Positions 1 to 64,000 of a stretch of DNA of 64,000 nt are shown piece by piece. Where the stretch lies: contig JANOFO010000003.1 in NCBI GenBank assembly GCA_031413715.1, positions 75,047 through 139,046 on the forward strand, written 5' to 3'. The position numbers and the translations under genes were made by a program. The DNA comes from Minisyncoccota bacterium (GTDB taxonomy: Bacteria; Patescibacteriota; Minisyncoccia; Phycocordibacterales; UBA9973). The first letter of the stretch is position 1; the number at the start of each line of letters is the position of its first letter. The notes below the pieces were generated by a model. The model was not told the DNA's origin, searched no databases, and was given only the letters and a program-made list of their open reading frames with translations.

Positions 1-280
1 TTGTGTCTTTGGAGTAAGTATACAAAGTCATCTTATTTTTTCCGACCAAATAGTTACCAAGAGTGGCACTGGAACTGACGCTAATAAGCGGTATAACTCC
101 AGACCCAGGCTTTACAATATTTGGCTCTACATCCCCTGATGGTCCAGTTGCTTTTGTTCCTGTCTCTGTTGTAGGAGGCGTAGTTGTAACGACCGGCTCC
201 TTTTTCTTTGAAGACATCATGTACCAAATACCCAAGATAACGAGAATGACTACAATCCAAATCCAAGTTGATTTTGACAT
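1..280 (-). CDS. Partial CDS running off the window start. It has an N-terminal TM anchor, a Thr/Pro-rich linker and a COG4315-like secreted lipoprotein repeat (TLYTYSKD motif).
   Basis: Manual translation of the minus strand from ATG at 278-280 gives MSKSTWIWIVVILVILGIWYMMSSKKKEPVVTTTPPTTETGTK...LVGKNKMTLYTYSKDT with no stop before position 1. The six-frame track does not list it because it is incomplete. Confidence 0.45.
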   Translation of the reverse strand, partial: MSKSTWIWIVVILVILGIWYMMSSKKKEPVVTTTPPTTETGTKATGPSGDVEPNIVKPGSGVIPLISVSSSATLGNYLVGKNKMTLYTYSKDT

Positions 281-398
281 AATATTAATGAATCATGATC
301 TAACATGATTTAAATTAGGCTGATAATAACACTCTTGTATTATACCACTATTGGGTTTGACATGTGTATACCCATTAGAAATACTTAAAACAAAGTTG

Positions 399-1883
399 CT
401 ACTTATCAAGCTCTAATGTCTCGTCAATGCGAATCTGAGAGACAAATTCAGGTACGTGTGAGACGAGAATCATCGCACCCTGGTATTGATCAAGGGCTTT
501 GGCGATAACGGGTAAATGACGGAAGTTAATGTGATTCGTTGGTTCATCGAGAATAAGGAGTCCGGGCGCTTCTATTACAAGCCGAGCAAAAGCAACCAAT
601 CCCTTCTGCCCCTCAGATAGAGCGCCTATCTTGGTATGAACCATATCGCCTACTATCAAGAATCCTGCGGCGATAGCGCGGATCTTTTCTTCATCAACAC
701 GCCCTGTGATGGAGCGCGAGACATCTGCAAGAGATTCATAGACAGTATCACTAAAATTAAGCGTCGAGAAATCTTGACGATAATATCCTACGCGTACATC
801 TTTAGTGATAACAGCGCCTTCTGCAGTACCATTCGCAAGCGATTCTAAAAGCGTACTCTTGCCGATACCATTCGGACCAGAGAGTAATAGGTGTTTATTC
901 TTACGGAGTTTAATATTTACTTTTATTTTCTTCAGTTTGCCATTTTTGAAAATCGACAAAGAAGATATTGTCAGGATATCCCCTATCTGGTCAGGTTGAT
1001 TAGGAATCGTAAAAGGGCGAATCGTCTTGTCTTCTTTTCGGACATCTACTTTCTCTTCTTCTAATTCTTCTGCCAAGTCACGCATGCGCTTGGCTACCGC
1101 GCGCAAATTGCCTCCTTTCATCGCAAAAGCATTTGCTTGATCTTTCTTTGCTTGAATTTCCTTTGAGAGAAGAGCGTTCTTGCGATTCTCACGCTCCATA
1201 CGAGCGGCAATCTGATCACGCACATCAGTATAGTTTCCTACGTATTGTTCGATCTTTTTTGTATATACATCAAGATATAGCACCGCATCTGTAAAAGCAT
1301 TTAGAAAGTGCGCATCATGCGAAATGACGATGACTGTCTTCTTGTATTTGACAAGAAAATCAGTCAGGTGAGAAATCCCCGCTTTATCTAGATTGTTCGT
1401 CGGCTCATCTAAAAGTAAAATGTCTGGTTCTTGGATTAGAGCAGAGGCAAGTAAAAGACGCGCTTGCTGGCCACCAGAGAATGATTTGATTATCCTATCG
1501 TGAACTTGGACATGACCTTTCAGATTAACTATTTCTAGGACTTCGTCTATTTTCGGATCAATATCATAAACTTTCTTTTTGAAGCATTTCTCGAAGAATG
1601 CACGCACAGAAAGATCGAGTTCGTCGCGAGGTATAACTTGTCGCGAAAGAGCGATGGTTGTGCGTTGCGCAAGGTGTACTTGGCCATCTTCGGGCTGGTT
1701 TGCTCCAGTAATAAGTGAGAAGATCGTACTTTTGCCTGCACCATTCTGCCCCATGATTGTGACTTTCATCCCTCGGCGAATAGAAAAATCCACATTATCT
1801 AAAATGTGCTTGTTGTGCCCGTATTCAAATGAGACATGCTCAAAACGTATAACTACTTCTTTGTGTGAATTTGCATCTGCCAT
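399..1883 (-). CDS. ABC-F family ATPase with two tandem ABC cassettes and no TM domain
   Basis: Two Walker A motifs (GQNGAGKST, GPNGIGKST) and two ABC signatures (LSGGQQARLLLA, LSEGQKGLVAFARL) with a charged linker between them. Confidence 0.9.
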   Translation of the reverse strand: MADANSHKEVVIRFEHVSFEYGHNKHILDNVDFSIRRGMKVTIMGQNGAGKSTIFSLITGANQPEDGQVHLAQRTTIALSRQVIPRDELDLSVRAFFEKCFKKKVYDIDPKIDEVLEIVNLKGHVQVHDRIIKSFSGGQQARLLLASALIQEPDILLLDEPTNNLDKAGISHLTDFLVKYKKTVIVISHDAHFLNAFTDAVLYLDVYTKKIEQYVGNYTDVRDQIAARMERENRKNALLSKEIQAKKDQANAFAMKGGNLRAVAKRMRDLAEELEEEKVDVRKEDKTIRPFTIPNQPDQIGDILTISSLSIFKNGKLKKIKVNIKLRKNKHLLLSGPNGIGKSTLLESLANGTAEGAVITKDVRVGYYRQDFSTLNFSDTVYESLADVSRSITGRVDEEKIRAIAAGFLIVGDMVHTKIGALSEGQKGLVAFARLVIEAPGLLILDEPTNHINFRHLPVIAKALDQYQGAMILVSHVPEFVSQIRIDETLELDK

Positions 1884-1942
1884 ACAGACATCTACTTTAC
1901 CTTGTTTTTGCTTAAATGAAAAGGGTGAGTCAGAAAACTCTG

Positions 1943-2986
1943 TTAATCCCTCTCTAAAATTTTTGATTGTCTCTTATGCTTCTTCAAATCTTTTTCTTTC
2001 AATTTCATTTCTGTCTTCAAGTAAATAGCTGCTTCTTTAGCTGAACTTTCAGAGTCAAGTAGCGTCTTATACGCTTCACTTAAATCTTCACTTTGGTCTT
2101 CTTTATCGGCTTCGTCTAGATATCTCCTTGCTTGATCAAGTGTCTTATGAGCATTATCTATGACCGCTTGTTGTACTTTGTATTCACTGTTTTGTGTATG
2201 ATCTAGATCTATCGATGTCGAATTTATTATTGACTGGATGGCATCCTTTTTCTTTATATATGATCTAGCGCGATCTTCCGTAGTATCTTTACTATCAGCC
2301 CTTTTTTCTTTCTTGAATGTATTCCTGACTTTACTTCCTTTCGATCGAGCATTCTTTGAAATCTTGTTTTTTCCGGAATATTCCGGCATGTCTTTTGACG
2401 AATTGATAAGATCAAGAACTCCGGCATGTGCATTCATACCAGCTTCAAAATTTGTAACAATATCATCGACCTCATCGGCTGATGTGGTTTTATCAATTTT
2501 CTCGAGCGCTTTATCGAGGGAGAGCGTGTGCCGGTCTAATAGATCGTTTAGCTTCTTTTCTTTAGATTGATCCAACTTATTTTCTCTAGCTAGCGCCTGA
2601 GCTTCCACTAGGCGGCGAGTAGCGAGATTGCTTTCATACTCTGCTTTTGCTTTCGAAGAAAATGTGAGTGCAGCATGAATGGGCTCAATAACACTAACTT
2701 TGATCGGGTAAAGTGTATCACCAGGGAGACTTTCCTCTGAAGCAGAAACGATCCCCGTCCCCGAAAGAGCGATAATCAGAAAGAGTGCAATAATGTATGA
2801 AGCCCATCGATTCTTGCGTATTCCTAATACAAACACATACATGGCCCACGGACTTCTAATAGACTGTTTTGGCAAGACAGACGAAGTTATGTTTTCATAT
2901 ATGCGCTTTTTCTCAGCACTAGTCATCTTGATCATAGCAATCTCTTCCCATCCATTATTTAGTTTTGTATTTTTAATTTCATTCAT
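1943..2986 (-). CDS. Membrane-anchored coiled-coil protein, likely a partner or anti-sigma factor of the upstream ECF sigma (DUF5667-like)
   Basis: It has a single TM helix (YIIALFLIIALSGTGIV), a periplasmic PIKVSVIEP segment and a long charged coiled-coil. Its start overlaps the stop of the sigma gene by 4 nt, which suggests translational coupling. Confidence 0.5.
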   Translation of the reverse strand: MNEIKNTKLNNGWEEIAMIKMTSAEKKRIYENITSSVLPKQSIRSPWAMYVFVLGIRKNRWASYIIALFLIIALSGTGIVSASEESLPGDTLYPIKVSVIEPIHAALTFSSKAKAEYESNLATRRLVEAQALARENKLDQSKEKKLNDLLDRHTLSLDKALEKIDKTTSADEVDDIVTNFEAGMNAHAGVLDLINSSKDMPEYSGKNKISKNARSKGSKVRNTFKKEKRADSKDTTEDRARSYIKKKDAIQSIINSTSIDLDHTQNSEYKVQQAVIDNAHKTLDQARRYLDEADKEDQSEDLSEAYKTLLDSESSAKEAAIYLKTEMKLKEKDLKKHKRQSKILERD

Positions 2987-3534
2987 TTGGTTGATTCATT
3001 ATTATCATAACCTGTCCGTTTCCGTAGCTCCTCAAGTCCTCGATTGATTCGAACCGAAGCGGCATTGGCTGATATCCCCAATATGTCTCCTATCTCACCC
3101 GGTGACAGGCCTTCTACAAATCGTAGATACACTGGATTCCTATGTGTAGGTGCAAGCTCATCAAGTTTGCACAGAAGATATCTCCCTTCTGGTCCAAGGC
3201 TCATATTCTCGAGTGTTGTCTCATCGGGTGGATCGTAGGGTGCTTCTTCATCTTCATACAAGATATTGTCGAGAGGTATGCTTTTTTTCTTGCGATACCA
3301 GTCGATGATGCGTCGGCGAGCGATCGTAAAGAGAAATGCTCTTTCATTATCGATTTTGGTATTTTCTGCCAAAGTCTGCCAAAGGCGCAAAAATGTGTCT
3401 TGGGTAATATCGAGGGCTTGCTCCCGATCAGAAACTCTGATCAAGCAGAACCTGAAAATGGCATCTGATTCTTTTTCATATATTTCCTCAAATTCGTGGA
3501 TATGATCGGGTTTCATATTTAAGAGTCGTATCAA
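2983..3534 (-). CDS. ECF-type RNA polymerase sigma-70 factor
   Basis: Sigma-70 region 2 (ITQDTFLRLWQ) and a region 4 HTH (LSPGEIGDILGISANAASVRINRGLEELR). Confidence 0.85.
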   Translation of the reverse strand: MIRLLNMKPDHIHEFEEIYEKESDAIFRFCLIRVSDREQALDITQDTFLRLWQTLAENTKIDNERAFLFTIARRRIIDWYRKKKSIPLDNILYEDEEAPYDPPDETTLENMSLGPEGRYLLCKLDELAPTHRNPVYLRFVEGLSPGEIGDILGISANAASVRINRGLEELRKRTGYDNNESTK

Positions 3535-3702
3535 GCGCTTATTTCTTACAGCCTTCCTCTTAATTTAAAATACAACAAAATAGAATCCGTGTCCATGTAA
3601 GAATACCTAGTGCGAGTCGTCTACCCTTATGGAGGTCGCGTATTCGGGTCATAAGACTTGTAATATGAATTATCAGATGTAACTAGATAAAATAAAACAA
3701 AT

Positions 3703-4740
3703 ATGAAAAAGTTTAAACCATTATTAGTAAGTTCTCTTATTATAACCGCTCTTGTCCTTGCTCCATTTGTGAGTTACGCAAAGAACGATGATAAATACAG
3801 AAATAAAGAGAATAAGAGTGCACGTGCTGCAATAAATACAAAAGTAAAACCATCTATCTCGGGCATTACTGCTCCGACAGTCTTAAAAGTTGGAGAGATG
3901 GGGACCTGGACAGTCAATGCTTCGGATCCGCAAAATGGGTCATTGAGCTATGCTGTTAATTGGGGAGACGCTAAAGATTCACTATTCTCAAAGATGGCAC
4001 AGCCGGAGATATTCGTTCAGTCATCAACATTTACTCATGCATACGCGAGTGCTGGTAAATATAAAGTAATGTTTCGAGTGAGTAACAGTGCCGGTCTTGA
4101 TACCACATCAAGCGTAACCGTCCATGTTACAGGATCCCAAGCGAATGCGCCTATTATCAGCAATGTGACGGCTACGTCAACCAAATGGCATCAAGCTACG
4201 ATACACTGGACAACCGATGTCCGCGCCTCAAGCCTCGTTTGGTACAGCAAGACATCTCCAGTTAATACAACAGTCCGACCAAGAGTATACCGTACTGCGA
4301 AAGTTTTTGATCACAAGATCAACTTGAACAAACTACAACCAAACACGACATATTATGTCGTAGTCGGATCTGGGAATGGTGTTCGGACACTCGGAACTGA
4401 AATTTCATTCACAACTCCCGCGAAAGATGCCATCGCGAGTACTCCGGTCATCACAAGTCTTTCCGGCCCTACTACAATAGCTGTCGGACAGACGGAGACA
4501 GTGACAATCAATGCATATGACCCACAGAATGAATCTATATCGTATTCCGCCGATTGGGGCGATAGTGCATCAGTGATATCAATTTCACGTTCATCGAACC
4601 CTGTATTCGTGCAAACTGCCACATTCGAGCATGTCTATAGCACGCCTGGAACATACACTGCTACATTTACCGCAAAAAACAGTTCAGGTAAGAGTACATC
4701 TTCATCAATGAAGATCACCGTAACGGCAACCACTCTTTAA
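3703..4740 (+). CDS. Secreted protein with two PKD domains flanking a fibronectin-III-like domain
   Basis: Signal peptide present. The PKD-like blocks are VNWGDA...FTHAYASAGKYKV and ADWGDS...FEHVYSTPGTYTATF. The Fn3-like block is ISNVTATSTKWHQATIHWTTD. Confidence 0.7.
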   Translation: MKKFKPLLVSSLIITALVLAPFVSYAKNDDKYRNKENKSARAAINTKVKPSISGITAPTVLKVGEMGTWTVNASDPQNGSLSYAVNWGDAKDSLFSKMAQPEIFVQSSTFTHAYASAGKYKVMFRVSNSAGLDTTSSVTVHVTGSQANAPIISNVTATSTKWHQATIHWTTDVRASSLVWYSKTSPVNTTVRPRVYRTAKVFDHKINLNKLQPNTTYYVVVGSGNGVRTLGTEISFTTPAKDAIASTPVITSLSGPTTIAVGQTETVTINAYDPQNESISYSADWGDSASVISISRSSNPVFVQTATFEHVYSTPGTYTATFTAKNSSGKSTSSSMKITVTATTL

Positions 4741-4861
4741 GGACTTTCAGCAAGCACTCTCTTCACTTTGTCATAGTATCTGCTAATAGTTCAAACAACG
4801 TGAGAATCTCAAATGAATTGATATTTGCCACAACATTCTAGACAGGAATGAAATAAAAAAT

Positions 4862-4901
4862 AAATCACCCGCCACTGAAAGGTGGCGGGTGATTTATTTT
4901 T
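4862..4901. terminator. Bidirectional rho-independent terminator between convergent genes
   Basis: Perfect hairpin aaatcacccgccac-tgaaag-gtggcgggtgattt followed by a T-run. Confidence 0.75.
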
Positions 4902-5942
4902 CTAAGAGAGAACTACTCTGTTTTCCTCCGTATCTTCCAAAAGTATAACCGCTTCTTTCTTATATATCATCTGTGTAAATTGCTCGATATCATGATTCTG
5001 TATTGCTTCGATAAACTTTTGATTAAGCGTGAGTCCACCAACTCCTGATTCTGGATATTCTATTGCATTATTCGGCCAAGGCAAGATCGGCTTTTTGCTT
5101 TCATCTTTTGAATCAAAGATTGATTGATAATACTCATGAGAATTTTTCAAATATCGATATCGTATGAAAAGATCCTCGGGATTTATCTTTGTAAACAAAT
5201 GGAAGAGGAACTGTAATTGAAAATCATATCGATGCTGATGATCTCGAGTATGCGTCTGTTCATCTTTGTGATCACGATTTTCCCAGCGCTTCAGCGTATC
5301 GAAGATTTTCTCCGAGATCAGCTCATTCGGAGTAAACTGCAATTCTTTATACGCTTCGGGTGCTAGGGTAACCTGTTCGATAAATTTGACCGAACCGTCT
5401 TCTTGAGCTATCACATTATGCCCCTTCCAAAATACCGCATCCTTGAGATATACATCGTTGCTCGCCAAAGTGTAGAGGGCGAGAGCGGATTCTTTGGCAT
5501 ATGCAGCTCTGAATGAATCATCTTTCAACTTCTCATCCATGCCAAGTTCGATGCCGTGAAGACGCTCCATGATCACCCACCCATCTTCTACGCCATACAA
5601 AAGAGGCAGATATTTTTTAATGACAGGTTTTTTCTCAACAGCTTTTTTATAATCTTCCGCATCCGACGGCTCATTTCTGAGGACACATTCGAATTTTTGA
5701 CCGTCTTTTTCCAGATCCAAAAAATATACCCGAGCATGCTTGCCCAGCCGTTCAGATGGATTCGAGAGCTTTATGCCATTTTCATCTATAAACACATGAT
5801 TTGTAGGTCCACGGGGAAAATCTTCAGGTTTGCCATTTATCTTCTGTATGACAGACCGGATATCTTCTTCAAAAAGCTCAAAAAGCTTTCTCTTTGATTC
5901 TTGTTCTGATCCGGGTAATGCGTTTACTTCGAAATTTTTCAT
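4902..5942 (-). CDS. Hypothetical protein. A kinase-like fold is only a weak guess.
   Basis: Long ORF with clean coding statistics. No motif I can name with confidence. Confidence 0.5.
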   Translation of the reverse strand: MKNFEVNALPGSEQESKRKLFELFEEDIRSVIQKINGKPEDFPRGPTNHVFIDENGIKLSNPSERLGKHARVYFLDLEKDGQKFECVLRNEPSDAEDYKKAVEKKPVIKKYLPLLYGVEDGWVIMERLHGIELGMDEKLKDDSFRAAYAKESALALYTLASNDVYLKDAVFWKGHNVIAQEDGSVKFIEQVTLAPEAYKELQFTPNELISEKIFDTLKRWENRDHKDEQTHTRDHQHRYDFQLQFLFHLFTKINPEDLFIRYRYLKNSHEYYQSIFDSKDESKKPILPWPNNAIEYPESGVGGLTLNQKFIEAIQNHDIEQFTQMIYKKEAVILLEDTEENRVVLS

Positions 5943-5984
5943 ACAATTTTATTTTTAATAATAAATATGCATAGATTGATTATA

Positions 5985-6740
5985 TCAAATTGTTAAAAAC
6001 CCTTGGATTTTCGAAAGTGGCAATGGAAATGCGACGGCCCCCAAAACCCCCGGTCCGATTTCATACTTATCAAAGTATAGAATAAGATTGCGATCATTGT
6101 ATGACCAATTCCTAAATGATGAAAATGTAAGAGTATTGACGTCTTCTGGAAAGACAGCAATTTCTGTACTTCCTTCGGGACGCCATTCATTCAGTTCTTT
6201 TTTAACAAGCGCAGTGAATGCTTCTTGTTTTGATGGAATAATGACATTACCAAGAGACAAGAGCTTCCCTGTCGCACGCGAAGCGGTAAAAACCTTAAAT
6301 GAACTACTACCGTTTGCTCCACCAGTATAGACATATTGGTCTATGATAATCGATTCAGTTTTCTGGCCTCTTACATATTTAGCATTAAGCTCAATCTCGT
6401 AATTTGCTGAAGGGCTGTCTGCGCCAAACTCAGAGCGCATCGGTGGCACTTCGGCATCAGCAGATTGTTTAAATAATTCTATGGTTTCATTTATATACAT
6501 CCGAGCCGCATCAGCCATCGCTCCCGAACCTAGGATAACGGCTTTGCTGCCTGTAAAATTAACTTCTTTAATATTATTTTTTGTAATGGTAATAGGTGTT
6601 AGGGTATTTGGGGTTTGCCCTTTTGGATCGGTATCGACGGAAGATTGAGGTTTTTTAATAAAAATGACACCAAGAACAATAATCACAAGTCCAATAAGGA
6701 CTATAAGGGTTTCAGATTTTTGTTTTCTTTTTTTCGCCAT
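5985..6740 (-). CDS. Membrane-anchored DUF3298/DUF4163-like protein (RsiV/PdaC-N-like fold)
   Basis: N-terminal TM helix. The C-terminal block is TFSSFRNWSYNDRNLILYFDKYEIGPGVLG. Confidence 0.45.
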   Translation of the reverse strand: MAKKRKQKSETLIVLIGLVIIVLGVIFIKKPQSSVDTDPKGQTPNTLTPITITKNNIKEVNFTGSKAVILGSGAMADAARMYINETIELFKQSADAEVPPMRSEFGADSPSANYEIELNAKYVRGQKTESIIIDQYVYTGGANGSSSFKVFTASRATGKLLSLGNVIIPSKQEAFTALVKKELNEWRPEGSTEIAVFPEDVNTLTFSSFRNWSYNDRNLILYFDKYEIGPGVLGAVAFPLPLSKIQGFLTI

Positions 6741-6847
6741 ACAGAAAGTATATCAGATTAAAGGGCTACATGCTTGTCGTGTCATATCCAAGTTCTTTGG
6801 CGCGACTGATTTGAGAGATTCAGAAAAAATATCCAATAGTCACAGTG

Positions 6848-7093
6848 TTACTTTTTTATGAGTTCAATTTTCTGCATTCTTGTTAATCTTTTTAATTCTC
6901 CTTCTCTTTTTCTCATGTGGGCAAAAGTTTTGTACTTCTTGGAGTATTTTAGAGTGACTGGTCGTCTGATCTTTGTATAATGTGCACCGGATTTATAGTT
7001 GTTATGCTGATGTACTCTTTTTTCAAGGTCGTTGGTAGAGCCTACATAGAAAGTTTTATCGGCACACTCGAGAATATAGACATAAAACGGCAT
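6848..7093 (-). CDS. GIY-YIG nuclease family protein (UPF0213-like)
   Basis: FYVYILECADKTFYVGSTNDLEKRVHQHN is the GIY-YIG core. The true start is probably the internal Met at 7093, not the track start at 7162. Confidence 0.75.
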   Translation of the reverse strand: MPFYVYILECADKTFYVGSTNDLEKRVHQHNNYKSGAHYTKIRRPVTLKYSKKYKTFAHMRKREGELKRLTRMQKIELIKK

Positions 7094-7131
7094 ACATCCA
7101 TTATACCACCCATAAATGTTATACTGGAAAG

Positions 7132-7536
7132 GTGAATAAATGCCGTACTCGTATCCATACATGGCTCGAGCGCCACAACAGGGCGCGGGCGATAACCATT
7201 ATTATACTTTTAATGCTCTGTGTTGTTGAAGTGCGAGCGATCGCGATGGATTTTTACGAAACACATCAGATAAAAATATATGAACGTGAGTATCTCAAAG
7301 AACAAGCAAAACATCCTGGAAAAGTTATGACAATAGACGACATAAAATCTTGGATGACATTTTCGTATATTAACTTTGTGTTTAAGTTGCCGACAAACTA
7401 TCTATTACAGAAACTTTCTATTTTTGATTTCCGTTACCCTAACATTCATATCGAACGCTATGCCAAAATGCACAATCTAGACCAGGCAGAATTCCTTTTA
7501 CAAGTAAAACAGGCAGTGAGCGCGTACAAGTTGTAA
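7132..7536 (+). CDS. Hypothetical protein, possibly starting at the internal Met (MDFYETHQ...)
   Basis: ORF only. It overlaps the 5' end of the GIY-YIG ORF. Confidence 0.3.
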   Translation: MNKCRTRIHTWLERHNRARAITIIILLMLCVVEVRAIAMDFYETHQIKIYEREYLKEQAKHPGKVMTIDDIKSWMTFSYINFVFKLPTNYLLQKLSIFDFRYPNIHIERYAKMHNLDQAEFLLQVKQAVSAYKL

Positions 7537-7543
7537 CTCGATT

Positions 7544-8137
7544 ATGAATTTCTTCCTCGACATTGCGCTGCCATACATTCTTTTATACAAATATTGGGCA
7601 ATATTCGGCGTTACCTTGATAGCAGCGCTTGCGTGCCCCGTACCGCCCGGTACGCTTCTGATGGCATCTGCCGCGTTTGCAAGCCAAGGGTATTTCTCAC
7701 TCTTTTGGGTAATAATTGTCGGCAGCCTTGGCAACATAGTTGGTGACAATTTGGGTTACTTCCTCGCTAGACGTTACGGTCGAAAAATCCTCTATACAAT
7801 AGGTCTTCGTAAAGTACTTGAGTCTGAAAAGTACAAAAATATTGAAAAAAGGCTAGAGCGACGACCTGGATTCCTGATTTTCATCACACGATTCGAAGTC
7901 TTCGCTAATTTGGCGGTGAATCTGATGTGCGGATTAAGTAAAGTACCCTACAGAAAGTATCTGCCGTTTGAAATTGCTGGCGAAATAGCGCAAGTTACAC
8001 TCTATGCTTGCATTGGATATCTTGTCGGAGACAATTGGCACGTCATCAGTAATATCATCAGTAAGTCCTTATTGTTCCTAATCCTTCTAGCAGTGCTTAT
8101 TATTGCCATATTTTGGAAAAAGATTTGGAGAAAATAA
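7544..8137 (+). CDS. DedA/VTT-family membrane protein
   Basis: GDNLGYFLARRYGRKIL motif and multiple TM helices. Confidence 0.8.
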   Translation: MNFFLDIALPYILLYKYWAIFGVTLIAALACPVPPGTLLMASAAFASQGYFSLFWVIIVGSLGNIVGDNLGYFLARRYGRKILYTIGLRKVLESEKYKNIEKRLERRPGFLIFITRFEVFANLAVNLMCGLSKVPYRKYLPFEIAGEIAQVTLYACIGYLVGDNWHVISNIISKSLLFLILLAVLIIAIFWKKIWRK

Positions 8138-8186
8138 GTGAATAAAAATAAAATAATCCTATTTTTTCATCTTAAGAAAAGCTTGA

Positions 8187-8438
8187 TTAACGATGACTGC
8201 AACCAGCCCAGCAACAAGGACGGCGCATTCCGCCATTTAGCTTCGAGAGCGCCTTCTCGATTCGTATATTTCTAGTCTCTACTTTTTTGCCCGATGTAAT
8301 CCAGCAGATCCATTCATTGCGAGCAAGTGGGGTAATATCACCCCATACTGCTTGTGCTACCGTAGTAGAAGCAAGAGCTCTCCCAAAGTCTGCTGGCATT
8401 TTATGTACTACACCACTCGCAATTGCTTTATTGGTCAT
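8187..8438 (-). CDS. YdeI/OmpD-associated family protein (bacteriocin-protection domain)
   Basis: VWGDITPLARNEWICWITSGKKVETRNIRIEKA resembles the YdeI C-terminal domain. Confidence 0.45.
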   Translation of the reverse strand: MTNKAIASGVVHKMPADFGRALASTTVAQAVWGDITPLARNEWICWITSGKKVETRNIRIEKALSKLNGGMRRPCCWAGCSHR

Positions 8439-8548
8439 AAGATTATTAGATTAAAATGTATAGTCAATTGATAGTCGAAAGTCAATACCTCATAAGCTTT
8501 TCTAACGATTTTTATTATAGCATTTTGATGCTCCTCTGACAGGTTAAT

Positions 8549-9025
8549 TTAAGCCAAAACCTTTTCTGCTTTCCCTAAAGCAGTTGGAGCAAAAAGATTA
8601 ATAAAATAATGAGCGATAACTGCGATCCACAAAGTTCCCGTATATATAGTAACAATTGCCATGATTGGACCTAATACGACTGCAGTGCAAAGCATCTGCA
8701 CGGCAAGTTCTCGTTTCGAATAAACAAAGATATTCTTGAGATGCCAAAGACTGAACAATAACGAAGATATAATGATCGCGATGGGTATTGAATACAGAAT
8801 AAGCAAGGCAGACAAAATGAACCCTCGGAAAATAACTTCTTCATATATCGGACAGAAGAAAAAGAACATCGGAGATTGAAAACGCCCCCGTAGAGTTTTC
8901 CCTGTTTTCTTAGATTCCCTATACTGAAGAAAAACGGTCGCGGAAAATAATACACCGATAAGGAGTATTTGAAGTCCGGGACTTAAAAAGCCGACATTCT
9001 GTAAATTGAAAAATCCGTAATTCAT
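8549..9025 (-). CDS. CPBP-family intramembrane metalloprotease (CAAX protease / Abi)
   Basis: EEVIFRGF, SLWHL and HYFINL motifs. Confidence 0.8.
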   Translation of the reverse strand: MNYGFFNLQNVGFLSPGLQILLIGVLFSATVFLQYRESKKTGKTLRGRFQSPMFFFFCPIYEEVIFRGFILSALLILYSIPIAIIISSLLFSLWHLKNIFVYSKRELAVQMLCTAVVLGPIMAIVTIYTGTLWIAVIAHYFINLFAPTALGKAEKVLA

Positions 9026-9155
9026 ATAAATATAGTATACAATACTATCAGTCTTAATGATTCGTTAATCCAAGGCGACGGAGAATTCCGATTGCATCGT
9101 TGGATGCTCAAGATGCATAACTCTTCGAGCAGTCATCGTCTTTAACTAATTTAAA

Positions 9156-10007
9156 TTATTTAAGATTAGTTGGATCTCTTCGGACATGCAAATTTACATT
9201 CATAGTATTTAATGCATTCATATCTTCTTCATCAAGTTTAAAATCAAAAACATTGATATTTTCCTCTATGCGATCTTTATGAATAGATTTTGGTATTGGA
9301 ATAACTCCTTGTTCTATACTCCAACGAATTAATACTTGGGCTTTGCTCTTACCATATTTTTCAGCAATCTTATCTATTCCTTCATTCTTATGTTCCACAG
9401 CCTTAACATCAGCTATTGGGGCAAGTGGCGAGTGTGCTTCAACGACAATAGTATGTTCTTTGCAATACTCGACTAATTCTTTTTGATATAGGAATGGATG
9501 AAATTCAAATTGATTAACGCTTGGTTGAATTTGGGCATATTTTTTCATTTGTTCTAAATGAGTAATTGTATAGTTTGAAACACCAATAGCTTTCGCTTTA
9601 CCAGCTTTATATATTTCTTCCATAGCTTTCCACGTCTCTTCTCTTTTATCTAGACTTTCATTTAAATCTTCACTTGCCGTAGGCCAATGAATTAAATACA
9701 AATCTACATATGACAAACCTAATTTGTCCAAAGAAACATCTATTGCCTTAAGAGCATTTTCATAACCTTGGTCTGTATTCCATAGTTTAGTTGTTATAAA
9801 GATTTCTTCTCTTGGAATGCCAGAGTTTTTTATAGCTATACCAACGCCTTCTTCATTTTTATATATCATTGCAGCATCAATTAAACGATATCCTGCATCT
9901 AATGCCCACTTAATAGAATTTTCCACTTCTTCACCATCTTGTATTCTAAAGACACCAAATCCAATATTAGGGATTTTTATACCATTATTTAAAGTTATTT
10001 TATCCAT
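9156..10007 (-). CDS. Aldo/keto reductase
   Basis: IDAAMIYKNEEGVG, SNYTITHLEQ and VLIRWSIEQGVIPIPKS. Confidence 0.9.
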   Translation of the reverse strand: MDKITLNNGIKIPNIGFGVFRIQDGEEVENSIKWALDAGYRLIDAAMIYKNEEGVGIAIKNSGIPREEIFITTKLWNTDQGYENALKAIDVSLDKLGLSYVDLYLIHWPTASEDLNESLDKREETWKAMEEIYKAGKAKAIGVSNYTITHLEQMKKYAQIQPSVNQFEFHPFLYQKELVEYCKEHTIVVEAHSPLAPIADVKAVEHKNEGIDKIAEKYGKSKAQVLIRWSIEQGVIPIPKSIHKDRIEENINVFDFKLDEEDMNALNTMNVNLHVRRDPTNLK

Positions 10008-10140
10008 GTTTTGATTATACCAGTTGAATAACTAAAACTATAAGATTAGACTTTTAGAAAAATTCGAGCGTCCTAAGAGAGTAAATTTTTGAGAGCTAAG
10101 ATATCTCGTAAAATTAAGCTCTTGGGGCTAGCTCAAGCTG

Positions 10141-10261
10141 GCTGCCGACCAGGGAATTTCGATCCTTACAGGATCAGTATACCTTTTCCATTCACAAGTT
10201 CATATGGAAAAGGTTTTCGAATCCCTGACGCAAGACATATTGATGTCTTGCTATCGGCAGC
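10141..10261. ncRNA. Structured element, copy 1. An outer stem gctgccga/tcggcagc encloses three hairpins. The flank duplicates 15 nt of the tRNA-Gln 3' end.
   Basis: Hairpins gatcc-ttaca-ggatc, accttttccat-N12-atggaaaaggt and caagacat-attg-atgtcttg. About 85% identical to 40766-40884, with compensatory changes in the outer stem and the last hairpin. Confidence 0.5.
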
Positions 10262-10278
10262 TTTTGGCGAACAAAAGC
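10260..10278 (-). terminator. Hairpin immediately 3' of tRNA-Gln
   Basis: gcttttg-gcgaa-caaaagc followed by ttttgc. Confidence 0.4.
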
Positions 10279-10284
10279 TTTTGC

Positions 10285-10353
10285 TGCCGACCAGGGATTC
10301 GAACCCCAATACCATCCTCCAGAGGGATGTGTCCTACCATTAGACGAGTCGGC
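10285..10353 (-). tRNA. tRNA-Gln (anticodon CTG)
   Basis: Minus-strand sequence GCCGACTCG...CATCC-CTCTGGA-GGATG...TTCGAAT...GGTCGGCA with a TTCGAAT T-loop. The D- and T-stems are slightly non-canonical by hand fold. Confidence 0.65.
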
Positions 10354-10441
10354 AATAACTCAAACATAGTACCATAAAAATAAAGAAAACCAACCGAATC
10401 AGGGTTTGAAAAGGAGCCATGATTGATGTACAATCAGGTCT

Positions 10442-11170
10442 ATGGATCAAGATAAAATAAAATACCGACCAAAGCATTTAACAATTGATGACATCAGAAG
10501 CGGATGTGTGACCCTATCTGGCGACAATGATCAAGAGACGAAACTCTGTATGATTCAAGAAGAGTTCCGACAAGGAATTGATATTATCAGCGAACTCACA
10601 CCATCAGTCACATTCTACGGTTCAGCACGCTTGGAAGAAACCCACACCTCATACATACAAGCGCGAAACCTTGCTTTTAAAATTTCCAAAGAATTAGGAT
10701 ATACCATCCTCTCTGGTGGCGGTGGAGGCATAATGGAGGCAGCAAACAGAGGCGCGTTTGAGGCGGGAGGCAAGTCTATTGGGCTCACCATCAGACTGCC
10801 ACATGAACAAACAACAAATAGATACGTCACCGAAGAGATCCCTTTTTATTTCTTCTTTACAAGGCAAGTATCTCTTTCATACACTACCGAAGTATGCATT
10901 TTTTGCGCAGGAGGTTTCGGCACATTCAACGAGCTTTTTGAAATGTTAACGCTTCAGCAAACTGGAAAAATTGGCAGGATCCCGGTTATATTGCTCGGTA
11001 AAGAGTTTTGGGCACCGCTTGAGAATCTGATAAATGAAAACCTAAAAGATAAATACGAAGTGGTAGCACCTGAGGACACGAAATTGTACGTTATTACTGA
11101 CGACGAAGATGAGATAATTAAAATAATTTCAGAGAGTCGTATGCGCGATGCTCAGGATGCTTTGAAATAG
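10442..11170 (+). CDS. LOG-family (TIGR00730) Rossmann-fold nucleotide-binding protein
   Basis: GGGGGIMEAANRGA and PGGFGTFNELFE motifs. Confidence 0.85.
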   Translation: MDQDKIKYRPKHLTIDDIRSGCVTLSGDNDQETKLCMIQEEFRQGIDIISELTPSVTFYGSARLEETHTSYIQARNLAFKISKELGYTILSGGGGGIMEAANRGAFEAGGKSIGLTIRLPHEQTTNRYVTEEIPFYFFFTRQVSLSYTTEVCIFCAGGFGTFNELFEMLTLQQTGKIGRIPVILLGKEFWAPLENLINENLKDKYEVVAPEDTKLYVITDDEDEIIKIISESRMRDAQDALK

Positions 11171-11260
11171 TGATTAGATTATAGTAATTAGTATGTAGCA
11201 ACAATAAAATAAAGTGACACATATTTCGCCATGGCAGAATATGTGTCACTTTATTTTTAT

Positions 11261-12964
11261 TTATTTCTTCTTTTTCTTTATACAGGCCTTTATAAATGAA
11301 GTGAACAGAGGATGAGGAGAAAGCGGACGGGCTTTTAACTCGGGATGAAACTGAGTTCCAAGAAAGAATGGGTGCGCCTTGAAAGGAAGCTCTGCAATTT
11401 CAGCCAAATTGCCATCTGGTGAAAGCCCCGAGAAGACAAGCCCGGCTTTTTCCAGTGCATCTCTATATGCATTATTGACCTCATATCTATGGCGATGCCT
11501 CTCGGATATCTTGGTGACCCCATATGCCACAGCTGCGACACTTCCCTTCTTTAGATTAGCCGGATATGCTCCTAGGCGCATACTACCGCCCAATTTTTTA
11601 GTAGCAATCTTTTCTTTCTGATCTTCCATGACATCTATGATAAGATTCTTGGAATTAGGGTTGATCTCGCTCGTATTGGCATCCTTGAGGCCCAAGACGT
11701 GGCGGGCGTATTCGATGACCATAAGCTGCATACCGTAGCAGAGACCGAAGTACGGAATTTTTTTCTCGCGAGCAAAGCGAATAGCCTTGATCTTCCCTTC
11801 GATTCCCGTTTCACCAAATCCTCCCGGTACGATGATCCCATCATAGCTTGCAAGCTCAAATACTTTCTTCGGATATGCTTCATAATCCTTGGCATTGAGC
11901 CAGGAGATCACGGGCTTCACGCCCAAGTGATATGCAGAGAATTTAATAGCTTCGATAACTGAGAGATACGCGTCCGAAAGAAGGAAGTCGCCAGTATCAA
12001 AATATTTGCCGACAATCCCGATTTTTACGCTTTGCTTTCCATTGTGGGCATGGCGGGCGAACTCCTGCCATTTTTTAAGATTAGGCTTTTTCTTTGATAG
12101 AATGCCGAGATTCTTTAAAATGACTTCCGAGAGTTTGTCGCGCTCGAAGTTTAGCGGCACGTCATAAATCGACCTGACATCAGGAGCCGAGACGATATTT
12201 TCAGGAATGACGTTGCACCAAATTGCGAGCTTCTCTTTTCGCTTTTTGTCGAGAGGATGCGTCGAGCGGGCAATGACGATGTCAGCCTGGACTCCATAGG
12301 AGTTAAGCTCGCGAATAGCATGCTGGGTCGGACGGGTTTTCATTTCTCCGATAGTCGAAGGAACAGGAAGATACGATACCATGACAAAAAGAACACTGCC
12401 GGGATTCCTGATCTTTAGCAAACGGGCCGCTTCGATATAAAGAGCATTTTGGAAGTCGCCGATCGTACCGCCGATCTCGACAACAGAAACGTCAGACTTG
12501 GAAACAGTAGCTGCCTTTACGATTCGTTCGACAATTTCATCGCGGACATGAGGAATAGCCTCCACGAACTTGCCGCCATATCCTAGATTTCGCTCCCGCT
12601 CGATAACAGCCCGATACACCATGCCACTCGTCATGTAGTCCTCCGGACCTAAATCACGGTTCAAAAATCGCTCATAATTTCCCATGTCTTGATCGGTTTC
12701 AAGACCACAATCAAGTACAAATACCTCTCCGTGCTCGGTCGGATTCATAGTACCAGCATCAACATTGAGATACGGATCGATTTTTAGGAGATTTACCTTA
12801 AGTCCGCGTGCAGACAGAATTTTACCCAAAGAGGCAGCCGCTATTCCCTTGCCGACTCCTGACATGACTCCACCGATGACGAAAATATACTTGCTACTGT
12901 TTTTTTCTTTCTTGTTCTGTTTCTTTTCTTGCACCTTTCTAGATATTTTCTTTTTCGGGGTCAT
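11261..12964 (-). CDS. pyrG: CTP synthase
   Basis: KYIFVIGGVMSGVGKG N-terminal synthetase motif and a GATase domain (GLCYGMQ...GTQFHPE). It carries a Lys-rich N-terminal extension of about 23 aa. Confidence 0.95.
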   Translation of the reverse strand: MTPKKKISRKVQEKKQNKKEKNSSKYIFVIGGVMSGVGKGIAAASLGKILSARGLKVNLLKIDPYLNVDAGTMNPTEHGEVFVLDCGLETDQDMGNYERFLNRDLGPEDYMTSGMVYRAVIERERNLGYGGKFVEAIPHVRDEIVERIVKAATVSKSDVSVVEIGGTIGDFQNALYIEAARLLKIRNPGSVLFVMVSYLPVPSTIGEMKTRPTQHAIRELNSYGVQADIVIARSTHPLDKKRKEKLAIWCNVIPENIVSAPDVRSIYDVPLNFERDKLSEVILKNLGILSKKKPNLKKWQEFARHAHNGKQSVKIGIVGKYFDTGDFLLSDAYLSVIEAIKFSAYHLGVKPVISWLNAKDYEAYPKKVFELASYDGIIVPGGFGETGIEGKIKAIRFAREKKIPYFGLCYGMQLMVIEYARHVLGLKDANTSEINPNSKNLIIDVMEDQKEKIATKKLGGSMRLGAYPANLKKGSVAAVAYGVTKISERHRHRYEVNNAYRDALEKAGLVFSGLSPDGNLAEIAELPFKAHPFFLGTQFHPELKARPLSPHPLFTSFIKACIKKKKK

Positions 12965-12967
12965 GTT

Positions 12968-13891
12968 CTATTTTTTTAGATATCTTGTAATAGCAAAGGC
13001 GCTTGATATTCCACCAAGAAGAACACCAGTACCAAGCATAATAATAAATAATTGGAGGAAATTAGATTTGAAGTATGAAAAAAGATTAATACCGATAAAG
13101 TCTGTCAGCTGGTTGCCAAGCCAAATGGATATAGGCAAGAACAAGAGCATGGTAAGCAAACTTGCAGTTACGCCTACAAGTACACCTGATACCACAAATG
13201 GACCTTGGATATATTTTGGCCCCGCACCAACCAAGCGCATGACGCTTATCTCTTCGCGCGACATATATATTATAAGGCGAATAGTAGAGAACGTAATAAT
13301 TATAGATATAAGAACAAGAACGAGAGATACAGCAAGGCCTAGCTTTTGTGCGCCTGAGATTATAGAAGACAACCTGTCTATTACGATTTTGTTCTGATGA
13401 TAATCGACTTTGTCTACGACATTGAGAGTACCTCGGCCTAATGCATTATCGGAGTCAAAATATTTAGCGACAGACTCATATTGAGATGGATCTTTGGCTT
13501 TGATATTGAGCGAGGCGCCAAGAGGATTAGTACCAAGCTCGTCGAGAGCTTGCAAGGTAAGATAATCATCAGCATGTTTGTCCCTAAAGTCTGCTAGGGC
13601 TTGTTCTTGTGATATATAGGTTACTTCTCGGACTTCAGGCAGTTTTTCCAAAGCCTGTTTTATATTCATGATTGTATCCGTGTCTGCATCAGAAACGAAA
13701 TATGCGGTCACATCAACTTTTTCTTTTATATCGTTGAGCGATGTAGTTAAAGCAGTTTGGACAAAAATAAGACTGGTGATAACAAAGAGTGTTATCACCA
13801 TCATGAGTATGGAAGCTAGGGATGTGAAACCGCTACGCATAAAATTGCGATATCCGGAACGTATGATTCTTTTAGCGTGGATCATAAGCAT
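12968..13891 (-). CDS. ftsX: Cell-division ABC transporter permease FtsX
   Basis: FtsX topology (TM, large periplasmic loop, three C-terminal TM helices). Located directly downstream of ftsE. Confidence 0.85.
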   Translation of the reverse strand: MLMIHAKRIIRSGYRNFMRSGFTSLASILMMVITLFVITSLIFVQTALTTSLNDIKEKVDVTAYFVSDADTDTIMNIKQALEKLPEVREVTYISQEQALADFRDKHADDYLTLQALDELGTNPLGASLNIKAKDPSQYESVAKYFDSDNALGRGTLNVVDKVDYHQNKIVIDRLSSIISGAQKLGLAVSLVLVLISIIITFSTIRLIIYMSREEISVMRLVGAGPKYIQGPFVVSGVLVGVTASLLTMLLFLPISIWLGNQLTDFIGINLFSYFKSNFLQLFIIMLGTGVLLGGISSAFAITRYLKK

Positions 13892-13898
13892 GGGGGCA

Positions 13899-14576
13899 TT
13901 ATATCATATACTTACCATCTTTATCATCTCGAACTACGCGTCCATTTTCAAGAGTAATGACGCGCTTCTTTATCTGGTCAATGACATTTCTGTTATGAGT
14001 AGTAAGAATGATTGTCGTGCCCAGATCATTGATTTTCCTCAAAATATTGACTACTTCGGTCGCATTCACAGGGTCTAGATTGCCAGTCGGCTCGTCAGCG
14101 ATAATGAGCTCTGGCTGGGTGATTATAGCGCGAGCTATAGCTAGGCGTTGCTTCTCACCCCCAGAGAGCTGGTGAGGAAAATGAAGTGCCCTGTTGGTAA
14201 GATCGACGAGCTCAAGGACATGAGGAACATCTTCTAATATTTCTTCATCATTCTTGCCTGTAGCTTCCATAGCAAAAGCGATATTTTCATAGGCAGTTTT
14301 GCCAGATAGGAGACGGAAATCCTGAAAAACAACCCCGACTTTACGGCGGAATTTAGTAAGTTCTTTACTTGATAGTTTGTGTATATCAGTAGATTCAAAA
14401 AAGATAGTCCCTTCAGTCGGCCTCTCTTCTGCAAGGATAAGCTTGGTAAGCGTAGTCTTGCCAGCGCCAGAGTGTCCCACAACGGAAACAAATTCACCAG
14501 GAGCAATAGAGAGAGTCACATCATCGAGTGACATGTTGTCTTTGTATTGTTTTGTAACATTATTGAAATAGATCAT
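13899..14576 (-). CDS. ftsE: Cell-division ATP-binding protein FtsE
   Basis: [10 protein letters not shown] and [14 protein letters not shown]. Confidence 0.9.
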
Positions 14577-14660
14577 TAATTATTGAGAAGCGTATAATCA
14601 AAAGGAAGTGGCCAGAATCAGACTCTGTTCGCTTTAATCTTGCCACTTCTCACTGGAACA

Positions 14661-15551
14661 TTATAACTTTTTTTCGGCCTCAATGAAAGGCTCTAGCTCA
14701 CCGTCCTCCAAAACTTTATCTACATCATGAACCTCTACCCCTGTCCTGTGATCTTTGATTTGCTTGTAGGGATGAAGGACATACGACCGTATTTGGCTTC
14801 CCCATTCGATCTCAGTCGTTTTTGTCGCTGACATGCCGAGTTTTTGTCTTTTTTCATCCTCTTCACGCTTTTTAAATAGCTTACCTTTGAGCATATCGAT
14901 AGCCTTCTCGCGATTCTGTTCCTGAGAACGCTCGCTAGTGACGTGTACTGCTATATTGGTCGGCAGATGAATGATGCGTACCGCCGTTTCACGCTTGTTC
15001 ACATTTTGGCCGCCCGGACCGCCGGACTTTGAGAACTCAATTTTCATATCTTCGGGTGGAATTTCTATTGCATCGTTATTTTTTTCAAATTTTGGAACCA
15101 CTTCTACGAGCGAGAATGACGTGTGACGAAGAGACTTCGCATTAAACGGCGAGATTCGAACCAGGCGATGCACGCCAGATTCATTTTTTAAAGTGCCATA
15201 GGCCAAAGATCCAATTACTTCAAGAGAAATATTACGATAGCCACCGTGATCATTTATATTTTCATGAATGAGATTCACTTCCCAACCTTTGCTTTCTATA
15301 TATTTCATATACATGCGCAAAAGCATTGCTGAAAAATCTTCGGCATCATCCCCTCCTGCGCCAGATAGGATGGAGAGAATGGCATTCCCCTTGTCATATT
15401 TCAGAGATCCAAGAAGCTCATCCTTAAGCTCATTTAGCTTCCTAATTGTCAATTGCGCTTTGACTTTATCAGTCCAGAAATCTGCCCCAGCCATCTCGTT
15501 CTCGATCCCTTCTATTTCCTTTTTTATCTCTTCTGTATCAAATTCTCGCAT
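14661..15551 (-). CDS. prfB: Peptide chain release factor 2. It is N-terminally short and has no +1 frameshift leader.
   Basis: SPF tripeptide (RISPFNAKSLRHTSF) and GGQ motif (SGGPGGQNVNKRETAVRI). An in-frame TAA lies 2 codons upstream of the ATG, and tRNA genes begin about 25 nt upstream. Confidence 0.85.
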   Translation of the reverse strand: MREFDTEEIKKEIEGIENEMAGADFWTDKVKAQLTIRKLNELKDELLGSLKYDKGNAILSILSGAGGDDAEDFSAMLLRMYMKYIESKGWEVNLIHENINDHGGYRNISLEVIGSLAYGTLKNESGVHRLVRISPFNAKSLRHTSFSLVEVVPKFEKNNDAIEIPPEDMKIEFSKSGGPGGQNVNKRETAVRIIHLPTNIAVHVTSERSQEQNREKAIDMLKGKLFKKREEDEKRQKLGMSATKTTEIEWGSQIRSYVLHPYKQIKDHRTGVEVHDVDKVLEDGELEPFIEAEKKL

Positions 15552-15577
15552 AAGTTATAGTATAACAAAATCTTTGA

Positions 15578-15643
15578 GCCGAGAGTGGGAATCGGACCCA
15601 CGTTCCTGCTTTACGAAAGCAGTGTCCCGCCTGCCTACGCTTG
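15578..15643 (-). pseudogene. tRNA-like 3' portion (anticodon arm CTGCT-TTCGTAA-AGCAG, T-arm GTGGG-TCCGATT-CCCAC, acceptor 3' strand) with no intact 5' half
   Basis: Hand fold. No acceptor 5' strand or D-arm precedes it. Its acceptor 3' strand TCTCGGC pairs 6/7 with the GCCGATA fragment at 15717-15757. Confidence 0.35.
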
Positions 15644-15716
15644 AGCCCACGAGGAGAATTGCACTCCTAACCTTCGATTTACGATACCGATGCTCTACTA
15701 ATTGAGCTACATGGGC
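15644..15716 (-). tRNA. tRNA-Thr (anticodon CGT)
   Basis: GCCCATG-TA-GCTC..GAGC-A-TCGGT-ATCGTAA-ATCGA-AGGTT-AGGAG-TGCAATT-CTCCT-CGTGGGC-T. Full cloverleaf with U33 and A37. Confidence 0.75.
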
Positions 15717-15757
15717 TTAGGTGATGGCGGGCAGGTCTGCCACTGAACTATATCGGC
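15717..15757 (-). pseudogene. tRNA 5'-half-like fragment resembling the 5' part of tRNA-Thr(GGT)
   Basis: GCCGATATAGTTCAGTGGCAGAC versus GCCGTTATAGCTCAGGCAGTAGAGC in the adjacent tRNA. No matching anticodon arm or T arm follows directly. Confidence 0.35.
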
Positions 15758-15767
15758 ATATTTCGGG

Positions 15768-15840
15768 AGCCGTTAAACAGACTTGCACTGTTGACCTCGT
15801 TCTTACCAAGAACGTGCTCTACTGCCTGAGCTATAACGGC
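15768..15840 (-). tRNA. tRNA-Thr (anticodon GGT)
   Basis: GCCGTTA-TA-GCTC-AGGCAGT-AGAGC-A-CGTTC-TTGGTAA-GAACG-AGGTC-AACAG-TGCAAGT-CTGTT-TAACGGC-T. Confidence 0.8.
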
Positions 15841-15894
15841 GTACATTTCACAGCGCTTATAGTACTATAATTACCCTCTATTTTCAATGAAAGA

Positions 15895-15922
15895 TTGCAA
15901 AATTCTCAATTTTAAGTACAAT
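15895..15922 (+). promoter_or_regulatory. Sigma-70-like promoter for the plus-strand tRNA operon. TTGCAA, a 16-nt spacer, then TACAAT, about 8 nt before tRNA-Met.
   Basis: The motif TACAATAGCA(C/A)AATA recurs in front of tRNA-Asp at 16229. Confidence 0.45.
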
Positions 15923-15930
15923 AGCACAAT

Positions 15931-16001
15931 AGCGGGGTAGAGAAATGGTATCTCGTAAGGCTCATAACCTTAAGACCCTGGTTCGATTCCAGGCCCCGCA
16001 A
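15931..16001 (+). tRNA. tRNA-Met (anticodon CAT), likely the initiator
   Basis: Acceptor AGCGGGG/CCCCGCA with an unpaired 1:72 position and the 3' end CCCCGCAAC, as in bacterial tRNA-fMet. Loop CTCATAA. Confidence 0.7.
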
Positions 16002-16053
16002 CAAGGTCGGCAGGTGACATGCCAGTGAGATATATGTCACTCCTGTCGATAAC

Positions 16054-16124
16054 GCCGGTGTAGTTCAATGGTAGAACGAAGGACTCATAAGCCTTAGAAA
16101 GTGGTCCGATTCCACTCATCGGCA
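16054..16124 (+). tRNA. tRNA-Met (CAT), elongator or the lysidine-modified Ile2 species
   Basis: GCCGGTG-TA-GTTC-AATGGTA-GAAC...CTCATAA...AGTGG-TCCGATT-CCACT-CATCGGC-A. Confidence 0.7.
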
Positions 16125-16152
16125 CAGTCGGGAATAGCCCGAAAAATATACT

Positions 16153-16198
16153 GCAGTCGTAGCTCAACTCAATTTAGAATATAGCGAGCACCCGCCTG
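16153..16198 (+). pseudogene. Partial duplicate of tRNA-Asp (the first 17 nt and a 12-nt anticodon-stem segment, interrupted)
   Basis: gcagtcgtagctcaact ... agcacccgcctg are identical to segments of the tRNA-Asp at 16245-16318. Confidence 0.5.
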
Positions 16199-16206
16199 GG
16201 CGAACG

Positions 16207-16234
16207 TTGTAATCTGATAGAGATTAGTTACAAT
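16207..16234 (+). promoter_or_regulatory. Sigma-70-like promoter for tRNA-Asp (TTGTAA, 16-nt spacer, TACAAT)
   Basis: Same -10 context as the tRNA-Met promoter at 15895-15922. Confidence 0.4.
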
Positions 16235-16244
16235 AGCAAAATAT

Positions 16245-16318
16245 GCAGTCGTAGCTCAACTGGTTAGAGCACCCGCCTGTCACGTGGGAGGTTGAGGGTT
16301 CAAGTCCCTTCGACTGCG
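16245..16318 (+). tRNA. tRNA-Asp (anticodon GTC)
   Basis: GCAGTCG-TA-GCTC-AACTGGTT-AGAGC-A-CCCGC-CTGTCAC-GTGGG-AGGTT-GAGGG-TTCAAGT-CCCTT-CGACTGC-G. Confidence 0.85.
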
Positions 16319-16323
16319 CAAGT

Positions 16324-16351
16324 AAAAAGAGAGGCGAAAGCCTCTCTTTTT
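16324..16351 (+). terminator. Rho-independent terminator after tRNA-Asp
   Basis: aaaaagagaggc-gaaa-gcctctcttttt. Confidence 0.7.
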
Positions 16352-16474
16352 CGCGCAGGAGAAGCAAGCAAACTGCTTTGCTTGCGGAGGGACTTGAAAG
16401 GCTTTTCGTTCTCCGATTATTCGGAGCGAAAAGCACCCGCGCCGGTAAGGCGAAAGACTCCCTTCGACTGCGCA
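16352..16474. ncRNA. Structured element linked to the tRNA-Asp 3' end. It ends with a direct 15-nt duplicate of the tRNA 3' end (16460-16474).
   Basis: Starts with cgcgcag (inverse of ctgcgcg), then hairpins gcaagcaaa-ctgc-tttgcttgc, the nested gcttttcg/ctccga-ttat-tcggag/cgaaaagc, and cgcc-ggtaa-ggcg, and ends with cccttcgactgcgca. Confidence 0.45.
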
Positions 16475-16547
16475 AAGGAAAACCACCCATTCTATATGGG
16501 TAGTTTTCTGTATACTGATTCGACAGACAACTGCTATAATAAAATCA

Positions 16548-17114
16548 ATGGTAAAATTAATTCTTGTCGTCGTCGCTTCCCTGCTTGCGTTAGTGGGCAA
16601 CATTCCTTACTTGCTTGATGTTATAAAAGGAAAAATAAAACCGCATCCTTACACTTGGTTTATATGGACGCTGGTTTCTTGTGTGGTCTTTTTTGGACAG
16701 GTAGCAAAAGGTGCAGGCATAGGAGCAATACCTACAGCCATTTCAGAGATGTTTACAGTAATTATATTTTTGTTTTCCATAAAATATGGTTTTAAGAACC
16801 CTCCCAAAACAGATAAGTATTTTTTAGCTCTGGCTCTGCTTGGTCTTATTCCGTGGATTTTGACCAAAGACCCGACTCTTTCAGTTATTACTGTTGTTTC
16901 TATAGATTTGATTGCATTCATACCGACTTTTCGTAAAACATATTGTCATCCTAAAAGTGAAACACCGCTCCTCTACGGCACAAATGTCTTACGGCATGCT
17001 CTTGCTCTAGGCGCTTTGGGTTCATACAACATAGCTACCATGCTTCACTCCATAGTGATGATAATAACAAATTCAATAATGGTGATTTTTATAAAAACTT
17101 GCAAGGAAAAGTGA
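16548..17114 (+). CDS. Polytopic membrane protein, hypothetical
   Basis: Six predicted TM helices. No recognisable motif. Confidence 0.5.
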   Translation: MVKLILVVVASLLALVGNIPYLLDVIKGKIKPHPYTWFIWTLVSCVVFFGQVAKGAGIGAIPTAISEMFTVIIFLFSIKYGFKNPPKTDKYFLALALLGLIPWILTKDPTLSVITVVSIDLIAFIPTFRKTYCHPKSETPLLYGTNVLRHALALGALGSYNIATMLHSIVMIITNSIMVIFIKTCKEK

Positions 17115-17126
17115 TATACTTAAAAT

Positions 17127-17564
17127 ATGAATATACAAAAATTAGTGTGGCTTAAGTTGCGTTTTGTAATGTCTTTTATTTTTCTCTGGGCTTTCTTTGA
17201 TAAATTGTTTGGTCTTGGCTTTGCAACAACGAGTGATAAGGCGTGGATTCACGGAGGTTCTCCAACTACGGGGTTTTTAATGGGAGGTGTTCAGGGGCCG
17301 TTTGCTCCACTATTTCATAGCTTGGCAGGAGTGGCCCTTGTGGATTGGTTGTTTATGCTCGGGCTTCTTCTAATAGGGCTCACTTTGCTTTTGAATAGAT
17401 ATGTCGTGTGGGGTGCTGTAGCAGGGATAATAATGATGGTTTTGATGTGGCTCGCACTCCTTTTCCCTGCAAACAACCCAATCATTGATGAGCACATCGT
17501 GTATGCTCTAGTTTTGGCTCTACTTGCCATGCAAAGCAAGAAAGGCGAACCCTCCTCTACCTAG
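17127..17564 (+). CDS. DoxX-family membrane protein
   Basis: FLWAFFDKLFG and a four-TM topology typical of DoxX. Confidence 0.55.
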   Translation: MNIQKLVWLKLRFVMSFIFLWAFFDKLFGLGFATTSDKAWIHGGSPTTGFLMGGVQGPFAPLFHSLAGVALVDWLFMLGLLLIGLTLLLNRYVVWGAVAGIIMMVLMWLALLFPANNPIIDEHIVYALVLALLAMQSKKGEPSST

Positions 17565-17616
17565 TTAAGCTAGTTGCTTCTCTCGCTTTTCATCCACTAA
17601 ATTGCGCAATAAATTT

Positions 17617-18231
17617 CTATATTGCTTTCAATTCTTCAAAAAAGTTTTGATACATTCGTATAACTCTGCGACCTTCCACCTGCGAGAGAGAGAATTCAGA
17701 GCCGGCATGGGCTATCTGATTGCGGACTAAGTGCGCATCCCAGGCGTTCTGGATGTTTGCATATCCACTGGACCGTGCAGCCTCCAAGAGTTCACTGACA
17801 GTTTCGCCCGTAAAGCTTTTCCCGCGAAGTATTTCATCGAGCATGGTGTCAGCTTCGATAATCGCTACGCGCCAATCAGATTCATTTGAACTTTCAATAA
17901 GAGTGAGGATGTAATGCCATCTTGGATTCTCTGCTTTTATCGCTTCTTGATCACGACTTAGAGCTTCGTGAATTTCATGGTCAAGTTCCATTTTTTCATG
18001 AAGTTGAATTTCTCGCATGCGCACTAGTGAGAATATAATAATTGCAATAAAAAGTATCGAAAGGCTGGAAGATATAAAACCTATCACGATCCACGTATGC
18101 GAGCTGGTAAAAAAAGCCACGATCGGACTGAAAACAGCAAGTATCTTGGCAAAGATATATTCAATATTGAGATAGGTAGGATTAAAAAGTGGTTTGTCTA
18201 TAAAAGGCTGTACAATTCCTTGTTGATCCAT
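17617..18231 (-). CDS. Membrane-anchored protein with a C-terminal HEPN-like (Rx4H) domain
   Basis: Two N-terminal TM helices. The C-terminal block is ...LVRNQIAHAGSEF..., which matches the HEPN Rx4-6H motif and resembles DUF4145. Confidence 0.4.
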   Translation of the reverse strand: MDQQGIVQPFIDKPLFNPTYLNIEYIFAKILAVFSPIVAFFTSSHTWIVIGFISSSLSILFIAIIIFSLVRMREIQLHEKMELDHEIHEALSRDQEAIKAENPRWHYILTLIESSNESDWRVAIIEADTMLDEILRGKSFTGETVSELLEAARSSGYANIQNAWDAHLVRNQIAHAGSEFSLSQVEGRRVIRMYQNFFEELKAI

Positions 18232-18245
18232 ATTCGTCTATTATA

Positions 18246-19667
18246 CTAGTTTTTGAGTGTATTCTCAAAGTCTTTCCCGACAGAAAAGAGAATATCTTCA
18301 CGCAAAGAAGGAGCCATAATGTGTAGACCTAGCGGCAGTCCACCCTCTGTTATACCAGAAGGGACTGATATGGCTGGAATGCCGACGATATTAGCAGGTA
18401 CGGTAAATAAATCTGACATATACATAGAAATAGGATCTTTCGATTTCTCGCCGAATTTGAATGCCGGGAACGGCACTGTCGGAGTGATAATAGCATCCAC
18501 TTCCAAAAACACATTAGCAAGCTCTTTAGAGATGGCGTTACGAACTTTTACTGCCTTGTTGTAGTAGGCATCGTAGTAGCCGTGAGAGAGTATATATGTG
18601 CCGAGAAGTATGCGGCGGCGAACTTCCTTGCCAAAGCCTTTCCCGCGCGTTTTTGTATATACATCAAAAAGTTTTGAGGCCTGCTCAGAGAGTCCATAAC
18701 GCATACCATCATAGCGTGCCAAATTACTTGAGACTTCGGCTGGCATCAAAATATAGTAGACCGGGAGTGAGTACTTAATGAGTGAAAGCGACACATCGAT
18801 AAGTTCATATCCGGCGCTCTCGAGTTTCTTGCAACTTTCTTCGAAGTTCGCAAGAACTTCTTTGTCTATCCCCTCACCCAAGAGGAATGATCGTGGAATA
18901 CCGATCTTCTTCTTAAGAGGCGAAGAGGTGAGTCGCTTCTCCTTCGGAATCGAGGTGCTATCATTTTTATCATATCCATTTATGGCTTCAAATAAGATCT
19001 CAACATCTCTGACCGTTTTGCCCATCGGACCAACTTGATCAAGAGAACTTCCCATGGCAATGATACCCGAACGTGAGACGGTGCCATAGGTTGATTTCAT
19101 CCCGACTACTCCGCAGAATGATGCTGGCTGGCGCACTGAGCCTCCTGTATCGGATCCAAGAGAGACAAGCGCTCCATCCATAGCGACAGCAGCTGCAGAA
19201 CCACCTGATGTGCCACCTGGCACACGCGATGTATCAAGAGGATTCTTGGTTATGCCGAAAGCACTCGTCTCAGTAGACGAACCCATAGCGAATTCATCCA
19301 TATTTACCCGGCCAAGCAATACCGCCCCTTGTGCTTTTAGCTGGGTGATAATTCCTGCATCGTATGTTGCTTTGTATCCTTCGAGAATTTTTGATCCGGC
19401 CGAGGCAACATGCCCTTCCACAAGCATATTATCCTTGAGCGCAAGCGGTATACCGGTCATGAGAGTGGCAGTTCCTTGCGCAAACATATCTTCAGCATGC
19501 TTTGCTTGTGCCACAACATCATCATACACTTCTAGATATGCATTTATATCTGTATTTTTTTCTTTTATAATCTCAAGATATTTATTTACTAAATCAGTAA
19601 CAGTAAAATCGCCATTTTTAAAATGCCCATGGGCCTTTTCAATTGTGAGAGTTTTTAAATCAATCAT
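18246..19667 (-). CDS. gatA: Glutamyl-tRNA(Gln) amidotransferase subunit A
   Basis: Amidase signature GGSSGGSAAAVA and the Ser-cisSer-Lys region. Confidence 0.9.
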   Translation of the reverse strand: MIDLKTLTIEKAHGHFKNGDFTVTDLVNKYLEIIKEKNTDINAYLEVYDDVVAQAKHAEDMFAQGTATLMTGIPLALKDNMLVEGHVASAGSKILEGYKATYDAGIITQLKAQGAVLLGRVNMDEFAMGSSTETSAFGITKNPLDTSRVPGGTSGGSAAAVAMDGALVSLGSDTGGSVRQPASFCGVVGMKSTYGTVSRSGIIAMGSSLDQVGPMGKTVRDVEILFEAINGYDKNDSTSIPKEKRLTSSPLKKKIGIPRSFLLGEGIDKEVLANFEESCKKLESAGYELIDVSLSLIKYSLPVYYILMPAEVSSNLARYDGMRYGLSEQASKLFDVYTKTRGKGFGKEVRRRILLGTYILSHGYYDAYYNKAVKVRNAISKELANVFLEVDAIITPTVPFPAFKFGEKSKDPISMYMSDLFTVPANIVGIPAISVPSGITEGGLPLGLHIMAPSLREDILFSVGKDFENTLKN

Positions 19668-19942
19668 AAAATCTGCTTTACCTTAAGGAATCCATCTTGT
19701 GTATCTGGCATCTCTCTAAGAATTTTATCTGTATATGAACCTGCTACATTTATGACTATATCATCGCGCATTATATTCTCTAGTATATAGTCGGGTTCGG
19801 TATCGGAGAGTTCGGAGAGTTCCTGAACCTGACCTACATACGCCAAAATAGAGTCAAAGTCTTTGGCTATGTCTGCAAGTTCATCTTGCTTCATATCAAT
19901 ACGGGCCCTCTCGGCAAGTTTTTTAATATCATCCAATTGCAT
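19664..19942 (-). CDS. gatC: Asp/Glu-tRNA amidotransferase subunit C
   Basis: About 90 aa, sits 4 nt from gatA, with a GatC-like motif (ILAYVGQVQEL). Confidence 0.8.
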   Translation of the reverse strand: MQLDDIKKLAERARIDMKQDELADIAKDFDSILAYVGQVQELSELSDTEPDYILENIMRDDIVINVAGSYTDKILREMPDTQDGFLKVKQIL

Positions 19943-19961
19943 TCCCTTACAATAGCATATT

Positions 19962-22471
<2,510 letters not shown>

Positions 22472-22472
22472 A

Positions 22473-23072
22473 TTATTTTTGCCAATTAAGAAGACTGACA
22501 ACGAGTGATCGGGAACGAACCAACTTTCCATTTAGCCACTCAACAGTGACTTTCACATCTATCTCATCCGCTCTGTTCGGATTGACTGACATGATCACCT
22601 GCCTTTTAAAATTGACAGGAGTGCCGGAATTATATGTATAAAAGCTGTCATTTAGGGCATCTGGATCATATAGAAAGACCGGGCAATGTGAAACTCCAAA
22701 GCTAGGCAAAGTCGCGCAGGGTCGTATCGAGGTTGGATCAGCCGGCTCAACATAACACCCCTGGTCTGTATCGGAAAAATTGGCAAAGCACTCTCCCGCT
22801 ACATACTTCGCTATAAAATTATCCCATCCATCATTGATACTTGGGTCATTGTTCTGAAAAGCTATCGTGTCGCGATCATTCCTTATAAAATCAACAGCTT
22901 CTTGTAGCATATAATTCGCAGTAAGTTCATTCTGAGAATAGCGGGCAGAAAAGAGACTACTGGAAGCGAGACCAAAGAAAGCATCGAGCGCTACTGCCAA
23001 TATAAAGATAGCGACCATTGTCTCAACAAGAGTGAAACCGCGATTATTCTTTTTTTGAGTAGAAAATTTCAT
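22473..23072 (-). CDS. Type IV minor pilin / pseudopilin
   Basis: Class III leader peptide ...NRGFTLVETMVAIFIL. Start taken at the internal Met MKFSTQKK. Confidence 0.75.
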   Translation of the reverse strand: MKFSTQKKNNRGFTLVETMVAIFILAVALDAFFGLASSSLFSARYSQNELTANYMLQEAVDFIRNDRDTIAFQNNDPSINDGWDNFIAKYVAGECFANFSDTDQGCYVEPADPTSIRPCATLPSFGVSHCPVFLYDPDALNDSFYTYNSGTPVNFKRQVIMSVNPNRADEIDVKVTVEWLNGKLVRSRSLVVSLLNWQK

Positions 23073-23073
23073 A

Positions 23074-23706
23074 TTATTCTGTATTTCTTTGTGAGACATT
23101 TGTTTGAATTGCAAAAGTGGTTGCTCGCCCCTTGATAGTAACAACACCCTTGATGATAATATAAACACTCGGCTGTATTCTGTCATCTGTACGTGAACCA
23201 TTGACGAAGAAGGTCAATTTTTGGATATCGATATTAGAAGCCACTAGATCAAGACAACTGCTTGGATCGCAACTCTGGAGTACATACGTATTTGTTGCAT
23301 CACCTCGGGCAGTGAGAGTAAAAGCTGCATCTCGAGGTTGAGCATGGCCGGCTGGGGTAAAAATTATTGCCCCTCCACCTCCGCTACCTAAAGGACAGTC
23401 ATTGTTCGCTCCGGCCGGTAATGATACAGAGCCTCCGGTGACACAGGTGTAATCAGTCCCCATGCGAAGCGATCGTGTCATGCTCTCTAGAGCAAAATTC
23501 ACATTATCCATTGCGGTTCGAAGTGCTTGGGCTTTTTTAGCAGCGTCTGAGGTCGTAATAAGCGCACCCATGGCCATAAGCATGATGATCATAAAGATAG
23601 AGGTTGCAACCATAATCTCTATGAGAGTGAATCCGCCTGAAACTTTCTTTGAAAAGTTTTGGTGGATAAAGCCGGTATTTTTTTGTTTATTAAAAATTTT
23701 TTTCAT
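23074..23706 (-). CDS. Type IV minor pilin / pseudopilin
   Basis: GGFTLIEIMVATSIFMII leader. Start taken at MKKIFNKQ. Confidence 0.75.
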   Translation of the reverse strand: MKKIFNKQKNTGFIHQNFSKKVSGGFTLIEIMVATSIFMIIMLMAMGALITTSDAAKKAQALRTAMDNVNFALESMTRSLRMGTDYTCVTGGSVSLPAGANNDCPLGSGGGGAIIFTPAGHAQPRDAAFTLTARGDATNTYVLQSCDPSSCLDLVASNIDIQKLTFFVNGSRTDDRIQPSVYIIIKGVVTIKGRATTFAIQTNVSQRNTE

Positions 23707-23731
23707 CGGATTTACAAAATCATACATGACA

Positions 23732-24427
23732 TTATTGTATGCTAATCTGACCCACATTTGAAACGGTAATAGTTTTTATTTCTTTACTAAGTGTGTTTTC
23801 TACCTTAATATCTATACTTGTAAGCGATTGACTACAAGTACCGCCACCTTCCTCATAAAGGCATATATAGGCATTGGGGTTGGGGCGAAGGAACGTGATA
23901 TCCACAGAAGCATTAGTGCTACATGTCTCTGGATCACTATTTGGACAGAGAGAGGCAATTGTATCGTTACTTGTTATCGTAAGAAAATTGAAACATTCAC
24001 TGCCTGCTTCCAACGTTGTTACGTTGCAGACTGTTGAACTCGCGCCGCCCTGATCGTAGTCGTAGAATTTATTCTGAATCCCATTAATGTCAGGGATGTC
24101 CGCAAAGATAACGAATGATTTATTGGAACCTGCAATTGCAGGCTGATCCTTGATTGTAGTGAGATGAATTCCGTATCCATTCGAGAAAGTATTTATTGCA
24201 TTTTCGACTCCTATGGCATAACTCTGGGCTAGGCGAACTGATAATGCGATATCATCTGCCAAATTCTGTAAAGAAACAGCAGAACGGAAACGGCCATAAT
24301 CAAAGACTGTGAGTCCAGCAACTATCAAAAATATTGCAAGAACGACCATGAGTTCCACAAGGGTCATACCCCTTTCCTTTAATACAGAACTTCGGTTATA
24401 TTTTATTTTAAGTAAGTTTTTTAACAT
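23732..24427 (-). CDS. Type IV minor pilin / pseudopilin
   Basis: RGMTLVELMVVLAIFLIVAG leader. Confidence 0.75.
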   Translation of the reverse strand: MLKNLLKIKYNRSSVLKERGMTLVELMVVLAIFLIVAGLTVFDYGRFRSAVSLQNLADDIALSVRLAQSYAIGVENAINTFSNGYGIHLTTIKDQPAIAGSNKSFVIFADIPDINGIQNKFYDYDQGGASSTVCNVTTLEAGSECFNFLTITSNDTIASLCPNSDPETCSTNASVDITFLRPNPNAYICLYEEGGGTCSQSLTSIDIKVENTLSKEIKTITVSNVGQISIQ

Positions 24428-24442
24428 ACACAAAGGAGTTAT

Positions 24443-25255
24443 TTACAGACGAAATAACGATGTCAATGTAAATATATCGAGATTGAATAAAAATACAACA
24501 AGCGTACTTATGATAAGAAATGGAGCAAATGGTATCTCGGTCTTCAAGCTCATGCGTGTGCGGGAAAAGAACATAATAAAAAGACTCACAACCGCCCCCA
24601 TCCAAAATGAAAGCGTAATAGCGGCGAGACCGAGGACTGGTCCCAGCATCCACCCAATGCCAAGCACAAGCTTGGCATCCCCTAAGCCCATCCATCTACC
24701 ACGCGAGATGAGCCACAAAAGTCCGAACGGCAAGGCAAAAAGAGGACCTGAAACAACATCAAGAAGTGAAGCTTTTATAAAAAGAGGTCCAATACCTGTG
24801 TGATTGATAAAAATTGAAAGAAAAGAGAAAAATGCATATACATAGACTAGCTTATCGGGGATAATCTTGTGCCTGATATCATACACAGAGATCACTATAA
24901 GTAGAGAAAATATAAAAGAAAATAAAATGACAAGGAATATATATGAACTTTGCGAGAATGAAAGAACATTCAAGAAATGAAAAGCCAAGAGGGTAAAAAT
25001 CAAACCAGTCCCGAATTCAACAAGCGGATATTGATGCGAGATACTGCTTGCGCAACTGCGGCAGCGGCCAGACTGAATCAAGAAAGAAAAGATAGGGATG
25101 AGTTCGTACCAAGCAAGTTTGTGATTGCAAGTCATACAGATTGATCTCCCACGTATAATTGATTTGCTAGTATTAAATCTATAGATAACGACATTGAGAA
25201 AACTGCCGATGATAGTACCGAGAAGGAAAATGAAGATAAAGGCAAGGACGTACAT
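24443..25255 (-). CDS. pilD: Prepilin peptidase (A24 family)
   Basis: N-terminal Cys-x-x-Cys zinc-binding segment (CMTCNHKLAW...CRSC) and a polytopic peptidase domain. Confidence 0.85.
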   Translation of the reverse strand: MYVLAFIFIFLLGTIIGSFLNVVIYRFNTSKSIIRGRSICMTCNHKLAWYELIPIFSFLIQSGRCRSCASSISHQYPLVEFGTGLIFTLLAFHFLNVLSFSQSSYIFLVILFSFIFSLLIVISVYDIRHKIIPDKLVYVYAFFSFLSIFINHTGIGPLFIKASLLDVVSGPLFALPFGLLWLISRGRWMGLGDAKLVLGIGWMLGPVLGLAAITLSFWMGAVVSLFIMFFSRTRMSLKTEIPFAPFLIISTLVVFLFNLDIFTLTSLFRL

Positions 25256-25280
25256 GCGTATAGTATATCATTTGCACAAC

Positions 25281-25308
25281 AAAAAACCACCGGATAGAGT
25301 GGTTTTTT
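25281..25308 (-). terminator. Hairpin terminator or attenuator after the major pilin gene
   Basis: aaaaaaccac-cggataga-gtggtttttt. Confidence 0.6.
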
Positions 25309-25335
25309 GAGAGAACAGAACACAATAATCAAACA

Positions 25336-25878
25336 TTAGTTACACAAGTAGCTCGTAGAGTTTGCGTTTGTGTATCCACCTTGACCAGCACCAACTGTTG
25401 TCCAGTTAGCAAGTACTGTTGGAGCAGTGATAACGATAGTTCCAGTCTTTGTTGTACCTGTGTAATCAACACAGAATGTACCTGTCGAAGTCTCAGTGAT
25501 GAAGAACCATTTTCCGCCATTACCAGCAGTAGTTGATTCTGAACCAGCATAGAAATCAGTACCCACATTTAATCCTCCGACCAAAGTTGTTAGACTATTG
25601 CTGGCTGCTGTATCGGCGAACAAGCTAACTGCTGATGTAATAGGGTTAGTACCCGCTGTTACAATAACACCGACAGCAGGAGCATGAGCGACAGCTGTAC
25701 CGGACGGTACCCAAAGCTGAGCCTGAGCGCGCATTGAAGAGACTTGTGACACGTTTTTTGCGTCTAGACCTTTAGCACGAGCGCTTGAAAGCGCCGCGAG
25801 CACGACTGATGCCAAGATACCAATGATCGCGATAACGACCAAGAGTTCGATAAGCGTGAAACCTTTATTTTTATTCAT
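25336..25878 (-). CDS. pilA: Type IV major pilin
   Basis: MNKNKGFTLIELLVVIAIIGILASVVLAAL. The C-terminal region is Thr/Gly-rich. Confidence 0.9.
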   Translation of the reverse strand: MNKNKGFTLIELLVVIAIIGILASVVLAALSSARAKGLDAKNVSQVSSMRAQAQLWVPSGTAVAHAPAVGVIVTAGTNPITSAVSLFADTAASNSLTTLVGGLNVGTDFYAGSESTTAGNGGKWFFITETSTGTFCVDYTGTTKTGTIVITAPTVLANWTTVGAGQGGYTNANSTSYLCN

Positions 25879-25944
25879 ACTAAATTTAATTCTATTAATT
25901 GTGTGTCTTTATATAAAAGACGCGACCTTATTTTTAATACGCTC

Positions 25945-25950
25945 ATTATA
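25945..25950 (-). promoter_or_regulatory. Candidate -10 box (TATAAT on the minus strand) about 70 nt upstream of pilA
   Basis: gtgaTATAATgagc on the minus strand. No clean -35. Confidence 0.3.
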
Positions 25951-26009
25951 TCACGGAACAGCTCAAAAAGTGCAATGGAAAGCCTTCCTGTGGATATCTT
26001 TGATATCTT

Positions 26010-27227
26010 TTACTGTATTCCTCCTGCAATGTTGTAAATAGGCATGAGCACCGAAGTAAGGAGAAGTCCGACACCAACACCGAGACCGACGATCATAAGA
26101 GGCTCAATCAATCCAACAAGCGTGTCAACAGCATCATTAACTTCACGACTATAGAAATGTCCGAGGGTCTTTAAGATATTCCCAAGTGATCCTGTCTCTT
26201 CACCAACTCTAACCATGCCTGACATAATAGGTGGTATTTCCTTGTGGTGAGACAGAGCATCGGAAAAAGAACTGCCGCCTTTGACCTCTTCGGACACTTT
26301 GGTGAGTATATCTTGATACACACGATTTCCCACGATATCAGCAGTCAGTTCAATAGCTCGGACAATGGGAATACCTGAGGAGAGCATTGTGTCCATATTA
26401 TCGGAAATTCGTGAAAGATAAAGTTTGGTGTATATATTTTTAAAAACTGGAGTTGTGATCTTGATCCTATCAAGATACATTCTGCCGGAGCGAGAACGGC
26501 TAAGCTTGTACATATACATAACAAAAAGTGCCAGTCCGATGAGAATAAAGATACCATAGTTAACGAGGAGGTCGCTAATACCCAAGACGATTTTAGTAGA
26601 GAATGGTAGTGCTTGTCCCGATTCTTCAATAATGACTGCAAGCCTCGGCACAATAAATACAAACATCAGGGTCATCACCATGATAAAAACACCGACGACA
26701 AATCCTGGATAGACAAGGGCATTTTTCGTTTTGGATGTAAGTTGGTATTGTCGATCAAGATAATCGGCCAAGTAAGCAAACGTCTGAGTGAGCTTCCCTG
26801 ACTCTTCTCCCGCCTTGACCATATTCACATAGAAACTCGAGAATGCTTCTGGGTGCTTCGCAAGAGCCTGCGATATAGATGTACCTGAGGAAATGTCATC
26901 AGAGATATTCGTTAGCACTTTGATCAGAGATTTGTTTTCTGTATTCGTCGCAAGAAGATTGAAAGCTTTGAGAGCTGACACTTGCGCTTCGAAAAGTGTA
27001 GAGATCTGTCGAGACATGATAACCACGTCTTTCATAGATACTTTTTTCTCAAAGAAAGACATATTCATGATACTCTTGAAATCTTTTTTGCCGCTCCCTT
27101 CTCCTACTGACAAAACGATGAGTCCTCTACGCTGAATAGCGGCAATGGCTGAATCCTTGGAGCTCGCGTCTACGGATCCTTTTTTTCTTTCGCCTGTATT
27201 TGATATAGCTTCGTAATCAAAGAGCAT
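26010..27227 (-). CDS. pilC: Type IV pilus inner-membrane platform protein (GspF/PilC family)
   Basis: Two T2SSF repeats and three TM segments. Confidence 0.9.
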   Translation of the reverse strand: MLFDYEAISNTGERKKGSVDASSKDSAIAAIQRRGLIVLSVGEGSGKKDFKSIMNMSFFEKKVSMKDVVIMSRQISTLFEAQVSALKAFNLLATNTENKSLIKVLTNISDDISSGTSISQALAKHPEAFSSFYVNMVKAGEESGKLTQTFAYLADYLDRQYQLTSKTKNALVYPGFVVGVFIMVMTLMFVFIVPRLAVIIEESGQALPFSTKIVLGISDLLVNYGIFILIGLALFVMYMYKLSRSRSGRMYLDRIKITTPVFKNIYTKLYLSRISDNMDTMLSSGIPIVRAIELTADIVGNRVYQDILTKVSEEVKGGSSFSDALSHHKEIPPIMSGMVRVGEETGSLGNILKTLGHFYSREVNDAVDTLVGLIEPLMIVGLGVGVGLLLTSVLMPIYNIAGGIQ

Positions 27228-27232
27228 AATAT

Positions 27233-28291
27233 TTAGAGCATGCGCTCAAGAGCTTTAGGATTAATAGAATACTGATAGGCAGATTCCATGCTGATCTCCC
27301 CTTTCTGTATCAGTTCCACAAGAGATCTATTCATATCCACCATGCCTTGATCTGAAGATGTCTCGATCACGTTGGAGATCTCGTGAGTGCGTTTCTCTCG
27401 TATCAAGTTAGCGACAGCATTGTTGTTAATGAGAAGTTCGTACGCCGGTATACGTCCGCCTGAAATGCGAGGAATAAGTCTTTGCGAGAATACTCCAAGA
27501 AGGCTCGAAGAGAGTTGGAGTCGAATTTGATCCTGTTGAGATGAAGGGAACGAGTCTATAATACGATCGATTGTTTGAGCTGCATTGTTTGTATGGAGTG
27601 TCGAGAAAACCAAGTGCCCAGTCTCGGCAGCTGTTACCGCAGCAGCCATAGTATCAGGACTGCGCATTTCGCCGATGAAAATAACATTCACATCCTCACG
27701 GAAAACGGACTTTAGAGCTACAGGAAAATCTTTCGTGTCATCACCAACTTCACGCTGGTCAATAATGGATTTCTCTGGTTCGTAGATAAATTCAATGGGG
27801 TCTTCAATAGTTACAATATGACTTGCTCTTGATTTATTTATCATATTTATCATTGTTGAGAGCGTAGTTGACTTACCTTGACCAACAGGACCGACAACAA
27901 GGAAAAATCCCTGATTTTTCTGAGTGAAAGACTCAAGTATTGGCGGAAGATTAAGTTCTTGGAAAGATTTCGCTTTCGGAATGAGACGGAGAGTCATTGC
28001 TATAAGACCTCTTTGGAAGAAAGCGTTACCGCGCAGATGCGTTGTTTCTTTAAATGAATAAGAGAAATCTACTTCTTTCTCTTCGGTAAATTTCTTGGTT
28101 CGTTCTTTGCCGATAATCACTTCAAGAACTCCTATCATATCCTCTTTCGTAGTCACTTCTTGGTTAACAAGAAAGAGAAGTTCTCCATTGATACGCATTG
28201 CTGGCTTGCGACCTGCTCCCAAATGCAAGTCTGATCCGTCTTCATGCATCAAACTCGTTAATAGCTCATCTATGTATTTCTCGTAGTTCAT
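27233..28291 (-). CDS. pilT: Twitching-motility (retraction) ATPase PilT
   Basis: Walker A GPVGQGKSTT, an Asp box, a His box (GHLVFSTLHTN), and a PilT-sized length of 352 aa. Confidence 0.85.
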   Translation of the reverse strand: MNYEKYIDELLTSLMHEDGSDLHLGAGRKPAMRINGELLFLVNQEVTTKEDMIGVLEVIIGKERTKKFTEEKEVDFSYSFKETTHLRGNAFFQRGLIAMTLRLIPKAKSFQELNLPPILESFTQKNQGFFLVVGPVGQGKSTTLSTMINMINKSRASHIVTIEDPIEFIYEPEKSIIDQREVGDDTKDFPVALKSVFREDVNVIFIGEMRSPDTMAAAVTAAETGHLVFSTLHTNNAAQTIDRIIDSFPSSQQDQIRLQLSSSLLGVFSQRLIPRISGGRIPAYELLINNNAVANLIREKRTHEISNVIETSSDQGMVDMNRSLVELIQKGEISMESAYQYSINPKALERML

Positions 28292-28683
28292 ATCGCTGAT
28301 TTTTTGCTGTTAATAATGCTCGATACTTTCTCGATAACTTCGGTCGGCGTACTTGAAGCTTTGACAATATATCCAGAAGCTCCGAGTGATTCCCCGCGAG
28401 CAATATCTGAAGGTTGACCTCTGTTTGAGAGAATGATGAAAATAGTTTTTTCTGCAAGGTGATCTTCTTTCATTTTCTCCATAAGTTCAAATCCATCCAT
28501 CACTGGCATTACGATATCCAAAAGCATAACATCGGGGACGAATCCTTGGTGAAGTTTTTCAAGAGCTGGCTCGGGGCCGAGTGCAGTCGTCACTGCAAAA
28601 TTCGACTGGTTGAACTTAAGGGCATACATATCCAAAAGAAAGCTATCGTCGTCAACAATAAAGATTTTTTTCTTAGGTTCCAT
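28288..28683 (-). CDS. Single-domain response regulator (CheY-like receiver) embedded in the pilus operon
   Basis: KIFIVDDDSFLLD...DVMLLDIVMPVMDGFE...K. No output domain. Confidence 0.85.
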   Translation of the reverse strand: MEPKKKIFIVDDDSFLLDMYALKFNQSNFAVTTALGPEPALEKLHQGFVPDVMLLDIVMPVMDGFELMEKMKEDHLAEKTIFIILSNRGQPSDIARGESLGASGYIVKASSTPTEVIEKVSSIINSKKSAI

Positions 28684-28725
28684 GTATACGTATTATATTA
28701 TAGTTATAATCCTTTTCCTATAGGA

Positions 28726-30462
28726 CTAGTAGTTGTAAATCTCCTTGAACGGTATATCACCATGAAGGGCTTTGACTATAGCATCCTCGCGTATAGAGAG
28801 CATGCCGCGAGTCCGAGCCAATTTATAGATTTCCTGCTCTTGAGGCTTCTTCAAGATTATATCTTGCATTTCCTTATCAACACTAAACATCTCAAATAGC
28901 GCCATGCGTCCGCGGAGTCCTGAGGGGCATTCAGATGATGGCACGGCTTCATATATAGTATTGCCGATATTCAATTTTGATTTAAACTCTTCCGGCAAAT
29001 CTGAAAACTGCTTATCGAGCATGACTCTGGTTGCCTCATCAATCGGAATTTCATGTTTTGAGGCCGGATAAATACGGTGCGCCAAGCGTTGGGCGATGCA
29101 AAGTACAAGTGTCGGAGCTATCAGATATGGATCAATACCCATATTGATTAAACGCGGGATGGCGCCAATAGAAGAATTTGTATGGAGAGTTGAAAAGACA
29201 AGGTGTCCGGTAAGAGCCGCTTGGATAGCAAGCTCGGCTGTTTCTTTATCGCGGATCTCTCCCACATAGATAATATCGGGGTCCTGACGAAGAATGGAAC
29301 GCAGACCCGAGGCAAATGTATACCCGATTTCCGGCATGACTTGGGATTGATTAATACCCTCTATATGATATTCAACCGGATCTTCAAGCGAGATGATATT
29401 TTGCGCTTCGTGATCAAGTTCATTGATCATCGAGTAAAGAGTCGTAGTCTTACCTGAACCAGTCGGACCAGTAATAAGAATAAGTCCGTAGGGTTTGTCC
29501 AAGGCATCACGTACAAGCGCCAAATTTTCAGGCGACATATCGAGTTTATCAAGCGGCTGCACGCCTTTCTGTGAATCGAGGATTCTCATTTCTATTTTCT
29601 CTCCATAATACGATGGCATCGTAGAGACACGAAAATCAATCTTGCGGCCATCAATTTTAGCAGAAAATCCTCCGTCCTGAGGTTTGCGCTTTTCATCAAG
29701 ACGAAGCTTGGCTAATATTTTTATACGGGCAACAACTCCGTTATATACACTGATCGGAAGAACTAGTGATGTGTGGAGAGTTCCATCGACACGAAATCGA
29801 ACACGTATCTTATCTCCTAAGTTTTCTATATGGATATCAGAGGCTGAACCTTCAGTCGCATGACGAAGTATTACTGCTACAATCTTTATGATCGGAGCAT
29901 CTTCGACAATCTTTTCCTCTTCACCGGGTTTTAAACTGTCAGATGTTTTTACACTTGTTTCAATACTAACCTTGTCGTTCTTATTGCTCTCAATCTCTGC
30001 GTCAAGCTCAGAAAGCGCTTGATCGACTTGGCTATCGAGTCCCTCATAAGAGCTTAACAGCTTGTCATAGACCGAAGTTTTAATGAGAAAAAGTTTGAAC
30101 GGTTTACTTAATTTTGCCGTGATAAATGTCAGTGCATCCATTGCCTGTACGTTTTCAGGATCTATAATACCAATCTCAAGAACAGAGTCATTTTCGCCAA
30201 TAGGCACAAAGCGATAAATTTTGGCAGCGTCGACAGGAATAAGTTTCAGGATTGCAGACGGAATTGCTTTCGGGTCTACTTCCTTTGAGGGAATATTGAA
30301 GAGGGCTTCTTTTATCTTAAGAATTTTATCTTCATCGAGATTGAAATTTAGGAGAGCTTCGTCTATGCTACCATTATATTTTTCCTCGGCAATTTTTATG
30401 ATTTCAAGTACCTGCTCTTCTTTTATAATATTATTTTGAACCAGGGCTTCAAGAAGTGTCAT
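28726..30462 (-). CDS. pilB: Type IV pilus assembly (extension) ATPase, GspE/PilB family
   Basis: N-terminal GSPII domain. Walker A GPTGSGKTTTL and HLVFSTLHTN. Confidence 0.9.
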   Translation of the reverse strand: MTLLEALVQNNIIKEEQVLEIIKIAEEKYNGSIDEALLNFNLDEDKILKIKEALFNIPSKEVDPKAIPSAILKLIPVDAAKIYRFVPIGENDSVLEIGIIDPENVQAMDALTFITAKLSKPFKLFLIKTSVYDKLLSSYEGLDSQVDQALSELDAEIESNKNDKVSIETSVKTSDSLKPGEEEKIVEDAPIIKIVAVILRHATEGSASDIHIENLGDKIRVRFRVDGTLHTSLVLPISVYNGVVARIKILAKLRLDEKRKPQDGGFSAKIDGRKIDFRVSTMPSYYGEKIEMRILDSQKGVQPLDKLDMSPENLALVRDALDKPYGLILITGPTGSGKTTTLYSMINELDHEAQNIISLEDPVEYHIEGINQSQVMPEIGYTFASGLRSILRQDPDIIYVGEIRDKETAELAIQAALTGHLVFSTLHTNSSIGAIPRLINMGIDPYLIAPTLVLCIAQRLAHRIYPASKHEIPIDEATRVMLDKQFSDLPEEFKSKLNIGNTIYEAVPSSECPSGLRGRMALFEMFSVDKEMQDIILKKPQEQEIYKLARTRGMLSIREDAIVKALHGDIPFKEIYNY

Positions 30463-30464
30463 AG

Positions 30465-31115
30465 TTAGTTTGTATCGAAAGAGATTATCTCGCCAAAGTG
30501 AAGTGTGCCATTTATTTTTGCTACAGCACGGAAGAAATATGGAGTACGAGACGCGAGTCCATTAACAGTAGTGACAAACGTACCGATGAGAGACTGCTTG
30601 ACGGGAGCTGTTGATTTACCTAAAACTTCTGTCGGTCCGTATTCAAAATAGGTAGTGGTGACTCCTGTCGCTTCATCGCTTAAGGTTCCATTTAAAACCG
30701 CAGACTTGTTGGTAATTCCTGTTACGCTGTTTGTTATGACAGGAGAGACTGGCGCAGTATCCTCGGGAATGCTTGTATTGATGGGCGCGAATGGATTAGG
30801 ACGACCAGTAGGACTCGCTTGAAGCAAGACAGTGTTGTCATTGAGAGCGTTAAAAGAAGCGCGGGAAAATAACGAGGTGTCAATCTTAATCTTCGTGAGT
30901 GATGTAAGAGTTAGAAGGAAAGCAGTATCTTCTGCAATCTGCTGATCTTCACTTTGTATTACGCTGGCAGAAATATCACCCAAGGAAGAAGAAACAAGAG
31001 ACGATGACGGAGTATCAGCATGCACCTTCAAATCATTTGAGAAATAGACGTAAACTCCTCCGAGGATAATGGCGATGGCTGATATTATTAAAAATTTGTG
31101 ATATGTAGTATTCAT
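30465..31115 (-). CDS. Pilus-cluster membrane-anchored protein (PilP-position), hypothetical
   Basis: Single TM helix. The C-terminal region is a beta-rich, Fn3-like domain. Confidence 0.4.
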   Translation of the reverse strand: MNTTYHKFLIISAIAIILGGVYVYFSNDLKVHADTPSSSLVSSSLGDISASVIQSEDQQIAEDTAFLLTLTSLTKIKIDTSLFSRASFNALNDNTVLLQASPTGRPNPFAPINTSIPEDTAPVSPVITNSVTGITNKSAVLNGTLSDEATGVTTTYFEYGPTEVLGKSTAPVKQSLIGTFVTTVNGLASRTPYFFRAVAKINGTLHFGEIISFDTN

Positions 31116-31116
31116 T

Positions 31117-31725
31117 TTATTTAAGCCAGTATGTTTCTACTTTTATATTATACGTATAAATATTCGGATCAACTGTGCCGGTATTTTTAGCATCAACAAG
31201 CGGAACGATGAAGCTTACGGATTTCACATCAACGAGACGGAGATTGTGTTCCAGATCCTTAAGAAGAAGGACAAACGTATCGTAGTCACCTTTTGTTGTA
31301 AATTCAACAGGGAAGACGCCATATGATTTCGACGATGAAGACGGATCACTTGGGGCAATAATCGTTGTACCCCCTGGAGCTGCTCCACTTGTTGTCCCTT
31401 GGACTTTTTGCGGATCAAATCTTATATTCTCTACTGGCATACTGTGGATATTGGCAATGCGTTCGATCTCGAGAACGAATTTAATATTATTGACGGTGTT
31501 TGGCAAGAAATGCTCAAGTCGCTCTCGATCCTCTGGCTTTATATTTTTGTATGTGTCTACCAAGGAGTCACGCGTTTTCTGAAGGTCGGTAGAGTTGCTA
31601 AGAGCCAAATTGTATGCGGCGACATCAGTACGCAGACTCGATACATCAGCGCGCAGCGGATTAACGATAGTGAAGAATAGTGCGCCAGATATTATTATAA
31701 GTGATATGGAAAAGATAAATTTCAT
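31117..31725 (-). CDS. pilO: PilO-like pilus assembly protein
   Basis: Single TM helix followed by a coiled-coil and a PilO-like periplasmic domain. Sits in pilMNO order. Confidence 0.55.
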   Translation of the reverse strand: MKFIFSISLIIISGALFFTIVNPLRADVSSLRTDVAAYNLALSNSTDLQKTRDSLVDTYKNIKPEDRERLEHFLPNTVNNIKFVLEIERIANIHSMPVENIRFDPQKVQGTTSGAAPGGTTIIAPSDPSSSSKSYGVFPVEFTTKGDYDTFVLLLKDLEHNLRLVDVKSVSFIVPLVDAKNTGTVDPNIYTYNIKVETYWLK

Positions 31726-31727
31726 AA

Positions 31728-32453
31728 TTATTGAGATGGATTATTATCTGATACAGGAATATCTGACGAAGCAGATGAATCATCCGGAACAATCGGGGCT
31801 GGTGTCACAGACGCTTGCGGCACAAATACTCCAGCGGAAGACTCGGTCTTTGTTTGTGCTTGTTCAAGAGCCATATTTCTCTCGTATGAAAGAAGTTCAG
31901 GGTCAACAGTGAATTCTATATTAAAAGCGACACGATTATTCTTATCTTTAGTCAAATTAGAAAAGACAACATTCTTGAAAGAGCGGCCCTTAGCAGTATT
32001 GAATACATCAGCTTGAAGCGCGATTGCCTTGTAATCCTCGGCAATACCAGACATCTTAACAGAGAATGCACCAGCGGCAGTATCTTGACTAAATTGTGTA
32101 TATTGAACTTGGGGCAATGTTAACGTGCCAAGAAGCGCAAACATCGGCGAAAACACGATATGGTTACCTAATATTTGCTTGGATGCAGAAACACGCTTGT
32201 CGTATAACTCAAGTTCGTCAATGGTATCCTTCTCAAAGCTATTCCGCACCTTTCCCAATGAAGTCGAGAGGACTTCTTTTTGGTTAATTAAATAGTTTTT
32301 ATATAAAAATAATCCGCCGGATGCAACACCCATAATAACAAGAAGGAGAAAGGCTATCACAGTAAAGAGACTAGTCGGAGGACGATTAATCCTACCATTT
32401 GTAGCGTTCACTGGCTTTTTTGGTATGAATGATGTTTGGAATGAATTTTCCAT
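31728..32453 (-). CDS. pilN: PilN-like pilus assembly protein
   Basis: Short cytoplasmic N-terminus, a TM helix (LFTVIAFLLLVIMGVASGGLFLY) and a periplasmic domain. Sits between pilM and pilO. Confidence 0.55.
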   Translation of the reverse strand: MENSFQTSFIPKKPVNATNGRINRPPTSLFTVIAFLLLVIMGVASGGLFLYKNYLINQKEVLSTSLGKVRNSFEKDTIDELELYDKRVSASKQILGNHIVFSPMFALLGTLTLPQVQYTQFSQDTAAGAFSVKMSGIAEDYKAIALQADVFNTAKGRSFKNVVFSNLTKDKNNRVAFNIEFTVDPELLSYERNMALEQAQTKTESSAGVFVPQASVTPAPIVPDDSSASSDIPVSDNNPSQ

Positions 32454-32461
32454 AAGTTATA

Positions 32462-33613
32462 TTAAGCAAGTTCACGAAGCGCAAGTCCTACAGCTACAGC
32501 GAATTCCGGACCGCTCATCTCGAGCACTGGCTTCAAGAACGCCGGCGCTTCTGTTTTCGAAAACGGATCACCGTAAGCTACATCTCTACGAAGTCTGTCG
32601 CGAGCTTGCTCCAAGAGGCCTTTCAAAAGCGAACCGCCGCCAACCATGATGACTTTGCTTATGCTTTTATTATACTTCTTCTCATAGGCAAGTACAATAC
32701 TATTAGTATCTGAGAATATATAATCTGTGGATAGACGGGCAATGTCGGCAGCTTGAGCATTCTCTAACACATCGAGCCCGACCGAGCGCTTCAACTTTTC
32801 CGCCGCTTCAAATGGCAGAGAGAGCGAAGCGGATATATTTTTGGTTATGTCCTGGGAACCACGATTCACTACATGAAATACTCGAACGACACCGGCTTCC
32901 ACGATAGAGAGTTTGGTTTTTGAAGCCCCAAAATCCATAAAAAGCACTGGAGTAAGATCATAGTTGAATGATGAACGAATATTGGAAAATATTTCCATCT
33001 CAAAGGAATCAGAGCGCAGGTCGGTCTTGGTGAGTATCTCTTGATATCGAGAGAGAATGTCATTATGGATCGCAACTACGAGAACTTCGACAGGTGGCAG
33101 AGGCGTGGATTTATCCGTCGGTTCATCGTCAGTCCGGCTATTTTGGAATTCCTGTAGTTCTGGCGGAACCATGAACCAGTCGAGGCTGACCTCGGTAATC
33201 GGAACAGGGATATATTTGCGTGCTTCGTTAGGCACAATATTTGCAAGTTGGTCTTCCGTCACATTGGCAGGCAGCGAGAGCGTAAAGATAAGGCTTGATG
33301 ATGAAGGAATAGCGACTACTCCGGAAGATGTAGTGATATTGGATTCTTTCATGACATCTTTGAGTGCGCGGGCGATATCATCAGTGCCCAAATTAGTTAC
33401 AGCGCCGACATCAGTTGCTCCATATGGACCAAGCGCAAGGGCGCCATACGTTTCGAGGATTGCTTTGCCTCCTTTCTTTTTTATTTGCACTACTTTGATT
33501 GAAGAAGAGCCGATATCAATACCGAGTGCGCTTTTCGATGACTTGCTTGAAGTAAAAATACTCGATAGGTTTGAAAGTCCGGAGGATATGATTTTCTTTA
33601 GTGAATTATCCAT
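32462..33613 (-). CDS. pilM: Type IV pilus assembly ATPase-like protein PilM (actin/FtsA fold)
   Basis: LGIDIGSSSIKVVQI phosphate-1 motif and an FtsA-like architecture. Confidence 0.8.
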   Translation of the reverse strand: MDNSLKKIISSGLSNLSSIFTSSKSSKSALGIDIGSSSIKVVQIKKKGGKAILETYGALALGPYGATDVGAVTNLGTDDIARALKDVMKESNITTSSGVVAIPSSSSLIFTLSLPANVTEDQLANIVPNEARKYIPVPITEVSLDWFMVPPELQEFQNSRTDDEPTDKSTPLPPVEVLVVAIHNDILSRYQEILTKTDLRSDSFEMEIFSNIRSSFNYDLTPVLFMDFGASKTKLSIVEAGVVRVFHVVNRGSQDITKNISASLSLPFEAAEKLKRSVGLDVLENAQAADIARLSTDYIFSDTNSIVLAYEKKYNKSISKVIMVGGGSLLKGLLEQARDRLRRDVAYGDPFSKTEAPAFLKPVLEMSGPEFAVAVGLALRELA

Positions 33614-33655
33614 ATATGCACTACACAGTATACCATAGCTGTAGTAAAATAGAGT

Positions 33656-34330
33656 GTGGAGCGAACTTCATATTATATGAATTTTTTAGCAAAATGGTTC
33701 TTGGATATACTCTTGCCGGAGAAATGCCTCGGGTGCAATATGCACGGTGAAATTATGTGCGATGTATGTATTTCAAAAATCCGTAAAGCGGAGCGTGAGA
33801 CCGAACATGACATGTATGCATGTTTTGATTACAGAGATCCCCTTGCTAAAAAAGCGATTTGGAATTTGAAATATTACAATAGAAGAGGCTTGGGTCAAAA
33901 ACTGGGGAATTTACTCTACGATACCCTTCTTGAAGAAATCGCCGATATGAAAATGTATAAAGGAGAAGGGCCTTTTTGTGTCATCCCTGTACCGCTTTCC
34001 CCAAAGAGAAGCCGAGCTCGCGGATACAATCAAGCTGCAATCATCGCCCGTCATTTTTGTTCGTCAGGCGAGAAAAATATGTTCCGGCAGAGAAATAATG
34101 TCGTAATAAAAAGATCCGATACGCTTCCCCAGGCACGGATTCTAAATCGAACCAAGCGACTCGCTAATATCCGCAATGCATTTGAAGTAAAAAATCCGCA
34201 CTTGGTCAGGGGACAGACATGCATCGTGATAGACGATGTCACCACAACTGGTGGCACGATACTAGAGATAATGAAGACCTTAAAGAAAGCAGGCGCCAAA
34301 AAAGTTGTCGGTTTTGCCATAGCGCATTAG
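33656..34330 (+). CDS. comFC: ComF-family phosphoribosyltransferase (competence protein ComFC)
   Basis: Double zinc ribbon (CLGCN...CDVC) plus a PRTase motif (CIVIDDVTTTGGT). Confidence 0.85.
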   Translation: MERTSYYMNFLAKWFLDILLPEKCLGCNMHGEIMCDVCISKIRKAERETEHDMYACFDYRDPLAKKAIWNLKYYNRRGLGQKLGNLLYDTLLEEIADMKMYKGEGPFCVIPVPLSPKRSRARGYNQAAIIARHFCSSGEKNMFRQRNNVVIKRSDTLPQARILNRTKRLANIRNAFEVKNPHLVRGQTCIVIDDVTTTGGTILEIMKTLKKAGAKKVVGFAIAH

Positions 34331-34331
34331 A

Positions 34332-35522
34332 TTATCCCCATAGATCCCAGATCATACCGGCAATATTGCGTGGTGTACCTTTGAGAGCATAATAGTGCAT
34401 ATTGATAAACGGAAGTGTATTGCATTCTATTATTCCCCATCTCTGAGAACTTTGATCTTTTGTAGGGTCTGGAATAATACAATCAAATCCGAGCACCGAG
34501 AGGCCAGTAATCCGAGCAGCTTTTTCAAGAATTGGGATAAAGCTCGGATGAAGTTCGTCTATCATTTCCTCTGTCATTCCCCCAAATAACTGACCTGTGC
34601 GGTGGGAAAGAGGTAGAGATGTTCCTTTTAGTAAAATATCATCGATACTAAAACCCGATCGAGATATATGACTGTGTAGTTCATTAGTAATACGGAAATG
34701 GTAACGTTCAATTCTTTGCGCGTCTTTCTCTTCAATCAATTCTTTAATTGTTTTTTCCCCATCACCAATAATAAATGGTAGCTCGCCTTTATAAAATCCT
34801 GCTAGTACTCCACCGATAAGAGTCGCCCTACACACATGACCATATAGATGCTCTTCTACTACGAGATATGGTGAAATTTGCCTTACGATTCGAATTCCCT
34901 CTTTAAAATGTTCAAAACTATGAATATTTGTCACGGTATGTCTAGCGCGTGAACCAGCTTTAGGCTTTACAATCACAGGCGTTTTAAATTGCGAGTATAA
35001 ATGCTTGAGGCTATTCCAACTAAAAGGCGAGAGTTTCTTATACATAGGAACGGGGATACCTTCCTTTGATAATTCCCTCTTCAGTATAATTTTGTCATCC
35101 CAATCTTTTTTAAAATCAAGAAACTCAGATTGGATCGGAATGCTTTCAAAATAAATAGTATTGCCGTTAATTTTAGCGCGATACCAATCAATCGGTTTCT
35201 TCCCTAGGATGACCTGTTGCATATCTATTCCTCGCCTCTGTGCTTCTTCCCATATGACACGAGAGCGGAAAGAGTTTGTTTTTTCAATATCAGAGGAAAA
35301 GTGTGCAAGCTTAAATAGCCTTAGAGTATTAAAAAGAATTATCGGGATCCAGTTCGCAAGATCTTTCATAAACATTGGCGCATGGTTAGTTACCCATACC
35401 ATATGTGAATCAAAATGAGCTGCAATCAGATTCTCTACGTATTTGAGCTTGTGATTAATATGCGCATCTCCACAATAGGAGCATGCGCCTTGTTTTGTTT
35501 TTGATTCAAGCGTAGATTCCAT
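34332..35522 (-). CDS. ATP-grasp domain protein (RimK/cyanophycin-synthetase-like ligase)
   Basis: VIVKPKAGSRARH, LVVEEHLYGHVCRATLIGG and GIIECNTLP motifs. Confidence 0.55.
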   Translation of the reverse strand: MESTLESKTKQGACSYCGDAHINHKLKYVENLIAAHFDSHMVWVTNHAPMFMKDLANWIPIILFNTLRLFKLAHFSSDIEKTNSFRSRVIWEEAQRRGIDMQQVILGKKPIDWYRAKINGNTIYFESIPIQSEFLDFKKDWDDKIILKRELSKEGIPVPMYKKLSPFSWNSLKHLYSQFKTPVIVKPKAGSRARHTVTNIHSFEHFKEGIRIVRQISPYLVVEEHLYGHVCRATLIGGVLAGFYKGELPFIIGDGEKTIKELIEEKDAQRIERYHFRITNELHSHISRSGFSIDDILLKGTSLPLSHRTGQLFGGMTEEMIDELHPSFIPILEKAARITGLSVLGFDCIIPDPTKDQSSQRWGIIECNTLPFINMHYYALKGTPRNIAGMIWDLWG

Positions 35523-35824
35523 ATCCTATATTATACACAAAGAGACAGCGTACGCTGTCTCTTTGTTAGTAAAAACTATTTTCTAATGATCTGCTCCTTT
35601 TAACATAGATAAATCTTCATAGGGTTGATAAACGACCCACGGTACAAGTATACCACTTTTCTAAATTGCAACAACCTCCTAGAGGCCATTCTTACCTTGG
35701 AGCTCAATAGTATAATCAGTAACAAAACTCTCCAAATGATTGGAAAAGAAGGAGAATATTGCGATATTAGCTATTACAATAAGCGCAACCAGAATCCAAT
35801 AATTTTTTATTTTTGCTTTCATGT

Positions 35825-36268
35825 CTATTTTCGTGATAACGGATGCAAATGCGCAGCGATGACAATTGCAGCTGCAATCAAGACTAGATTCTTTATTATA
35901 TACTGTCCTTCCATGGTTGGCACCAGGAATCCAGACCATGTAATTTCTGGTAGCATAAAGAGCGGCATAAATGTCGTGATCATGTGGAGGAAAAGAAGCG
36001 GAATGACAGCGCGCTCGGCTCCTCGGATAAGGAAGAGTACACCTATCAACATTTCAAATAGCCCAAAGAGGATAAGGAAGGTTGAGAACGGCATGAAATG
36101 AATTGTATTTTCAAATAAATGCTGTACTAGCCCGCTTGCTGGACTTTGACCTACAACCTTGAGAACGCCAAACCAAAAAAACACAACAAATAATCCAAAT
36201 CGAGCAAAAGGTATAGATATTCGACGAAAAAAATGGATGAGCGAAGCATCAGTTCTACTGATATTCAT
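35825..36268 (-). CDS. Small polytopic membrane protein (DoxX/DUF417-like)
   Basis: Strongly hydrophobic, four TM helices. Preferred over the overlapping plus-strand ORF 35625-36101, which has no features. Confidence 0.45.
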   Translation of the reverse strand: MNISRTDASLIHFFRRISIPFARFGLFVVFFWFGVLKVVGQSPASGLVQHLFENTIHFMPFSTFLILFGLFEMLIGVLFLIRGAERAVIPLLFLHMITTFMPLFMLPEITWSGFLVPTMEGQYIIKNLVLIAAAIVIAAHLHPLSRK

Positions 36269-36306
36269 ATAATTTCATTATACCATCATAATAACTTTAC
36301 TTGTAT

Positions 36307-36831
36307 TTAATACTCCCCAGTATATATGTTTGGACTATATGTCGGATACCAGGCTGTTTGGATTGCACGTTGTATCCAACCCTTGAGCTGAGCTCTCTGA
36401 GGATTAGAACTACTCTCAAATTGAGTGACGAGGTCATATGTATTGCCTGCAAGTGGATATGAAACTGGATCGTATCCATATGCATATGTAAAGTGACCAG
36501 TAACCCAAGGATCTGTCGCATTGTTTGTAGGATCTTTTGGTAACTTAGGCATATATGGAGAAAGAGCAGTTTGGAGCGCATTCCAACTTGCATCACTACT
36601 ATTTATATAGTAGGAGATATAAGGATAGTAACCATTTGTATTCCTATACAACTCAAGAGCAATCCTTATTTGCCTTATATCAGAAATTCGTTGTGTATCG
36701 CGAGCTTGAATTCTTGCGTTATTTAAAGCTGTAAGCACTATGCTCGAGAGAAAACTGATGATAGATATGACAACCAAAAGTTCTATAAGAGTGAATCCTT
36801 TGGTGTGTGATTTTTTCATTTCGAGCTTCAT
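36307..36831 (-). CDS. Type IV pilin-like protein (prepilin-type N-terminal cleavage/methylation domain)
   Basis: KGFTLIELLVVISIISFLSSIVLTAL. Confidence 0.8.
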   Translation of the reverse strand: MKLEMKKSHTKGFTLIELLVVISIISFLSSIVLTALNNARIQARDTQRISDIRQIRIALELYRNTNGYYPYISYYINSSDASWNALQTALSPYMPKLPKDPTNNATDPWVTGHFTYAYGYDPVSYPLAGNTYDLVTQFESSSNPQRAQLKGWIQRAIQTAWYPTYSPNIYTGEY

Positions 36832-36836
36832 ATAAA

Positions 36837-37109
36837 TTAATTGCTTCTTAATTGTTGCTCCATCATACTTTTCTGTCTCGAAGTTTCAGATTCTGAAGAA
36901 GTATTCTTGTTGCCAGAAAAAGCGAAGTTATATATTGAGAAAATAATCAAGAAGAGTGCAAATACAAGGAGAATGTATGATGCTTTTTGTTCACCAATCT
37001 TCCCACCTGAGATTTTAATCACTAACTGTATTGCCCACGACTTTTTCAGTGCTGCATGCTCCATAGGCACTGGTCGTGAAACTTCCTTTTCAAATTCAAT
37101 GCCTTCCAT
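36837..37109 (-). CDS. Small membrane protein, hypothetical
   Basis: Single TM helix. Stop-start coupled to the pilin-like gene. Confidence 0.3.
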   Translation of the reverse strand: MEGIEFEKEVSRPVPMEHAALKKSWAIQLVIKISGGKIGEQKASYILLVFALFLIIFSIYNFAFSGNKNTSSESETSRQKSMMEQQLRSN

Positions 37110-37317
37110 TATAAATATTTAGAATCCTAAATCCAATGCGCCAAGTAGGCGATAAATATGAGCGCCCCGAGCAAGCCCAAAAGGGGTTGAGCTCTGGATA
37201 GAAGCGCGATAATAACCACAGCGATCACGACCTTGACCCAACCCAAAACTAGAATCGATGCCCAGATAGTTTGTAGAAGTGTTTGAATGAATACCATATA
37301 TTTTTATTATATAACTA

Positions 37318-37701
37318 TTATGATGTTATGCCTAGAGGACCAGACTTGATCTTATAATAATTTACATAGGAGATTGCCAAGATTACAAAGGCTGCGATTG
37401 GCAATAACAAGCCAACATTTATCCCATCTACAATCCAGATGCTTATAAATGCAAAAATGAAATCAAACCCAAAGCCTGCATATGCCCATTCCTTTATTTG
37501 AGCTGGAAATTTGGGGATTATAAGCACAATAGCTCCGAGCACTTTAAATACAGTGAGTATAGTGACGAAGTACACAGGATAGCCTAAATGTGTAATCCCT
37601 TGTATCGCCATTTCTGAATGCCCAGTCAGCGCTGGCATAACTCCCTCTCCTAAGAAAATAATAATAGTTGTAATCCAAAACAGTATCTTTGCTTTTTTCA
37701 T
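37318..37701 (-). CDS. DoxX-like membrane protein
   Basis: Four TM helices and a PF13564-like pattern. Confidence 0.45.
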   Translation of the reverse strand: MKKAKILFWITTIIIFLGEGVMPALTGHSEMAIQGITHLGYPVYFVTILTVFKVLGAIVLIIPKFPAQIKEWAYAGFGFDFIFAFISIWIVDGINVGLLLPIAAFVILAISYVNYYKIKSGPLGITS

Positions 37702-37799
37702 ATATGTATAATTTATCATGTTTTAATTATTAAGGAAAGAAAAAACCCAGCATGCGCTAGGCTTTTTTACGTTACGAAAAGAATTTGAAAGAATTTAGT

Positions 37800-38186
37800 T
37801 TAGATGGCATCAGTTGAGATGTTTTCGATTGATCTATCAATTTCCAGCTGGCGGGCCAGCATAGAAATATAGAACTCTAAGTTATCCTTCATCTCATCTG
37901 ACATATCTTTAAGATACTTAGCCCTTAATTCAAGAATACCACTGTACAAATTCTTGGTGTCCTTATCACTGTTCCATTTTTTTATGAGATTACTTTGTTC
38001 ACTTATAACAAAGTAATCTTTCTTATGTGTATGGACTAAAAGGCGAATATCTCGTCTTACGACGAATATAAATCCAATTAACAAAAGTGCCATTAGGGCA
38101 CAAAAGATTACTGAAAGAGTGAGTGGGTTCATAGCTAAAAAAATTTTTGATGAATAAATATACGATACTCGTTTGGAATATAGCAT
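37800..38186 (-). CDS. Hypothetical membrane-anchored protein
   Basis: ORF with one TM helix. Confidence 0.35.
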   Translation of the reverse strand: MLYSKRVSYIYSSKIFLAMNPLTLSVIFCALMALLLIGFIFVVRRDIRLLVHTHKKDYFVISEQSNLIKKWNSDKDTKNLYSGILELRAKYLKDMSDEMKDNLEFYISMLARQLEIDRSIENISTDAI

Positions 38187-38231
38187 GCTTTATCAAACAT
38201 GTCAAATATATTAACTTTTTTGTACTAGCTC

Positions 38232-38453
38232 TTACTTACTCCACTTTATTTGAAACTCAAGCTCTTCCTCTTTTTTTGTTGATTCATGTTCAATGTTTAC
38301 CATTGCATCTTTGGGGATATCTATCGTCTCGCCTTTCACTTGAATGCGAAATTTCTTGCCACTCTCGAGTGAATCAGCAAAACGGCGAAGCTTTTTGATA
38401 AACTCACTTTTTGTATACTCTTTTTCAATATCACGTGATTTTTTTCTTTTCAT
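38232..38453 (-). CDS. amphi-Trp domain protein
   Basis: MKRKKSRDIEKEY...KFRIQVKGETIDIP...ELEFQIKWSK matches the amphi-Trp pattern. Start taken at the internal Met. Confidence 0.45.
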   Translation of the reverse strand: MKRKKSRDIEKEYTKSEFIKKLRRFADSLESGKKFRIQVKGETIDIPKDAMVNIEHESTKKEEELEFQIKWSK

Positions 38454-38490
38454 ATAAATTATTTTTTGCATGGGCAATAGCGGGCCGTGT

Positions 38491-38553
38491 GGTACGCAGT
38501 TGGAACTGCTTTGTTGATAAATAAGGGTTAAATACCCTCCAGTATATTTATAG
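38491..38553. repeat. Dispersed repeat module M3. It overlaps the last 7 codons and the stop (..INILEGI*) of the NUDIX gene.
   Basis: About 95% identical to 41996-42058. A related copy lies at 38968-39000. Confidence 0.7.
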
Positions 38554-38974
38554 CCCCTAATATCCACTCACTTCTAAGTTTATCTTTCATCCCTTTTATT
38601 TCTTCAAATGTAAACCATCTGGCATCTAAGAGTTCATCTTCTGGAAACTTTAATTCTCCGCCAGTTATTTTGGCTTCAAAGGCATGCTTTACAGCAGCAG
38701 TCGGTGTTTCGTGAAAAGCATCTATTTCTCTTATTAATTCGACGTCATAACCCGATTCCTCTTTTGCTTCTCGAATCGCTGCTTGCTCAAAGGATTCTCC
38801 TTCATCTACTCTGCCTGCAGGAAAATTCCAAAAACCACGAGCCTTATTTTTCTCTTGAACTAAAAGATATTTGCCATCTTGTTTGATAACGACACCTGCT
38901 ACTACATCTACTTTTATAACTTCTGACATGTTTATTATTATATCAAATTCTTTTGCAGACAGCATGATACCCAA
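38528..38974 (-). CDS. NUDIX hydrolase
   Basis: Nudix box GRVDEGESFEQAAIREAKEESGY. Confidence 0.8.
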   Translation of the reverse strand: MGIMLSAKEFDIIINMSEVIKVDVVAGVVIKQDGKYLLVQEKNKARGFWNFPAGRVDEGESFEQAAIREAKEESGYDVELIREIDAFHETPTAAVKHAFEAKITGGELKFPEDELLDARWFTFEEIKGMKDKLRSEWILGAINILEGI

Positions 38975-39064
38975 TTGGAACCAGCTTGTTGGGAAATAAG
39001 AACTAAAGAGGAAGTTGTTTTAAAAACATCCCTTTCACCTTTCTATACTCATCCATACTTGAGA

Positions 39065-40072
39065 CTAAACTGGGACATGTGGGTCGCGGAGGTATTCTTC
39101 AGCAAGCTGAGTAATTTTCACCGATCCGTTCTCTCCTGTGACATTTGAAAGGAAGACAAAGGTCATTCTTTCAGGAAGAGCGTAATAGATGCCGATTTCA
39201 AAGCCTATGGTACTTCCGCCATGATATGCGACGAACTTCCCATTTTTCTCTTTCAAAAAGATACCGAACCCATAATAAATTTCCGGACCTTCATCAGTCA
39301 GGACATGTTTCGTGAGCATCAGCGCTTTCATTTCCGGAAAGAGTATCTTGTCGCTTTGTATAATTTCGCTCCACAGCGCAAGATCGTGTATAGAAGAATA
39401 AATGCCGCCGTCGCCTATTGTTGTGCTTGTTTGGCGTTGGTCCGTTCGTAGCCACTCGCCGTCTTTTTTTGAATATCCATACCCGCGGTTCGGGATGATG
39501 GTAACGGCTTCCAGGTTTGGTAGCGTAGTTTTCATGCTTAAGGGTTCAAATATATTTTCTTGGAGGAAGTCTCTAAAATCTTGTTTGGAAATTTTCTCCA
39601 CGATGAGTTTCAAAAGGCAAAATCCGCCATTGTTATAAAAATATTTTTCTCCTGGAGTCGAATCCAGCATTTTTTTCCTACTTAGTATCGCAACGACATC
39701 GCTGTCATATAGCTGCTTTCCTTCATATTCAGGAATAGGTTCGACATCATACTCTCCCAGACCGGATGTGTGAGTGAGAAGATGCTGTATAGTGACGTCT
39801 TTGGCATGGATTGGGAATTCAGAAAAGAAATCTCTGAGCTTCGCATCAAGACTCAAAAGACCTTTTTGAACGAGAACAAGGATTGCTACCGCAGTAAAGT
39901 GTTTTGAGACGGATGCTAGACGGAAATTCGTATCAATAGAAATCAGAGTATGTTTGTCAAGATCGGAATATCCAGCTAGGGCAACGTGAACGATTTTACC
40001 GTCTTTTATAATGCCGATCGCGCAACCTGGCGTAATTCCATTGCGATAAGGGGCCAAGAAATTATTTTCCAT
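39065..40072 (-). CDS. Serine hydrolase of the beta-lactamase / PBP4* family
   Basis: SVSK (S-x-x-K) active-site motif in FRLASVSKHFTAVAI. Confidence 0.85.
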   Translation of the reverse strand: MENNFLAPYRNGITPGCAIGIIKDGKIVHVALAGYSDLDKHTLISIDTNFRLASVSKHFTAVAILVLVQKGLLSLDAKLRDFFSEFPIHAKDVTIQHLLTHTSGLGEYDVEPIPEYEGKQLYDSDVVAILSRKKMLDSTPGEKYFYNNGGFCLLKLIVEKISKQDFRDFLQENIFEPLSMKTTLPNLEAVTIIPNRGYGYSKKDGEWLRTDQRQTSTTIGDGGIYSSIHDLALWSEIIQSDKILFPEMKALMLTKHVLTDEGPEIYYGFGIFLKEKNGKFVAYHGGSTIGFEIGIYYALPERMTFVFLSNVTGENGSVKITQLAEEYLRDPHVPV

Positions 40073-40151
40073 TTTTTAATTTTACCTTAAGTCTCGGCAT
40101 TAGTGTACCTGAGTCTGCCGATACTATTTTTTACTGCGGAGGCAGTGTGAA

Positions 40152-40232
40152 TTCAGTACCCACGCTCTCAACCCTTGTAAGGGTATTCTAGTATCTTTGA
40201 GAGTGTTTCGTTGAGGCATGTGAGTCATAGTA
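40152..40232. repeat. Dispersed repeat X (copy 1), located just downstream of a stop codon
   Basis: About 85% identical (inverted) to 56146-56226, including the hairpin acccttgtaagggt. Confidence 0.65.
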
Positions 40233-40236
40233 AAAC

Positions 40237-40740
40237 TTAAATAGAACTATCTTTTAATAACTGTAAGAGCTCTTTATGAGTTTTTTTATTTCCTGCAATA
40301 AAAATTCTATCTCCTTCAGAAAATTCAACATCTCCTTTTCCGTTCGTAAACATACCACCTGCTTCTCTTATTAAAAGACTCCCTGCAAACTCAGGAAATG
40401 AATCTTTGGTTAATGATATAACTCCATCTAATCTTCCACATGCTACAGAGCAATAATTAAAAGAATAAGAATAAAAACTACGTTCCATTTTATATGAAGA
40501 TAATTTTTCAAGTAAATTATCAACTAATTCTCTATCAGGGTAATGCATAACACCTCGAAAAATTATGTCGCTAATGATATTAATGTCAGAAATTTTCTGT
40601 CCTTCTTTGTTTGAGTCTTCTCTAACTACTTTAGTGCCGGCAGAAGTAGCTTGATGTTTCCCTTCGACAAGTTTATTAAAAATTGCTTCTGCTAATTGAC
40701 TTCTGCCATTGTTAGCTTTGCAGACGAATAATATTTTCAT
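40237..40740 (-). CDS. Chimeric ORF: an ArsC/LMW-PTP-like N-terminus (C-x5-R loop) fused to the C-terminal half of an inositol-monophosphatase-like protein
   Basis: N-terminal ILFVCKANNGRSQLAEAI. C-terminal ...CGRLDGVISLT..FAGSLLIREAGGMFTNGKG, an IMPase C-terminal signature. Confidence 0.45.
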   Translation of the reverse strand: MKILFVCKANNGRSQLAEAIFNKLVEGKHQATSAGTKVVREDSNKEGQKISDINIISDIIFRGVMHYPDRELVDNLLEKLSSYKMERSFYSYSFNYCSVACGRLDGVISLTKDSFPEFAGSLLIREAGGMFTNGKGDVEFSEGDRIFIAGNKKTHKELLQLLKDSSI

Positions 40741-40765
40741 ACTTATAGATTATAACTTAAAACCT

Positions 40766-40884
40766 GCGGAGACGAAGAAAATTTCGATCCTTACAGGATC
40801 AGTATACCTTTCCCATTCATTCTTCATATGGAAAAGGTTTTCGAATCTCTCACGCAAGCAAAAAACGTTGCTTGGTCGTCTCCG
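40766..40884. ncRNA. Structured element, copy 2. It has the same core as 10141-10261 with an outer stem cggagacga/tcgtctccg.
   Basis: Conserved core AATTTCGATCCTTACAGGATCAGTATACCTTT(T/C)CCATTCA...TTCATATGGAAAAGGTTTTCGAATC(C/T)CT(G/C)ACGCAAG. The last hairpin is caagcaa-aaaacg-ttgcttg. Confidence 0.5.
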
Positions 40885-41237
40885 CTTTCGCGGGGCTCAA
40901 GCGGAGAGCGTCGAGTTGGAACTTTTTATAGGCAAGACCTGTAAGGTTATTTTAGCACTTTTTGAGAATCTTAATCGACGTATCTCGTGCGCTTCAAAAA
41001 ATGACATGGTATTGAGTATAAAAGGTGCACTCATCTGTCACTTTTTGGCTATATTTTAGTGCCATATTGTGCTATAATAATGACATGAAAATAGGTGGAA
41101 AAACACAAACCAATAGCCGAACAACCTTCTCTATAAAGGCTCTAAACAAGGATCAAGTCAAGTCTCGATCCTTCGATACCATGCGCACATCCTTTGCCAT
41201 CGAGGGCATTCGTTTTAGCGAGTCGCAATTCGCAGCC

Positions 41238-41846
41238 CTAAAGTCCGGGCGACATCTCAAGAAATAGTCTTTCCATCAGACTATACTCTTTTTGGCCAGC
41301 TTGCTGCACAGCCGCAATATATTCCTCAATATTATTTTCCAGAATTTTGAAATCCAATTCCTTGCCTGTCTTTGACATATAGACCATATTGGTGAACATT
41401 CGGATCGTTCTTCCATTGCCTTCACGGAAGGGGTGAATGAACAATAGCTCGGCATGCATTCGCGCCAAATCGGTCAACAGTACTTCTTCGTCATTCGGAA
41501 TACCTTTTAGTTGATTCAAGAACTCGTTTTCAAAATCACTCATTACTTGTGCTAGAAAACTAGCGGGAGGAAAGGTAAAGTTCCCCTTTGACATGTTCAC
41601 TGTTCTCAGTTTCCCTGCAAAACTATACAAATGACCCAAGGCACTCTTGTGTAGTTTATAAAGATAGAACAAATCAAAAATAGTATCATCAGATAGTTCG
41701 TCAATGGCCTTTTGCTGGGCATGAACAAAACCAAGAAATTCTGATTCGGCAATTTCCTCAGTCAGTGTGAAATTCGAGAGGTTTGGCAAGACCTCGCCTT
41801 CCACCTCATTGTCAGGAACAGTATATTTATCAATATTGATACTCAT
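41238..41846 (-). CDS. Fic/DOC family protein
   Basis: HPFREGNGRTIR Fic motif. Confidence 0.85.
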   Translation of the reverse strand: MSINIDKYTVPDNEVEGEVLPNLSNFTLTEEIAESEFLGFVHAQQKAIDELSDDTIFDLFYLYKLHKSALGHLYSFAGKLRTVNMSKGNFTFPPASFLAQVMSDFENEFLNQLKGIPNDEEVLLTDLARMHAELLFIHPFREGNGRTIRMFTNMVYMSKTGKELDFKILENNIEEYIAAVQQAGQKEYSLMERLFLEMSPGL

Positions 41847-41962
41847 ACACCTATTTTATCACAAAGAGTGAGACAGACTAAGACACAAAAAAGAGGCACT
41901 GAAACAGTTTGAAGAATTAATAGACAAAATCAATCTTAATGAGATCGAGGTTAAGTGAATTA

Positions 41963-42058
41963 CCAAAACTAACAGGTTCTCAATGCAGGCAGTTTGGTAC
42001 GCAGTAGGAACTACTTTGTTGATAAATAAGGGTTAAATACCCTCCAGTATATTTATAG
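41963..42058. repeat. Dispersed repeat modules M2+M3. They supply the last 9 codons and the stop of the truncated msrA.
   Basis: M2 (ccaaaactaacaggttctcaatgc) recurs at 46880-46902. M3 is about 95% identical to 38491-38553. Confidence 0.7.
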
Positions 42059-42251
42059 ACCCATCTAGAAGATTTTTGTATGAGGTTTTCGTTTCATCGT
42101 ATTCTATCTCCACAGCCTCAGCATGGCCTGGATGATTTTCGTATGTAGGAGTTGCATTTGTTCCTCCAGTATATCCAACGAGAGTATTAATAACCCCAAC
42201 CTGAGTCCTTGTGAGGTCTTCAAGTCCCAGAAACATCCACCCGCTGTACAA
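42033..42251 (-). pseudogene. msrA: Truncated peptide methionine sulfoxide reductase MsrA. It lacks the GCFWG catalytic Cys and ends inside the repeat.
   Basis: LVGYTGGTNATPTYENHPGHAEAVEIEYD is MsrA core sequence. The ORF stops after about 70 aa with repeat-encoded ..SINILEGI*. Confidence 0.55.
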
Positions 42252-42256
42252 TTTTC

Positions 42257-42622
42257 TTATTCATTAGATTTACCAGGAATAAACTTCATTGATATTGAAT
42301 TTACACAATGACGGATATCTTTTTCTGTTAACCCTTCACCTGTAAATAAATGTCCTAGATGCCCACCACATTTTTCACATGTTATCTCTGTACGCATTCC
42401 ATCTTTATCTATACTTTTGTGTATTGCACCAGATATCTCATCATCAAAACTAGGCCAACCACAAGTAGATTCGAATTTACTATGTGAGTCATATAAAGGT
42501 GCGTCACATTGCTTGCAAACATAGACCCCATTCCCCTCGTTATTTACATACTCACCTGTAAATCGAGCCTCTGTTCCTTTGTCTAAAATAACTCTTTTTT
42601 CCTCTTCGTTTAGTGTATTCAT
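42257..42622 (-). CDS. msrB: Peptide methionine (R)-S-oxide reductase MsrB
   Basis: Two CxxC zinc motifs ([20 protein letters not shown]) and RYCINS-like HCVNS. Confidence 0.9.
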
Positions 42623-42650
42623 ATTTAATTAAATTAAAAAATAATAATCT

Positions 42651-44408
42651 TTATCCAAAGGTAAATGTAAATGCTTGTAATCCTGCTTTTGGTAATACAA
42701 TACGAAGTATGTGTTTTTCGTAATCGGCATCACTAATGAGCTGATAGAGAGTTTCATTTTTTATTGCTACTTTTTTTACAAACACATCGTCTTTATAAAT
42801 CTCAACTTCCACACCTTCAGTTGATCCGGCAGTAATATATACATTCTTTGCTTCATACTTAAAGACAATACTCCCTGCACTTTTATTTTCTGCATATTCA
42901 GAAGTTATGTTCCATGTGCCACCAAGATATAGTTTGCTTGAAATAATGTTTGTAGGAACAGAGAGTAATTGCTCTCCACTTATACCACTCTTTCCATTAG
43001 CAAGAAGACTATTTCTCGCCGATCCAAAATATGTTTCAGGACTATTCACCTTTGATGAATCTACTGAAGTAACATTAGTTGGTTTTGATATGTCATTACT
43101 TATTTCTGTATCTTTATTCAGACGATAATTGAGTTCATTTAATGCTTTCTGAATTTGCTTTTCTGTTTCTGTATATTGACCTTCTCCTGCATGGTCATAC
43201 ACGATGTAACCATCAATATCTATAAGGTACTTTCTTGGCCAGTATTGATTTTCATATGCTCTCCATGTTGAGAAGTCATTGTCTAATACTACAGGATATT
43301 TTATGCCAAAATCTTGTACTGCTTTTTCTACATTTTTCTGTATTTTCTCAAAAGCAAATTCAGGGGCATGTAATCCGATTATCACCAGTCCAGCGTCCTC
43401 ATATTTTTTATACCATTCGTTTAAGTATGGAATAGTCCGCTGGCAATTAATACAGCTATACGTCCAAATATCTAGCAATACAACTTTCTTGCCTTTATAC
43501 TGAGAGATTGTAACCGGCAAGCTGTTTGTATTTATATAGCCATCGATAGAACTTAGGTCAGGTGCAAGTGTATATTTTCTTTGTTTTTGCGCAAGACTTA
43601 AAAATGATATTTCTTTTTCTTTCAGTGTATCTTCAGTAGGTACTTCTGAGTTTTCATTTTTACTTTCGTCCTTAGTTTTATTTTCAGTATCTAATAATTT
43701 TTGTTCAATTTTTGTAACATCAAGGAATCCTGAGTTCAGTAGACTAATTTGTATTTTTTTATCATATCCAGAGATTATAGCGAGTGCTACTAAAATAAAA
43801 ATAATTCCGAATATCTTTTTAAACCATCCTCTTGGATCTGAAACTTTTCCAACTTTAGCCATAATTCGTTCACCTAGTAGGGCTACAATGATAAGGGCAA
43901 GTGATAAACCTAGCACATATGCCATAAGATATATCATTCCCAATATCGGTGACACTGGTAAAATTGTAGCCAAGATCACAAAGTAAGTTGGGCTACAAGC
44001 AGAAAATATGGGACCAAGAGATGCACCTATAATGACATCGCCCCAGATGCTATCTTTTTTATATCCCTCCGAAAGAACTCTGTTTGATTTTAAAGATAGC
44101 GTATTTGCGAAAGAGAATTTCTCCCAAATACTTGGGAAAATCATAGTGATACCAAAGAAGAATATAATTCCACCAGAGATCCATTTCCAAAAATCTTGAG
44201 GGATGTCTATTAGTAAGGAGCTCGCTTTCAGAAGTAGGGTGAAAAGTATCACAGATACTGCGAGAGAAGCTACCACAACAAACAGCCTCCTTCTGCTTGG
44301 GGTAGTATCCGTAATAGAGTGCCCAACAATTACGGGTAATAGTGGCAAGATACACGGAGCAAGTATTGTAAGTACACCACTTACAAATGAGATCAGGAGG
44401 AGCAACAT
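42651..44408 (-). CDS. Thiol-disulfide oxidoreductase: a CcdA/DsbD-like TM domain fused to a thioredoxin-like (TlpA/ResA) domain and a C-terminal beta-rich domain
   Basis: N-terminal TM domain with APCILPLLP, plus a thioredoxin-like block GKKVVLLDIWTYSCINCQRTIPYL. Confidence 0.65.
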   Translation of the reverse strand: MLLLLISFVSGVLTILAPCILPLLPVIVGHSITDTTPSRRRLFVVVASLAVSVILFTLLLKASSLLIDIPQDFWKWISGGIIFFFGITMIFPSIWEKFSFANTLSLKSNRVLSEGYKKDSIWGDVIIGASLGPIFSACSPTYFVILATILPVSPILGMIYLMAYVLGLSLALIIVALLGERIMAKVGKVSDPRGWFKKIFGIIFILVALAIISGYDKKIQISLLNSGFLDVTKIEQKLLDTENKTKDESKNENSEVPTEDTLKEKEISFLSLAQKQRKYTLAPDLSSIDGYINTNSLPVTISQYKGKKVVLLDIWTYSCINCQRTIPYLNEWYKKYEDAGLVIIGLHAPEFAFEKIQKNVEKAVQDFGIKYPVVLDNDFSTWRAYENQYWPRKYLIDIDGYIVYDHAGEGQYTETEKQIQKALNELNYRLNKDTEISNDISKPTNVTSVDSSKVNSPETYFGSARNSLLANGKSGISGEQLLSVPTNIISSKLYLGGTWNITSEYAENKSAGSIVFKYEAKNVYITAGSTEGVEVEIYKDDVFVKKVAIKNETLYQLISDADYEKHILRIVLPKAGLQAFTFTFG

Positions 44409-44409
44409 G

Positions 44410-45015
44410 TTATTTTACTTCGGATACAAGCTTCGAGAGAGTTGGACTACCACTCCATTTCTTGATCATATTTCCATCTTTATCAACTTGCACAAATGTG
44501 TGTTGGTAAGTGACACCATACTTTTTCTTTAGGTCGCTTGAGTTGTCATAATTAACATATAAAATAGAGAGACTCGCTGGAATCTTCCCAAGATTTGCTT
44601 TTATGTCTTTGTCCACTGCAATACATGTAGGACACCAACTAGCTCTAAAAAACAAAACTACATCATGTGTCGCAGAAGCCAAAATAACTTTCTCTGATGA
44701 ATAAGCTTCATATGAACCAGCTTTCATCATGGTGTCTGCTTTCTCCATCATACTTGTTTCGTCTTTCTTCATCATGCTGTCAGTCTTTGTAGTATCCGCT
44801 TTCATCATTACATCTTTTTCTTCCATAGCCTTTTTCTCCATCATTGCTTTTTCCTCAGCCATTTTTTTATCTTCCATGGCTTGTTGTTCCATCTTTTCTT
44901 TAGCCATCATTACATCTTTTTTACTATTTGTTGATGCATATATTCCTCCCACTATTACGACTAGTGCAATAACCCCTATAATAATTCCTGTGTTTTTATT
45001 CATAAATATGTACAT
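44410..45015 (-). CDS. Membrane-anchored thioredoxin-like protein with a methionine-rich low-complexity linker
   Basis: WCPTC active site in VLFFRASWCPTCIAVD. The linker is M/K/E-rich (MMAKEKMEQQAMEDKKMAEEKAMMEKKAMEEKDVMMKADTTKTDSMMKKDETSMMEKADTMMKAG). Confidence 0.7.
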   Translation of the reverse strand: MYIFMNKNTGIIIGVIALVVIVGGIYASTNSKKDVMMAKEKMEQQAMEDKKMAEEKAMMEKKAMEEKDVMMKADTTKTDSMMKKDETSMMEKADTMMKAGSYEAYSSEKVILASATHDVVLFFRASWCPTCIAVDKDIKANLGKIPASLSILYVNYDNSSDLKKKYGVTYQHTFVQVDKDGNMIKKWSGSPTLSKLVSEVK

Positions 45016-45106
45016 TATTAATTAATAATTATAATAGATAAAGTATATACAATACTAAAACAGATGTAAAGTACGCTTTACATCTGTTTTAGTGGATAAC
45101 TTTATA

Positions 45107-45469
45107 TTAGAGGTTCTTGTCGCTCCACATCCGAGTAGCAATTTTAACTAAAATCATTACTATCAAAGCAATAACTAGCCATGGATCTACGGCGTGTGAG
45201 TATCCTTGTATTACTATACCAATCATCAGAATTGATGACCCAGCAAGGAATGCATTTCTTCCTGCAAGTGTACGGTGAGCATCATCTCGTTCATCTACTG
45301 TTTGCTCCCGAAGTATGAAGCTTGCAAATATGCCAAAGAGAACCAATGCTACTGCAAGCATAGCCATAACCATCATATCTGGCATCCAAAAATGGAAGGG
45401 GTTCAGTAAAAGAATTGCTATCGCAATCAAACACACAGTTATGATTGTTTCTTTGATGTTATTTTTCAT
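45107..45469 (-). CDS. DUF2178-like membrane protein
   Basis: Four TM helices. Overlaps and is co-oriented with the upstream XRE regulator, a known gene pair. Confidence 0.5.
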   Translation of the reverse strand: MKNNIKETIITVCLIAIAILLLNPFHFWMPDMMVMAMLAVALVLFGIFASFILREQTVDERDDAHRTLAGRNAFLAGSSILMIGIVIQGYSHAVDPWLVIALIVMILVKIATRMWSDKNL

Positions 45470-45671
45470 ATGATATTTTAAATACTTTCTCTACTGGCAT
45501 CTTGAAGTAGCCAGCAATCTTTAATGCTAATAATATAGACGGGGTGTAGTTGCCCTTCTCAAGAGCAATAATGGTTTGACGGCTCACGCTGACCTTGCTA
45601 GCAAGATCTTCTTGAGTAGCCCCTACTTGCGTCCGTAATTTTCCGACTTCATTTTTTATGCATTCTTTCAT
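45459..45671 (-). CDS. XRE-family helix-turn-helix transcriptional regulator
   Basis: LRTQVGATQEDLASKVSVSRQTIIALEKG. Confidence 0.8.
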   Translation of the reverse strand: MKECIKNEVGKLRTQVGATQEDLASKVSVSRQTIIALEKGNYTPSILLALKIAGYFKMPVEKVFKISYEK

Positions 45672-45770
45672 ATATTTTCGTATTTTGAGTATACATATTT
45701 ATTTCGATGATGTAAAGCCGTCTTTACTTTTTTATTAGAGAAAATAGTTAGAAAATGTTAACATTAGATC

Positions 45771-46226
45771 ATGGTTAAAAAGTTATTAATCGCAATAGTA
45801 ATAATCGCAGTAATTGGAATTGGATACTATCTTATCTCTCCACTTTTCATAAACATAAAAGCTAACGAAGCTGTACCTGTTTCAAATACAAAAGATATAC
45901 CAAAAGAAGTAGAGATTAAATCTGCTCAAATAGTAGGTACTTCAGGACACGAAGCTAGCGGATCGGTTCGGGTGATTTCTGACGGTATTGATACATATAT
46001 TAGATACGAGAATTTTAAGACAATCAATGGACCAGATATTTACATATACCTTGCAAAAGATTTAGATGCAAAAGAATATGTAAGCCTTGGCAAAGTAAAA
46101 GCCACTGAAGGAAATGTAAACTACAAAATACCTACAGGTGTAAACATCAAAGATTACAAATATGTGATGGTTTGGTGCAAAGCATTTGGGGTATTGTTTA
46201 ACCACGCTGATATTTCAAGTTTGTGA
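45771..46226 (+). CDS. DM13 domain protein (membrane-anchored)
   Basis: GHEASGSVRVISDG...YIRYENFKTINGPDIYIYL resembles a DM13 domain. Confidence 0.45.
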   Translation: MVKKLLIAIVIIAVIGIGYYLISPLFINIKANEAVPVSNTKDIPKEVEIKSAQIVGTSGHEASGSVRVISDGIDTYIRYENFKTINGPDIYIYLAKDLDAKEYVSLGKVKATEGNVNYKIPTGVNIKDYKYVMVWCKAFGVLFNHADISSL

Positions 46227-46260
46227 ATTTTTAATTAAAAGAGTAGTGAAGGAAAAGTAA

Positions 46261-46554
46261 GTGAAGAAGATATATAAAATCAAATCAAGTGTCTGGCTCT
46301 ATCCTGGTATGGCAGGATGGCATTTCGCAGGTATTCCAAAGAAAGAATCTGAAGAAATAAGAAGCAAGATAAAAATAAAAGCTGGTTTTGGTTCTGTTCC
46401 AGTTATGGTGACTATAGGTAAAACAAAATGGGAGACTTCTATATTCCCAGACAAGAGATCTGGCACATATTTACTACCACTAAAAGCCCAAGTTCGCAAA
46501 AAAGAAGGGATATTTTCTGAAGATACAATTTCTTTTAGTTTGGAATTAATATAA
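46261..46554 (+). CDS. DUF1905 domain protein
   Basis: VWLYPGMAGWHFAGIP...VPVMVTIGKTKWETSIFP. Confidence 0.55.
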   Translation: MKKIYKIKSSVWLYPGMAGWHFAGIPKKESEEIRSKIKIKAGFGSVPVMVTIGKTKWETSIFPDKRSGTYLLPLKAQVRKKEGIFSEDTISFSLELI

Positions 46555-46597
46555 AAAGTCTTATAATATAATTAATTATTAATAAGTTTTTAATACT

Positions 46598-46783
46598 ATG
46601 AAAACATTAAAATGTGATTTATGTGAAGTAACAGCACAAGGTGATACTTTTGAACAATGGATGCAAGCACTAATGCCTCATTATATGGAAGCTCATGCTG
46701 ATGTAATGAATGATCCATCAAAGACAAAAGAAGATCAAGAGAAGTGGATGGTTGAAAATAAGGCAAGATTTGAGACTGCCTAA
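46598..46783 (+). CDS. DUF1059-like small protein
   Basis: MKTLKCDLCEVTAQGDTFEQWMQALMPHYMEAH. Confidence 0.45.
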   Translation: MKTLKCDLCEVTAQGDTFEQWMQALMPHYMEAHADVMNDPSKTKEDQEKWMVENKARFETA

Positions 46784-46800
46784 AATATTTTATATCAACA

Positions 46801-46828
46801 AAAAAGAACGATACTCATCGTTCTTTTT
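46801..46828 (+). terminator. Rho-independent terminator
   Basis: aaaagaacgat-actc-atcgttctttttt. Confidence 0.7.
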
Positions 46829-46900
46829 TGTAACATGAAGCTTTGTGGGTCGCACCTCAAGCTAGAGCATGTGGGTCATCAAAACTAACAGATTGTCAAT

Positions 46901-46987
46901 GCGGAGACGGTGGGATTTGAACCCACGAGGGCGATTAAACCCTGCCTCCTTAGCAAGGAGGTACGTTAGACCACTCCGACACGTCTC
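46901..46987 (-). tRNA. tRNA-Ser (anticodon GCT), class II with a long variable arm
   Basis: GGAGACG...CCTCC-TTGCTAA-GGAGG-(long variable arm)-GTGGG-TTCAAAT-CCCAC-CGTCTCC-G. Confidence 0.8.
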
Positions 46988-47061
46988 CGTATAACGCTTT
47001 TATACCTTATCATATTTAGCATTTTTACTCAAAAAGTAATTATGCTAGTATGAGAGAATTA

Positions 47062-47196
47062 GGAAGCGTGGATATGAAATATGAACTGCTTCATATTTCA
47101 TCCGTTCGGCAACAAGTCGACAAACTAATGTGCGTCGCACAGGTTTGAGGGAAGGGCCCGGGAGGGCACGAAGACACGCTGACTGAGCAAAGCGAA
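47062..47196 (+). ncRNA. Structured insert starting with a 12-nt duplicate of the following tRNA's 5' end
   Basis: ggaagcgtggat is duplicated at 47062 and 47197. In between are a 12-bp hairpin atgaaatatgaa-ctgc-ttcatatttcat, a GC-rich segment, and cacgct (the inverse of agcgtg). Confidence 0.4.
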
Positions 47197-47282
47197 GGAA
47201 GCGTGGATGAGTGGTTTAAATCAACGGTTTACTAAACCGTCGTCCCTTTAAAGGACCGTGAGTTCGAATCTCACCGCTTCCG
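47197..47282 (+). tRNA. Class II tRNA (long variable arm). The hand fold gives anticodon loop TTACTAA, so the anticodon reads ACT (Ser) with an unusual A34.
   Basis: Acceptor GGAAGCG/CGCTTCC, a 3-bp D-stem, anticodon stem ACGGT/ACCGT, T-arm GTGAG-TTCGAAT-CTCAC. Isotype uncertain. Confidence 0.6.
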
Positions 47283-48890
47283 CATAGTAATACTTTCAGG
47301 CATGAAAGAAACATTCTGCCTTGATACATAAGTACCTTTATCGGTTCGAACTTGAATCAATTCTTGTTCGGCCTTTTTTAGATTCTCGAATATGAATTTG
47401 AACGGCATATGCAAATCTATAACGAGTTTCTGGTCTTTTATGAGGAGGTTCGAACCAAGACATGAAAAAATGGCTCGCTTAGTTTGCAAGTCTCCCTTTT
47501 GGAACCAGATTTGCGCATAGCGTGCGAAATTAAATGTTCTCTCGCTTAGTTCCATCCATTGTTCCTTAGCCTTGCCGTAGGCCTCTAATTCGGTCTCTAG
47601 GGCGTGTTTCTCCTTCACTAGGCCATTCTTGAGCATCTTGTAATCCTCATTGGTTATAAGCTCATTTTGGGTATTCTCTGCGGAAGTGTATTTAAGCAAC
47701 AAGCTATTTAACTGCGTATCAATTTCAGAAAGCCGCTTCTGCTTGTTAAGCAAAACTTGATGGTATGATTGAGCCTCATTTGAGCGTACTTCATGCAAAT
47801 ACTTTATTGCCCATTGCTGAAATCTTTCAGAAATAGTTATTCCGGAAATCAAAGTGTCAATTTGAGCGGTTAAAGATTCTAGTCTGACACTTCTCTCCGC
47901 ACAGTTCTTGTCTATTCTTTTCGTGCAGTGATAAAAAATATAAGTGTGGGTGTTACCATTCTTTTGTCTTTTTGTTTTTATCTCCGCAGTTATCATTGCT
48001 CCGCAACTTCCACACTTCATTAATCCTGTGAATGCGAAGCTGTGTTTCTTAGGTTTCGGTTTTCCTTTCTTACCGAGAATCACTTGAGCGCGTTCATACT
48101 CCTCATCACTTATCATTGCTTCATGATTACCTTTTTTATTTTCTTCGTTATCAGAATATCCTGCATAAAATCTATTAGAGAATAGCCTGTATACCCCTGC
48201 CTTCCCTAAAGACTTACCTTTATATTTTTTTGTCGTGCGAGTTCTTAAATGAAATTCATTATTGGCAATATCGAGAATTTGCATCACCGTATAATTTCCG
48301 GACAAGAGCATTTGCCACATCCGCTTTACAATATCGAAACGCTCAGGGTCATTAACTATGATGTTGTCTCCTTTATCGCGGATAATAGTGTTTAAGTATC
48401 CCAGCGGCGCCCGACCAGGACGCCAGCCCATCTCTATCTTTGTTTTTAATCCTCGTTTTACATTTACACTCAAGTCTCGAATGTATTGATTTGCAATACC
48501 GAATTCCAGATATGAAAGCAAAGAATTGTCTTCTGGATAATAATCTTTCTCTGGAGTTTTAATGTGCTTTATTTCACCTCGTTGAAGCATGCCTATAATT
48601 ATTCCAGCCTCATCTGGGTTTCGAGCTAGCCTATCTAACTTCCAACATAAAATACCACTGGCTTCACCTTTCTTTATTCGACTAATCATTTCATTAAAGA
48701 CCGGACGATTAGCTGGAGTCTTTGCAGATTTCGATTCTCTTAATTTGCTTACAATCTTAAAAGAAAGTCGCGTTCCTAAATCTTCAAGTGCTTTCTCTTG
48801 GGAATCAAGACTGAGAATCTGCCGGTCATCATCTTCTGTGGACTTTCGGCAGTAAATAAAATAATTATTTTGGTTATGTTTTGTGTTCAT
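47271..48890 (-). CDS. Large serine recombinase (resolvase/invertase N-terminal domain, recombinase domain, zinc ribbon, coiled-coil)
   Basis: YCRKSTEDDDRQ...SLDSQ catalytic Ser region, and CGSCGAMI...CTKRIDKNC zinc ribbon. The 3' end overlaps the tRNA 3' end by 12 nt. Confidence 0.85.
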   Translation of the reverse strand: MNTKHNQNNYFIYCRKSTEDDDRQILSLDSQEKALEDLGTRLSFKIVSKLRESKSAKTPANRPVFNEMISRIKKGEASGILCWKLDRLARNPDEAGIIIGMLQRGEIKHIKTPEKDYYPEDNSLLSYLEFGIANQYIRDLSVNVKRGLKTKIEMGWRPGRAPLGYLNTIIRDKGDNIIVNDPERFDIVKRMWQMLLSGNYTVMQILDIANNEFHLRTRTTKKYKGKSLGKAGVYRLFSNRFYAGYSDNEENKKGNHEAMISDEEYERAQVILGKKGKPKPKKHSFAFTGLMKCGSCGAMITAEIKTKRQKNGNTHTYIFYHCTKRIDKNCAERSVRLESLTAQIDTLISGITISERFQQWAIKYLHEVRSNEAQSYHQVLLNKQKRLSEIDTQLNSLLLKYTSAENTQNELITNEDYKMLKNGLVKEKHALETELEAYGKAKEQWMELSERTFNFARYAQIWFQKGDLQTKRAIFSCLGSNLLIKDQKLVIDLHMPFKFIFENLKKAEQELIQVRTDKGTYVSRQNVSFMPESITMRKR

Positions 48891-48891
48891 A

Positions 48892-49101
48892 CTATCTAAG
48901 GATGTAATAAATAATGGTTGGTATCATTAAAAAAATCATTAAGTGATAAAACTCAATCTTCTTTTTTAATTTACCTTCTTTGATAACTAAATGAATTAGT
49001 AATTCGTGAGGAGTTAATTGAAATCTTCTGCAATCTTGCTCAATTTTTTCCTCAGCTCGCATCTCCTCTACTTTCTCTTTTGTGGTTTTTTGATTACCCA
49101 T
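48892..49101 (-). CDS. Small hypothetical protein with a C-terminal TM helix, directly downstream of the recombinase. Its function is unknown; it could be a recombination-directionality factor.
   Basis: ORF only. Start taken at the internal Met MGNQKTTKEK. Confidence 0.3.
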   Translation of the reverse strand: MGNQKTTKEKVEEMRAEEKIEQDCRRFQLTPHELLIHLVIKEGKLKKKIEFYHLMIFLMIPTIIYYILR

Positions 49102-49460
49102 AAAATAATCTAAATTATTTTTAATAGGATAATCGCCAAGAACGCAAAAAGGGACGACTAGAGCCTGCGTCCCACAAGATTGAATTGCACAAGGCAACCA
49201 ATTGTGGAGGATAGTCGCCCCTTTCAGCCCGCAATTGGGCTTCCAAGAAGCAAAATACCCTGTGCACTTATTCAAACTTGTAGGACGCAAGTTAATTATA
49301 CCACCCCGGCAAGATATGTTAAATGGTTAACTGAACTCATAGTAATAACTATAATTAACTAATATAGTTAACAATATAGAATAACTTACTGTATAGGTAA
49401 CTATTAGCTATATAATAGATTTCCTATTAAGTGAAAGAGTTATCTATACCTTTGCCAGGA

Positions 49461-49790
49461 TTAGAATACTTGGTTAGCTTCCTCGTCATTGAGCTTATAA
49501 ATCTTCTTATAATGCTCTTTATTCGCGGCGTCGTAAGTGTCCCATATTTTAGTTTCCAGTTTATCCCAAATTTCTTTGTCGGGAGCAAAAAATATAGGAT
49601 GATACCTCCCGCCTCCGAGATACGCCGGTGGGGTTAGCCAGAGTTTTTGGCCTCTAGGGTTTTCGTATTGAGATTCCTGAATTCGGAATCCCTTCACCAG
49701 GAAATCACCAAAATCCACACCAACAATTGCCTTAACTTTACCTTCGGTGATTTTGACCTTAATTTTTACTTCATCGAAATCAATTTTCAT
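49461..49790 (-). CDS. SpoVG-like small protein (tentative)
   Basis: VKAIVGVDFGDFLVKGFRIQ...GRYHPIFFAPDK resembles the SpoVG fold. Confidence 0.3.
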   Translation of the reverse strand: MKIDFDEVKIKVKITEGKVKAIVGVDFGDFLVKGFRIQESQYENPRGQKLWLTPPAYLGGGRYHPIFFAPDKEIWDKLETKIWDTYDAANKEHYKKIYKLNDEEANQVF

Positions 49791-49960
49791 TTTTCATAAT
49801 GGTTACTCCATTCACTTTTAATAGGCTTGTATGTCGCATCAAAAAGCACCAGCAAGTTTATTGCTTGTTCTGTGGCAATTTCATTAGAGATTTGTTCCCC
49901 AAATTCCTCGCCCCAAATATTCTTAAATTCTAAGAGTGCTTTTTCTGACAACATAAAAGT
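49787..49960 (-). CDS. 57-aa helical protein coupled to the downstream gene by an ATGA overlap
   Basis: Manual translation: MLSEKALLEFKNIWGEEFGEQISNEIATEQAINLLVLFDATYKPIKSEWSNHYEK. It falls below the ORF-track length cutoff. Confidence 0.3.
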   Translation of the reverse strand, partial: TFMLSEKALLEFKNIWGEEFGEQISNEIATEQAINLLVLFDATYKPIKSEWSNHYEK

Positions 49961-50364
49961 CCGCTCTTGACCTTATAGGTTTCCACTGGGATGGCGACCT
50001 ATAAAGTCAGCAACGGACTTCATATATTCCCCCAGTGGAATTACCGCAATCAAAACAAAAACCGCATTTATCTTGCGGTTCTTGCTGAAACTTCCATAGC
50101 AAAACCCACTAAGATAAATGGATTCGGCATTGGAAGTTTCTCTTGCTAATTAAATTAGGGAGAAACAACTGCTCGAGATTATTTAAGAAATATCACTGGC
50201 CTCCTCATGAAGAACCACCAATGACTTGTACCGAAAATAATCTGTTGCGATGTTTTGATTTTTCAAGAACTAATTTAAGTATACCAACCATGTCAATAAA
50301 TTTCATCCACGAAAAATACCCTTTGTTTATTAGGTATTTTACGAGAAAGTATTAGAATGATTAT

Positions 50365-51903
50365 ATGGCAGACTCAAATACCCAAAACCCACAAATTTAC
50401 GAAATGTATAAACCTCTGAGAAACAGAATGCGTGAATTAAATATCATAGAATCCTTATATGTTATTTGGGCTTATTGTAATCACATGCAGTTTACCAACT
50501 CAAAAATACCTTCGGATATTCAAGTTGATAATTCCTTTCTTAACCCTACACATTGGGCTAAGCGTAATATATACGAATGGGAACTTGAGGTCTTAACGCG
50601 AGAAGTAATTTTGCACGGCGAGGATGCTGGAAGCAGAAAAACACTAAAGAGGTGGGACACTCTAGTCAACGCAGTTAATACATTAAAATCTATTGAGAAT
50701 AACATTGGTGGAATTTTTGTAAATAAAAATAATATCCTCTCCGAGTTATTTAGAATCACCCATCGGCAGTTTCCGTGGCAACAACTTAGACCCACGCATG
50801 AGCATATTATCCGTTACTATAAAATTTTTAACTTTCCACCGGTGAGTACTATCGTAGAACAAACTACGGGACTTACCACAAGACAAATATATTTTCTTCA
50901 TATGGCATTATTAGGTGCATTTACTAAAAGCGCAAAATTAAACTTGCCCTTGGAAATTTCTTTACACGGTTTTACTAAAGAACAAGCAAACAGTTTTGCG
51001 AAATCTTTTGCTAAACCAATCGATGATATTAGAGAAATGGTAAAAAATTCTCAACAGTATAATGATAAGTTTGCATATAACAACCAGAGTATTCACGAAT
51101 ATCCCTTAATTACTTTCCAAGAGAACGGCAGAGAAATAGCTATGTGCCCAATGCCAACTTTGCTATTTTGGCGTGCTAGTAGTGGTTTATATTACAAATT
51201 GATAAATCAACCAGGTTTCGATAAAGCATTTGGAGAGTCTTTCGAAAAATATACAGGTGAAGTTTTACAAAAAGCAGTACAATCCAAAAACATTTCTGTA
51301 ATACCCTCTGTAAAATACAACACCGGAAAAGGTAGAGACGAAGAGACCACAGACTGGATATTAAAAGATACAAATGGATTATTGTTTATAGAATGTAAAA
51401 CCAAAAGAGTTCCTTATACGGCAAAATTTGAATTAGACGCAACACTTGTAGCTACCGAATTTGAGAAGATGGCAAAAATTATTGTACAGACCTATAAATC
51501 AATTAAAGATTACCAAGATGGTCATTACCCAAACTTGCCTTTTGAAAAAGGAAAATCCGTCTACCCACTGGTCGTTACTTTAGAGGAGTGGTATGTTTTT
51601 CAAGGAGATTTTATAAAACCGATAAAGGAAGCTGTACTGAGGTTGTTTAACAAGGAATCACTTCCAGAATCATGGCTAGAAGAAATGCCATATCAAATTT
51701 GCTCAATACAAGAATTTGAGGTTGCAATTCAAACTATTAATCATACTGGAATTAAAGAGTTCATGGAGAAAAAAGTTATGGATAAAGAGAAAAAAACTTG
51801 GTCTATTAATACTTTTGCATCGTCAGAATTCCCAGAGATTTCAAAAAACTATAAACCACTTTTTGTTGATGAGTTTGATGCCCTGTTCTCATCTTTTCTC
51901 TAG
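50365..51903 (+). CDS. Uncharacterised 512-aa protein with a PD-(D/E)xK-like nuclease motif in its C-terminal half
   Basis: DWILKDTNGLLFIECKTK (a D...E-x-K arrangement). No other recognisable domain. Confidence 0.4.
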   Translation: MADSNTQNPQIYEMYKPLRNRMRELNIIESLYVIWAYCNHMQFTNSKIPSDIQVDNSFLNPTHWAKRNIYEWELEVLTREVILHGEDAGSRKTLKRWDTLVNAVNTLKSIENNIGGIFVNKNNILSELFRITHRQFPWQQLRPTHEHIIRYYKIFNFPPVSTIVEQTTGLTTRQIYFLHMALLGAFTKSAKLNLPLEISLHGFTKEQANSFAKSFAKPIDDIREMVKNSQQYNDKFAYNNQSIHEYPLITFQENGREIAMCPMPTLLFWRASSGLYYKLINQPGFDKAFGESFEKYTGEVLQKAVQSKNISVIPSVKYNTGKGRDEETTDWILKDTNGLLFIECKTKRVPYTAKFELDATLVATEFEKMAKIIVQTYKSIKDYQDGHYPNLPFEKGKSVYPLVVTLEEWYVFQGDFIKPIKEAVLRLFNKESLPESWLEEMPYQICSIQEFEVAIQTINHTGIKEFMEKKVMDKEKKTWSINTFASSEFPEISKNYKPLFVDEFDALFSSFL

Positions 51904-52120
51904 AATAAATTAACCTCTAACAGAGGTCATCCCTTCCATAGATTATTTTGTTGTTTTAGGAACTGGTACCACCTAAATTTCTTTTTTCGAAACAGAGAGA
52001 GGAAGACTTTATACCTCTTTGAGTTAATAACTTTATATATAAATGTATACTCAAATATAATAACGGATAGAAAGATACCCCCTTCTATATTAGCTAATAA
52101 GTAAGTGCTATAATTCCCTT

Positions 52121-53866
52121 ATGAGCTCACAAACCCTGGTTTGTCAAAACTGCAAGAAAGACTTTGTAATAGAGTCAGAAGATTTTAGTTACTACGAAAG
52201 AATCAAGGTTCCAGCTCCAACTTGGTGCGCTGATTGTCGTTTAGTAAGACGCATGTCTTACAGGAATGAAAGAAATTTGTATAAAAGAAAATGCCAAGCT
52301 CAAGGGCACGGAGAAGAAATGATTTCAACTTTCTCTCCTGATAAACCAGATACAATCTATTGTCATACTGCTTGGAATGGAGATAGTTGGGATGCAATGA
52401 ATTACGGACGAGAATATGACTTTTCAAAATCATTTTTTGAACAAATGAGGGAGCTTTGGAAAAGTGTTCCTGATGTGGGGCTATTTAATATAAACCCAGT
52501 AAATAGTGATTATTGTAGCATCACTCAAGACAACAAAAATTGCTATCTAGTTATTGGAGGAGATTTCAACGAAGACTCTTTATATTCTTCCTTCATATTC
52601 CACTCCAAAGAATGCATGGATTGTCATTTAGGCTCAAAAATTGAGAAAAATTACGAAACCACAGACTGCATTTCTTGTTTTAATTTGAAATATAGTCGCT
52701 ACTGTGAAACTTGCTATGATAGCGCTTTCCTCTTCAACTGTCGCAATTGTCATGATTGTTTCGGGTGCGTAAATTTAGTAAACAAAGAATATTGTATTTT
52801 CAACAAACAATACACCAAAGAAGAGTACAAAGAAAAAATGAAGGCGATAGATTTTGGCTCTTTCCAGGATATTCAAAAAACAAAAAAAGAATTTGAGGAG
52901 TTTAGTTTGAAGTTTCCAAGGCGCTTCGCAAAAATAGTAAAATCAGTTGATGTCTCAGGAGATTTTATAGAAAACTCTAAAAAATGTACTTACTGCTTTT
53001 CTGTGTTTGGTGGAGCCGAAGAGAGTAAAAATTTATGGCTCATTTATTCTCAAGTAAAGGATTCTTATGACATAGACCACTCTGGGCTCAACTCCATGGA
53101 ATGTTATGAATCTTCAAGCGTATACCCAGGAAACCAAGTAATGTTTTCTAGGTTTATTTGGGATAGCCATCATATTGAATATTCGTATAACTGTAATAAC
53201 TCTTCATACTTATTTGGCTGTGTAGGGGTAAAGAATAAAAAATATTGCATATTTAATAAACAATACGAGCCAGAGGAATGGAAAGTTATGCGAGAAAAAA
53301 TTATTAGCCACATGAAAGAAATGCCATATAAAGATAGAGGGGGTAGAGTATATTCTTATGGAGAGTTTTTTCCTATTGAACTTTCTCCTTTCGCATACAA
53401 CGAAACAGTAGCTCAGGAGTTAAAACCGCTTGATAAAAAAGAAATAGAAGGTTCTGGATATAACTACGCCGAAAATACTGATAGAAATTACAAAATCGAA
53501 AGAGAATACAAAGATTTGCCTGACAATATAGACCAGGTAGATAAAAACATCTTAAACAAAACAATTAGTTGTGCGCATGGTGGAAATTGTAAGGATGGTT
53601 GTACTCAGGCATTCAAAATTACCGAACCGGAACTTTCTTTTTACAATAATTACAGAATACCCCTCCCTAGAATGTGTCCAAACTGTAGGTACGCGGACAG
53701 GTTAAAACAGAAAAATCCTCTCCATCTCTGGCGCAGGACTTGTATGTGCGACAAAAAGCATTCTAATCACACAGGAAATTGCGATATTGAATTTGAAACT
53801 TCTTATTCCCCTGACCGGCCGGAGATAGTGTATTGTGAAAAATGCTATCAGCAAGAAGTTTACTAG
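52121..53866 (+). CDS. Uncharacterised 581-aa cysteine-rich protein with N- and C-terminal zinc-ribbon-like CxxC pairs and an internal duplication
   Basis: CQNCKK...CADCR at the N-terminus and CPNCR...CEKCYQQ at the C-terminus. The segment ..FGCV..K.YCIFNKQY..EE.K is repeated. Many CxxC/CxC clusters. Confidence 0.5.
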   Translation: MSSQTLVCQNCKKDFVIESEDFSYYERIKVPAPTWCADCRLVRRMSYRNERNLYKRKCQAQGHGEEMISTFSPDKPDTIYCHTAWNGDSWDAMNYGREYDFSKSFFEQMRELWKSVPDVGLFNINPVNSDYCSITQDNKNCYLVIGGDFNEDSLYSSFIFHSKECMDCHLGSKIEKNYETTDCISCFNLKYSRYCETCYDSAFLFNCRNCHDCFGCVNLVNKEYCIFNKQYTKEEYKEKMKAIDFGSFQDIQKTKKEFEEFSLKFPRRFAKIVKSVDVSGDFIENSKKCTYCFSVFGGAEESKNLWLIYSQVKDSYDIDHSGLNSMECYESSSVYPGNQVMFSRFIWDSHHIEYSYNCNNSSYLFGCVGVKNKKYCIFNKQYEPEEWKVMREKIISHMKEMPYKDRGGRVYSYGEFFPIELSPFAYNETVAQELKPLDKKEIEGSGYNYAENTDRNYKIEREYKDLPDNIDQVDKNILNKTISCAHGGNCKDGCTQAFKITEPELSFYNNYRIPLPRMCPNCRYADRLKQKNPLHLWRRTCMCDKKHSNHTGNCDIEFETSYSPDRPEIVYCEKCYQQEVY

Positions 53867-54023
53867 CTCAGAACAGCTTCTGTTTCAGATAGTTTGGGTA
53901 TGAAAAAGTATGTATTTGGATTGCTATAATAGGTTCTAATGTCGTATACTAACCTCCGCAGACAATTTATATCGGAGCGACCTGAGTACCAAAAATAGCA
54001 TATTTGAGTTAAAATAGCTGTAT

Positions 54024-55016
54024 ATGGAAAAACAAAATTTAGGTTTAAAAAACGATACTGTAGATATGGAGAAACCTGAAGTTCAGAATAATTTGGGCTC
54101 TTTATTGAAAGAAAAAGGCATTGAAAATGTGCCTAGGATTAAAACCAACTTCTTCTTTAATAAGCATGCAACCACAGAGGATGGAGAGGCCATCAGTGAA
54201 CGATTAAAAAATACCGACATCTTACTTCAAGAAAATGCAGGTTGGGATCCTGCTCGCCTCGATATTTTCAATAATGTATCAAACGGCATCCTAACGCCCG
54301 AACAGGCAATGGACATGGAGAAACAGAGAGGAAAACCATTCTTCCATGAAGATTTTTATAACGCACTATTAAAAGGTTTGTATAAATCAGAAAAGAAAGT
54401 AATGCTAGTTGATGTTCCAGACGATAATGTAGTCTTCAAAAACCTCATGGGTCTGTTTTCAGGTAACGGCACTTATAATAATCTCATAGACAAGTCCTTG
54501 CCTTATGAAGAAATGTTACGGAGGGTCGGTAATGTATCAAAATTTGAATCTGACATGCAAAAGGCTCGCGAAGATTATATTTTGGAAAATCTTCCAGAAG
54601 CTCTGGTCAAAATATTGAAGCAAAATCCTGAGTTCCAGAAAAAAGAAGATTTGAAGATACTTTTCTCGATGGGAGGTTTTCACACTCGGCTGTATCACGA
54701 GATGAAAAAATCAGGAAATGATGTAAATCGAGAATTTTCAAGTATGCCGTATAAGTTTGATCCTCGGATGGCCGCTGAACGCAATATCCACTTCAGGGGT
54801 ATGGAGAAGTCAAAATATTTATTGCCTAAGATTACCCTCTATCTTCTTCTAAAAAAAGAACTGCCGAATTTAAATATATCAAATAATATTATGTCTGCTT
54901 TTTCTGATGAAAAAATTAAGAATCTCTATGAAAAATACCAAGCAGTTTCTTCCAAAGAGTTCAAAGAATACCTCGAATCGATATTATCAGTATCCGACCC
55001 ATATGTCCCAGTTTAG
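54024..55016 (+). CDS. Hypothetical 330-aa protein. Its last 7 codons and stop lie inside dispersed repeat module M1.
   Basis: Long ORF with no recognisable motif. The C-terminus ...SDPYVPV* is encoded by gacccatatgtcccagtttag, which recurs at the end of the 39065-40072 gene. Confidence 0.5.
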   Translation: MEKQNLGLKNDTVDMEKPEVQNNLGSLLKEKGIENVPRIKTNFFFNKHATTEDGEAISERLKNTDILLQENAGWDPARLDIFNNVSNGILTPEQAMDMEKQRGKPFFHEDFYNALLKGLYKSEKKVMLVDVPDDNVVFKNLMGLFSGNGTYNNLIDKSLPYEEMLRRVGNVSKFESDMQKAREDYILENLPEALVKILKQNPEFQKKEDLKILFSMGGFHTRLYHEMKKSGNDVNREFSSMPYKFDPRMAAERNIHFRGMEKSKYLLPKITLYLLLKKELPNLNISNNIMSAFSDEKIKNLYEKYQAVSSKEFKEYLESILSVSDPYVPV

Positions 55017-55158
55017 CTCTCAAAAATCTCCCGAACCAGTCTTATAGGACCTCGTGAATTCGGTACTGAACCCACAATGCCCACATTCATCACGACGTAG
55101 CTTTAGCGAAGTCGGATTCGCCAAATCTATATCACGATTTTAAGCTAAAATACAATAT

Positions 55159-56139
55159 ATGAGCGAAAAACCTCGACACAAACGTAGATTCAAAAATCCT
55201 GAGAAATGTTTTCAGACTAAAGGATTCCATTTTGCATCGGTTCGATGGATCCTCACTCGAATATTTAAAAATTCTTACAAATTGGGAATAGACTTGCCAG
55301 AGACACATGTGGTTTCTAAGAAAGAAGCCCTTTCTTTAAAAGAAAAATATCATAATGTTCCATCTATAACTTGGCTTGGTCATGCTTCATTTCTCTTAAA
55401 AATTGGAGATGTACAAATATTAACTGACCCGATTTTATTTGGTACCCCTGCAACACCATTACTAAAAAGTTTAAAAAGGTTACCGAGCCCACTTCAAGCA
55501 ATGGAATTAACTGGGGTAAACATACTACTCCTTTCCCATGAGCATGCTGATCATGTACATCATCCCTCTTTGGCAAGTCTCTTAAAAAAAGAAGATATCC
55601 AACCTATTGTTTCACTTGGCATAGGCAAAAAGATACTTAAGCATAAATTCAAAGAATCTATTGAGCTTGATTGGTTTGAAATATACAAAGTAGGTAATAC
55701 GATAACGATTACCGCTGTACCCGCAGTTCATTATTCTGATTTCACTAATAGCACATTGTGGTCTGGATTTATTATTTCTTTTACAGATCAAGAGGGAAAG
55801 ATAAAGAAAATATATTTTGGCGGAGATACTGGCTATGGTCCATTCATAACAAGAGATATAGCTCCATACGGTCCATTTGATATTGCCCTTATTGGAGTGG
55901 GCGCCTTCGAACTTCCCTATCAATCTCGCGCGCCAGTTGTGCATACGAACCCAGAACAAGCTGTTAATATTGCCAAAGAAATACAAGCTCAAAAAATTAT
56001 TGGGATGCATTGGGGAACAATGAGAATGGCAGATGAAGTTCCACACACATTATTCCCTCGTATGATTCAGCATGCAAATGAGATCGGATATCAAGGAGAA
56101 ATAAACATGCTTCGTATCGGGGAAACCATTGCAATGTAA
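55159..56139 (+). CDS. MBL-fold metallo-hydrolase
   Basis: LLLSHEHADHVH (HxHxDH) and ITWLGHASFLLK. Confidence 0.85.
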   Translation: MSEKPRHKRRFKNPEKCFQTKGFHFASVRWILTRIFKNSYKLGIDLPETHVVSKKEALSLKEKYHNVPSITWLGHASFLLKIGDVQILTDPILFGTPATPLLKSLKRLPSPLQAMELTGVNILLLSHEHADHVHHPSLASLLKKEDIQPIVSLGIGKKILKHKFKESIELDWFEIYKVGNTITITAVPAVHYSDFTNSTLWSGFIISFTDQEGKIKKIYFGGDTGYGPFITRDIAPYGPFDIALIGVGAFELPYQSRAPVVHTNPEQAVNIAKEIQAQKIIGMHWGTMRMADEVPHTLFPRMIQHANEIGYQGEINMLRIGETIAM

Positions 56140-56145
56140 TTTATC

Positions 56146-56226
56146 TACTGTGACTCACATACCTCAATAACTACTCAAGAAAAGTGATAAAATACCCTTA
56201 CAAGGGTCGAGAGCGTGGGTACTGAA
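56146..56226. repeat. Dispersed repeat X (copy 2), inverted relative to 40152-40232
   Basis: It begins 7 nt after the stop of the MBL gene, as copy 1 does after the 40237 gene. Confidence 0.65.
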
Positions 56227-56279
56227 CTAACATGGCCACACAACAAAAATAATTTAGGAAAATCTGATATACTATTCTT

Positions 56280-57026
56280 ATGGATGACCTTGAGAAATTA
56301 AAAGTTGAGAATGAGGAACTAAAAAAGGTAAACGCGGTCAGATCGGATTTGATTTCTATTTCTGCCCATCAGCTCCGCACTTCACTCTCGGCGCTCAAAT
56401 GGATTCTTAGGATGTTTGCAGATAAAGACCTCGGCAAGATTACCCAAGAGCAGGAAGGATTTATCGAGAAAGCACTAGAAAGCAATGAACGCATGATAGT
56501 GCTCGTCAACGATCTGCTGACGCTCAATCATTCTGATGATGCGAGTATTCCATTTAACTTTAAACAGGTAAATATCATAGGACTGCTTGAAGAGACATTG
56601 TTTGAATTCTATGGCGAGACTCACAAGAAAAATATCGAGCTTATATTCATAAAACCCACTACCGATATTCCCCTTGTTCGCTGTGATAGTGAAATGATTC
56701 GAGTGGTCATGCAAAACCTGATCGAGAACTCCATAAAATATAGCGATCAGAACGACAAAGTTTTCGTATCACTCAAATACAAGGCGGAAACAAATACAAT
56801 CGACATATCAATTCACGACACCGGTATCGGAATCAAGCAGGAAGACCAAGACAAGATTTTTAATAAATTCTTCCGCACTAGAAATGCAATCGAGAAGGAT
56901 AATATCGGCTCAGGCTTAGGATTGTATACCACAAAGAACATAATTCTGCGTCATAAAGGGAAAATCTGGTTCGAAAGTGCTCCCGATTCAGGAACGACCT
57001 TTTATGTTACATTACCTATAAATTAG
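56280..57026 (+). CDS. Soluble sensor histidine kinase (HisKA + HATPase_c, no TM or sensor domain)
   Basis: H-box ISAHQLRTSLSALKW, N/G boxes DTGIGIKQEDQDKIFNKFFR and GSGLGLYTTK. Confidence 0.85.
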   Translation: MDDLEKLKVENEELKKVNAVRSDLISISAHQLRTSLSALKWILRMFADKDLGKITQEQEGFIEKALESNERMIVLVNDLLTLNHSDDASIPFNFKQVNIIGLLEETLFEFYGETHKKNIELIFIKPTTDIPLVRCDSEMIRVVMQNLIENSIKYSDQNDKVFVSLKYKAETNTIDISIHDTGIGIKQEDQDKIFNKFFRTRNAIEKDNIGSGLGLYTTKNIILRHKGKIWFESAPDSGTTFYVTLPIN

Positions 57027-57042
57027 AGCCTGTGATATAATT

Positions 57043-57414
57043 ATGCACATGAAAAAGGTACTCATAGTAGAAGATGACGCGTTCTTGCAAGGTTTGGAGG
57101 CAGGCAAATTAAAGAAGGACAATTATGAAGTGGTTGTGGCATCGACCGGCGAGGAAGGAATGGAGAAAATCCATGAACCAGGAATTGACCTCGTTCTTCT
57201 TGACCTGATACTACCGAAGTTTGATGGTTTTGAAATTTTACGTAAAATAAAAGAGACAGAAAATCTCAAACATATTCCTGTCATCGTATTTTCGAACTTA
57301 TCCGAGGAGAAAGATATCAAAAGAGCTGAAAGCCTGGGTGCGGCAGACTTCATGGTCAAATCCAATTTTACGCTCGATGAGCTCGTAGACCATATCAATA
57401 AGATCTTGAAATAA
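57043..57414 (+). CDS. Single-domain response regulator (receiver)
   Basis: KVLIVEDDAFL...DLVLLDLILPKFDGFE...K. Confidence 0.9.
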   Translation: MHMKKVLIVEDDAFLQGLEAGKLKKDNYEVVVASTGEEGMEKIHEPGIDLVLLDLILPKFDGFEILRKIKETENLKHIPVIVFSNLSEEKDIKRAESLGAADFMVKSNFTLDELVDHINKILK

Positions 57415-57515
57415 AGCCGTGAAGAAAGCGGAGCATACACGCGCCATAATCTTACTCCTTATCCTTATCGCTATCGGCGGTGTTGTTCTTTACGGCAAAG
57501 AAAAGGTTCCTTACA

Positions 57516-59753
57516 ATGCCAAGGCCCCTCGTTATGAATCTCCACGATAAAATTGAAAATAGTTTCCGGATTGATCCGCTTCAAAAGAAAGCACTGGACC
57601 GCCTTGGGATCCATACAATTCACGATTTACTATACTATTTTCCTACTCGCTATACCGATATATCGGAAGTCCGCCATATCAATACTCTCTCCAATGGTGA
57701 GACGGTCACGATACTTGGCACCATTTCAAAACTAAAAACTAAGAAAGGGTTTAAGAGTAAAATTCCTATGGGCCAAGCAGTGCTCACAGACCTGACAGGT
57801 ACAATAAATATCATCTGGTTTCATCAACCATACTTGGCCAAGATGCTTAAGGAAAGTTCAACGGTCCGAGTCACAGGTAAAATTTCCGAGAACAAGACGT
57901 ATGGACTGACACTGACCAATCCAGAAATAAAACCGGAAGATGTGTTACCTATTGATTTGCACGATACACTTTTCGAGAAACCAAACGGTGAAGGGCAACA
58001 AAAGCAATTTGGTTACCCCATATACCCTGAATCAAAAGGAGTTACTTCAAAGTGGATCTACCACACAATCCAAAAGATATTGAAACAAGATTTCGTTAAA
58101 AACACTGTCGATTATCTGCCAAAGGAAATCGTAAAAGAATACAAACTTCCGGCACTGCACACCGCGCTCGTCTGGATCCATATGCCGCAAAAAAAGGAGC
58201 ATGCCGAGATCGCCCGCAAGCGCTTTGCCTTTGAAGAAGTTTTTTTCATTCAGCTTGCTCGCCAGCAAGAGCGAAAAGCATACGAAGAATTATTCTCATA
58301 TAAACTTATCATTCCAGAGGAAGACATCGAGGATTTCATCTCACGCTTCCCTTTCATGCCAACTAAAGCTCAAAGTAATACCATAAGAACTATTTTAGAT
58401 GATTTGAAGCGTGACAAACCAATGTCTCGATTAATAGAGGGTGATGTAGGAAGCGGTAAGACATTCGTTGCTGCGACGATCGCCTATGCAGTTATTAAAA
58501 ACAGACCTGCGGGGCAGAATTTCGGCAATTTGCAGGTAGCGTACATGGCACCGACGGAAGTTCTGGCTACCCAGCTTTATGAGAGCTTTATAGAGTATTT
58601 TGATCATACTGGTATTTCAATAGGGTTGGTGACCGGCTCTGGCTGTCGTAAATTCCCAAGTAAAAGCGCCCACTGGGAAAACGGTTCACAAGTAAAAACT
58701 TGGACTCCGATATCGCGCAATCAGCTTTTGAAGTGGGTCAAGAATGGCGAGATACCGATTGTCATTGGTACACATGCACTTATATCGAAAAGCGTAGAAT
58801 TCCAAGACTTGGGCTTAGTTATTATTGATGAACAACATCGCTTCGGAACCAACCAGCGAATGAAGCTTGCGAAAAAACCCGTCCGAACGGGTCATCCGGG
58901 CGGAGAAGGTCATGCACCACACTATCTCTCTATGACTGCAACTCCAATCCCCCGCACACTTGCACTCACTATCTATGGAGATCTTGATTTATCTATCATT
59001 GACCAGATGCCAGCTGGAAGAAAAGAAGTCATTACAAAAATTGTAAGTCCAGACAAGCGTAGAGATGCATATGAAGATATTCGCAAAGAATTGGAACAAG
59101 GTCGACAAGCGTATGTCATTTGTCCGCGTATTAACGAGCCCGATCCCGATAAAGAGCAAGCGGTTATCGCCAAATCAGTCCTTGCCGAAGCTAAACTTTT
59201 GGCGAAGGAAGTTTTCCCGAACTATCGCATCGGAGTTATGCATTCGAAGATGGCGAAACAGAAAAAGGAAGACATCATGCAGGAATTCAAGGATCACGAG
59301 ATAGATATCCTTGTTTCAACATCTGTCATCGAAGTCGGTGTCAATGTTCCCAACGCAACTTCGATCATCATAGAGGGTGCCGAGCGCTTTGGGCTTGCTC
59401 AGCTCCATCAGCTCCGTGGACGTGTTATCCGTAGTACTCATCAATCATATTGCTATTTATTTGCCGATGCCAAGACTGACAAAACGATTGATCGCTTAAA
59501 AGCTCTCGTCAAAGCATCGAATGGATTTGAACTGGCAGAACTTGATCTTACACTCCGCGGTGCAGGTTTGCTTTCTGGCGACAAGCAATGGGGTATAACC
59601 GACCTCGGCATGGAAGCAATCAAGAATATAAAAATGGTAGAAGCTGCGCGAACTGAAGCTATTAAACTAATAGAAAAAGACCAGAATCTTTCTAGATTTC
59701 CTCTCCTTGACCAAACTCTTAAAAAGAAAGACTTAAATTTACACTTTGAATAA
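57516..59753 (+). CDS. recG: ATP-dependent DNA helicase RecG
   Basis: Wedge domain, Walker A GDVGSGKT, DEQHRFG. Start taken at MPRPLV. Confidence 0.9.
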   Translation: MPRPLVMNLHDKIENSFRIDPLQKKALDRLGIHTIHDLLYYFPTRYTDISEVRHINTLSNGETVTILGTISKLKTKKGFKSKIPMGQAVLTDLTGTINIIWFHQPYLAKMLKESSTVRVTGKISENKTYGLTLTNPEIKPEDVLPIDLHDTLFEKPNGEGQQKQFGYPIYPESKGVTSKWIYHTIQKILKQDFVKNTVDYLPKEIVKEYKLPALHTALVWIHMPQKKEHAEIARKRFAFEEVFFIQLARQQERKAYEELFSYKLIIPEEDIEDFISRFPFMPTKAQSNTIRTILDDLKRDKPMSRLIEGDVGSGKTFVAATIAYAVIKNRPAGQNFGNLQVAYMAPTEVLATQLYESFIEYFDHTGISIGLVTGSGCRKFPSKSAHWENGSQVKTWTPISRNQLLKWVKNGEIPIVIGTHALISKSVEFQDLGLVIIDEQHRFGTNQRMKLAKKPVRTGHPGGEGHAPHYLSMTATPIPRTLALTIYGDLDLSIIDQMPAGRKEVITKIVSPDKRRDAYEDIRKELEQGRQAYVICPRINEPDPDKEQAVIAKSVLAEAKLLAKEVFPNYRIGVMHSKMAKQKKEDIMQEFKDHEIDILVSTSVIEVGVNVPNATSIIIEGAERFGLAQLHQLRGRVIRSTHQSYCYLFADAKTDKTIDRLKALVKASNGFELAELDLTLRGAGLLSGDKQWGITDLGMEAIKNIKMVEAARTEAIKLIEKDQNLSRFPLLDQTLKKKDLNLHFE

Positions 59754-59879
59754 GGCTTAATTTACAAGCTTTATTAGATTGACAAGCATTGATATTTGTG
59801 ATACAATATAACTGAGGTTGCTAGCTAGACCTGATAATTAGCTAATAAACAAATTCTTTAAAAAATTAAAACCCAGAAA

Positions 59880-60605
59880 ATGGCACAGTTAACGTTCAAA
59901 AAAAAGCCAGGCGGCTCTCTTATCGCAAGAGTTAAAGCATCCAGTAATTTCACAGTTGAAGTAACGAACCGTGGGTACTGGCTACCCTCAGCAACAGAAT
60001 TAGAAGGTAAGCTTCGGCCTGAAAAAGATTTTTTTGATGCAAAAGGTGAGGAGACGGACAAAGTCAACAGACACCTATACAACAGGGTTAAAGCCCTGAT
60101 CAGGTACCTTACTGAAGACCTGAGCCAGCAGCTTGACTGCAGCTTAATCAATGCAGAGAAAATATTAACCAGTGCTGGCAATGCTCTGTACCGGGCATGG
60201 TTCGGGAAGGAGAAAGAAGAGGCTTGCTACTTCTTTTTATCTCAAAACCCTAAAAAGAAATCATTTCTGTACCGTACATCAAGTGACGAAATTAATTTCG
60301 GCTCACTGATGACCCGTAAAAGCTGGGTAGGTTTAAAAGACATGATTGCTGCTGCCAAAATGCAATGCAAAGTAGTCCCTGTAATAGACAAGGATGAGAA
60401 AAAAGCAGCAATGAATGCCTTCTTTTATTCATTAGAACTCCGAAGAATTAAAAAAGAGAGTATCGATGATTATAAGAAATCTGCAGACAGGAGACAGCAG
60501 CAGCAAAAGCCGGAAGTAAAAATAACTAAGAAAACGGTACCAGTTATTAAAATTGATAAAAAAATAAAAACTGGTAAAAAAATCAAAGTTACAGCTACAA
60601 AGTAA
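59880..60605 (+). CDS. Hypothetical protein with a Lys-rich C-terminus
   Basis: ORF only. Confidence 0.45.
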   Translation: MAQLTFKKKPGGSLIARVKASSNFTVEVTNRGYWLPSATELEGKLRPEKDFFDAKGEETDKVNRHLYNRVKALIRYLTEDLSQQLDCSLINAEKILTSAGNALYRAWFGKEKEEACYFFLSQNPKKKSFLYRTSSDEINFGSLMTRKSWVGLKDMIAAAKMQCKVVPVIDKDEKKAAMNAFFYSLELRRIKKESIDDYKKSADRRQQQQKPEVKITKKTVPVIKIDKKIKTGKKIKVTATK

Positions 60606-60630
60606 AAGTAGCAACGGTGAATAACACCGC

Positions 60631-60680
60631 AATGCCTCACACGTTCTATTCATAGAAACGAGTGAGGCATTTTTTTATAT
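60631..60680. terminator. Bidirectional terminator-like stem-loop between convergent genes
   Basis: aatgcctcac-(nested hairpin)-gtgaggcatt followed by ttttttt. Confidence 0.55.
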
Positions 60681-60703
60681 TAATTCAACTTGAATAAAGG
60701 AAA

Positions 60704-63700
60704 TTACGCAGCTTGAGTAATCCTTTTTGATGCTACTCTTCTTTTAGGAATTTTTTTAACAACAGAGGTTTTCCTTTCACTATCTTTTATGCCTTGCATC
60801 TGTTTAGCAAATTCAGCTTCTATAGCGGAAATCGAATCTTTCAAAAATGTTTCTTTGTCTTTATCCTCATTTCCAGCTATTTTTTTGTACTCTTCGTATG
60901 CACCATCAATAGTCACTTTAGTTGGACTATCATCATCTAAATTTTTATAGTCCTTCATTGCAAAATATCCATCATGCCATTTCCGATATAGTTTCATAAG
61001 TCGAGGTTCCTTAGAAAGTCGTCCCATAAATTCTCGTGTTAGTCTAGAATTTTTATTTGTTTTCTGTCGATTTGGGTTTAATGTTTTTGGTTTGTTTGCT
61101 TTTTGTTTTACTTTATCATTCGCTTTTCTTAATTCAGATATAAACTCTTTCATCGAAGGGTATCGATCTTTCGGGTCTGGACTCATACCCTTTTTGATAA
61201 CATTCTTTATTTCTGTTGGTACAATGCGAGGGAATCTAATTACTCCTTGTTCATGTAATTTTTCATATTCGGCGAATTTTTCTGACGGAGATAGGCCTTT
61301 TGTTTTCTCTTCAATGTTATACGGCCATTTACCTGTAATATATCTATAAAGATTAGCTGAGGCAGCGTATACATCTACTGTTTTATCAAAACTTGGAGTA
61401 TCTTTAAATAATTCAGGAGCCATAGCGAATCTATTGCCGTTTGGAAATTCTTGTCTTGAAATTCCATTTGAATCTGGGTTAATTGCAGCACCATCAAGAT
61501 CAGTCAATCTTAGGCTATTTTTTGTTAAGATAATATTGCCTGGAGATATATCAACATTTATTACCCCTGCATCATTTAATGAATCAACTATTTCAGAAAT
61601 ACGCAACATAGATGAAACCGATTCATCTGCAGATAATTTATTAGAACCTAGGTACTGTAGAAGATCAGTATCTCCTGCTTCATAGAACCTATACGTTTTG
61701 CCGTTTTGTTCAAATGTTTTGAGAGGTAACAGAACTCCTGGATTTTTGAATCCTTTACTTGCTAAGAACGATTCAGGTGTTTCGTTACCCCAGAAACGTG
61801 ATTTCTTCCAATCATTAAGATATGAAGTACTGACTTCTTTAGCTACTAAAATTTTATTGTCACCAGGCCTATACGCTAATGATACTTTGCCTGTTGCCGC
61901 ATCAGAAAGAACAAAATCTTTTGCGATAATATACCCATCTATATTTTCTTTATTCTGTGAATTTAAGAGTTCATTGATATTTTGAGCTCGCCTATTTACA
62001 TTAAAATTAAGTTTATTTTGATTGTTCGTATCGATCGATTTCTGAGATTTATTTCCAGTATCTTTCCCTCTAATTCTATTGAGCTTTTCAATAGCTTCAG
62101 GTTTGCCTGAGCGCGCATCACGCATGAGTTTACCTTCAATTTGATATCCTTTTAATCCTTTAATAAGCGAAGTCATACTAGTTATCAATACATCGCCCTT
62201 ATAATCGAGAGTATATTTTATACCCAACCACCCTAAGGCCTTACTATAATAGGCATTGTCTTTCCCGAGTTTCTCACCTGACTCCCAAGAGTCCAAGGTT
62301 CTATTTATTATGTATTCTAGAGATTTTTTCAATTTAATTTGAGTCTCTCTGTCGTTATAATCAATGGCATCTCCTTGTTCCATAGTCAACTTCCTGACTT
62401 CATCGTCAAAAGCACTAAAGCCTTTATTCCATTGTTCAACAGGGGCTAGACCAGATTTTAATGCATCAATAGAACGACGTGATGAAGTAAAAAGACGAGT
62501 ATTTACACCAGCAAACCCTAGAGCTTTTTTATTATCTCCTCGGGCTTTTATTATAGCCTGACCAATTGAAATATCCTCTCCACCTTCTAAGTTATCTATG
62601 TAACCTCCAATACCGGCAAACATACTTGACCTGAAAGCAGAGTTTGCTCCACTTGAAACCATACTATTAGTTTTATGACGACCAATTACACTTAAGTATT
62701 GGAAAAGTCTAGTACCTATATGAATAGCCGGGTATTTTTGATAGGATTCTGGATCCCAATCGAGCTGCCCTAAAAGAGCATCGACAGTTGGATTATCTTC
62801 AAATTTATTAATAAATGTTTGAATATACTTAGGATCAATTCCTTTATTATCTGCATCGTTACTTATCATTATTAGATCAGGGGCATCTTTACCTCTTTCA
62901 TTCTGACGAATCAACGTAGCGTCAGATAATATCTTTCTGATTCTACCTATTTTTGCTTCCTCATTTGGTAAAATCTCATACATGATCCTGATATTGATAG
63001 TAGGATGATTCGTTTTGAATTTTTCAATTTCAGCAAGTGTTTCATCTGCGTTTAGTATGTTGCCATCTCTATCTTTTTCAGGATGATTAACATATAAAAC
63101 TATCTCATACTCTTCTGGTTTAGCAGTTTGGTAAGTATAATTTTTAAGAGATTCATAGATTTGATTACCCTCTTGGTGACCAGCTACGGGAATACAAACA
63201 GAGACTTTGCATTCTTTTTCCATTTTTTCACATGTTTGTGAAAGCCTTTTTACTCTTTCTAGATAGGCTTTGTCTTGTTTCTCTAAATAATCAGCAATCT
63301 CTTTATAGTGATCTAATTTTGCATTCGGATTTTCTTTTAATGTTTTTGATCTTAGTTTTTCGAATAGAGCTAGCTTTTCTTCTGAAGTAGCTCCACCATT
63401 ATAATTTAAGTAGTATTCCATTTGATTATTGAAGGAAAGAGGTTCTGGAAGTAATTTTTTTCTATATCCTATCGACTCCAGCGGTCTTCGTGGAACAATT
63501 GGAATAAAATATGGAGGATCAACTTTATGATCAAGCGGAATTTGTAATTCATTTATAATGATACTTTTTGGTCCTGGGATAGTTATCTCGCCATGATCAG
63601 GGCCTACGTATGTTGCTAGCTCTTTAACATGTAGGCGACCACTTGCATCATTTCCAAAAGTCTCAGAGACCTCAGCATATTTTCCATGGAAAACTGCGTG

Positions 63701-63979
63701 ACCATTTGCATCAGTACTGAAGAACAATCGGCCTATTTCGCTATCTGGAGGAATAGTAGCATTCCCATATATATCAATATCAACTGGAAATGGATGAGTT
63801 TGAGTACCTCTAGTTAATGAAAGGAAAATTTTCAATCCACCGTGTTTTATTTTTTCTTGAGCATCTACCGAGAGACCATCGTGGAATGATCCACCCGATG
63901 TCATGTGAGAAACATTGAACACAAAATTACCATTGGCATCAATTCCCGTATTCCCTCCCCCTCCCCACCACAACTTCAA
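60704..63979 (-). CDS. 1091-aa multidomain protein: an N-terminal region, a GT2 glycosyltransferase (GT-A) domain, a protein-kinase-like domain, and a Lys-rich tail
   Basis: GT-A block: CIPVAGHQEG...LIMISNDADN...GGEDISIG. Kinase block: VAKEV..., VDISPGNIIL (HRD-like), DLDG (DFG-like), APELF (APE). The N-terminus is close to the window edge. Confidence 0.65.
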   Translation of the reverse strand: MKLWWGGGGNTGIDANGNFVFNVSHMTSGGSFHDGLSVDAQEKIKHGGLKIFLSLTRGTQTHPFPVDIDIYGNATIPPDSEIGRLFFSTDANGHAVFHGKYAEVSETFGNDASGRLHVKELATYVGPDHGEITIPGPKSIIINELQIPLDHKVDPPYFIPIVPRRPLESIGYRKKLLPEPLSFNNQMEYYLNYNGGATSEEKLALFEKLRSKTLKENPNAKLDHYKEIADYLEKQDKAYLERVKRLSQTCEKMEKECKVSVCIPVAGHQEGNQIYESLKNYTYQTAKPEEYEIVLYVNHPEKDRDGNILNADETLAEIEKFKTNHPTINIRIMYEILPNEEAKIGRIRKILSDATLIRQNERGKDAPDLIMISNDADNKGIDPKYIQTFINKFEDNPTVDALLGQLDWDPESYQKYPAIHIGTRLFQYLSVIGRHKTNSMVSSGANSAFRSSMFAGIGGYIDNLEGGEDISIGQAIIKARGDNKKALGFAGVNTRLFTSSRRSIDALKSGLAPVEQWNKGFSAFDDEVRKLTMEQGDAIDYNDRETQIKLKKSLEYIINRTLDSWESGEKLGKDNAYYSKALGWLGIKYTLDYKGDVLITSMTSLIKGLKGYQIEGKLMRDARSGKPEAIEKLNRIRGKDTGNKSQKSIDTNNQNKLNFNVNRRAQNINELLNSQNKENIDGYIIAKDFVLSDAATGKVSLAYRPGDNKILVAKEVSTSYLNDWKKSRFWGNETPESFLASKGFKNPGVLLPLKTFEQNGKTYRFYEAGDTDLLQYLGSNKLSADESVSSMLRISEIVDSLNDAGVINVDISPGNIILTKNSLRLTDLDGAAINPDSNGISRQEFPNGNRFAMAPELFKDTPSFDKTVDVYAASANLYRYITGKWPYNIEEKTKGLSPSEKFAEYEKLHEQGVIRFPRIVPTEIKNVIKKGMSPDPKDRYPSMKEFISELRKANDKVKQKANKPKTLNPNRQKTNKNSRLTREFMGRLSKEPRLMKLYRKWHDGYFAMKDYKNLDDDSPTKVTIDGAYEEYKKIAGNEDKDKETFLKDSISAIEAEFAKQMQGIKDSERKTSVVKKIPKRRVASKRITQAA

Positions 63980-64000
63980 TTCATTTTTATCAAAAATGGG

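Follow-up and report, generated by a model that had tools for sequence, protein, structure and literature searches.

A small folded non-coding unit bracketed by copied tRNA ends in Patescibacteria: a possible mobile cassette of tRNA genes

Introduction

The classical mark of integrase-mediated insertion into tRNA genes is a direct repeat that starts in the T-loop and ends slightly beyond the tRNA 3' end. In the integron attC sites and in the CTX-phage attP(+), which mimics dif, it is the structure that is conserved, inverted segments annealing into a double-stranded recombination site. Integron-type cassettes are small, promoterless and stacked in arrays, and the covariation of hairpins is known for the REP elements. 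The ssrA islands of Dehalococcoides are integrative elements of the tRNA-gene type in which the tRNA 3' end is duplicated (PMC3146451).

The element described here, copy A, lies behind a tRNA-Gln gene in a 64,000-nucleotide stretch of DNA from a Minisyncoccota bacterium (hereafter the window), and is one member of an undescribed and widespread family of folded non-coding units of about 120 nt in Patescibacteria. It has in common with the integrative elements of tRNA genes (tyrosine- and serine-recombinase islands, CIMEs and the tycheposons of Prochlorococcus) the direct repeat from T-loop to 3' end, the intact tRNA, the tandem accumulation at one tRNA and the presence or absence between relatives. 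Derivatives devoid of integrase also exist among these elements (CIMEs, remnants), as is the case for the unit studied here. It differs from them by its length of only about 110-150 nt, by its non-coding nature without any linked recombinase, by the pairing of the direct copy of the target with an inverted one, by the RNA-type covariation of its conserved part, and by the occurrence of one and the same core behind at least eight tRNA identities, the repeat being matched to each. Among the marks of an att duplication, the flanking tRNA 3' repeat with an intact tRNA is found, as are occupied and empty sites, and a recombinase gene is not.

By analogy, the unit may also be likened to attC and to the CTX attP(+), with its conserved structure, its annealing inverted segments and its small stacked cassettes. 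Its outer structure is a palindrome conserved in structure and variable in sequence, with no conserved boxes in the stem. In contrast to attC and attP(+), this stem is devoid of R-box-like core sequences, its sequence is that of the target tRNA, and the unit leaves a repeat of about 20 nt rather than a few nucleotides.

Results

Organization of the element behind tRNA-Gln

The features of the window are collected in Table 1. The tRNA-Gln gene is encoded on the minus strand and, therefore, "downstream" means toward lower coordinates. The first-pass annotation had read, downstream of this gene, the succession of the tRNA 3' end, a hairpin, an inverted copy, a core of hairpins and a direct copy of the tRNA terminus, and this order is indeed present (10141-10261, minus strand). 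The spacer hairpin is the apex of a longer hairpin in which the 3' acceptor strand of the tRNA (DR1) pairs with the inverted copy (IR). The IR complements the tRNA acceptor 3' strand through N73 and C74, and the likeness between DR1 and its second copy, DR2, reaches into the T-loop with a 2-nt indel. The P2 hairpin is the element's own part and covaries throughout the family. The core consists, in order, of UUCGAAAA, the P3a hairpin, UAUACUGA, the P3b hairpin and UCGAAAU.

The gene downstream of copy A encodes an aldo/keto reductase. A -10-like box of its own can be seen by eye, and a scan for consensus promoters gave no minus-strand promoter there; the exact-protein look-up of this reductase returned one 1.3-kb contig only.

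Table 1. Coordinates of the three copies, of their parts and of the neighbouring tRNA sequences in the window
Feature	Position	Strand	Sequence or evidence
tRNA-Gln(CUG)	10283-10354	minus	ARAGORN; Rfam tRNA 52 bits
DR1, final 15 nt of tRNA-Gln	10283-10297	minus	TCCCTGGTCGGCAGC
Spacer hairpin	10262-10282	minus	AAAAGCUUUUGUUCGCCAAAA; read from sequence
Copy A, whole element behind tRNA-Gln	10141-10261	minus	
Copy A, IR = P1 5' strand	10254-10261	minus	GCUGCCGA; inverted copy GCTGCCGA
Copy A, P2 hairpin	10230-10251	minus	GCAAGACAU CAAU AUGUCUUGC; fold; family covariation
Copy A, P3 5' strand	10222-10227	minus	CAGGGA; Watson-Crick complement of tRNA T-stem 3' strand
Copy A, conserved core	10156-10221	minus	alignment, covariation, covariance model 82.5 bits
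Copy A, P3a, long hairpin	10182-10213	minus	UGA/GAA internal motif
Copy A, P3b hairpin	10161-10175	minus	UGUAA loop (invariant)
Copy A, DR2 = P3 3' + P1 3' strands	10141-10155	minus	UCCCUGGUCGGCAGC; exact copy of tRNA-Gln 3' end; exact repeat of TCCCTGGTCGGCAGC (within-window search, E=0.006)
tRNA-Asp(GUC)	16245-16319	plus	ARAGORN
DR1 of third copy, tRNA-Asp 3' end + 2 nt of trailer	16305-16321	plus	17-nt exact repeat
Third copy, diverged, behind tRNA-Asp	16353-16475	plus	
Third copy, IR	16353-16358	plus	GCGCAG
Third copy, P2	16364-16385	plus	
Third copy, core	16386-16465	plus	covariance model 23.5 bits, E=0.012
Third copy, DR2	16459-16475	plus	
Copy B, orphan	40766-40885	minus	covariance model 79.8 bits
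Copy B, IR	40876-40885	minus	
Copy B, P2	40855-40874	minus	
Copy B, core	40774-40852	minus	
Copy B, DR2	40766-40775	minus	UCGUCUCCGC
Degenerate tRNA-Ser fragment, T-loop to 3' end	40901-40922	minus	GTTCCAACTCGACGCTCTCCGC; by eye

Other copies in the window

The window contains three copies: the one behind tRNA-Gln, the orphan copy B and a diverged variant behind tRNA-Asp. Copy B, already annotated as a second copy that keeps the core, shares with copy A some 80 nt of core that are 91% identical (E=1e-22), and both copies fold much better than their shuffled versions (z-scores of -5.4 to -9.3). The DR2 of copy B is the acceptor 3' strand of a tRNA of the Ser(GCU) type (the 3' end of the tRNA-Ser(GCU) of the window is CCGTCTCCGCA), and its P3 is paired through G.U wobbles only. 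The degenerate tRNA-Ser fragment sits directly upstream of copy B and, as read by eye, pairs with its IR; judged by its sequence, it is possibly a relic of DR1. The gene downstream of copy B codes, judged from its translation, for a putative LMW-phosphatase-like protein.

The core of the third copy is composed of CUUGAAA, P3a, ACCCGC, GCC GGUAA GGC and GAAAGACU. This copy is flanked on both sides by T-run hairpins (16324-16352 and 16485-16501), and a terminator-like site lies downstream of it. The comparison of the terminator flanks at tRNA-Asp with the empty site of the relative L047, which bears on which of the two repeats is native, gave a score that is not significant (10, for a shuffle mean of 5.5 and a standard deviation of 2.1), and the flanks of L050 and L052 did not distinguish the two repeats either.

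The only recombinase encoded in the window is a large serine recombinase (47271-48890), which adjoins tRNA-Ser(ACU) and is not next to any copy of the cassette. At 55159-56139 lies the gene of a Lactamase_B_2 protein that may be RNase Z.

A family linked to tRNA genes

The search for further copies yielded, besides the third one in the window, about 25 more in Patescibacteria genomes and metagenomes. The same architecture is present in more than 25 independent assemblies (NCBI, ENA, JGI and Logan), with E-values of 1e-11 to 1e-18. The possibility, raised by the first-pass annotation, that the identity to the tRNA end is an assembly artefact is contradicted by this distribution. More generally, we give virtually no credit to chance similarity or to an artefact around the tRNA gene: the shortness of the repeats is the sole point in favour of such an explanation, which has against it the number of independent assemblies and the shuffled controls, which never match the observed values.

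The unit measures about 110-150 nt and is non-coding, the inserts spanning 110-620 nt without an ORF. Wherever the upstream sequence can be read and a tRNA is detected in it, the copy follows this tRNA immediately on its 3' side and on the same strand. The linked tRNAs are those for Gln, Ser-GCU, Ser-GGA, Pro, His, Tyr, Thr, Ile and Asp, together with one that carries a group I intron, and they score as normal tRNAs. The unit is organized as an intact tRNA whose end is DR1, then a short hairpin that often has a T-run, the IR, P2, the P3 5' strand, the core and DR2; the arrangement of tRNA end, hairpin and IR is found in 13 of the 15 tRNA-linked copies. Tandem units occur in five loci (L030, L032, L033, L034 and L040), DR2 has been lost in L032, L039 and L047, and the IR in L026 and L029.

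The downstream genes vary from copy to copy, and the all-against-all clustering of the ORFs neighbouring the copies revealed no recurrent protein family, recombinase, reverse transcriptase or transposase. The scan of viral contigs with the patterns of the type-1 and type-2 cores gave chance matches only or none. At the gathering threshold, Rfam 15 detects only tRNAs in the window and no family that fits the element; a permissive scan (E up to 10) of copies A and B gave only weak chance matches to snoRNAs and miRNAs; and, in 24 related loci, Rfam recognizes tRNAs, one group I intron and one LOOT RNA, none of which overlaps the element. Full-text literature searches returned no description of such an element.

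The outer stems are copies of the neighbouring tRNA

The 3' strand of the outer stem reproduces exactly the T-stem and acceptor 3' strand of the upstream tRNA (Gln, Ser, Pro, His, Tyr, Asp, Thr and Ile), and the 5' strand is the complement of the same segment. DR1 and DR2 are the same 15-22 nt of the tRNA gene, a segment that begins in the T-loop/T-stem 3' strand, includes the acceptor 3' strand and reaches N73/C74. When a tRNA tail is compared with the 3' end of its own element, the longest stretch of exact identity averages 14.1 nt and attains 15-22 nt in 9 of 12 tRNA-linked copies, compared with a mean of 6.0 nt and a maximum of 10 nt for mismatched pairs of tRNA and element; the target duplication is found in further copies. 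The repeat extends beyond N73 and, in relatives bearing the second cassette type, proceeds up to 11 nt into the trailer (L051), which implies that it was copied from the tRNA gene and not from the mature tRNA. The likeness to the tRNA terminus is hence a genomic duplication rather than a convergence, as had been proposed.

The IR is the complement of the DR segment, P2 being interposed. Two alternative pairings are open to it: that with DR2 closes the element as P1/P3, and that with DR1 gives a long hairpin that starts inside the tRNA. The P3 3' strand passes straight into the P1 3' strand without a spacer, in a tRNA-like manner. The terminal inverted repeats change from one copy to the next, being equal to the local tRNA sequence, and the duplication of 15-26 nt always corresponds to the tRNA end. 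The outer stems of copies A and B each reproduce the 3' end of a different tRNA, so that the apparent compensatory change between them is the tracking of the tRNA.

Structural conservation of P2 and of the core

The conserved parts of the element are the P2 hairpin and the three-way core. P2 is paired in 131 of 133 cells across 19 copies, for a mean of 77 in shuffles, and 88.9% of the aligned cells are paired versus 73.2% in shuffles, none of 500 shuffles matching the observed value. The search pattern put no constraint on two pairs of P3b, and both are formed in 17 of 17 copies, with three to four pair types each. The invariance of the junction sequences is partly imposed by the search patterns used for collecting the copies. 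The covariation of P2, P3a and P3b is genuine and supports a selection on single-strand structure. The paired compensatory change claimed from the comparison of copies A and B holds for P2 and does not hold for the outer stem, which was copied from different tRNAs. The sense strand, i.e. that of the tRNA, folds better in 13 of 18 copies and G.U pairs number 25 versus 11, a strand asymmetry that is modest (p=0.03). The conserved part would act as a folded single strand, most likely an RNA in the tRNA sense.

Between the window and L047, whose PyrG proteins are only 80% identical, the core is conserved while the surrounding intergenic DNA cannot be aligned. Such a strong conservation would also be expected of an RNA useful to the host. 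A structured ncRNA serving the host, which would mimic a tRNA minihelix and be transcribed by read-through of the tRNA, has to be considered, and we regard it as rather unlikely. P1 stacked on P3 would reproduce the cognate acceptor/T-stem helix, so that RNase P and RNase Z would excise the element; the core, with its T-loop-like UUCGA and UGUAA and the tandem G.A of P3a, would bind a protein or the tRNA machinery; and the identity with the tRNA would be kept because the IR must alternate between the tRNA 3' end and DR2 in a folding or maturation switch. Besides the conservation of the core in L047 in spite of its unalignable surroundings, the covariation of P2, P3a and P3b, the G.U asymmetry in the tRNA-sense direction, the retention of P3 in copy B through G.U pairs only, the spacer-free junction of the P3 and P1 3' strands, the alternative pairing of the IR with DR1 or DR2 and the Lactamase_B_2 gene of the window are all in keeping with this proposal. 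On the other hand, the element is dispensable, since identical tRNA genes of close relatives are devoid of it, and many copies have no DR2 or no IR. Moreover, P1 pairs N73 and C74, unlike a tRNA substrate; the T-run hairpin that often separates the tRNA from the element would limit read-through; no tRNA-like Rfam model scores the element; and the presence of a protein-coding cassette and of an unrelated core within the same bracket suggests that this bracket is the signature of an insertion and not an RNA design.

Occupied sites, empty sites and alternative cargo

In L045, PyrG is 82% identical, the PyrG-LOG-tRNA-Gln synteny is kept and the tRNA-Gln is identical to that of the window, yet the element is missing. 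The tRNA-Gln site is occupied in the window and in L047; L045 has there, instead, a cassette with a GIY-YIG ORF, so that an unrelated cargo, an 82-aa GIY-YIG gene, is held within the same bracket of tRNA ends. The window also encodes a GIY-YIG homologue (6851-7087), around which there are no tRNA-end repeats. At tRNA-Asp the window has the element and L047 an empty site, and the identical tRNA-Thr genes of L050 and L052 are empty in the former and occupied in the latter. A second type of structured core is found in the same bracket in L051, L052 and L053. Furthermore, the core subtypes are independent of the tRNA identity: copy A (Gln) scores 0.94 with copy B (Ser-type), 0.91 with L013 (Ser) and 0.85 with its ortholog in L047 (Gln). 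Neither an excised form nor a fresh insertion was seen among the copies found, and most copies within one genome are diverged (copy A and the Asp variant, or L030a and L030b), so that recent bursts are not evident.

These sites could also be the decayed attachment-site scars of larger elements (prophages, islands or tycheposon-like elements) that use the T-loop/3' end of the tRNA as attB. Repeated integration followed by deletion would have left an att-proximal stretch and the tRNA-end repeat, the core being functionless recombinase-arm or regulatory DNA. The 15-26-nt repeats, which begin in the T-loop and end shortly after the tRNA 3' end, their tandem occurrence, the vicinity of the serine recombinase and tRNA-Ser(ACU) in the window, and the tRNA-Ser fragments close to copy B would agree with such an origin, which we nevertheless find distinctly unlikely. 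Indeed, independent scars would not all keep a complete IR-P2-core-DR2 succession, and neither the 100% pairing of P3b with multiple pair types, nor the 98% pairing of P2, nor the sense-strand G.U bias is expected of them. No integrase adjoins any copy, neither core type is present on viral contigs, and an inverted copy of the target is foreign to ordinary attP remnants.

Known classes of RNA and mobile DNA

Several other identities were considered and rejected. In the case of small self-cleaving ribozymes (hammerhead, twister-sister, hatchet, pistol) and of YrlA, cmscan gave nothing, and the hammerhead core motif is absent by eye. A riboswitch or cis-regulatory leader does not agree with downstream genes that are unrelated, without a recurrent neighbour family. 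A retroviral-type primer-binding site for a mature tRNA is incompatible with an IR that complements the gene trailer and not CCA, and a TIGR-Tas array with the absence of a short-period array. P2 is not a relic of the anticodon arm, its loops containing no matching anticodon. The P1 5' strand is not the tRNA's own 5' acceptor strand, as it pairs with N73/C74 and the trailer; the same idea fails for the P3 5' strand, a perfect complement where the T-stem of the tRNA has G.U pairs.

The tRNA-like ncRNAs (mascRNA/menRNA, YrlA and viral tRNA-like structures) have in common with the element an acceptor-like helix on a T-stem-like helix, the proximity of tRNA genes and the T-loop-like pentanucleotides UUCGA and UGUAA. 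The element is distinguished from them by its paired N73, by a helix that is identical to the neighbouring tRNA rather than generic, by the absence of a D-arm and of an anticodon arm, and by the silence of the Rfam mascRNA and tRNA models; as a tRNA or tRNA-like RNA (mascRNA, YrlA) it is rejected, ARAGORN and RF00005 being silent and the "T-loop" having a 60-nt insertion.

The MITEs, the REP/BIME elements and the palindromes derived from IS200/IS605 are, like the element, short, non-coding, hairpin-rich, intergenic, often situated after terminators, and multi-copy with decayed copies. However, the element has terminal inverted repeats that are derived from the target and not conserved, and it is strictly oriented and positioned relative to tRNA genes. 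The element is not a classical transposon that carries terminal inverted repeats of its own, and a MITE does not agree with the lack of conserved terminal inverted repeats and with a duplication of 15-26 nt that is always the tRNA end. In the comparison with IS200/IS605, made on the 64 kb and the short loci, the hairpins P3a and P3b and TTCGAA/TCGAA at both core borders would fit; the long target duplication of 15-22 nt is nonetheless present, unlike in IS200/IS605, which makes none.

Discussion

We tentatively favour, with a confidence that falls a little short of even, a small non-coding and non-autonomous insertion cassette at the T-loop-to-3' end of Patescibacteria tRNA genes, endowed with a core that is folded as a single strand. 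This reading is preferred because of the empty sites beside identical tRNAs, the tandem arrays, the alternative cargo and the cores that ignore the tRNA identity. Of the two interpretations put forward by the first-pass annotation, a mobile element targeting tRNA 3' ends is thus the one that fits best, and a new ncRNA ranks lower.

The cassette would enter the tRNA gene by recombination in or beside the T-loop (TTCGAA). It would bring or regenerate a working tRNA 3' end, so that the essential tRNA survives, and the second copy of the tRNA end would stay behind as a repeat. In the DR:IR duplex a single strand would present the target segment as double-stranded, and this duplex may serve for attachment or recognition; with the spacer hairpin, it would also supply a new terminator. 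P2, P3a and P3b would be under selection because the folded strand is needed for the propagation or for a function of the cassette RNA, and the putative enzyme would act in trans. Several points run against this cassette: the copies have no linked recombinase, reverse transcriptase or transposase; neither excised forms nor fresh insertions were seen; a moving core would need stems matching each new tRNA; most copies within one genome are diverged; the strong conservation of the core in L047 would equally suit a host RNA; the G.U asymmetry is modest; and the search patterns account in part for the invariant junctions.

A more radical proposal, which we deem highly unlikely, is that the cassettes are a new kind of miniature mobile element travelling as a single-stranded circle of about 150 nt (RNA or DNA), a viroid-like or integron-like parasite of tRNA genes. 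One tRNA segment, from the T-loop to the 3' end, would be paired to the IR to give a fully paired branched rod, whose DR:IR arm would imitate the target tRNA gene in double-stranded form. The unit could be freed by RNase Z through cuts at the two identical N73 sites, and the IR would act as a splint that brings N73 of DR2 and C74 of the DR1 trailer together so that they can be ligated. Re-entry into tRNA genes would then take place at the T-loop, the target-matching arms of the circle being renewed from the host tRNA.

If the insertion cassette is confirmed, the tRNA genes of Patescibacteria host tiny non-coding cassettes in which a duplicated tRNA end, an RNA-like core and an inverted target form a combination that has not been described. 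At least two unannotated families of structured RNAs would be added, the type-1 and type-2 cores both being absent from Rfam 15, and the odd tRNA-like or partial-tRNA calls beside tRNA genes in assemblies of the Candidate Phyla Radiation (CPR, i.e. Patescibacteria) would be explained. The three-way complementarity between the tRNA end, the IR and DR2 would be an attachment structure or an RNA switch, which is directly testable. These cassettes would then provide a new model for the way in which non-autonomous elements recognize, and safely occupy, the essential single-copy tRNA genes of reduced genomes.

Results

Anatomy of the copies in the window

The element is a folded non-coding unit of about 120 nt located 3' of tRNA genes. 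In the copy found behind tRNA-Gln (copy A), the tRNA end (DR1) is followed by a spacer hairpin, an inverted copy of this end (IR), the conserved hairpins and a direct copy (DR2), with DR1 and DR2 forming an exact 15-nt repeat (see the table). The orphan copy B, in which the first-pass annotation had seen a kept core, does retain it, with 91% identity to copy A (E=1e-22). For both copies, and whichever strand is taken, folding is 5-9 sd better than in shuffled sequences, and P3 of copy B pairs solely via G.U wobbles, on the tRNA-sense strand. Just upstream of copy B, a degenerate tRNA-Ser fragment spans T-loop to 3' end, with a P3b-like motif (GACCTGTAAGGTT) on the opposite strand; the two point to an older partial copy that was rearranged or inverted, and the covariance model gives just 12 bits nearby. 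The G+C content of the window is 39%, its gene content is typical of Patescibacteria, and its nearest PyrG relatives carry the names Patescibacteria, Paceibacterota or Kaiserbacteria.

Coordinates of the features in the window and in related loci from Patescibacteria genomes and metagenomes (L0xx)
Feature	Locus	Position	Strand
tRNA-Gln(CUG)	window	10283-10354	-
DR1 of copy A, tRNA-Gln end TCCCTGGTCGGCAGC (minus-strand reading)	window	10283-10297	-
Small spacer hairpin of copy A	window	10262-10282	-
IR of copy A, GCTGCCGA	window	10254-10261	-
Hairpin P2 of copy A	window	10230-10251	-
P3 5' strand of copy A, CAGGGA	window	10222-10227	-
Core of copy A: TTCGAAAA, long hairpin P3a, TATACTGA, P3b with loop TGTAA, TCGAAAT	window		-
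DR2 of copy A, TCCCTG-GTCGGCAGC	window	10141-10155	-
Copy B	window	40766-40885	-
tRNA-Ser fragment and P3b-like motif	window	40901-40960	
Core of the copy behind tRNA-Asp	window	16386-16465	+
Second core	L051	102-250; 7943-8140	
Second core	L052	4859-4990	
Second core	L053	2948-3110	
GIY-YIG insert	L045	8592-8946	
GIY-YIG homologue	window	6851-7087	-
Motif upstream of orphan copy	L034	~7560-7600	-
Motif upstream of orphan copy	L040	~3230-3270	-
Group I intron	L037	9896-10171	-
LOOT RNA	L052	20681-20801	+
Large serine recombinase	window	47271-48890	-
Three long ORFs	window	50365-55016	
tRNA-Ser(ACU)	window	47197-47283	+
tRNA-Ser(ACU)	L025	2918-3005	
tRNA-Ser(ACU)	L029	2488-2577	
67-nt 'tRNA-Thr(CGU)' call	window	15578-15644	-
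Lactamase_B_2 protein	window	55159-56139	+

Distribution of the element

No family of Rfam 15 matches the element, and a literature search returned no description of it. When 185,579 species genomes were scanned with a gapped pattern, 3 true copies emerged among 17 chance matches, all sources being Patescibacteria/Paceibacterota or unclassified ('uncultured bacterium') MAGs, and a tighter pattern applied to metagenomes yielded 19 loci, almost all true. A covariance model, as had been suggested at first pass, was derived from 17 cores and recovered further copies, including tandem second and third units (L030, L032, L033, L034, L040) and a third, diverged window copy behind tRNA-Asp (23.5 bits, E=0.012), which a 12-nt repeat of the tRNA tail had flagged beforehand and independently. 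Neither this core (type-1) nor the second one described below (type-2) is present in viral contigs, and no recurrent protein family was found near the copies.

Pairing in the conserved part points to a folded single strand

On alignment A2, 88.9% of the cells are paired, against 73.2% after shuffling; none of 500 shuffles attains the observed value, and shifting the partner by one column lowers pairing to 50-55%. In P3b, two pairs left unconstrained by the search pattern are formed in all 17 copies, by three and four pair types, and both sides have changed in 8 of the 10 pairs of P3a. The base-pair-preserving change claimed earlier holds for P2 across 19 copies, where 131 of 133 cells are paired (shuffle mean 77, maximum 105), within boundaries set by eye. 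Moreover, 13 of 18 cores fold better on the tRNA-sense strand (Wilcoxon p=0.03), where 25 G.U pairs occur, versus 11 on the antisense strand. The conserved part thus has the properties of a folded single strand in the tRNA sense, most simply read as RNA, with top-strand ssDNA also possible. The invariance of TATACTGA, CTGTAAG and TCGAA is in part imposed by the search patterns, whereas TTCGAAAA, unconstrained in the second scan, is retained in most copies. That the copies are inert att scars is improbable, a reading that leaves the covariation unaccounted for.

The outer stems repeat the neighbouring tRNA

Nearly all copies are immediately downstream of a tRNA gene and share its strand: tRNA-Gln (window, L030, L032, L047), tRNA-Ser-GCU (L025, L029), tRNA-Ser-GGA (L013), tRNA-Pro (L026), tRNA-His (L028), tRNA-Tyr (L035, L039), tRNA-Thr (L033), tRNA-Ile (L042) and tRNA-Asp (window). 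At the contig edge, L027 opens with a tRNA tail, and the tRNA preceding the L037 copy, missed by ARAGORN, is interrupted by a group I intron (74 bits with Rfam). The 3' end of the element repeats the T-stem 3' strand, the acceptor 3' strand and N73/C74 of its own tRNA, with a longest exact match of 14.1 nt on average (15-22 nt in 9 of 12), against a mean of 6.0 nt and a maximum of 10 for mismatched tRNA/element pairs. The IR and P3 5' strands are the complement of this tRNA 3' segment. Their origin as a copy of the tRNA 5' strands was ruled out, since N73 and C74 are paired, as is the encoded CCA in L013, and Watson-Crick pairs occur where the tRNA T-stem has G.U. The IR complementarity runs on into the trailer after DR1 (17 nt in L039), so that tRNA end, spacer and IR form one long hairpin, the IR being able to pair with either DR1 or DR2.

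As the outer stems copy the neighbouring tRNA, the difference between those of copies A and B, initially taken for compensatory change, reflects a Gln-type versus a Ser-GCU-type end (CGTCTCCGC); the tRNA-Ser(GCU) of the window, 6 kb away, has the 3' end CCGTCTCCGCA. Four 'orphan' copies (L034, L040, L041, L043) have a common upstream motif ending in …CGGACATCG(C/T)CACCGC or …ACACCGCA, which looks like the 3' end of a tRNA-like or tmRNA-like gene and for which ARAGORN and Rfam made no call. The three-way complementarity and the strong core conservation would both be accounted for by the main rival reading, a rather unlikely one, of a host-useful RNA mimicking a tRNA minihelix or acting as a maturation switch.

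Occupied sites, empty sites and alternative cargo

Orthologous regions were fetched via PyrG, about 1 kb from tRNA-Gln. L045 (PyrG 82% identical) shares the PyrG-LOG-tRNA-Gln synteny of the window, and its tRNA-Gln is identical; its site is without the element, in place of which stands a 355-nt insert with an 82-aa GIY-YIG ORF, bracketed by a 21-nt repeat of the tRNA-Gln from T-loop to 3' end plus 3 nt of trailer. A 63%-identical homologue of this ORF, devoid of tRNA-end repeats, occurs in the window; the ORF may represent mobile cargo of the tRNA-end site or a nuclease for it. In L047 (PyrG 80%), tRNA-Gln is followed by the element (60.8 bits); the IR matches that of the window, the spacer and P2 show no relationship to the window's, the decayed DR2 retains a G where the tRNA now carries A, and tRNA-Asp has a plain terminator only. 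DR2 is lost in L032, L039 and L047, and the IR in L026 and L029.

A second structured core (GGGGTCGGGRAA…CCCGTGGAGGAAGG…), unrelated to the first and without an Rfam match, sits in the same tRNA/IR/core/DR2 bracket behind tRNA-Thr and tRNA-Gln in L051, L052 and L053. It comprises a GGGGUCGGGRAA hairpin, CCCGUGGAGGAAGG and GGAAAACCGUGGG, with the tRNA T-arm/3' end copied in inverted orientation on one side and in direct orientation on the other, and the repeat takes in up to 11 nt of the trailer. The tRNA-Thr genes of L050 and L052 are identical, and the site in L050 is empty. A minihelix mimic or switch leaves this dispensability, the decayed copies and the alternative cargo unaccounted for. 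Core similarity is independent of tRNA identity: copy A (Gln) scores 0.94 with copy B (Ser-type, same genome) and 0.91 with L013 (Ser-GGA), above the 0.85 with its positional orthologue L047 (Gln), to which L013 is closest (0.94).

Other features

L052 also contains a LOOT RNA (Rfam, 78.6 bits) among small ORFs beside primase/D5-like genes, a block likely to be an insert of prophage or plasmid-like type. In the window, a 539-aa large serine recombinase (Resolvase, Recombinase and Zn_ribbon_recom domains) overlaps by 13 nt, 3' end to 3' end, a tRNA-Ser whose anticodon, ACU (ARAGORN), is unusual, and is followed by three long ORFs without a Pfam match; the region may be an element integrated at this tRNA. 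Because tRNA-Ser(ACU) adjoins tRNA-Ser(GCU) in three different genomes, it is conserved and not miscalled. A 67-nt 'tRNA-Thr(CGU)' call shares 2 nt with the end of the true tRNA-Thr(CGU) and is not reported by the Rfam tRNA model; it may represent a truncated relic resembling a tRNA, or an insert of another type at a tRNA end. The window also encodes a 326-aa Lactamase_B_2 protein that matches RNase Z in size and family, which would matter should the tRNA-like ends of the element be cleavage sites.

Discussion

We tentatively favour reading the element as a non-autonomous cassette inserted at tRNA ends, with a core that is structured, probably at the RNA level. The gene-level repeat that starts in the T-loop and stops just beyond the tRNA, the strict orientation, the tandem stacking, the identical tRNAs with filled or with empty sites behind them and the interchangeable cargo in the same bracket together form a signature of insertion into the tRNA 3' region, as opposed to the design of a tRNA-mimicking RNA. 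Duplication, polymorphism and structural selection are shown by the data. The cassette would undergo a recombination step involving an enzyme acting in trans, and the DR:IR duplex would mimic the target, provide an attachment structure or act as a terminator. The core could gain stems matching a new tRNA by target-templated synthesis; alternatively, old tRNA-specific stem lineages could swap cores by recombination at conserved borders (TTCGAAAA, TCGAA, GAAAG…CUUUCGU).

Integrative elements targeting tRNA genes show such a signature at the tRNA 3' region. The ssrA islands of PMC3146451 provide a comparison case. In contrast to these elements, the unit is of miniature, non-coding size, is closed by an inverted copy of the target and has a core with RNA-type covariation common to at least 8 tRNA identities, three features not known from them. 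In a minority reading, the element would be a small single-strand circle renewing its own target-matching arms, which would make it categorically new.

Follow-up and report, generated by a model that had tools for sequence, protein, structure and literature searches.

Small structured cassettes at the 3' ends of tRNA genes in Patescibacteria carry arms that match the neighboring tRNA

The DNA that follows tRNA-Asp(GTC) in the window (the whole stretch of 64,000 nt that was analyzed) is one copy of a family of cassettes of about 150 bp located at tRNA gene 3' ends in Paceibacteria-type Patescibacteria. The main new result concerns the arms of the cassette, which match the local tRNA at the loci that we examined, the 5' half being an inverted copy of the tRNA 3' part. 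The family matches no Rfam 15 model, was not found in the literature searched, and is apparently undescribed. Patescibacteria have tiny genomes that are thought to be poor in repetitive or mobile DNA.

Organization of the tRNA-Asp locus

The window comes from a bacterial chromosome and encodes CTP synthase, FtsEX, RF2, GatCA, LigA and type IV pilus genes. The sources of the homologs of its ORFs name them Patescibacteria, Ca. Nomurabacteria or Paceibacterota. The features of the tRNA-Asp locus are as follows.

16153-16198, + strand: partial copy of the 5' half of tRNA-Asp, in two blocks
16207-16234, + strand: promoter-like TTGTAA-16-TACAAT ahead of tRNA-Asp
16245-16318, + strand: tRNA-Asp(GTC) without encoded CCA (ARAGORN; Rfam, 68.8 bits)
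16305-16321, + strand: X proximal, copy of the 17-nt repeat within tRNA-Asp
16324-16351, + strand: spacer hairpin T of the bidirectional intrinsic-terminator type (A-run, GC stem, GAAA loop, T-run)
16353-16361, + strand: X'a, 5' strand of P1, GCGCAGGAG
16364-16385, + strand: P2, hairpin of 9 bp with a CTGC loop, opposite the acceptor/T-stem junction (65/66)
16387-16398, + strand: X'b, 5' strand of P3, GAGGGA + ACTTGAA
16401-16434, + strand: P4, long hairpin with a conserved base (CTTTTC/GAAAAG) and a variable tip
16439-16453, + strand: P5, short hairpin with a conserved NGUAR loop (GGTAA in this copy)
16459-16475, + strand: X distal, second copy of the 17-nt repeat
16479-16509, + strand: second terminator-like hairpin, 3' of the distal repeat (stem 16485-16501 followed by a T-run)

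The Asp copy of the cassette corresponds to segment 16322-16475. An exact 15-nt duplicate of the tRNA 3' end had been noticed here, and CCCTTCGACTGCGCA indeed occurs exactly twice in the window (16306-16320 and 16460-16474; 0.03 expected, with up to 2 mismatches allowed), being absent from tRNA-unrelated loci elsewhere in the window. The exact direct repeat is longer, however, with 17 nt (TCCCTTCGACTGCGCAA, 16305-16321 and 16459-16475). Its proximal copy comprises the last T-loop base, the 3' strands of the T-stem and of the acceptor stem, G73, C74 and AA, and its distal copy contains the 3' strands of P3 (16459-16464) and P1 (16465-16473).

The strong terminator proposed to follow tRNA-Asp was recovered as a terminator-like hairpin (AAAAAGAGAGGC-GAAA-GCCTCTCTTTTT, 16324-16351), the first 48 nt downstream of the tRNA having a minimum free energy (MFE) of -19.6 kcal/mol. 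This hairpin was not called by a simple terminator scan, probably because the T-run was counted into the stem. A GC-rich stem-loop followed by a T-run, as in intrinsic terminators, was found at 16324-16351 and 16485-16507 and not in the core. The hairpin at 16479-16509 is a candidate for the original terminator of tRNA-Asp. Furthermore, a scan of the Asp locus revealed no promoter-like site between the first terminator and the element.

X'a is complementary, in inverted orientation, to C74-G73 and the 3' strand of the acceptor stem, with 6 contiguous pairs, a 2x2 mismatch and 1 pair. The original prediction of an inverse copy, cgcgcag, proved correct in substance, although this 7-mer matches at only 6 of 7 positions and the real inverse is GCGCAG (16353-16358, reverse complement of CTGCGC). 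Moreover, the inverted copy is far longer than noted, as it includes 16387-16398 and covers tRNA positions 54-74 in two parts split by a hairpin. X'b (GAGGGA+ACTTGAA) is the reverse complement of the tRNA T-stem 3' strand and T-loop, and its ACTTGAA portion is the exact reverse complement of the T-loop TTCAAGT.

The core of about 120 nt folded at -57.6 kcal/mol (z = -4.5), and none of 200 shuffled sequences folded equally well, in agreement with the nested hairpins that had been proposed for this segment. The predicted fold consists of a closing stem (P1), hairpin P2, and a stem (P3) that closes a three-way junction with P4 and P5. The P5 stem has five positions, four of which are paired in the Asp copy.

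A family of homologous elements behind tRNA genes

Two sister elements were found in the window.

10141-10261, - strand: sister element behind tRNA-Gln(CTG) (10284-10354), with a 15-nt direct repeat, TCCCTGGTCGGCAGC
40766-40885, - strand: sister element without an intact tRNA

The arms of the element at 40766 match a tRNA-Ser-type acceptor stem (GC+GGAGACG / CGTCTCC+GC), and a decayed remnant resembling a tRNA 3' end, together with a hairpin, lies upstream at 40886-40920. Both sister elements fold like the Asp copy (z = -8.5 for Gln and -6.2 for 40766). The Asp and Gln/40766 elements had been noted to share a layout around differing, possibly diverged cores. Their common layout was confirmed, but the cores are not unrelated: judging from their alignment, the three elements are homologs, beyond the shared layout, that have in common the P2 base GCAAG/CTTGC, GAAA, the P4 base CTTTTC/GAAAAG and GTA in the P5 loop. 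P4-P5 is nearly identical between the Gln and 40766 elements (32-nt exact stretch), whereas their arms and P2 are entirely different.

A 25-base pattern drawn from the alignment of these three elements matched only these elements in the window, plus one species genome (L002), and a shortened version matched five metagenome contigs (L003-L007). The pattern had no match in viral contigs, and a second pattern scan of viral contigs produced a single chance match in a giant-virus coding region that was rejected by the model. The covariance model made for the family (R1) detected only these three copies in the window (84, 108 and 98 bits), and 10 more copies in related Paceibacteria-type contigs. 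Each of these is located directly 3' of a tRNA encoded on the same strand, as expected if, as originally suggested, tRNA-3'-associated elements form a family. A covariance model that finds this family is now available. The tRNAs concerned are Gln, Ser (four anticodons, GGA, TGA and CGA among them), Leu and Val.

L002: copy behind tRNA-Gln(TTG), found by pattern match
L003-L007: copies behind tRNA-Ser(GGA), found by pattern match
L006 (Leu_L006): copy behind tRNA-Leu(TAG), found with R1, more divergent
L015: copies behind tRNA-Ser(TGA) and tRNA-Val(TAC), found with R1, more divergent
L026 to L028: copy behind tRNA-Ser(CGA), found with R1, more divergent
L043: copy behind tRNA-Ser(GGA), found with R1, more divergent

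The same conserved core is thus found behind at least seven tRNA species, in assemblies from several independent sources, and the element always has the orientation of the tRNA. The second core type (L005, L007) follows the same arm logic with an uninterrupted inverted copy of 18 nt and without P2.

We also carried out a census of direct and inverted repeats of the last 24 nt of 36 non-redundant tRNAs within 350 nt downstream. Repeats of at least 11 nt were observed at model-positive tRNAs only, with a maximum of 9 nt everywhere else. Direct repeats extending from the T-loop to the tRNA end or just past it were found in nine loci (11-24 nt vs a background of at most 9 nt). An element was carried by 3 of 20 tRNAs in loci fetched independently of the element, and by 2 of 9 tRNAs in the window. 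About 15-25% of the sampled tRNA genes thus carry the cassette, despite the supposed scarcity of mobile DNA in Patescibacteria.

Both arms match the adjacent tRNA

The 5' half of the element (X') is the reverse complement of positions 54-74 of the adjacent tRNA, and often reaches the 3' flank of the gene. It begins with GC (or GT) opposite C74 and N73, and continues with the complement of the acceptor 3' strand, P2, the complement of the T-stem 3' strand and the reverse complement of the T-loop. P2 splits X' exactly opposite the 65/66 junction between the acceptor and T-stems. The 3' end of the element (X) is a direct copy of the tRNA from position 55 or 56 to 74-76. The 3' strands of P1 and P3 are contiguous and identical to tRNA positions 61-74, forming an acceptor-type stem that is continuous with a T-type stem.

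The element changes with the T-loop of its neighbor, the only exceptions being the two L015 copies.

T-loop TTCAAGT, element ACTTGAA: Asp, Leu_L006
T-loop TTCAAAT, element ATTTGAA: L004, L005, L006, L043
T-loop TTCGAAT, element ATTCGAA: Gln, L003, L026
T-loop TTCGAGT, element ACTCGAA: L002

In the window Gln copy and Leu_L006, in which the tRNA T-stem contains G.U pairs, the element is the perfect complement of the 3' strand and not a copy of the tRNA 5' strand. Furthermore, the inverted copy reaches into the non-tRNA 3' flank in Leu_L006 (TTTTGTGCGCGG), L003 and L004. This indicates that the template was the gene locus or its primary transcript, and not a mature tRNA ending in CCA. As X' continues into the flank, the tRNA end, the spacer and X' constitute one long palindrome centered on the terminator loop.

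Covariation supports five helices on the sense strand

All five helices (P1-P5) are supported by compensatory changes. In a hand alignment of eight members, 94% of the cells were paired and 19 of 39 pairs were changed on both sides; none of 500 shuffles reached the observed pairing, and slid controls reached about 45%. In a model-made alignment of 13 rows, 90.8% were paired and 31 of 39 pairs were changed on both sides. Both sets of figures lean toward the structure, since the alignments used for pair counts (A3 by hand, A4 by model) were fitted to it. Even so, P2, P4 and P5 do not derive from the tRNA, and several distinct compensated variants were observed for every one of them. For instance, the P5 stem occurs as GATCC/GGATC, GACTA/TAGTC, GACTC/GAGTC and GAAGC/GCTTC, and P2 of Leu_L006 and L026 has an entirely different sequence.

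On the tRNA-sense strand, G.U pairs outnumbered A.C pairs (11 vs 3), and R1 scored the sense strand of L002 far above its antisense strand (115.8 vs 23.3 bits). These observations indicate that the folded molecule is the sense strand, as RNA or single-stranded DNA; folding energies of the Asp copy do not separate the two. Among unpaired bases, GUA in the P5 loop (NGUAR) and YACY in J4/5 are conserved. A pseudoknot between the P5 loop (GUA) and J4/5 (UAC) was considered by eye and rejected, as the pairing could form in some copies but is not consistently available.

Turnover and rearrangement at orthologous loci

The family has a high turnover. In the orthologous Met-Met-Asp cluster of L012, no element follows tRNA-Asp, and a truncated P1a-P2-P3a fragment follows tRNA-Met; this absence fits gain or loss of an element and leaves the original prediction standing. 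At a conserved pair formed by an M48 peptidase gene and tRNA-Ser(GGA), the element is present in L003, L004, L005 and L043, and lacking in L036 and L039. The downstream flanks of the element-free orthologous tRNAs (L012, L036 and L039) are not conserved, and no precise empty site could be defined. Likewise, we found no filled/empty pair with both flanks conserved, a synteny search for an empty tRNA-Asp site with the same flanks returned none, gene order not being conserved, and no excised form of the cassette was seen. Logan contigs of the window organism were rejected as strain-level filled and empty alleles because they represent pieces of one population that end at the repeats.

L004 and L043 share 99% identity over a stretch that extends from the M48 gene to the 5' base of P4 and includes the tRNA, the spacer, X' and P2. 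From inside P4 onward, they could not be aligned over the 3' half of the element and one unrelated gene (263 vs 262 aa), and homology returns about 1 kb later, at the terminator that precedes a 91%-identical gene of 191 aa. The break in homology between these near-identical strains thus falls inside the cassette. L005 equals L043 with an insert of about 95 nt in P5.

Truncated, tandem or nested copies were observed in L002, L003, L005, L007 and L012, including a second, truncated unit with a homologous spacer in L002 and nested or mosaic copies in L003 and L007. One strand of P1 is decayed or truncated in about half of the copies, and arms in this condition were found in L003, L004, L005, L026, L043, Leu_L006 and Val_L015. 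L008 is a chimera whose junction lies in the shared 32-nt stretch of the core, and was most likely created during k-mer assembly. Finally, the hairpin that follows the tRNA is stronger with the element than without it (median -14.9 vs -7.2 kcal/mol, p=0.003).

A mobile cassette as the preferred reading

We tentatively favor the view that the cassette is a protein-less, selfish, non-autonomous integrative DNA that homes to tRNA 3' ends, a reading that we regard as plausible though short of probable. The observed order is terminator hairpin, X' split by P2 at the acceptor/T-stem junction, P4, P5 and X. A circular form X-T-X'-P2-P4-P5, probably single-stranded, would recombine with the tRNA gene within the segment that extends from the T-loop to the 3' end. 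Recombination inside X by such a circle would yield exactly this order, and with a unit of about 150 nt, the circle is plausible as a single strand only. The tRNA would be rebuilt from the X of the cassette, which would also supply its own terminator, and the displaced original tRNA 3' end would become the distal X, followed by the old terminator. X' would fold the single strand such that the X'/X hairpin reproduces the double-stranded target, i.e., the acceptor/T-arm helix. An enzyme encoded elsewhere would use this hairpin as its recombination site and recognize it by P2, P4 and P5, in parallel with integron attC and the folded attP of CTX phage. Later recombination between direct repeats or conserved cores could cause loss, tandem copies, mosaics and strain-level rearrangements. 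At the Asp locus, the empty site would read ...GTCCCTTCGACTGCGCAA joined directly to AGGAAAACCACCC, and the circle junction ...GGTAAGGCGAAAGAC, TCCCTTCGACTGCGCAA and GTAAAAAGAGAGG in succession, i.e., ..GGCGAAAGAC-TCCCTTCGACTGCGCAA-GTAAAAAGAG..

Several of our observations argue for such mobility: T-loop-to-end direct repeats at nine loci, one core with locally matched arms behind at least seven tRNA species, a near-identical P4-P5 with different arms and P2 in the Gln and 40766 elements, and the copying of flank bases by X'. The patchiness at orthologous tRNAs, the truncated, tandem and nested copies, and the homology break inside P4 of 99%-identical strains point in the same direction. So do a terminator that tracks the presence of the element, the second terminator after the Asp distal repeat, and the lack of a promoter-like site between the first terminator and the element. 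Compensatory changes on the sense strand also count in its favor, as a folded single strand would need them. The absence of an adjacent recombinase, transposase or reverse transcriptase counts against mobility, as does that of an excised form or of a filled/empty pair with conserved flanks, and we know of no enzyme documented to move a 150-nt unit this way. The mobile reading explains neither how both arms are re-matched to a new tRNA nor the enzyme, nor the position of P2 at the exact 65/66 junction, which looks like RNA mimicry of a tRNA minihelix. Moreover, conserved unpaired bases and long-term compensatory evolution are equally typical of functional RNA.

If mobile, the cassettes would rank with the smallest known site-specific mobile units. 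Their hairpin, matched to the target, would follow a logic that has not been described for tRNA genes, and they would also account for broken and chimeric metagenome assemblies at tRNA loci. A bolder possibility, which we consider doubtful, is that they represent a new class of protein-less homing cassettes guided by nucleic acid. As single-stranded DNA or RNA, X' would pair with one particular tRNA gene at its 3' end and act as a built-in guide that both defines the target and forms the recombination hairpin. A change of guide would then retarget the cassette, and recombination between cassettes would reshuffle the small genomes of Patescibacteria at tRNA genes.

Alternative explanations

The main rival to the mobile cassette is a gene for a non-coding RNA transcribed by read-through from the tRNA promoter, which we view as possible but rather unlikely. 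P1 and P3 would copy the acceptor/T-arm minihelix, with P2 in place of the D and anticodon arms, and RNase P, RNase Z and the CCA-adding enzyme would release and stabilize a functional core made of P4, P5 and the junction bases. Compensatory changes in all five helices of both alignments, the excess of G.U over A.C pairs, sense-strand scores far above antisense scores, and the conserved unpaired GUA and YACY are what such a gene would show, and its constant orientation with the tRNA, the terminator after the Asp copy and a P2 placed precisely where the helices join, in the manner of a tRNA minihelix, also agree with it. However, a strong intrinsic terminator and no promoter-like site lie between the tRNA and the element, and the equivalent of the T-loop is its reverse complement, which pairs into a stem and leaves no tRNA elbow. 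Models of tRNA, tmRNA and Y RNA do not match, about half of the copies have decayed or truncated arms, and 99%-identical strains have non-homologous 3' halves. Besides, the function of such an RNA would have to ignore tRNA identity, yet the arms copy local unpaired T-loop positions and flank bases. An RNA gene would account for where P2 lies and for the conserved loops, but not for the terminator in front, the copying of the flank or the frequent decay. If the elements are RNAs, they would form a new and widespread class of non-coding RNA that copies the arms of the neighboring tRNA.

A cis-acting switch of three repeats on read-through tRNA transcripts appears improbable. X' would pair with the tRNA 3' end or with the distal copy, coupling terminator read-through to tRNA folding or processing; or the distal copy would complete the tRNA, with the cassette behaving like an intervening sequence in the T-loop. 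The predicted MFE structure of 16245-16510 (-130.7 kcal/mol, z = -8.7) does use the swapped pairing, in which the tRNA X pairs with X' and the tRNA 5' acceptor strand with the distal X, and X' copies flank bases of the primary transcript. Yet this prediction is the sole basis of the switch, which has no evident benefit; decayed copies are common, the terminator would normally halt transcription before X', and we know of no bacterial machinery that splices a T-loop insert. We assign a comparably low probability to an inert scar with an unselected core, made of leftover att sites or arm fragments of large prophages or islands, or of template-switch palindromes at tRNA terminators. Integrases usually leave direct repeats of tRNA 3' ends as their footprint, and the tRNA loci studied here are clearly hot spots of rearrangement, as illustrated by the 5' partial copy of tRNA-Asp, the serine recombinase at tRNA-Ser(ACT) and the variable DNA after tRNA-Ser(GGA). 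Nevertheless, elements of similar size with a five-helix core occur behind at least seven tRNA species in several independent assembly sources, and no phage, plasmid or viral contig contains the sequence. With its compensatory changes in the helices, such a conserved core makes a scar unlikely.

Comparison with known elements and RNAs

Our searches with Rfam 15 (4227 models, including T-box, riboswitches, small ribozymes and group I/II introns) covered the window and three other members, with a permissive search of 15500-16600, and no family matched at gathering or permissive thresholds. Sub-threshold matches were chance matches of the terminator or hairpin type, and the tRNA-containing sX4 reached 40 bits against a threshold of 70. 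The permissive search produced nothing for 16353-16474, and ARAGORN and Rfam detected true tRNAs only. BLAST of 16321-16474 returned no phage match and, for plasmids, a single terminator-like chance match of 28 nt. No recombinase, transposase or reverse transcriptase was found with Pfam beside any copy among the neighbors in the window and in L002-L006. The sole recombinase in a scan of the whole window is a large serine recombinase (47271-48890) located at tRNA-Ser(ACT), 30 kb away.

In elements that integrate into tRNA genes, the identity block classically extends from the T-loop to the 3' end. Like these prophages, ICEs and islands, and like their non-autonomous derivatives (CIMEs), the cassette has a direct repeat of this tRNA segment, leaves the tRNA intact, places a terminator first after the tRNA, occurs in tandem and decayed copies, and is patchy among relatives. 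In contrast, it is about 150 bp long, gene-free and without a nearby integrase, is too small for a double-stranded circle, and carries an inverted tRNA copy and a compensated hairpin core. Casposons also integrate at tRNA gene 3' ends with a direct repeat of 14-15 bp (PMC5137440), but they are large elements with genes for Cas1 and PolB and with terminal inverted repeats of their own, and no such genes lie beside the cassette.

In integron attC sites and attP(+) of CTX phage, a hairpin formed by imperfect inverted repeats of a single strand mimics the duplex target. The element shows the corresponding structural features, i.e., a strand-specific hairpin, imperfect inverted repeats and structure kept over sequence, and likewise forms tandem units behind a fixed site. 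It differs in that no IntI or Xer-type enzyme is linked to it, its only cargo is a terminator, its stem is the end of the tRNA gene and varies with the host tRNA, and folding as DNA or as RNA is not distinguished. Like MITEs, the cassette is small, non-coding and multi-copy, with terminal inverted repeats of about 20 nt and a hairpin fold. A MITE with a target-site duplication was rejected because the inverted repeats equal the target, that is, the local tRNA end, and so differ among copies; no duplication flanks both, the left repeat being unflanked, and the site is always a tRNA 3' end.

The paired ends recall the tRNA-like domain of tmRNA, YrlA and minihelices, as an acceptor-like stem stacks on a T-stem-like helix and another hairpin replaces the D and anticodon arms. 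Unlike these, the cassette has no T-loop, since J3/4 is the T-loop reverse complement and pairs with the T-loop copy, its acceptor stem has two additional pairs over N73-C74, no Rfam model matches it, and its arms copy the adjacent tRNA. A retron or retroviral-type primer-binding site was rejected, as nothing complementary to CCA occurs, TGG never precedes X'a, X' instead copies the flank and the scans of the window and of neighboring genes revealed no reverse transcriptase. A small ribozyme was likewise rejected: a hammerhead core (CUGA..GAAA) sought by eye lacked equivalents of G8 and A9, and Rfam scans revealed no ribozyme family. The element is not the 5' UTR of the downstream gene (188 aa) either, because the extended -10 box of this gene (TGCTATAAT) lies 3' of the element in both the window and L015.

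To our knowledge, the archaeal splicing endonuclease is absent from bacteria. The transposing non-canonical tRNA introns of Thermoproteales archaea and the group I introns of Patescibacteria, whose tRNA-Asp genes are known intron hosts (PMC13011429), resemble the cassette as structured or mobile inserts of tRNA genes that contain sequence complementary to the exon. Unlike in these cases, the tRNA is whole and upstream of the cassette, and neither Intron_gpI nor a self-cleaving ribozyme was matched in Rfam.

A partial copy of tRNA-Asp upstream of the locus

A 46-nt partial duplicate of tRNA-Asp had also been reported upstream, at 16153-16198. This duplicate is real, but consists of two blocks and not of one continuous copy: 16153-16169 correspond to tRNA-Asp positions 1-17 and 16186-16198 to positions 22-34, separated by a foreign piece of 16 nt. 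Identity ends after G34, in the anticodon loop. The half-copy lies outside the cassette, yet belongs to the same rearranged locus. In the literature, the closest context is the insertion of group I introns at position 35/36 of tRNA-Asp/Asn genes in Patescibacteria (PMC13011429), which may bear on this half-copy and not on the cassette.

Type II cores and strain-level divergence behind tRNA-Ser(GGA)

Two of the loci that carry an element behind tRNA-Ser(GGA), L005 and L007, contain an alternative core, referred to as type II:

L005 1430-1560, minus strand: type II core, GGGGTCGNGAG ... TGAGTAGAC ... CTCGTGACC
L007 120-290, plus strand: type II core, GGGGTCGNGAG ... TGAGTAGAC ... CTCGTGACC

Both have the same tRNA-Ser(GGA) arms as type I elements but lack helix P2. 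In L005, the type II core sits inserted in helix P5 of a type I element, and the L043 locus is devoid of this insert and identical otherwise.

Furthermore, when L004 and L043 were compared, we observed that these 99%-identical strains have entirely different sequence over a stretch of about 1 kb (L004 7410-8400 vs L043 2860-3990). The divergent segment consists of the 3' half of the element and one unrelated gene, and its right edge corresponds to a conserved terminator.

The 191-aa membrane protein encoded downstream of this segment belongs to the same family as the product of the window ORF at 16548-17114. A gene of this family is also located directly behind a tRNA and its element in L015, a contig bearing elements behind tRNA-Ser(TGA) and tRNA-Val(TAC).

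Joints and contig ends at element copies

In L008 (Logan SRR20217205), a contig from the population of the window organism, sequence from the 40766 locus, comprising the element's 5' portion and what lies upstream of it, is fused to the 3' arm of the tRNA-Gln element and its downstream gene. The joint falls within the 32-nt core common to the two elements (L008 compared with window 10141-10261 and 40766-40935), and the fusion most likely arose as a chimera during k-mer assembly. The contig ends of L001 and L010, from the same population, coincide with repeats of these two elements.

Other features near tRNA-Asp

Three further tRNA-linked features were found upstream of tRNA-Asp:

15578-15644, minus strand: tRNA-like sequence of 67 nt; ARAGORN calls it tRNA-Thr(CGT), but its Rfam score is just 16.7 bits
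16003-16050, plus strand: stable hairpin between two tRNA-Met genes (-18.7 kcal/mol)
16153-16198, plus strand: incomplete duplicate of the 5' half of tRNA-Asp (tRNA positions 1-17 and 22-34)

The genuine tRNA-Thr(CGT) occupies 15643-15716, and the tRNA-like sequence adjoins its 3' end directly; an identical copy of the tRNA-like sequence is present in L010. The hairpin is kept in the orthologous Met-Met-Asp cluster of L012 (2024-2070, -17.4 kcal/mol).

In the half-copy, 16 foreign nt replace the D-loop and the match to tRNA-Asp ends within the anticodon loop, after G34. Directly downstream is the promoter-like site that precedes the intact gene (16207-16234). Because group I introns have been reported at 35/36 in tRNA-Asp genes of Patescibacteria (PMC13011429), the half-copy could be the relic of an interrupted tRNA-Asp gene.

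tRNA-Ser(ACT) and the serine recombinase region

47062-47196, plus strand: 12-nt copy of the tRNA-Ser(ACT) 5' end (GGAAGCGTGGAT), with intervening stretch
47197-47283, plus strand: tRNA-Ser, anticodon ACT (A34), called by ARAGORN
47271-48890, minus strand: large serine recombinase (Resolvase, Recombinase and Zn_ribbon_recom domains)

An ACT anticodon (A34) in tRNA-Ser is unusual among bacteria. This tRNA species recurs in related genomes (L026-L035) and is therefore not an error of the window assembly. The GGAAGCGTGGAT copy is found at a distance of 135 nt on the 5' side of the tRNA, separated from it by a hairpin and a GC-rich stretch. The whole feature may be an att scar, or else the equivalent, at the tRNA 5' end, of the 3' cassettes.

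The stop codon of the recombinase gene overlaps the 3' end of tRNA-Ser(ACT). Around this gene (~42-56 kb), GC content is low (34-37%) and many ORFs have no Pfam match; the region is probably an integrated mobile element.

Two other ORFs of the window were also noted:

6848-7162, minus strand: small stand-alone GIY-YIG nuclease
41238-41846, minus strand: Fic/DOC protein, ~350 nt from the 40766 element

Follow-up and report, generated by a model that had tools for sequence, protein, structure and literature searches.

The window, by which we mean the whole 64 kb stretch analysed, carries at 40766-40885 a second copy of a structured element that also lies at 10141-10261, as the original prediction had stated; the two align over ~125 nt. 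Two blocks, TTTCGATCCTTACAGGATCAGTATACC and ATATGGAAAAGGTTTTCGAATC, are 100% identical between the copies and occur nowhere else (shuffles, 0 expected). Compared with shuffles, the two copies form a far more stable fold, in which an outer stem encloses three hairpins (folding z-scores of -5.6 and -6.7 for copy 2, and of -9.0 and -8.5 for copy 1, on the plus and minus strand, respectively). The features of these copies and of related sequences in the window are:

40766-40775, minus strand: distal arm C of copy 2, reading TCGTCTCCGC on the minus (tRNA-sense) strand and pairing with 40876-40885
40776-40785, minus strand: T-stem/T-loop part of arm C, decayed (minus strand gaaattttct)
40786-40800, minus strand: hairpin P2 of copy 2 (GATCC-TGTAA-GGATC on the minus strand)
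40801-40805, minus strand: conserved junction of copy 2 (ATACT on the minus strand), invariant columns
40806-40838, minus strand: hairpin P3 of copy 2, 11 bp
40839-40852, minus strand: B-T segment of copy 2, an inverted tRNA T loop and T-stem 3' strand; the plus strand reads TTTCGAATCTCTCA
40855-40874, minus strand: hairpin P4 of copy 2 (caagcaa/ttgcttg), splitting the inverted tRNA copy at the acceptor/T-stem boundary
40876-40885, minus strand: B-acc of copy 2, an inverted acceptor 3' strand and the second half of the outer stem
40886-40900, minus strand: spacer of copy 2, at the terminator-hairpin position of canonical units
40901-40922, minus strand: tRNA-3'-end-like relic A' (GTTCCAACTCGACGCTCTCCGC on the minus strand), at the canonical site of the partner tRNA's 3' end
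46901-46988, minus strand: tRNA-Ser(GCT), whose last 10 nt equal the copy 2 arm; not the partner tRNA
10141-10282, minus strand: copy 1, a canonical unit after tRNA-Gln(CTG) (10283-10354), with arm C 10141-10155, P2 10161-10175, P3 10181-10214, B-T 10215-10227, P4 10230-10251, B-acc 10254-10261 and spacer hairpin 10260-10278
16353-16475, plus strand: copy 3, a divergent unit behind the terminator of tRNA-Asp (16245-16319), with B-acc 16353-16358, P4 16364-16385, P3 16401-16434, a P2 variant (CGCC-GGTAA-GGCG) 16440-16452 and arm C 16459-16475

The third copy, behind tRNA-Asp at 16353-16475, had been missed by the original prediction; it scores 37.5 bits (E about 1e-7) against covariance model R1.

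With an E-value threshold of 1e-4, R1 identifies 26 units in the window and 17 public loci, two of the latter labelled Saccharibacteria and 'uncultured bacterium'; three of the units are those of the window. Exact-pattern scans recovered the core from 2 genome and 19 metagenome contigs. The units are non-coding, about 120-150 nt long, and have a canonical order. On the tRNA strand it begins with the tRNA, whose 3' end is named A, and continues with a terminator-type hairpin, B, a junction, P3, a junction, P2, C and the flank. B is an exact inverted copy of the last ~20-25 nt of the tRNA (T loop to discriminator plus CA), split at the acceptor/T-stem boundary by P4, whose position is conserved. 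The junction from B to P3 is AUUCGAAAA, the one from P3 to P2 is UAUACU. C is a direct repeat of the same tRNA segment as B, after which the original downstream flank resumes. The P2 loop, C-UGUAA-G, is invariant across the family, and the four outer P2 pairs covary. The inverted copy derives from the tRNA 3' strand and not from the 5' strand: the T stem of tRNA-Gln is tgggg/ccctg and the element has caggg, and the T-loop variant ttcaaat appears in B as atttgaa. Throughout the family, the outer stem invariably reproduces the 3' end of whichever tRNA precedes the unit. In silico, B pairs either with C (as the outer stem) or with A, re-creating the duplex of the T-loop-to-3'-end region of the tRNA gene; the predicted B:C or A:B pairing amounts to a mimic of the tRNA 'top half'. 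At the tRNA-Ser(ACT) of locus L033, a different core occupies the same A-hairpin-B-core-C frame. Decayed copies (the copy 2 arms, L009, L012) and tandem or abutting arrays (L005, L016, L020, L011, L006) also occur.

In copy 2, the outer stem comprises 9-10 bp and is formed by GCGGAGACGA (40766-40775) and TCGTCTCCGC (40876-40885); in arm C, TCGTCTCCGC corresponds to the tRNA-Ser acceptor 3' strand with discriminator G and a further C. The 9-mer GCGGAGACG occurs exactly three times on both strands of the 64 kb, namely in the two copy 2 arms and at the 3' terminus of tRNA-Ser(GCT) (46901-46909), against an expectation of 0.16, and 0 of 100 shuffles reach three. The match to the tRNA-Ser(GCT) acceptor end noted earlier is thus an identity, and since it is in register with the discriminator and the acceptor strand, the proviso that it might be a chance 9-mer falls away; the stem is tRNA-Ser-derived. 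The tRNA-Ser(GCT) gene itself, 6 kb from copy 2, is ruled out as the partner, because the identity stops after 10 nt at the acceptor/T-stem boundary, whereas canonical arms run for 15-23 nt through the T stem, and because the T-loop/T-stem part of the arm (TTCGAATCTCTCAC) resembles tRNA-Ser(ACT) (TTCGAATCTCAC) and not tRNA-Ser(GCT) (TTCAAATCCCAC). The B-T segment, TTTCGAATCTCTCA, compares with GTTCGAATCTCAC of tRNA-Ser(ACT). Pairing between 40776-40785 and the B-T segment has been lost in copy 2, while the corresponding stem, P1b, is intact in copy 1. The single C.A mismatch of P3 on the plus strand is a G.U pair on the minus strand. The spacer keeps just a 4-bp hairpin, CCGC-GAAA-GCGG, which overlaps B-acc.

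Neither ARAGORN nor Rfam calls a tRNA at 40766-40922 or at 10141-10282, even at E <= 10, in agreement with the claim that no tRNA, at least no live one, adjoins copy 2. What does adjoin it, at 40901-40922, had been taken for another inverted-like copy and is instead a tRNA-3'-end-like relic, with a local alignment score of 32 against tRNA-Ser (shuffles, 18.3 +/- 3.3). The relic recurs in L033 and L035 as conserved sequence downstream of the Fic gene, with a terminator behind it and no unit. We also considered a full decayed tRNA-Ser gene beside copy 2 and rejected it: the likeness convinces only over the 22 nt of the 3' end and is borderline in the longer alignment to tRNA-Ser(ACT), Rfam sees no tRNA, and in relatives the region is conserved Fic-downstream sequence. 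Copy 2 is best read as an older unit whose core is intact and whose arms have decayed in part; of its partner, a tRNA-Ser-type 3' end, nothing but the relic is left. Two histories had been offered for it. That the element once sat beside a tRNA-Ser locus is the better one, given the relic in canonical position and orientation, but that locus was not the tRNA-Ser(GCT) of 46901-46988. Movement together with part of a flank is not the general rule, because the arms follow the local tRNA allele in every genome examined; within the window, the near-identical cores of copies 1 and 2 carry Gln and Ser arms, respectively.

Recombination between tRNA-proximal sites had likewise been suggested as a source of the layout. 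Copies 1 and 2, the two that can be compared with relatives, both lie at synteny breakpoints; copy 2 adjoins a chimeric ORF there, and the tRNA-Gln locus is rearranged in several relatives. The situation of copy 2 and the rearranged tRNA-Gln locus speak for there being no element at all, that is, for a chance similarity or the scar of a local recombination or duplication between tRNA-proximal sequences. Yet the same core, order and orientation recur in 26 units on unrelated contigs, with compensatory changes, and the 9-mer statistics argue against chance. We regard this explanation as refuted, with next to no probability left to it: the architecture is fixed family-wide and is not a recombination accident.

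The association with tRNA genes extends to the family. Half of the non-redundant units bearing P2 (12 of 24) are located 90-270 nt past a tRNA 3' end, always in one relative orientation, and the tRNAs concerned are specific for Gln, Ser, Asp, His, Pro, Val, Arg and Ile. A direct or inverted repeat of the last 23 nt, at least 11 nt long and within 500 nt downstream, was found for 16 of the 31 tRNAs in the loci examined; the upstream control gave 2 of 31. Direct repeats measure 15-23 nt, or 46 nt including the terminator at the tRNA-Met of L006. Their left edge is fixed in the T loop, between GG[T/A]TC and GAA, with one exception at the anticodon arm (L020), and their right edge is variable. Judged by these edges, the repeats have the pattern of att identity blocks and not that of fixed-length target duplications.

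A left edge in the T loop (around nt 56-60) would also be produced by reverse transcription, if the arms were cDNA of the tRNA 3' end, made by tRNA priming or template switching and stopped in the T loop by m1A58, as for retroviral primer-binding sites or tRNA-derived SINEs, and the product then integrated beside the homologous tRNA gene. Such a route would account for the re-specification of the arms; reverse-transcriptase genes are present in related contigs, and arm C of copy 1 ends in CCA where the tRNA-Gln gene encodes CAA. The CCA test fails generally, however: L003 has the opposite arrangement, with CCA in the gene and CAA in the arm, and CAA, as encoded in the gene, is what most arms have. 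In the units compared, differences from the gene that would be a specific mark of CCA addition or base modification are largely absent from the arms. The repeats at the tRNA-Met of L006 and at L011 include trailer and terminator and are therefore not copies of mature tRNA, the inverted copy split by P4 is left unexplained, and no reverse-transcriptase gene is adjacent. We consider this route very improbable.

Related genomes differ in whether they carry the element. At the site of copy 1, L031 and L032 are empty: the hairpin CTTGAGCTAGCTCAAAG, located past arm C of copy 1 in the window, there comes directly after tRNA-Gln. The unit is also absent in L026, L029 and L037, and in L038 this tRNA is accompanied by another kind of unit, which lacks B. 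Copy 2 is missing after the conserved Fic-downstream region of L033 and L035. The homology of the flanks is short (17/19 nt), as the empty-site genomes are only about 77-80% identical at the protein level. Gain or loss between related genomes points to mobility, which bears out the original prediction in this respect; it could be, however, that the empty sites lost their unit when the direct repeats A and C recombined, and that no gain was involved.

Structure is conserved. Of the cells, 93.9% are paired, compared to 76.4% in shuffles and 37-52% in slid controls. Compensatory changes are seen in 17 of 21 pairs, a number reached by 0 of 500 shuffles, and in P3 they affect 11 of 11 modelled pairs across the 26 units. 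Such strong covariation fits a functional RNA equally well. In 20 of 24 units it is the tRNA-sense strand that folds better; composition-matched shuffles fully reproduce this asymmetry, and the folding-energy test was discarded as strand evidence. G.U pairs outnumber A.C pairs by 41:8 in favour of the tRNA-sense strand, in an alignment that was itself fitted to that strand, and we assign the units to it tentatively.

If the unit acts as RNA, it could be a functional tRNA-like non-coding RNA or a cis-acting processing element, read through from the tRNA on the same strand, folded into a tRNA top half in which the acceptor stem stacks on a T-stem analogue and which has a discriminator and the trailer of the tRNA, and recognised by tRNA-handling enzymes (RNase P, RNase Z, CCA-adding enzyme) in the manner of plant-mitochondrial t-elements or mascRNA. 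It could serve as a processing signal located between the tRNA and the downstream gene, or as a decoy for factors that bind acceptor ends, and it would be inherited vertically with its tRNA and frequently lost by A-C recombination. Along the tRNA strand, the modules succeed each other exactly as in a tRNA: the 5' strand of the acceptor, a stub hairpin in place of the D and anticodon arms, the 5' strand of the T stem, an enlarged loop, then the 3' strands of T stem and acceptor, and the discriminator. The covariation is of the RNA type, the excess of G.U falls on the tRNA-sense strand, and a U.G pair is conserved at the base of P2. The next downstream gene is on the same strand for all three window copies, and several units repeat the trailer and terminator of the tRNA behind arm C. 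On the other hand, a good intrinsic terminator with a U run stands between the tRNA and most units, and the space ahead of B cannot accommodate a promoter, so that expression on the tRNA strand should be low. The unit is dispensable, its site being empty in several relatives; decayed copies and tandem arrays are more typical of selfish DNA; the T loop cannot form; a generic processing signal does not need the exact sequence of the neighbouring tRNA; and an Rfam match is absent. Weighing both sides, we regard the RNA function as a serious but improbable explanation.

The reading that we prefer, with confidence and doubt in about equal measure, is a non-autonomous element whose integration takes place at tRNA 3' ends, probably by recombination of a folded single strand. 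We infer a site-specific recombination with the crossover in the nearly universal T-loop sequence, carried out by a recombinase that would be supplied in trans. The tRNA-sense strand, folded as a hairpin, would be the attachment site, as in CTXphi attP(+) and integron attC. C and the flank would then represent the host's original tRNA 3' end, and the unit would bring a replacement 3' end with its hairpin.

No ORF was found inside the unit, and all-against-all BLAST of the 188 ORFs within 4 kb of the units yielded no recurrent neighbour protein tied to the element; if integrative, it must consequently be non-autonomous. Neighbours with Pfam assignments are housekeeping proteins (aldo-keto reductase, a LOG-family protein [TIGR00730, 'lysine decarboxylase-like'], L11, NusG, SOD, RecG, TsaD). 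No recombinase is linked to the family. A scan of ~18 window ORFs identified just one, a large serine recombinase at 47271-48890. We considered it as the mobilising enzyme but found no support, since long direct repeats are not a product of its att logic.

An enzyme encoded elsewhere is also invoked if the unit is a programmable guide RNA or DNA, in which a hairpin scaffold carries three tRNA-matching guide segments for an RNA-guided recombinase or nuclease and the unit is a miniature derivative mobilised in trans; IS110 bridge RNA, IS1111 seekRNA, TnpB omega-RNA and the tRNA-homing crRNA of type V-K CRISPR-associated transposons offer analogies. The variable segments that alternate with the conserved scaffold do correspond to both strands of the neighbouring target, the arm 3' of P2 looks like a ~20-nt 3' guide and begins directly behind GG(A/T)TC, a mimic of the universal tRNA GGTTC, and near-identical cores carry different arms. 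The 'guides' are locked, though, in a perfect intramolecular stem, the segments (35-45 nt in total) and their layout are unlike known bridge and omega RNAs, no IS110, TnpB or IscB-like gene or recurrent neighbour family is found beside any unit, and Rfam again provides no match. A guide function thus appears quite unlikely.

The integrative element that we favour leaves one feature out: a simple integrase model does not explain the re-specification of the arms, as P4 and P3/P2 are interleaved with three tRNA-specific segments. One could imagine a new kind of mobile unit that re-specifies itself, a three-hairpin scaffold whose tRNA-matching segments would be templated by the adjoining tRNA or its gene through an RNA- or ssDNA-level mechanism. 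We think this unlikely, yet worth stating; target-templated re-specification, if true, would account for near-identical cores with Gln, Ser or Asp arms in one genome.

Searches for described relatives gave no counterpart. Rfam 15, in gathering and sensitive modes, returned only tRNAs and noise for the window and both copies; for copies 1 and 2, the noise stayed at or below 21 bits, far below gathering scores. A likeness to hammerhead ribozymes (CUGAU...GAAA) was rejected by eye, as G8 and A9 are lacking, and likenesses to the hairpin ribozyme and to an HUH/relaxase nick site (between ATCCTG and T) were rejected on comparison by eye with the variants, the defining nucleotides being absent or not conserved. 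Scans of viral contigs with two patterns and BLAST against phages and plasmids gave no match to the element, no circular or excised version of it came to light, and full-text literature searches, with the core sequence included, found no description of it. A small structured element after tRNA genes in contigs of the Patescibacteria/CPR type is thus apparently undescribed.

CPR/Patescibacteria genomes are small and have few recognisable mobile elements. A widespread miniature element that colonises tRNA 3' ends specifically would mark hot spots of genome rearrangement in them, in keeping with the breakpoints at copies 1 and 2, and would point to a recombinase or a tRNA-end-binding factor. The unit could be either a minimal tRNA-targeted integration module or a tRNA-top-half RNA family in organisms whose RNA biology is barely explored, and in its predicted fold it is a compact natural design, one strand of which imitates the acceptor/T-stem half of any tRNA. 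The covariance model now allows annotation of units that otherwise pass for unexplained inverted repeats or pseudo-tRNA fragments.

Several known systems share part of these properties. Like MITEs, REPINs and PATEs, the unit is small, ORF-less, intergenic, multi-copy, hairpin-forming and polymorphic between relatives. No parent insertion sequence was identified for it, and fixed-length target duplications are absent (direct repeats range from 15 to 46 nt). Unlike those of MITEs, the terminal inverted repeats differ completely among copies (Gln, Ser, Asp, His, others) and are copied from the adjacent tRNA.

With t-elements, mascRNA, the tRNA-like domain of tmRNA and viral tRNA-like structures, the unit has in common the coaxial mimic of acceptor and T stem with a discriminator, and the position beside genes on the same strand. 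In contrast to these mimics, it has a branched insert (P3 and P2) in place of the T loop, its stem sequence changes with, and equals, the neighbouring tRNA, and it is dispensable, multi-copy and undetected by ARAGORN and Rfam.

CTXphi attP(+) consists of two inverted dif-like sites that fold into a XerCD substrate, and attC sites carry R and L boxes (GTTRRRY). As in both, inverted target copies lie ~90 nt apart, one folded strand re-creates the duplex target (for the unit, in silico), structure is kept rather than stem sequence, side hairpins and bulges are present, and tandem arrays occur. The target of the unit is the tRNA 3' end, however, and not dif or attI, and its strand specificity is weakly supported. 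Direct reading of the sequences gave no GTTRRRY/RYYYAAC ends and no 11-6-11 dif-like arrangement around P2.

Islands and prophages in tRNA genes reportedly use tyrosine-integrase att sites with the crossover in the T loop or anticodon loop, and CIMEs are said to be cis-mobilisable, gene-less derivatives of streptococcal ICEs. As with tRNA-integrated islands, the unit lies 3' of an intact tRNA (of a relic only for copy 2), direct repeats cover the tRNA segment from the T loop (once the anticodon arm) to the 3' end or beyond, identity blocks vary in length, and both tandem accretion and presence or absence among relatives are seen. The unit differs from these islands in that it measures ~130 bp and has no integrase or other gene, in its third, inverted copy of the tRNA end, which is split by a conserved hairpin, and in that its three hairpins covary and near-identical cores use many different tRNAs.

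The segment at 40766-40912 had been predicted to be a second copy of the structured element at 10141-10284, and this is borne out. The two are alignable across about 125 nt, contain the blocks TTTCGATCCTTACAGGATCAGTATACC and ATATGGAAAAGGTTTTCGAATC, which are 100% identical between them and absent from the rest of the window, and each fold into an outer stem around three hairpins, with energies well under those of shuffles (z -5.6 to -9.0). A covariance model of the unit family, run with filters off, finds exactly three units in the window (111, 109.5 and 37.5 bits).

Units and associated features in the window
10141-10282 (-): copy 1, after tRNA-Gln(CTG)
40766-40885 (-): copy 2
40766-40775 with 40876-40885: outer stem of copy 2, GCGGAGACGA paired with TCGTCTCCGC
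16353-16475 (+): copy 3, divergent family member after tRNA-Asp (16245-16319), P2 hairpin variant CGCC-GGTAA-GGCG

The proposed match of the copy-2 outer stem to the acceptor end of tRNA-Ser(GCT) is also real, and its register is that of the discriminator plus acceptor 3' strand. Across the 64 kb there are three instances of the 9-mer GCGGAGACG, one in each copy-2 arm and one at the 3' terminus of the tRNA (46901-46909), versus 0.16 expected; no shuffle contained three, so the frequency is not that of chance. The copy-1 arm equals the 3' end of the adjoining tRNA-Gln over 15 nt.

A tRNA-derived stem is the rule of the unit family. Scanning one genome per species for the exact pattern located the core (the region of hairpins P3 and P2) in two assemblies, an uncultured-bacterium bin (L003) and a Saccharibacteria MAG (L005), and a metagenome scan added 19 further contigs. 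For the proteins encoded next to the window copies, the best homologues come from Patescibacteria/Parcubacteria assemblies. Printed side by side, the loci display a single architecture.

Order of parts in the unit, read on the tRNA strand
1: tRNA, its 3' end being A
2: terminator-type hairpin, often with an A run ahead and a T run behind
3: B-acc, complement of discriminator and acceptor 3' strand
4: hairpin P4
5: B-T, complement of T-stem 3' strand and T loop (...ATTCGAAAA)
6: hairpin P3
7: junction (U)AUACU
8: hairpin P2, GAUCC-UGUAA-GGAUC
9: C, direct tRNA repeat from T loop to discriminator plus 1-3 nt
10: downstream flank

Twelve of the 24 non-redundant P2-bearing units sit 90-270 nt past a tRNA 3' end, always in the same relative orientation, the tRNAs being Gln (three), Ser (two), Asp, His, Pro, Val, Arg and Ile. 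Among the 31 tRNAs of the loci, 16 have at least 11 nt of their last 23 nt repeated, directly or inverted, within 500 nt downstream, versus 2 in the upstream control. The same scan of tRNA-end repeats revealed further units with variant P2 hairpins, among them copy 3, and a unit with a different core in L033. The covariance model, built from 11 units, matched 26 at E <= 1e-4.

In the alignment of these 26 units, 93.9% of the cells of P1b (the T-stem part of the outer stem), P3 and P2 are paired, versus 76.4% with shuffled partners, and 17 of 21 pairs have compensatory double changes. None of 500 shuffles attained any of the observed pairing or compensation values, a smaller unit set gave the same picture, and sliding the partners by 1-3 columns lowered pairing to 37-52%. 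The four outer pairs of P2 covary (GAUC, GACC, GAAG, GCUC and others) around an invariant C-UGUAA-G. On the tRNA-sense strand the modules run acceptor 5' strand, stub hairpin, T-stem 5' strand, expanded loop, T-stem 3' strand, acceptor 3' strand, discriminator, a tRNA-like order from which the fold is predicted to be a mimic of the tRNA top half. Both covariation and module order speak for the chief rival explanation, a functional tRNA-like RNA or processing element, which we nevertheless regard as rather unlikely.

In sequence, B is the tRNA 3' strand copied in inverse orientation and does not copy the tRNA's own 5' strands. The T stem of tRNA-Gln is tgggg/ccctg, with two wobble pairs, and the element carries caggg; the tRNA-Asp T-loop variant ttcaaat appears in the element as atttgaa. 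Twenty of 24 units fold better as the tRNA-sense strand, a difference that composition-matched shuffles reproduce, which voids folding energy as a strand test. G.U and A.C cells number 41:8 (23:7 minus the conserved U.G at the P2 base), favouring the tRNA-sense strand in an alignment fitted to that strand.

The LOG-family protein, CTP synthase, FtsX gene order beside copy 1 is kept in relatives whose LOG-family protein is 77-81% identical to that of the window. In the related loci L031/L032, the hairpin CTTGAGCTAGCTCAAAG directly follows the same tRNA-Gln(CTG) in the same orientation. Its window counterpart CTTGAGCTAGCCCCAAG (17/19 identical) lies past arm C, and another hairpin stands behind the window tRNA-Gln; the window thus has an insertion of about 140 bp relative to that genome. 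This comparison of orthologous loci, suggested with the original prediction, finds the unit absent from the L031/L032 tRNA-Gln, and the copy-2 site present without a unit in two other contigs (L033 and L035). L026, L029 and L037 have tRNA-Gln in other contexts, also without a unit. At the orthologous tRNA-Gln of L038 there is a unit of a different subfamily, without B, whose 15-nt arm equals that contig's own diverged tRNA-Gln allele, so arms track the local allele. This unit (1153-1258) also lacks P4; it belongs with L003 and L024 to a subfamily of units that carries a 17-nt module, CCG(Y)GAGTAC(R)CTT(Y)TC, between arm C and P2, and part of this module is repeated in the P3 loop of L003.

Units are in tandem or abut in L005, L016, L020, L011 and L006 (Asp/Met), a repeated use of the same kind of site, and within such an array each following unit uses the distal arm of the one before it as its 'tRNA end'. 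Such arrays count against a tRNA-like RNA or processing element, as do the dispensability of the unit, its decayed copies and the terminator ahead of most units.

In copy 3 the 3' end of tRNA-Asp is directly repeated over 17 nt, and a bidirectional terminator separates the unit from that tRNA. ARAGORN calls two extra tRNA-Thr at 15578-15644 and 15766-15840 (-), one overlapping the tRNA at 15643-15716 and neither supported by the Rfam gathering score. Both lie in the tRNA cluster and may represent pseudo-tRNAs or false calls. A unit in L033 (4372-4569) has a wholly different core of about 110 nt in the frame A-hairpin-B-core-C, running from tRNA-Ser(ACT) through hairpin, inverted copy (19 nt, perfect) and core to a perfect 22-nt direct repeat. 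The framing by tRNA ends thus extends beyond the P2/P3 core family. A 'type B' variant (L007, L013, L018/L023, L020 and L011 3294-3384) has the usual P2 and P3, then GGTCTTGCG-hairpin-CTCAC replacing the T-loop copy. Several type B units have housekeeping genes on either side (rplK-nusG, sodA) and no visible tRNA, and the one in L013 is flanked by 22-nt direct repeats of a hairpin.

Copy 2 has an intact core and the second-best model score, while the T-stem parts of its arms are no longer paired. In place of the tRNA it has a relic of 22 nt, with one inserted C relative to the arms (CGCTCTCC vs CGTCTCC). L033, L035 and L036 share with the window a conserved stretch of some 300 nt downstream of a Fic gene. 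The end of that stretch in L033 and L035 is the tRNA-3'-end-like GGTTCTAACTCGAGAC..CCCGCA, after which come a terminator and no unit. The window homologue of that end (40922-40901, minus strand) is GTTCCAACTCGACGCTCTCCGC, followed by copy 2, where synteny stops. When the relic region is aligned with tRNA-Ser(ACT) over a longer stretch, the score is only borderline (32 vs 18.3 +/- 3.3, best shuffle also 32) and Rfam finds no tRNA there, so we claim a tRNA-3'-end-like relic and not a decayed whole tRNA gene. The copy-2 arms equal tRNA-Ser(GCT) for only 10 nt, and their T-loop/T-stem part TTCGAATCTCTCAC is nearer to tRNA-Ser(ACT) TTCGAATCTCAC; neither window gene is the partner. As an acceptor stem, GGAGACG is common among tRNA-Ser, and the L021 arm carries it too. 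Of the suggestion that the element once sat beside a tRNA-Ser locus, the former tRNA-end neighbour is supported by the relic, and the window's own tRNA-Ser genes drop out.

Besides its tRNA-3'-end-like terminus, the conserved non-coding region itself (window 40901-41237, minus strand; L033 3101-3450; L035 983-1300; three or four genomes) has a small hairpin, CCTTAC(A/T)GG, that recalls P2. The region may mark where a Fic island ends, or may represent an old, degenerate unit pointing the other way. The ORF immediately downstream of copy 2 (40237-40740, -), with a TATAAT box 9 nt ahead of its ATG, is a chimera of 46 N-terminal residues of a low-molecular-weight phosphatase (ArsC-like) and a C-terminal fragment of inositol monophosphatase, and marks a rearrangement at copy 2.

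A tRNA-Ser with anticodon ACT (A34), unusual in bacteria, lies at 47197-47283 (+) beside the normal tRNA-Ser(GCT), and is conserved in a related genome (L033 4284-4371). In the window, its 3' end is overlapped by that of a large serine recombinase gene (47271-48890, -; Resolvase, Recombinase and Zn-ribbon domains). The window has low GC (0.34-0.38) from about 42 to 56 kb, and this region with its recombinase is probably an integrated island. In L033 and L034 a recombinase of homologous type adjoins the Fic gene instead.

No ORF was found inside the unit and no protein family recurs beside units, whose neighbours are housekeeping genes; any enzyme would thus act in trans. As in tRNA-gene integrative elements, the repeat's left edge is fixed in the T loop, with the P2 3' strand GGATC|GAA mimicking GGTTC|GAA, the right edge varies (mostly discriminator plus CA, but through the terminator, for a repeat of 46 nt, at the L006 tRNA-Met), one side has an intact tRNA, and arrays are tandem. 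Because of the extra inverted copy B, one strand can fold into a duplex identical to the T-loop-to-3'-end segment of a tRNA gene, with B pairing either to A, over the hairpin, or to C, over the core, which is formally the single-strand folding trick of CTXphi attP(+) and attC sites. On these features we commit ourselves, at an even chance of being right, to a non-autonomous integrative element whose recombination would fall in the T-loop region and probably involve a folded single strand; recombination, strandedness and enzyme are what we infer. C and the flank would be the host's original tRNA 3' end, and the unit would bring a replacement 3' end and hairpin.

The main difficulty of the integrative model is the interleaving of conserved and tRNA-specific modules. 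Copies 1 and 2 have near-identical cores, yet Gln versus Ser arms, which needs arm re-specification, within-genome core homogenisation or a templated process. That this arm-programming reflects a new mechanism seems improbable to us. A guide-RNA-like route is a minor alternative, as is reverse transcription, for which the CCA mark that cDNA copies of mature tRNAs should carry is not general.

Rfam 15, sensitive mode included, has no family matching the unit, phage, plasmid and viral collections gave no match to it, and full-text literature searches, with the core sequence among the queries, found no description. We rate the unit as a miniature tRNA-site integrative element or a tRNA mimic. It agrees with tRNA-integrating islands in location and repeats, with attC and CTXphi sites in the logic of its folding, with MITEs in its size and lack of genes, and with tRNA-like processing elements in shape, while differing from each in at least one defining feature.
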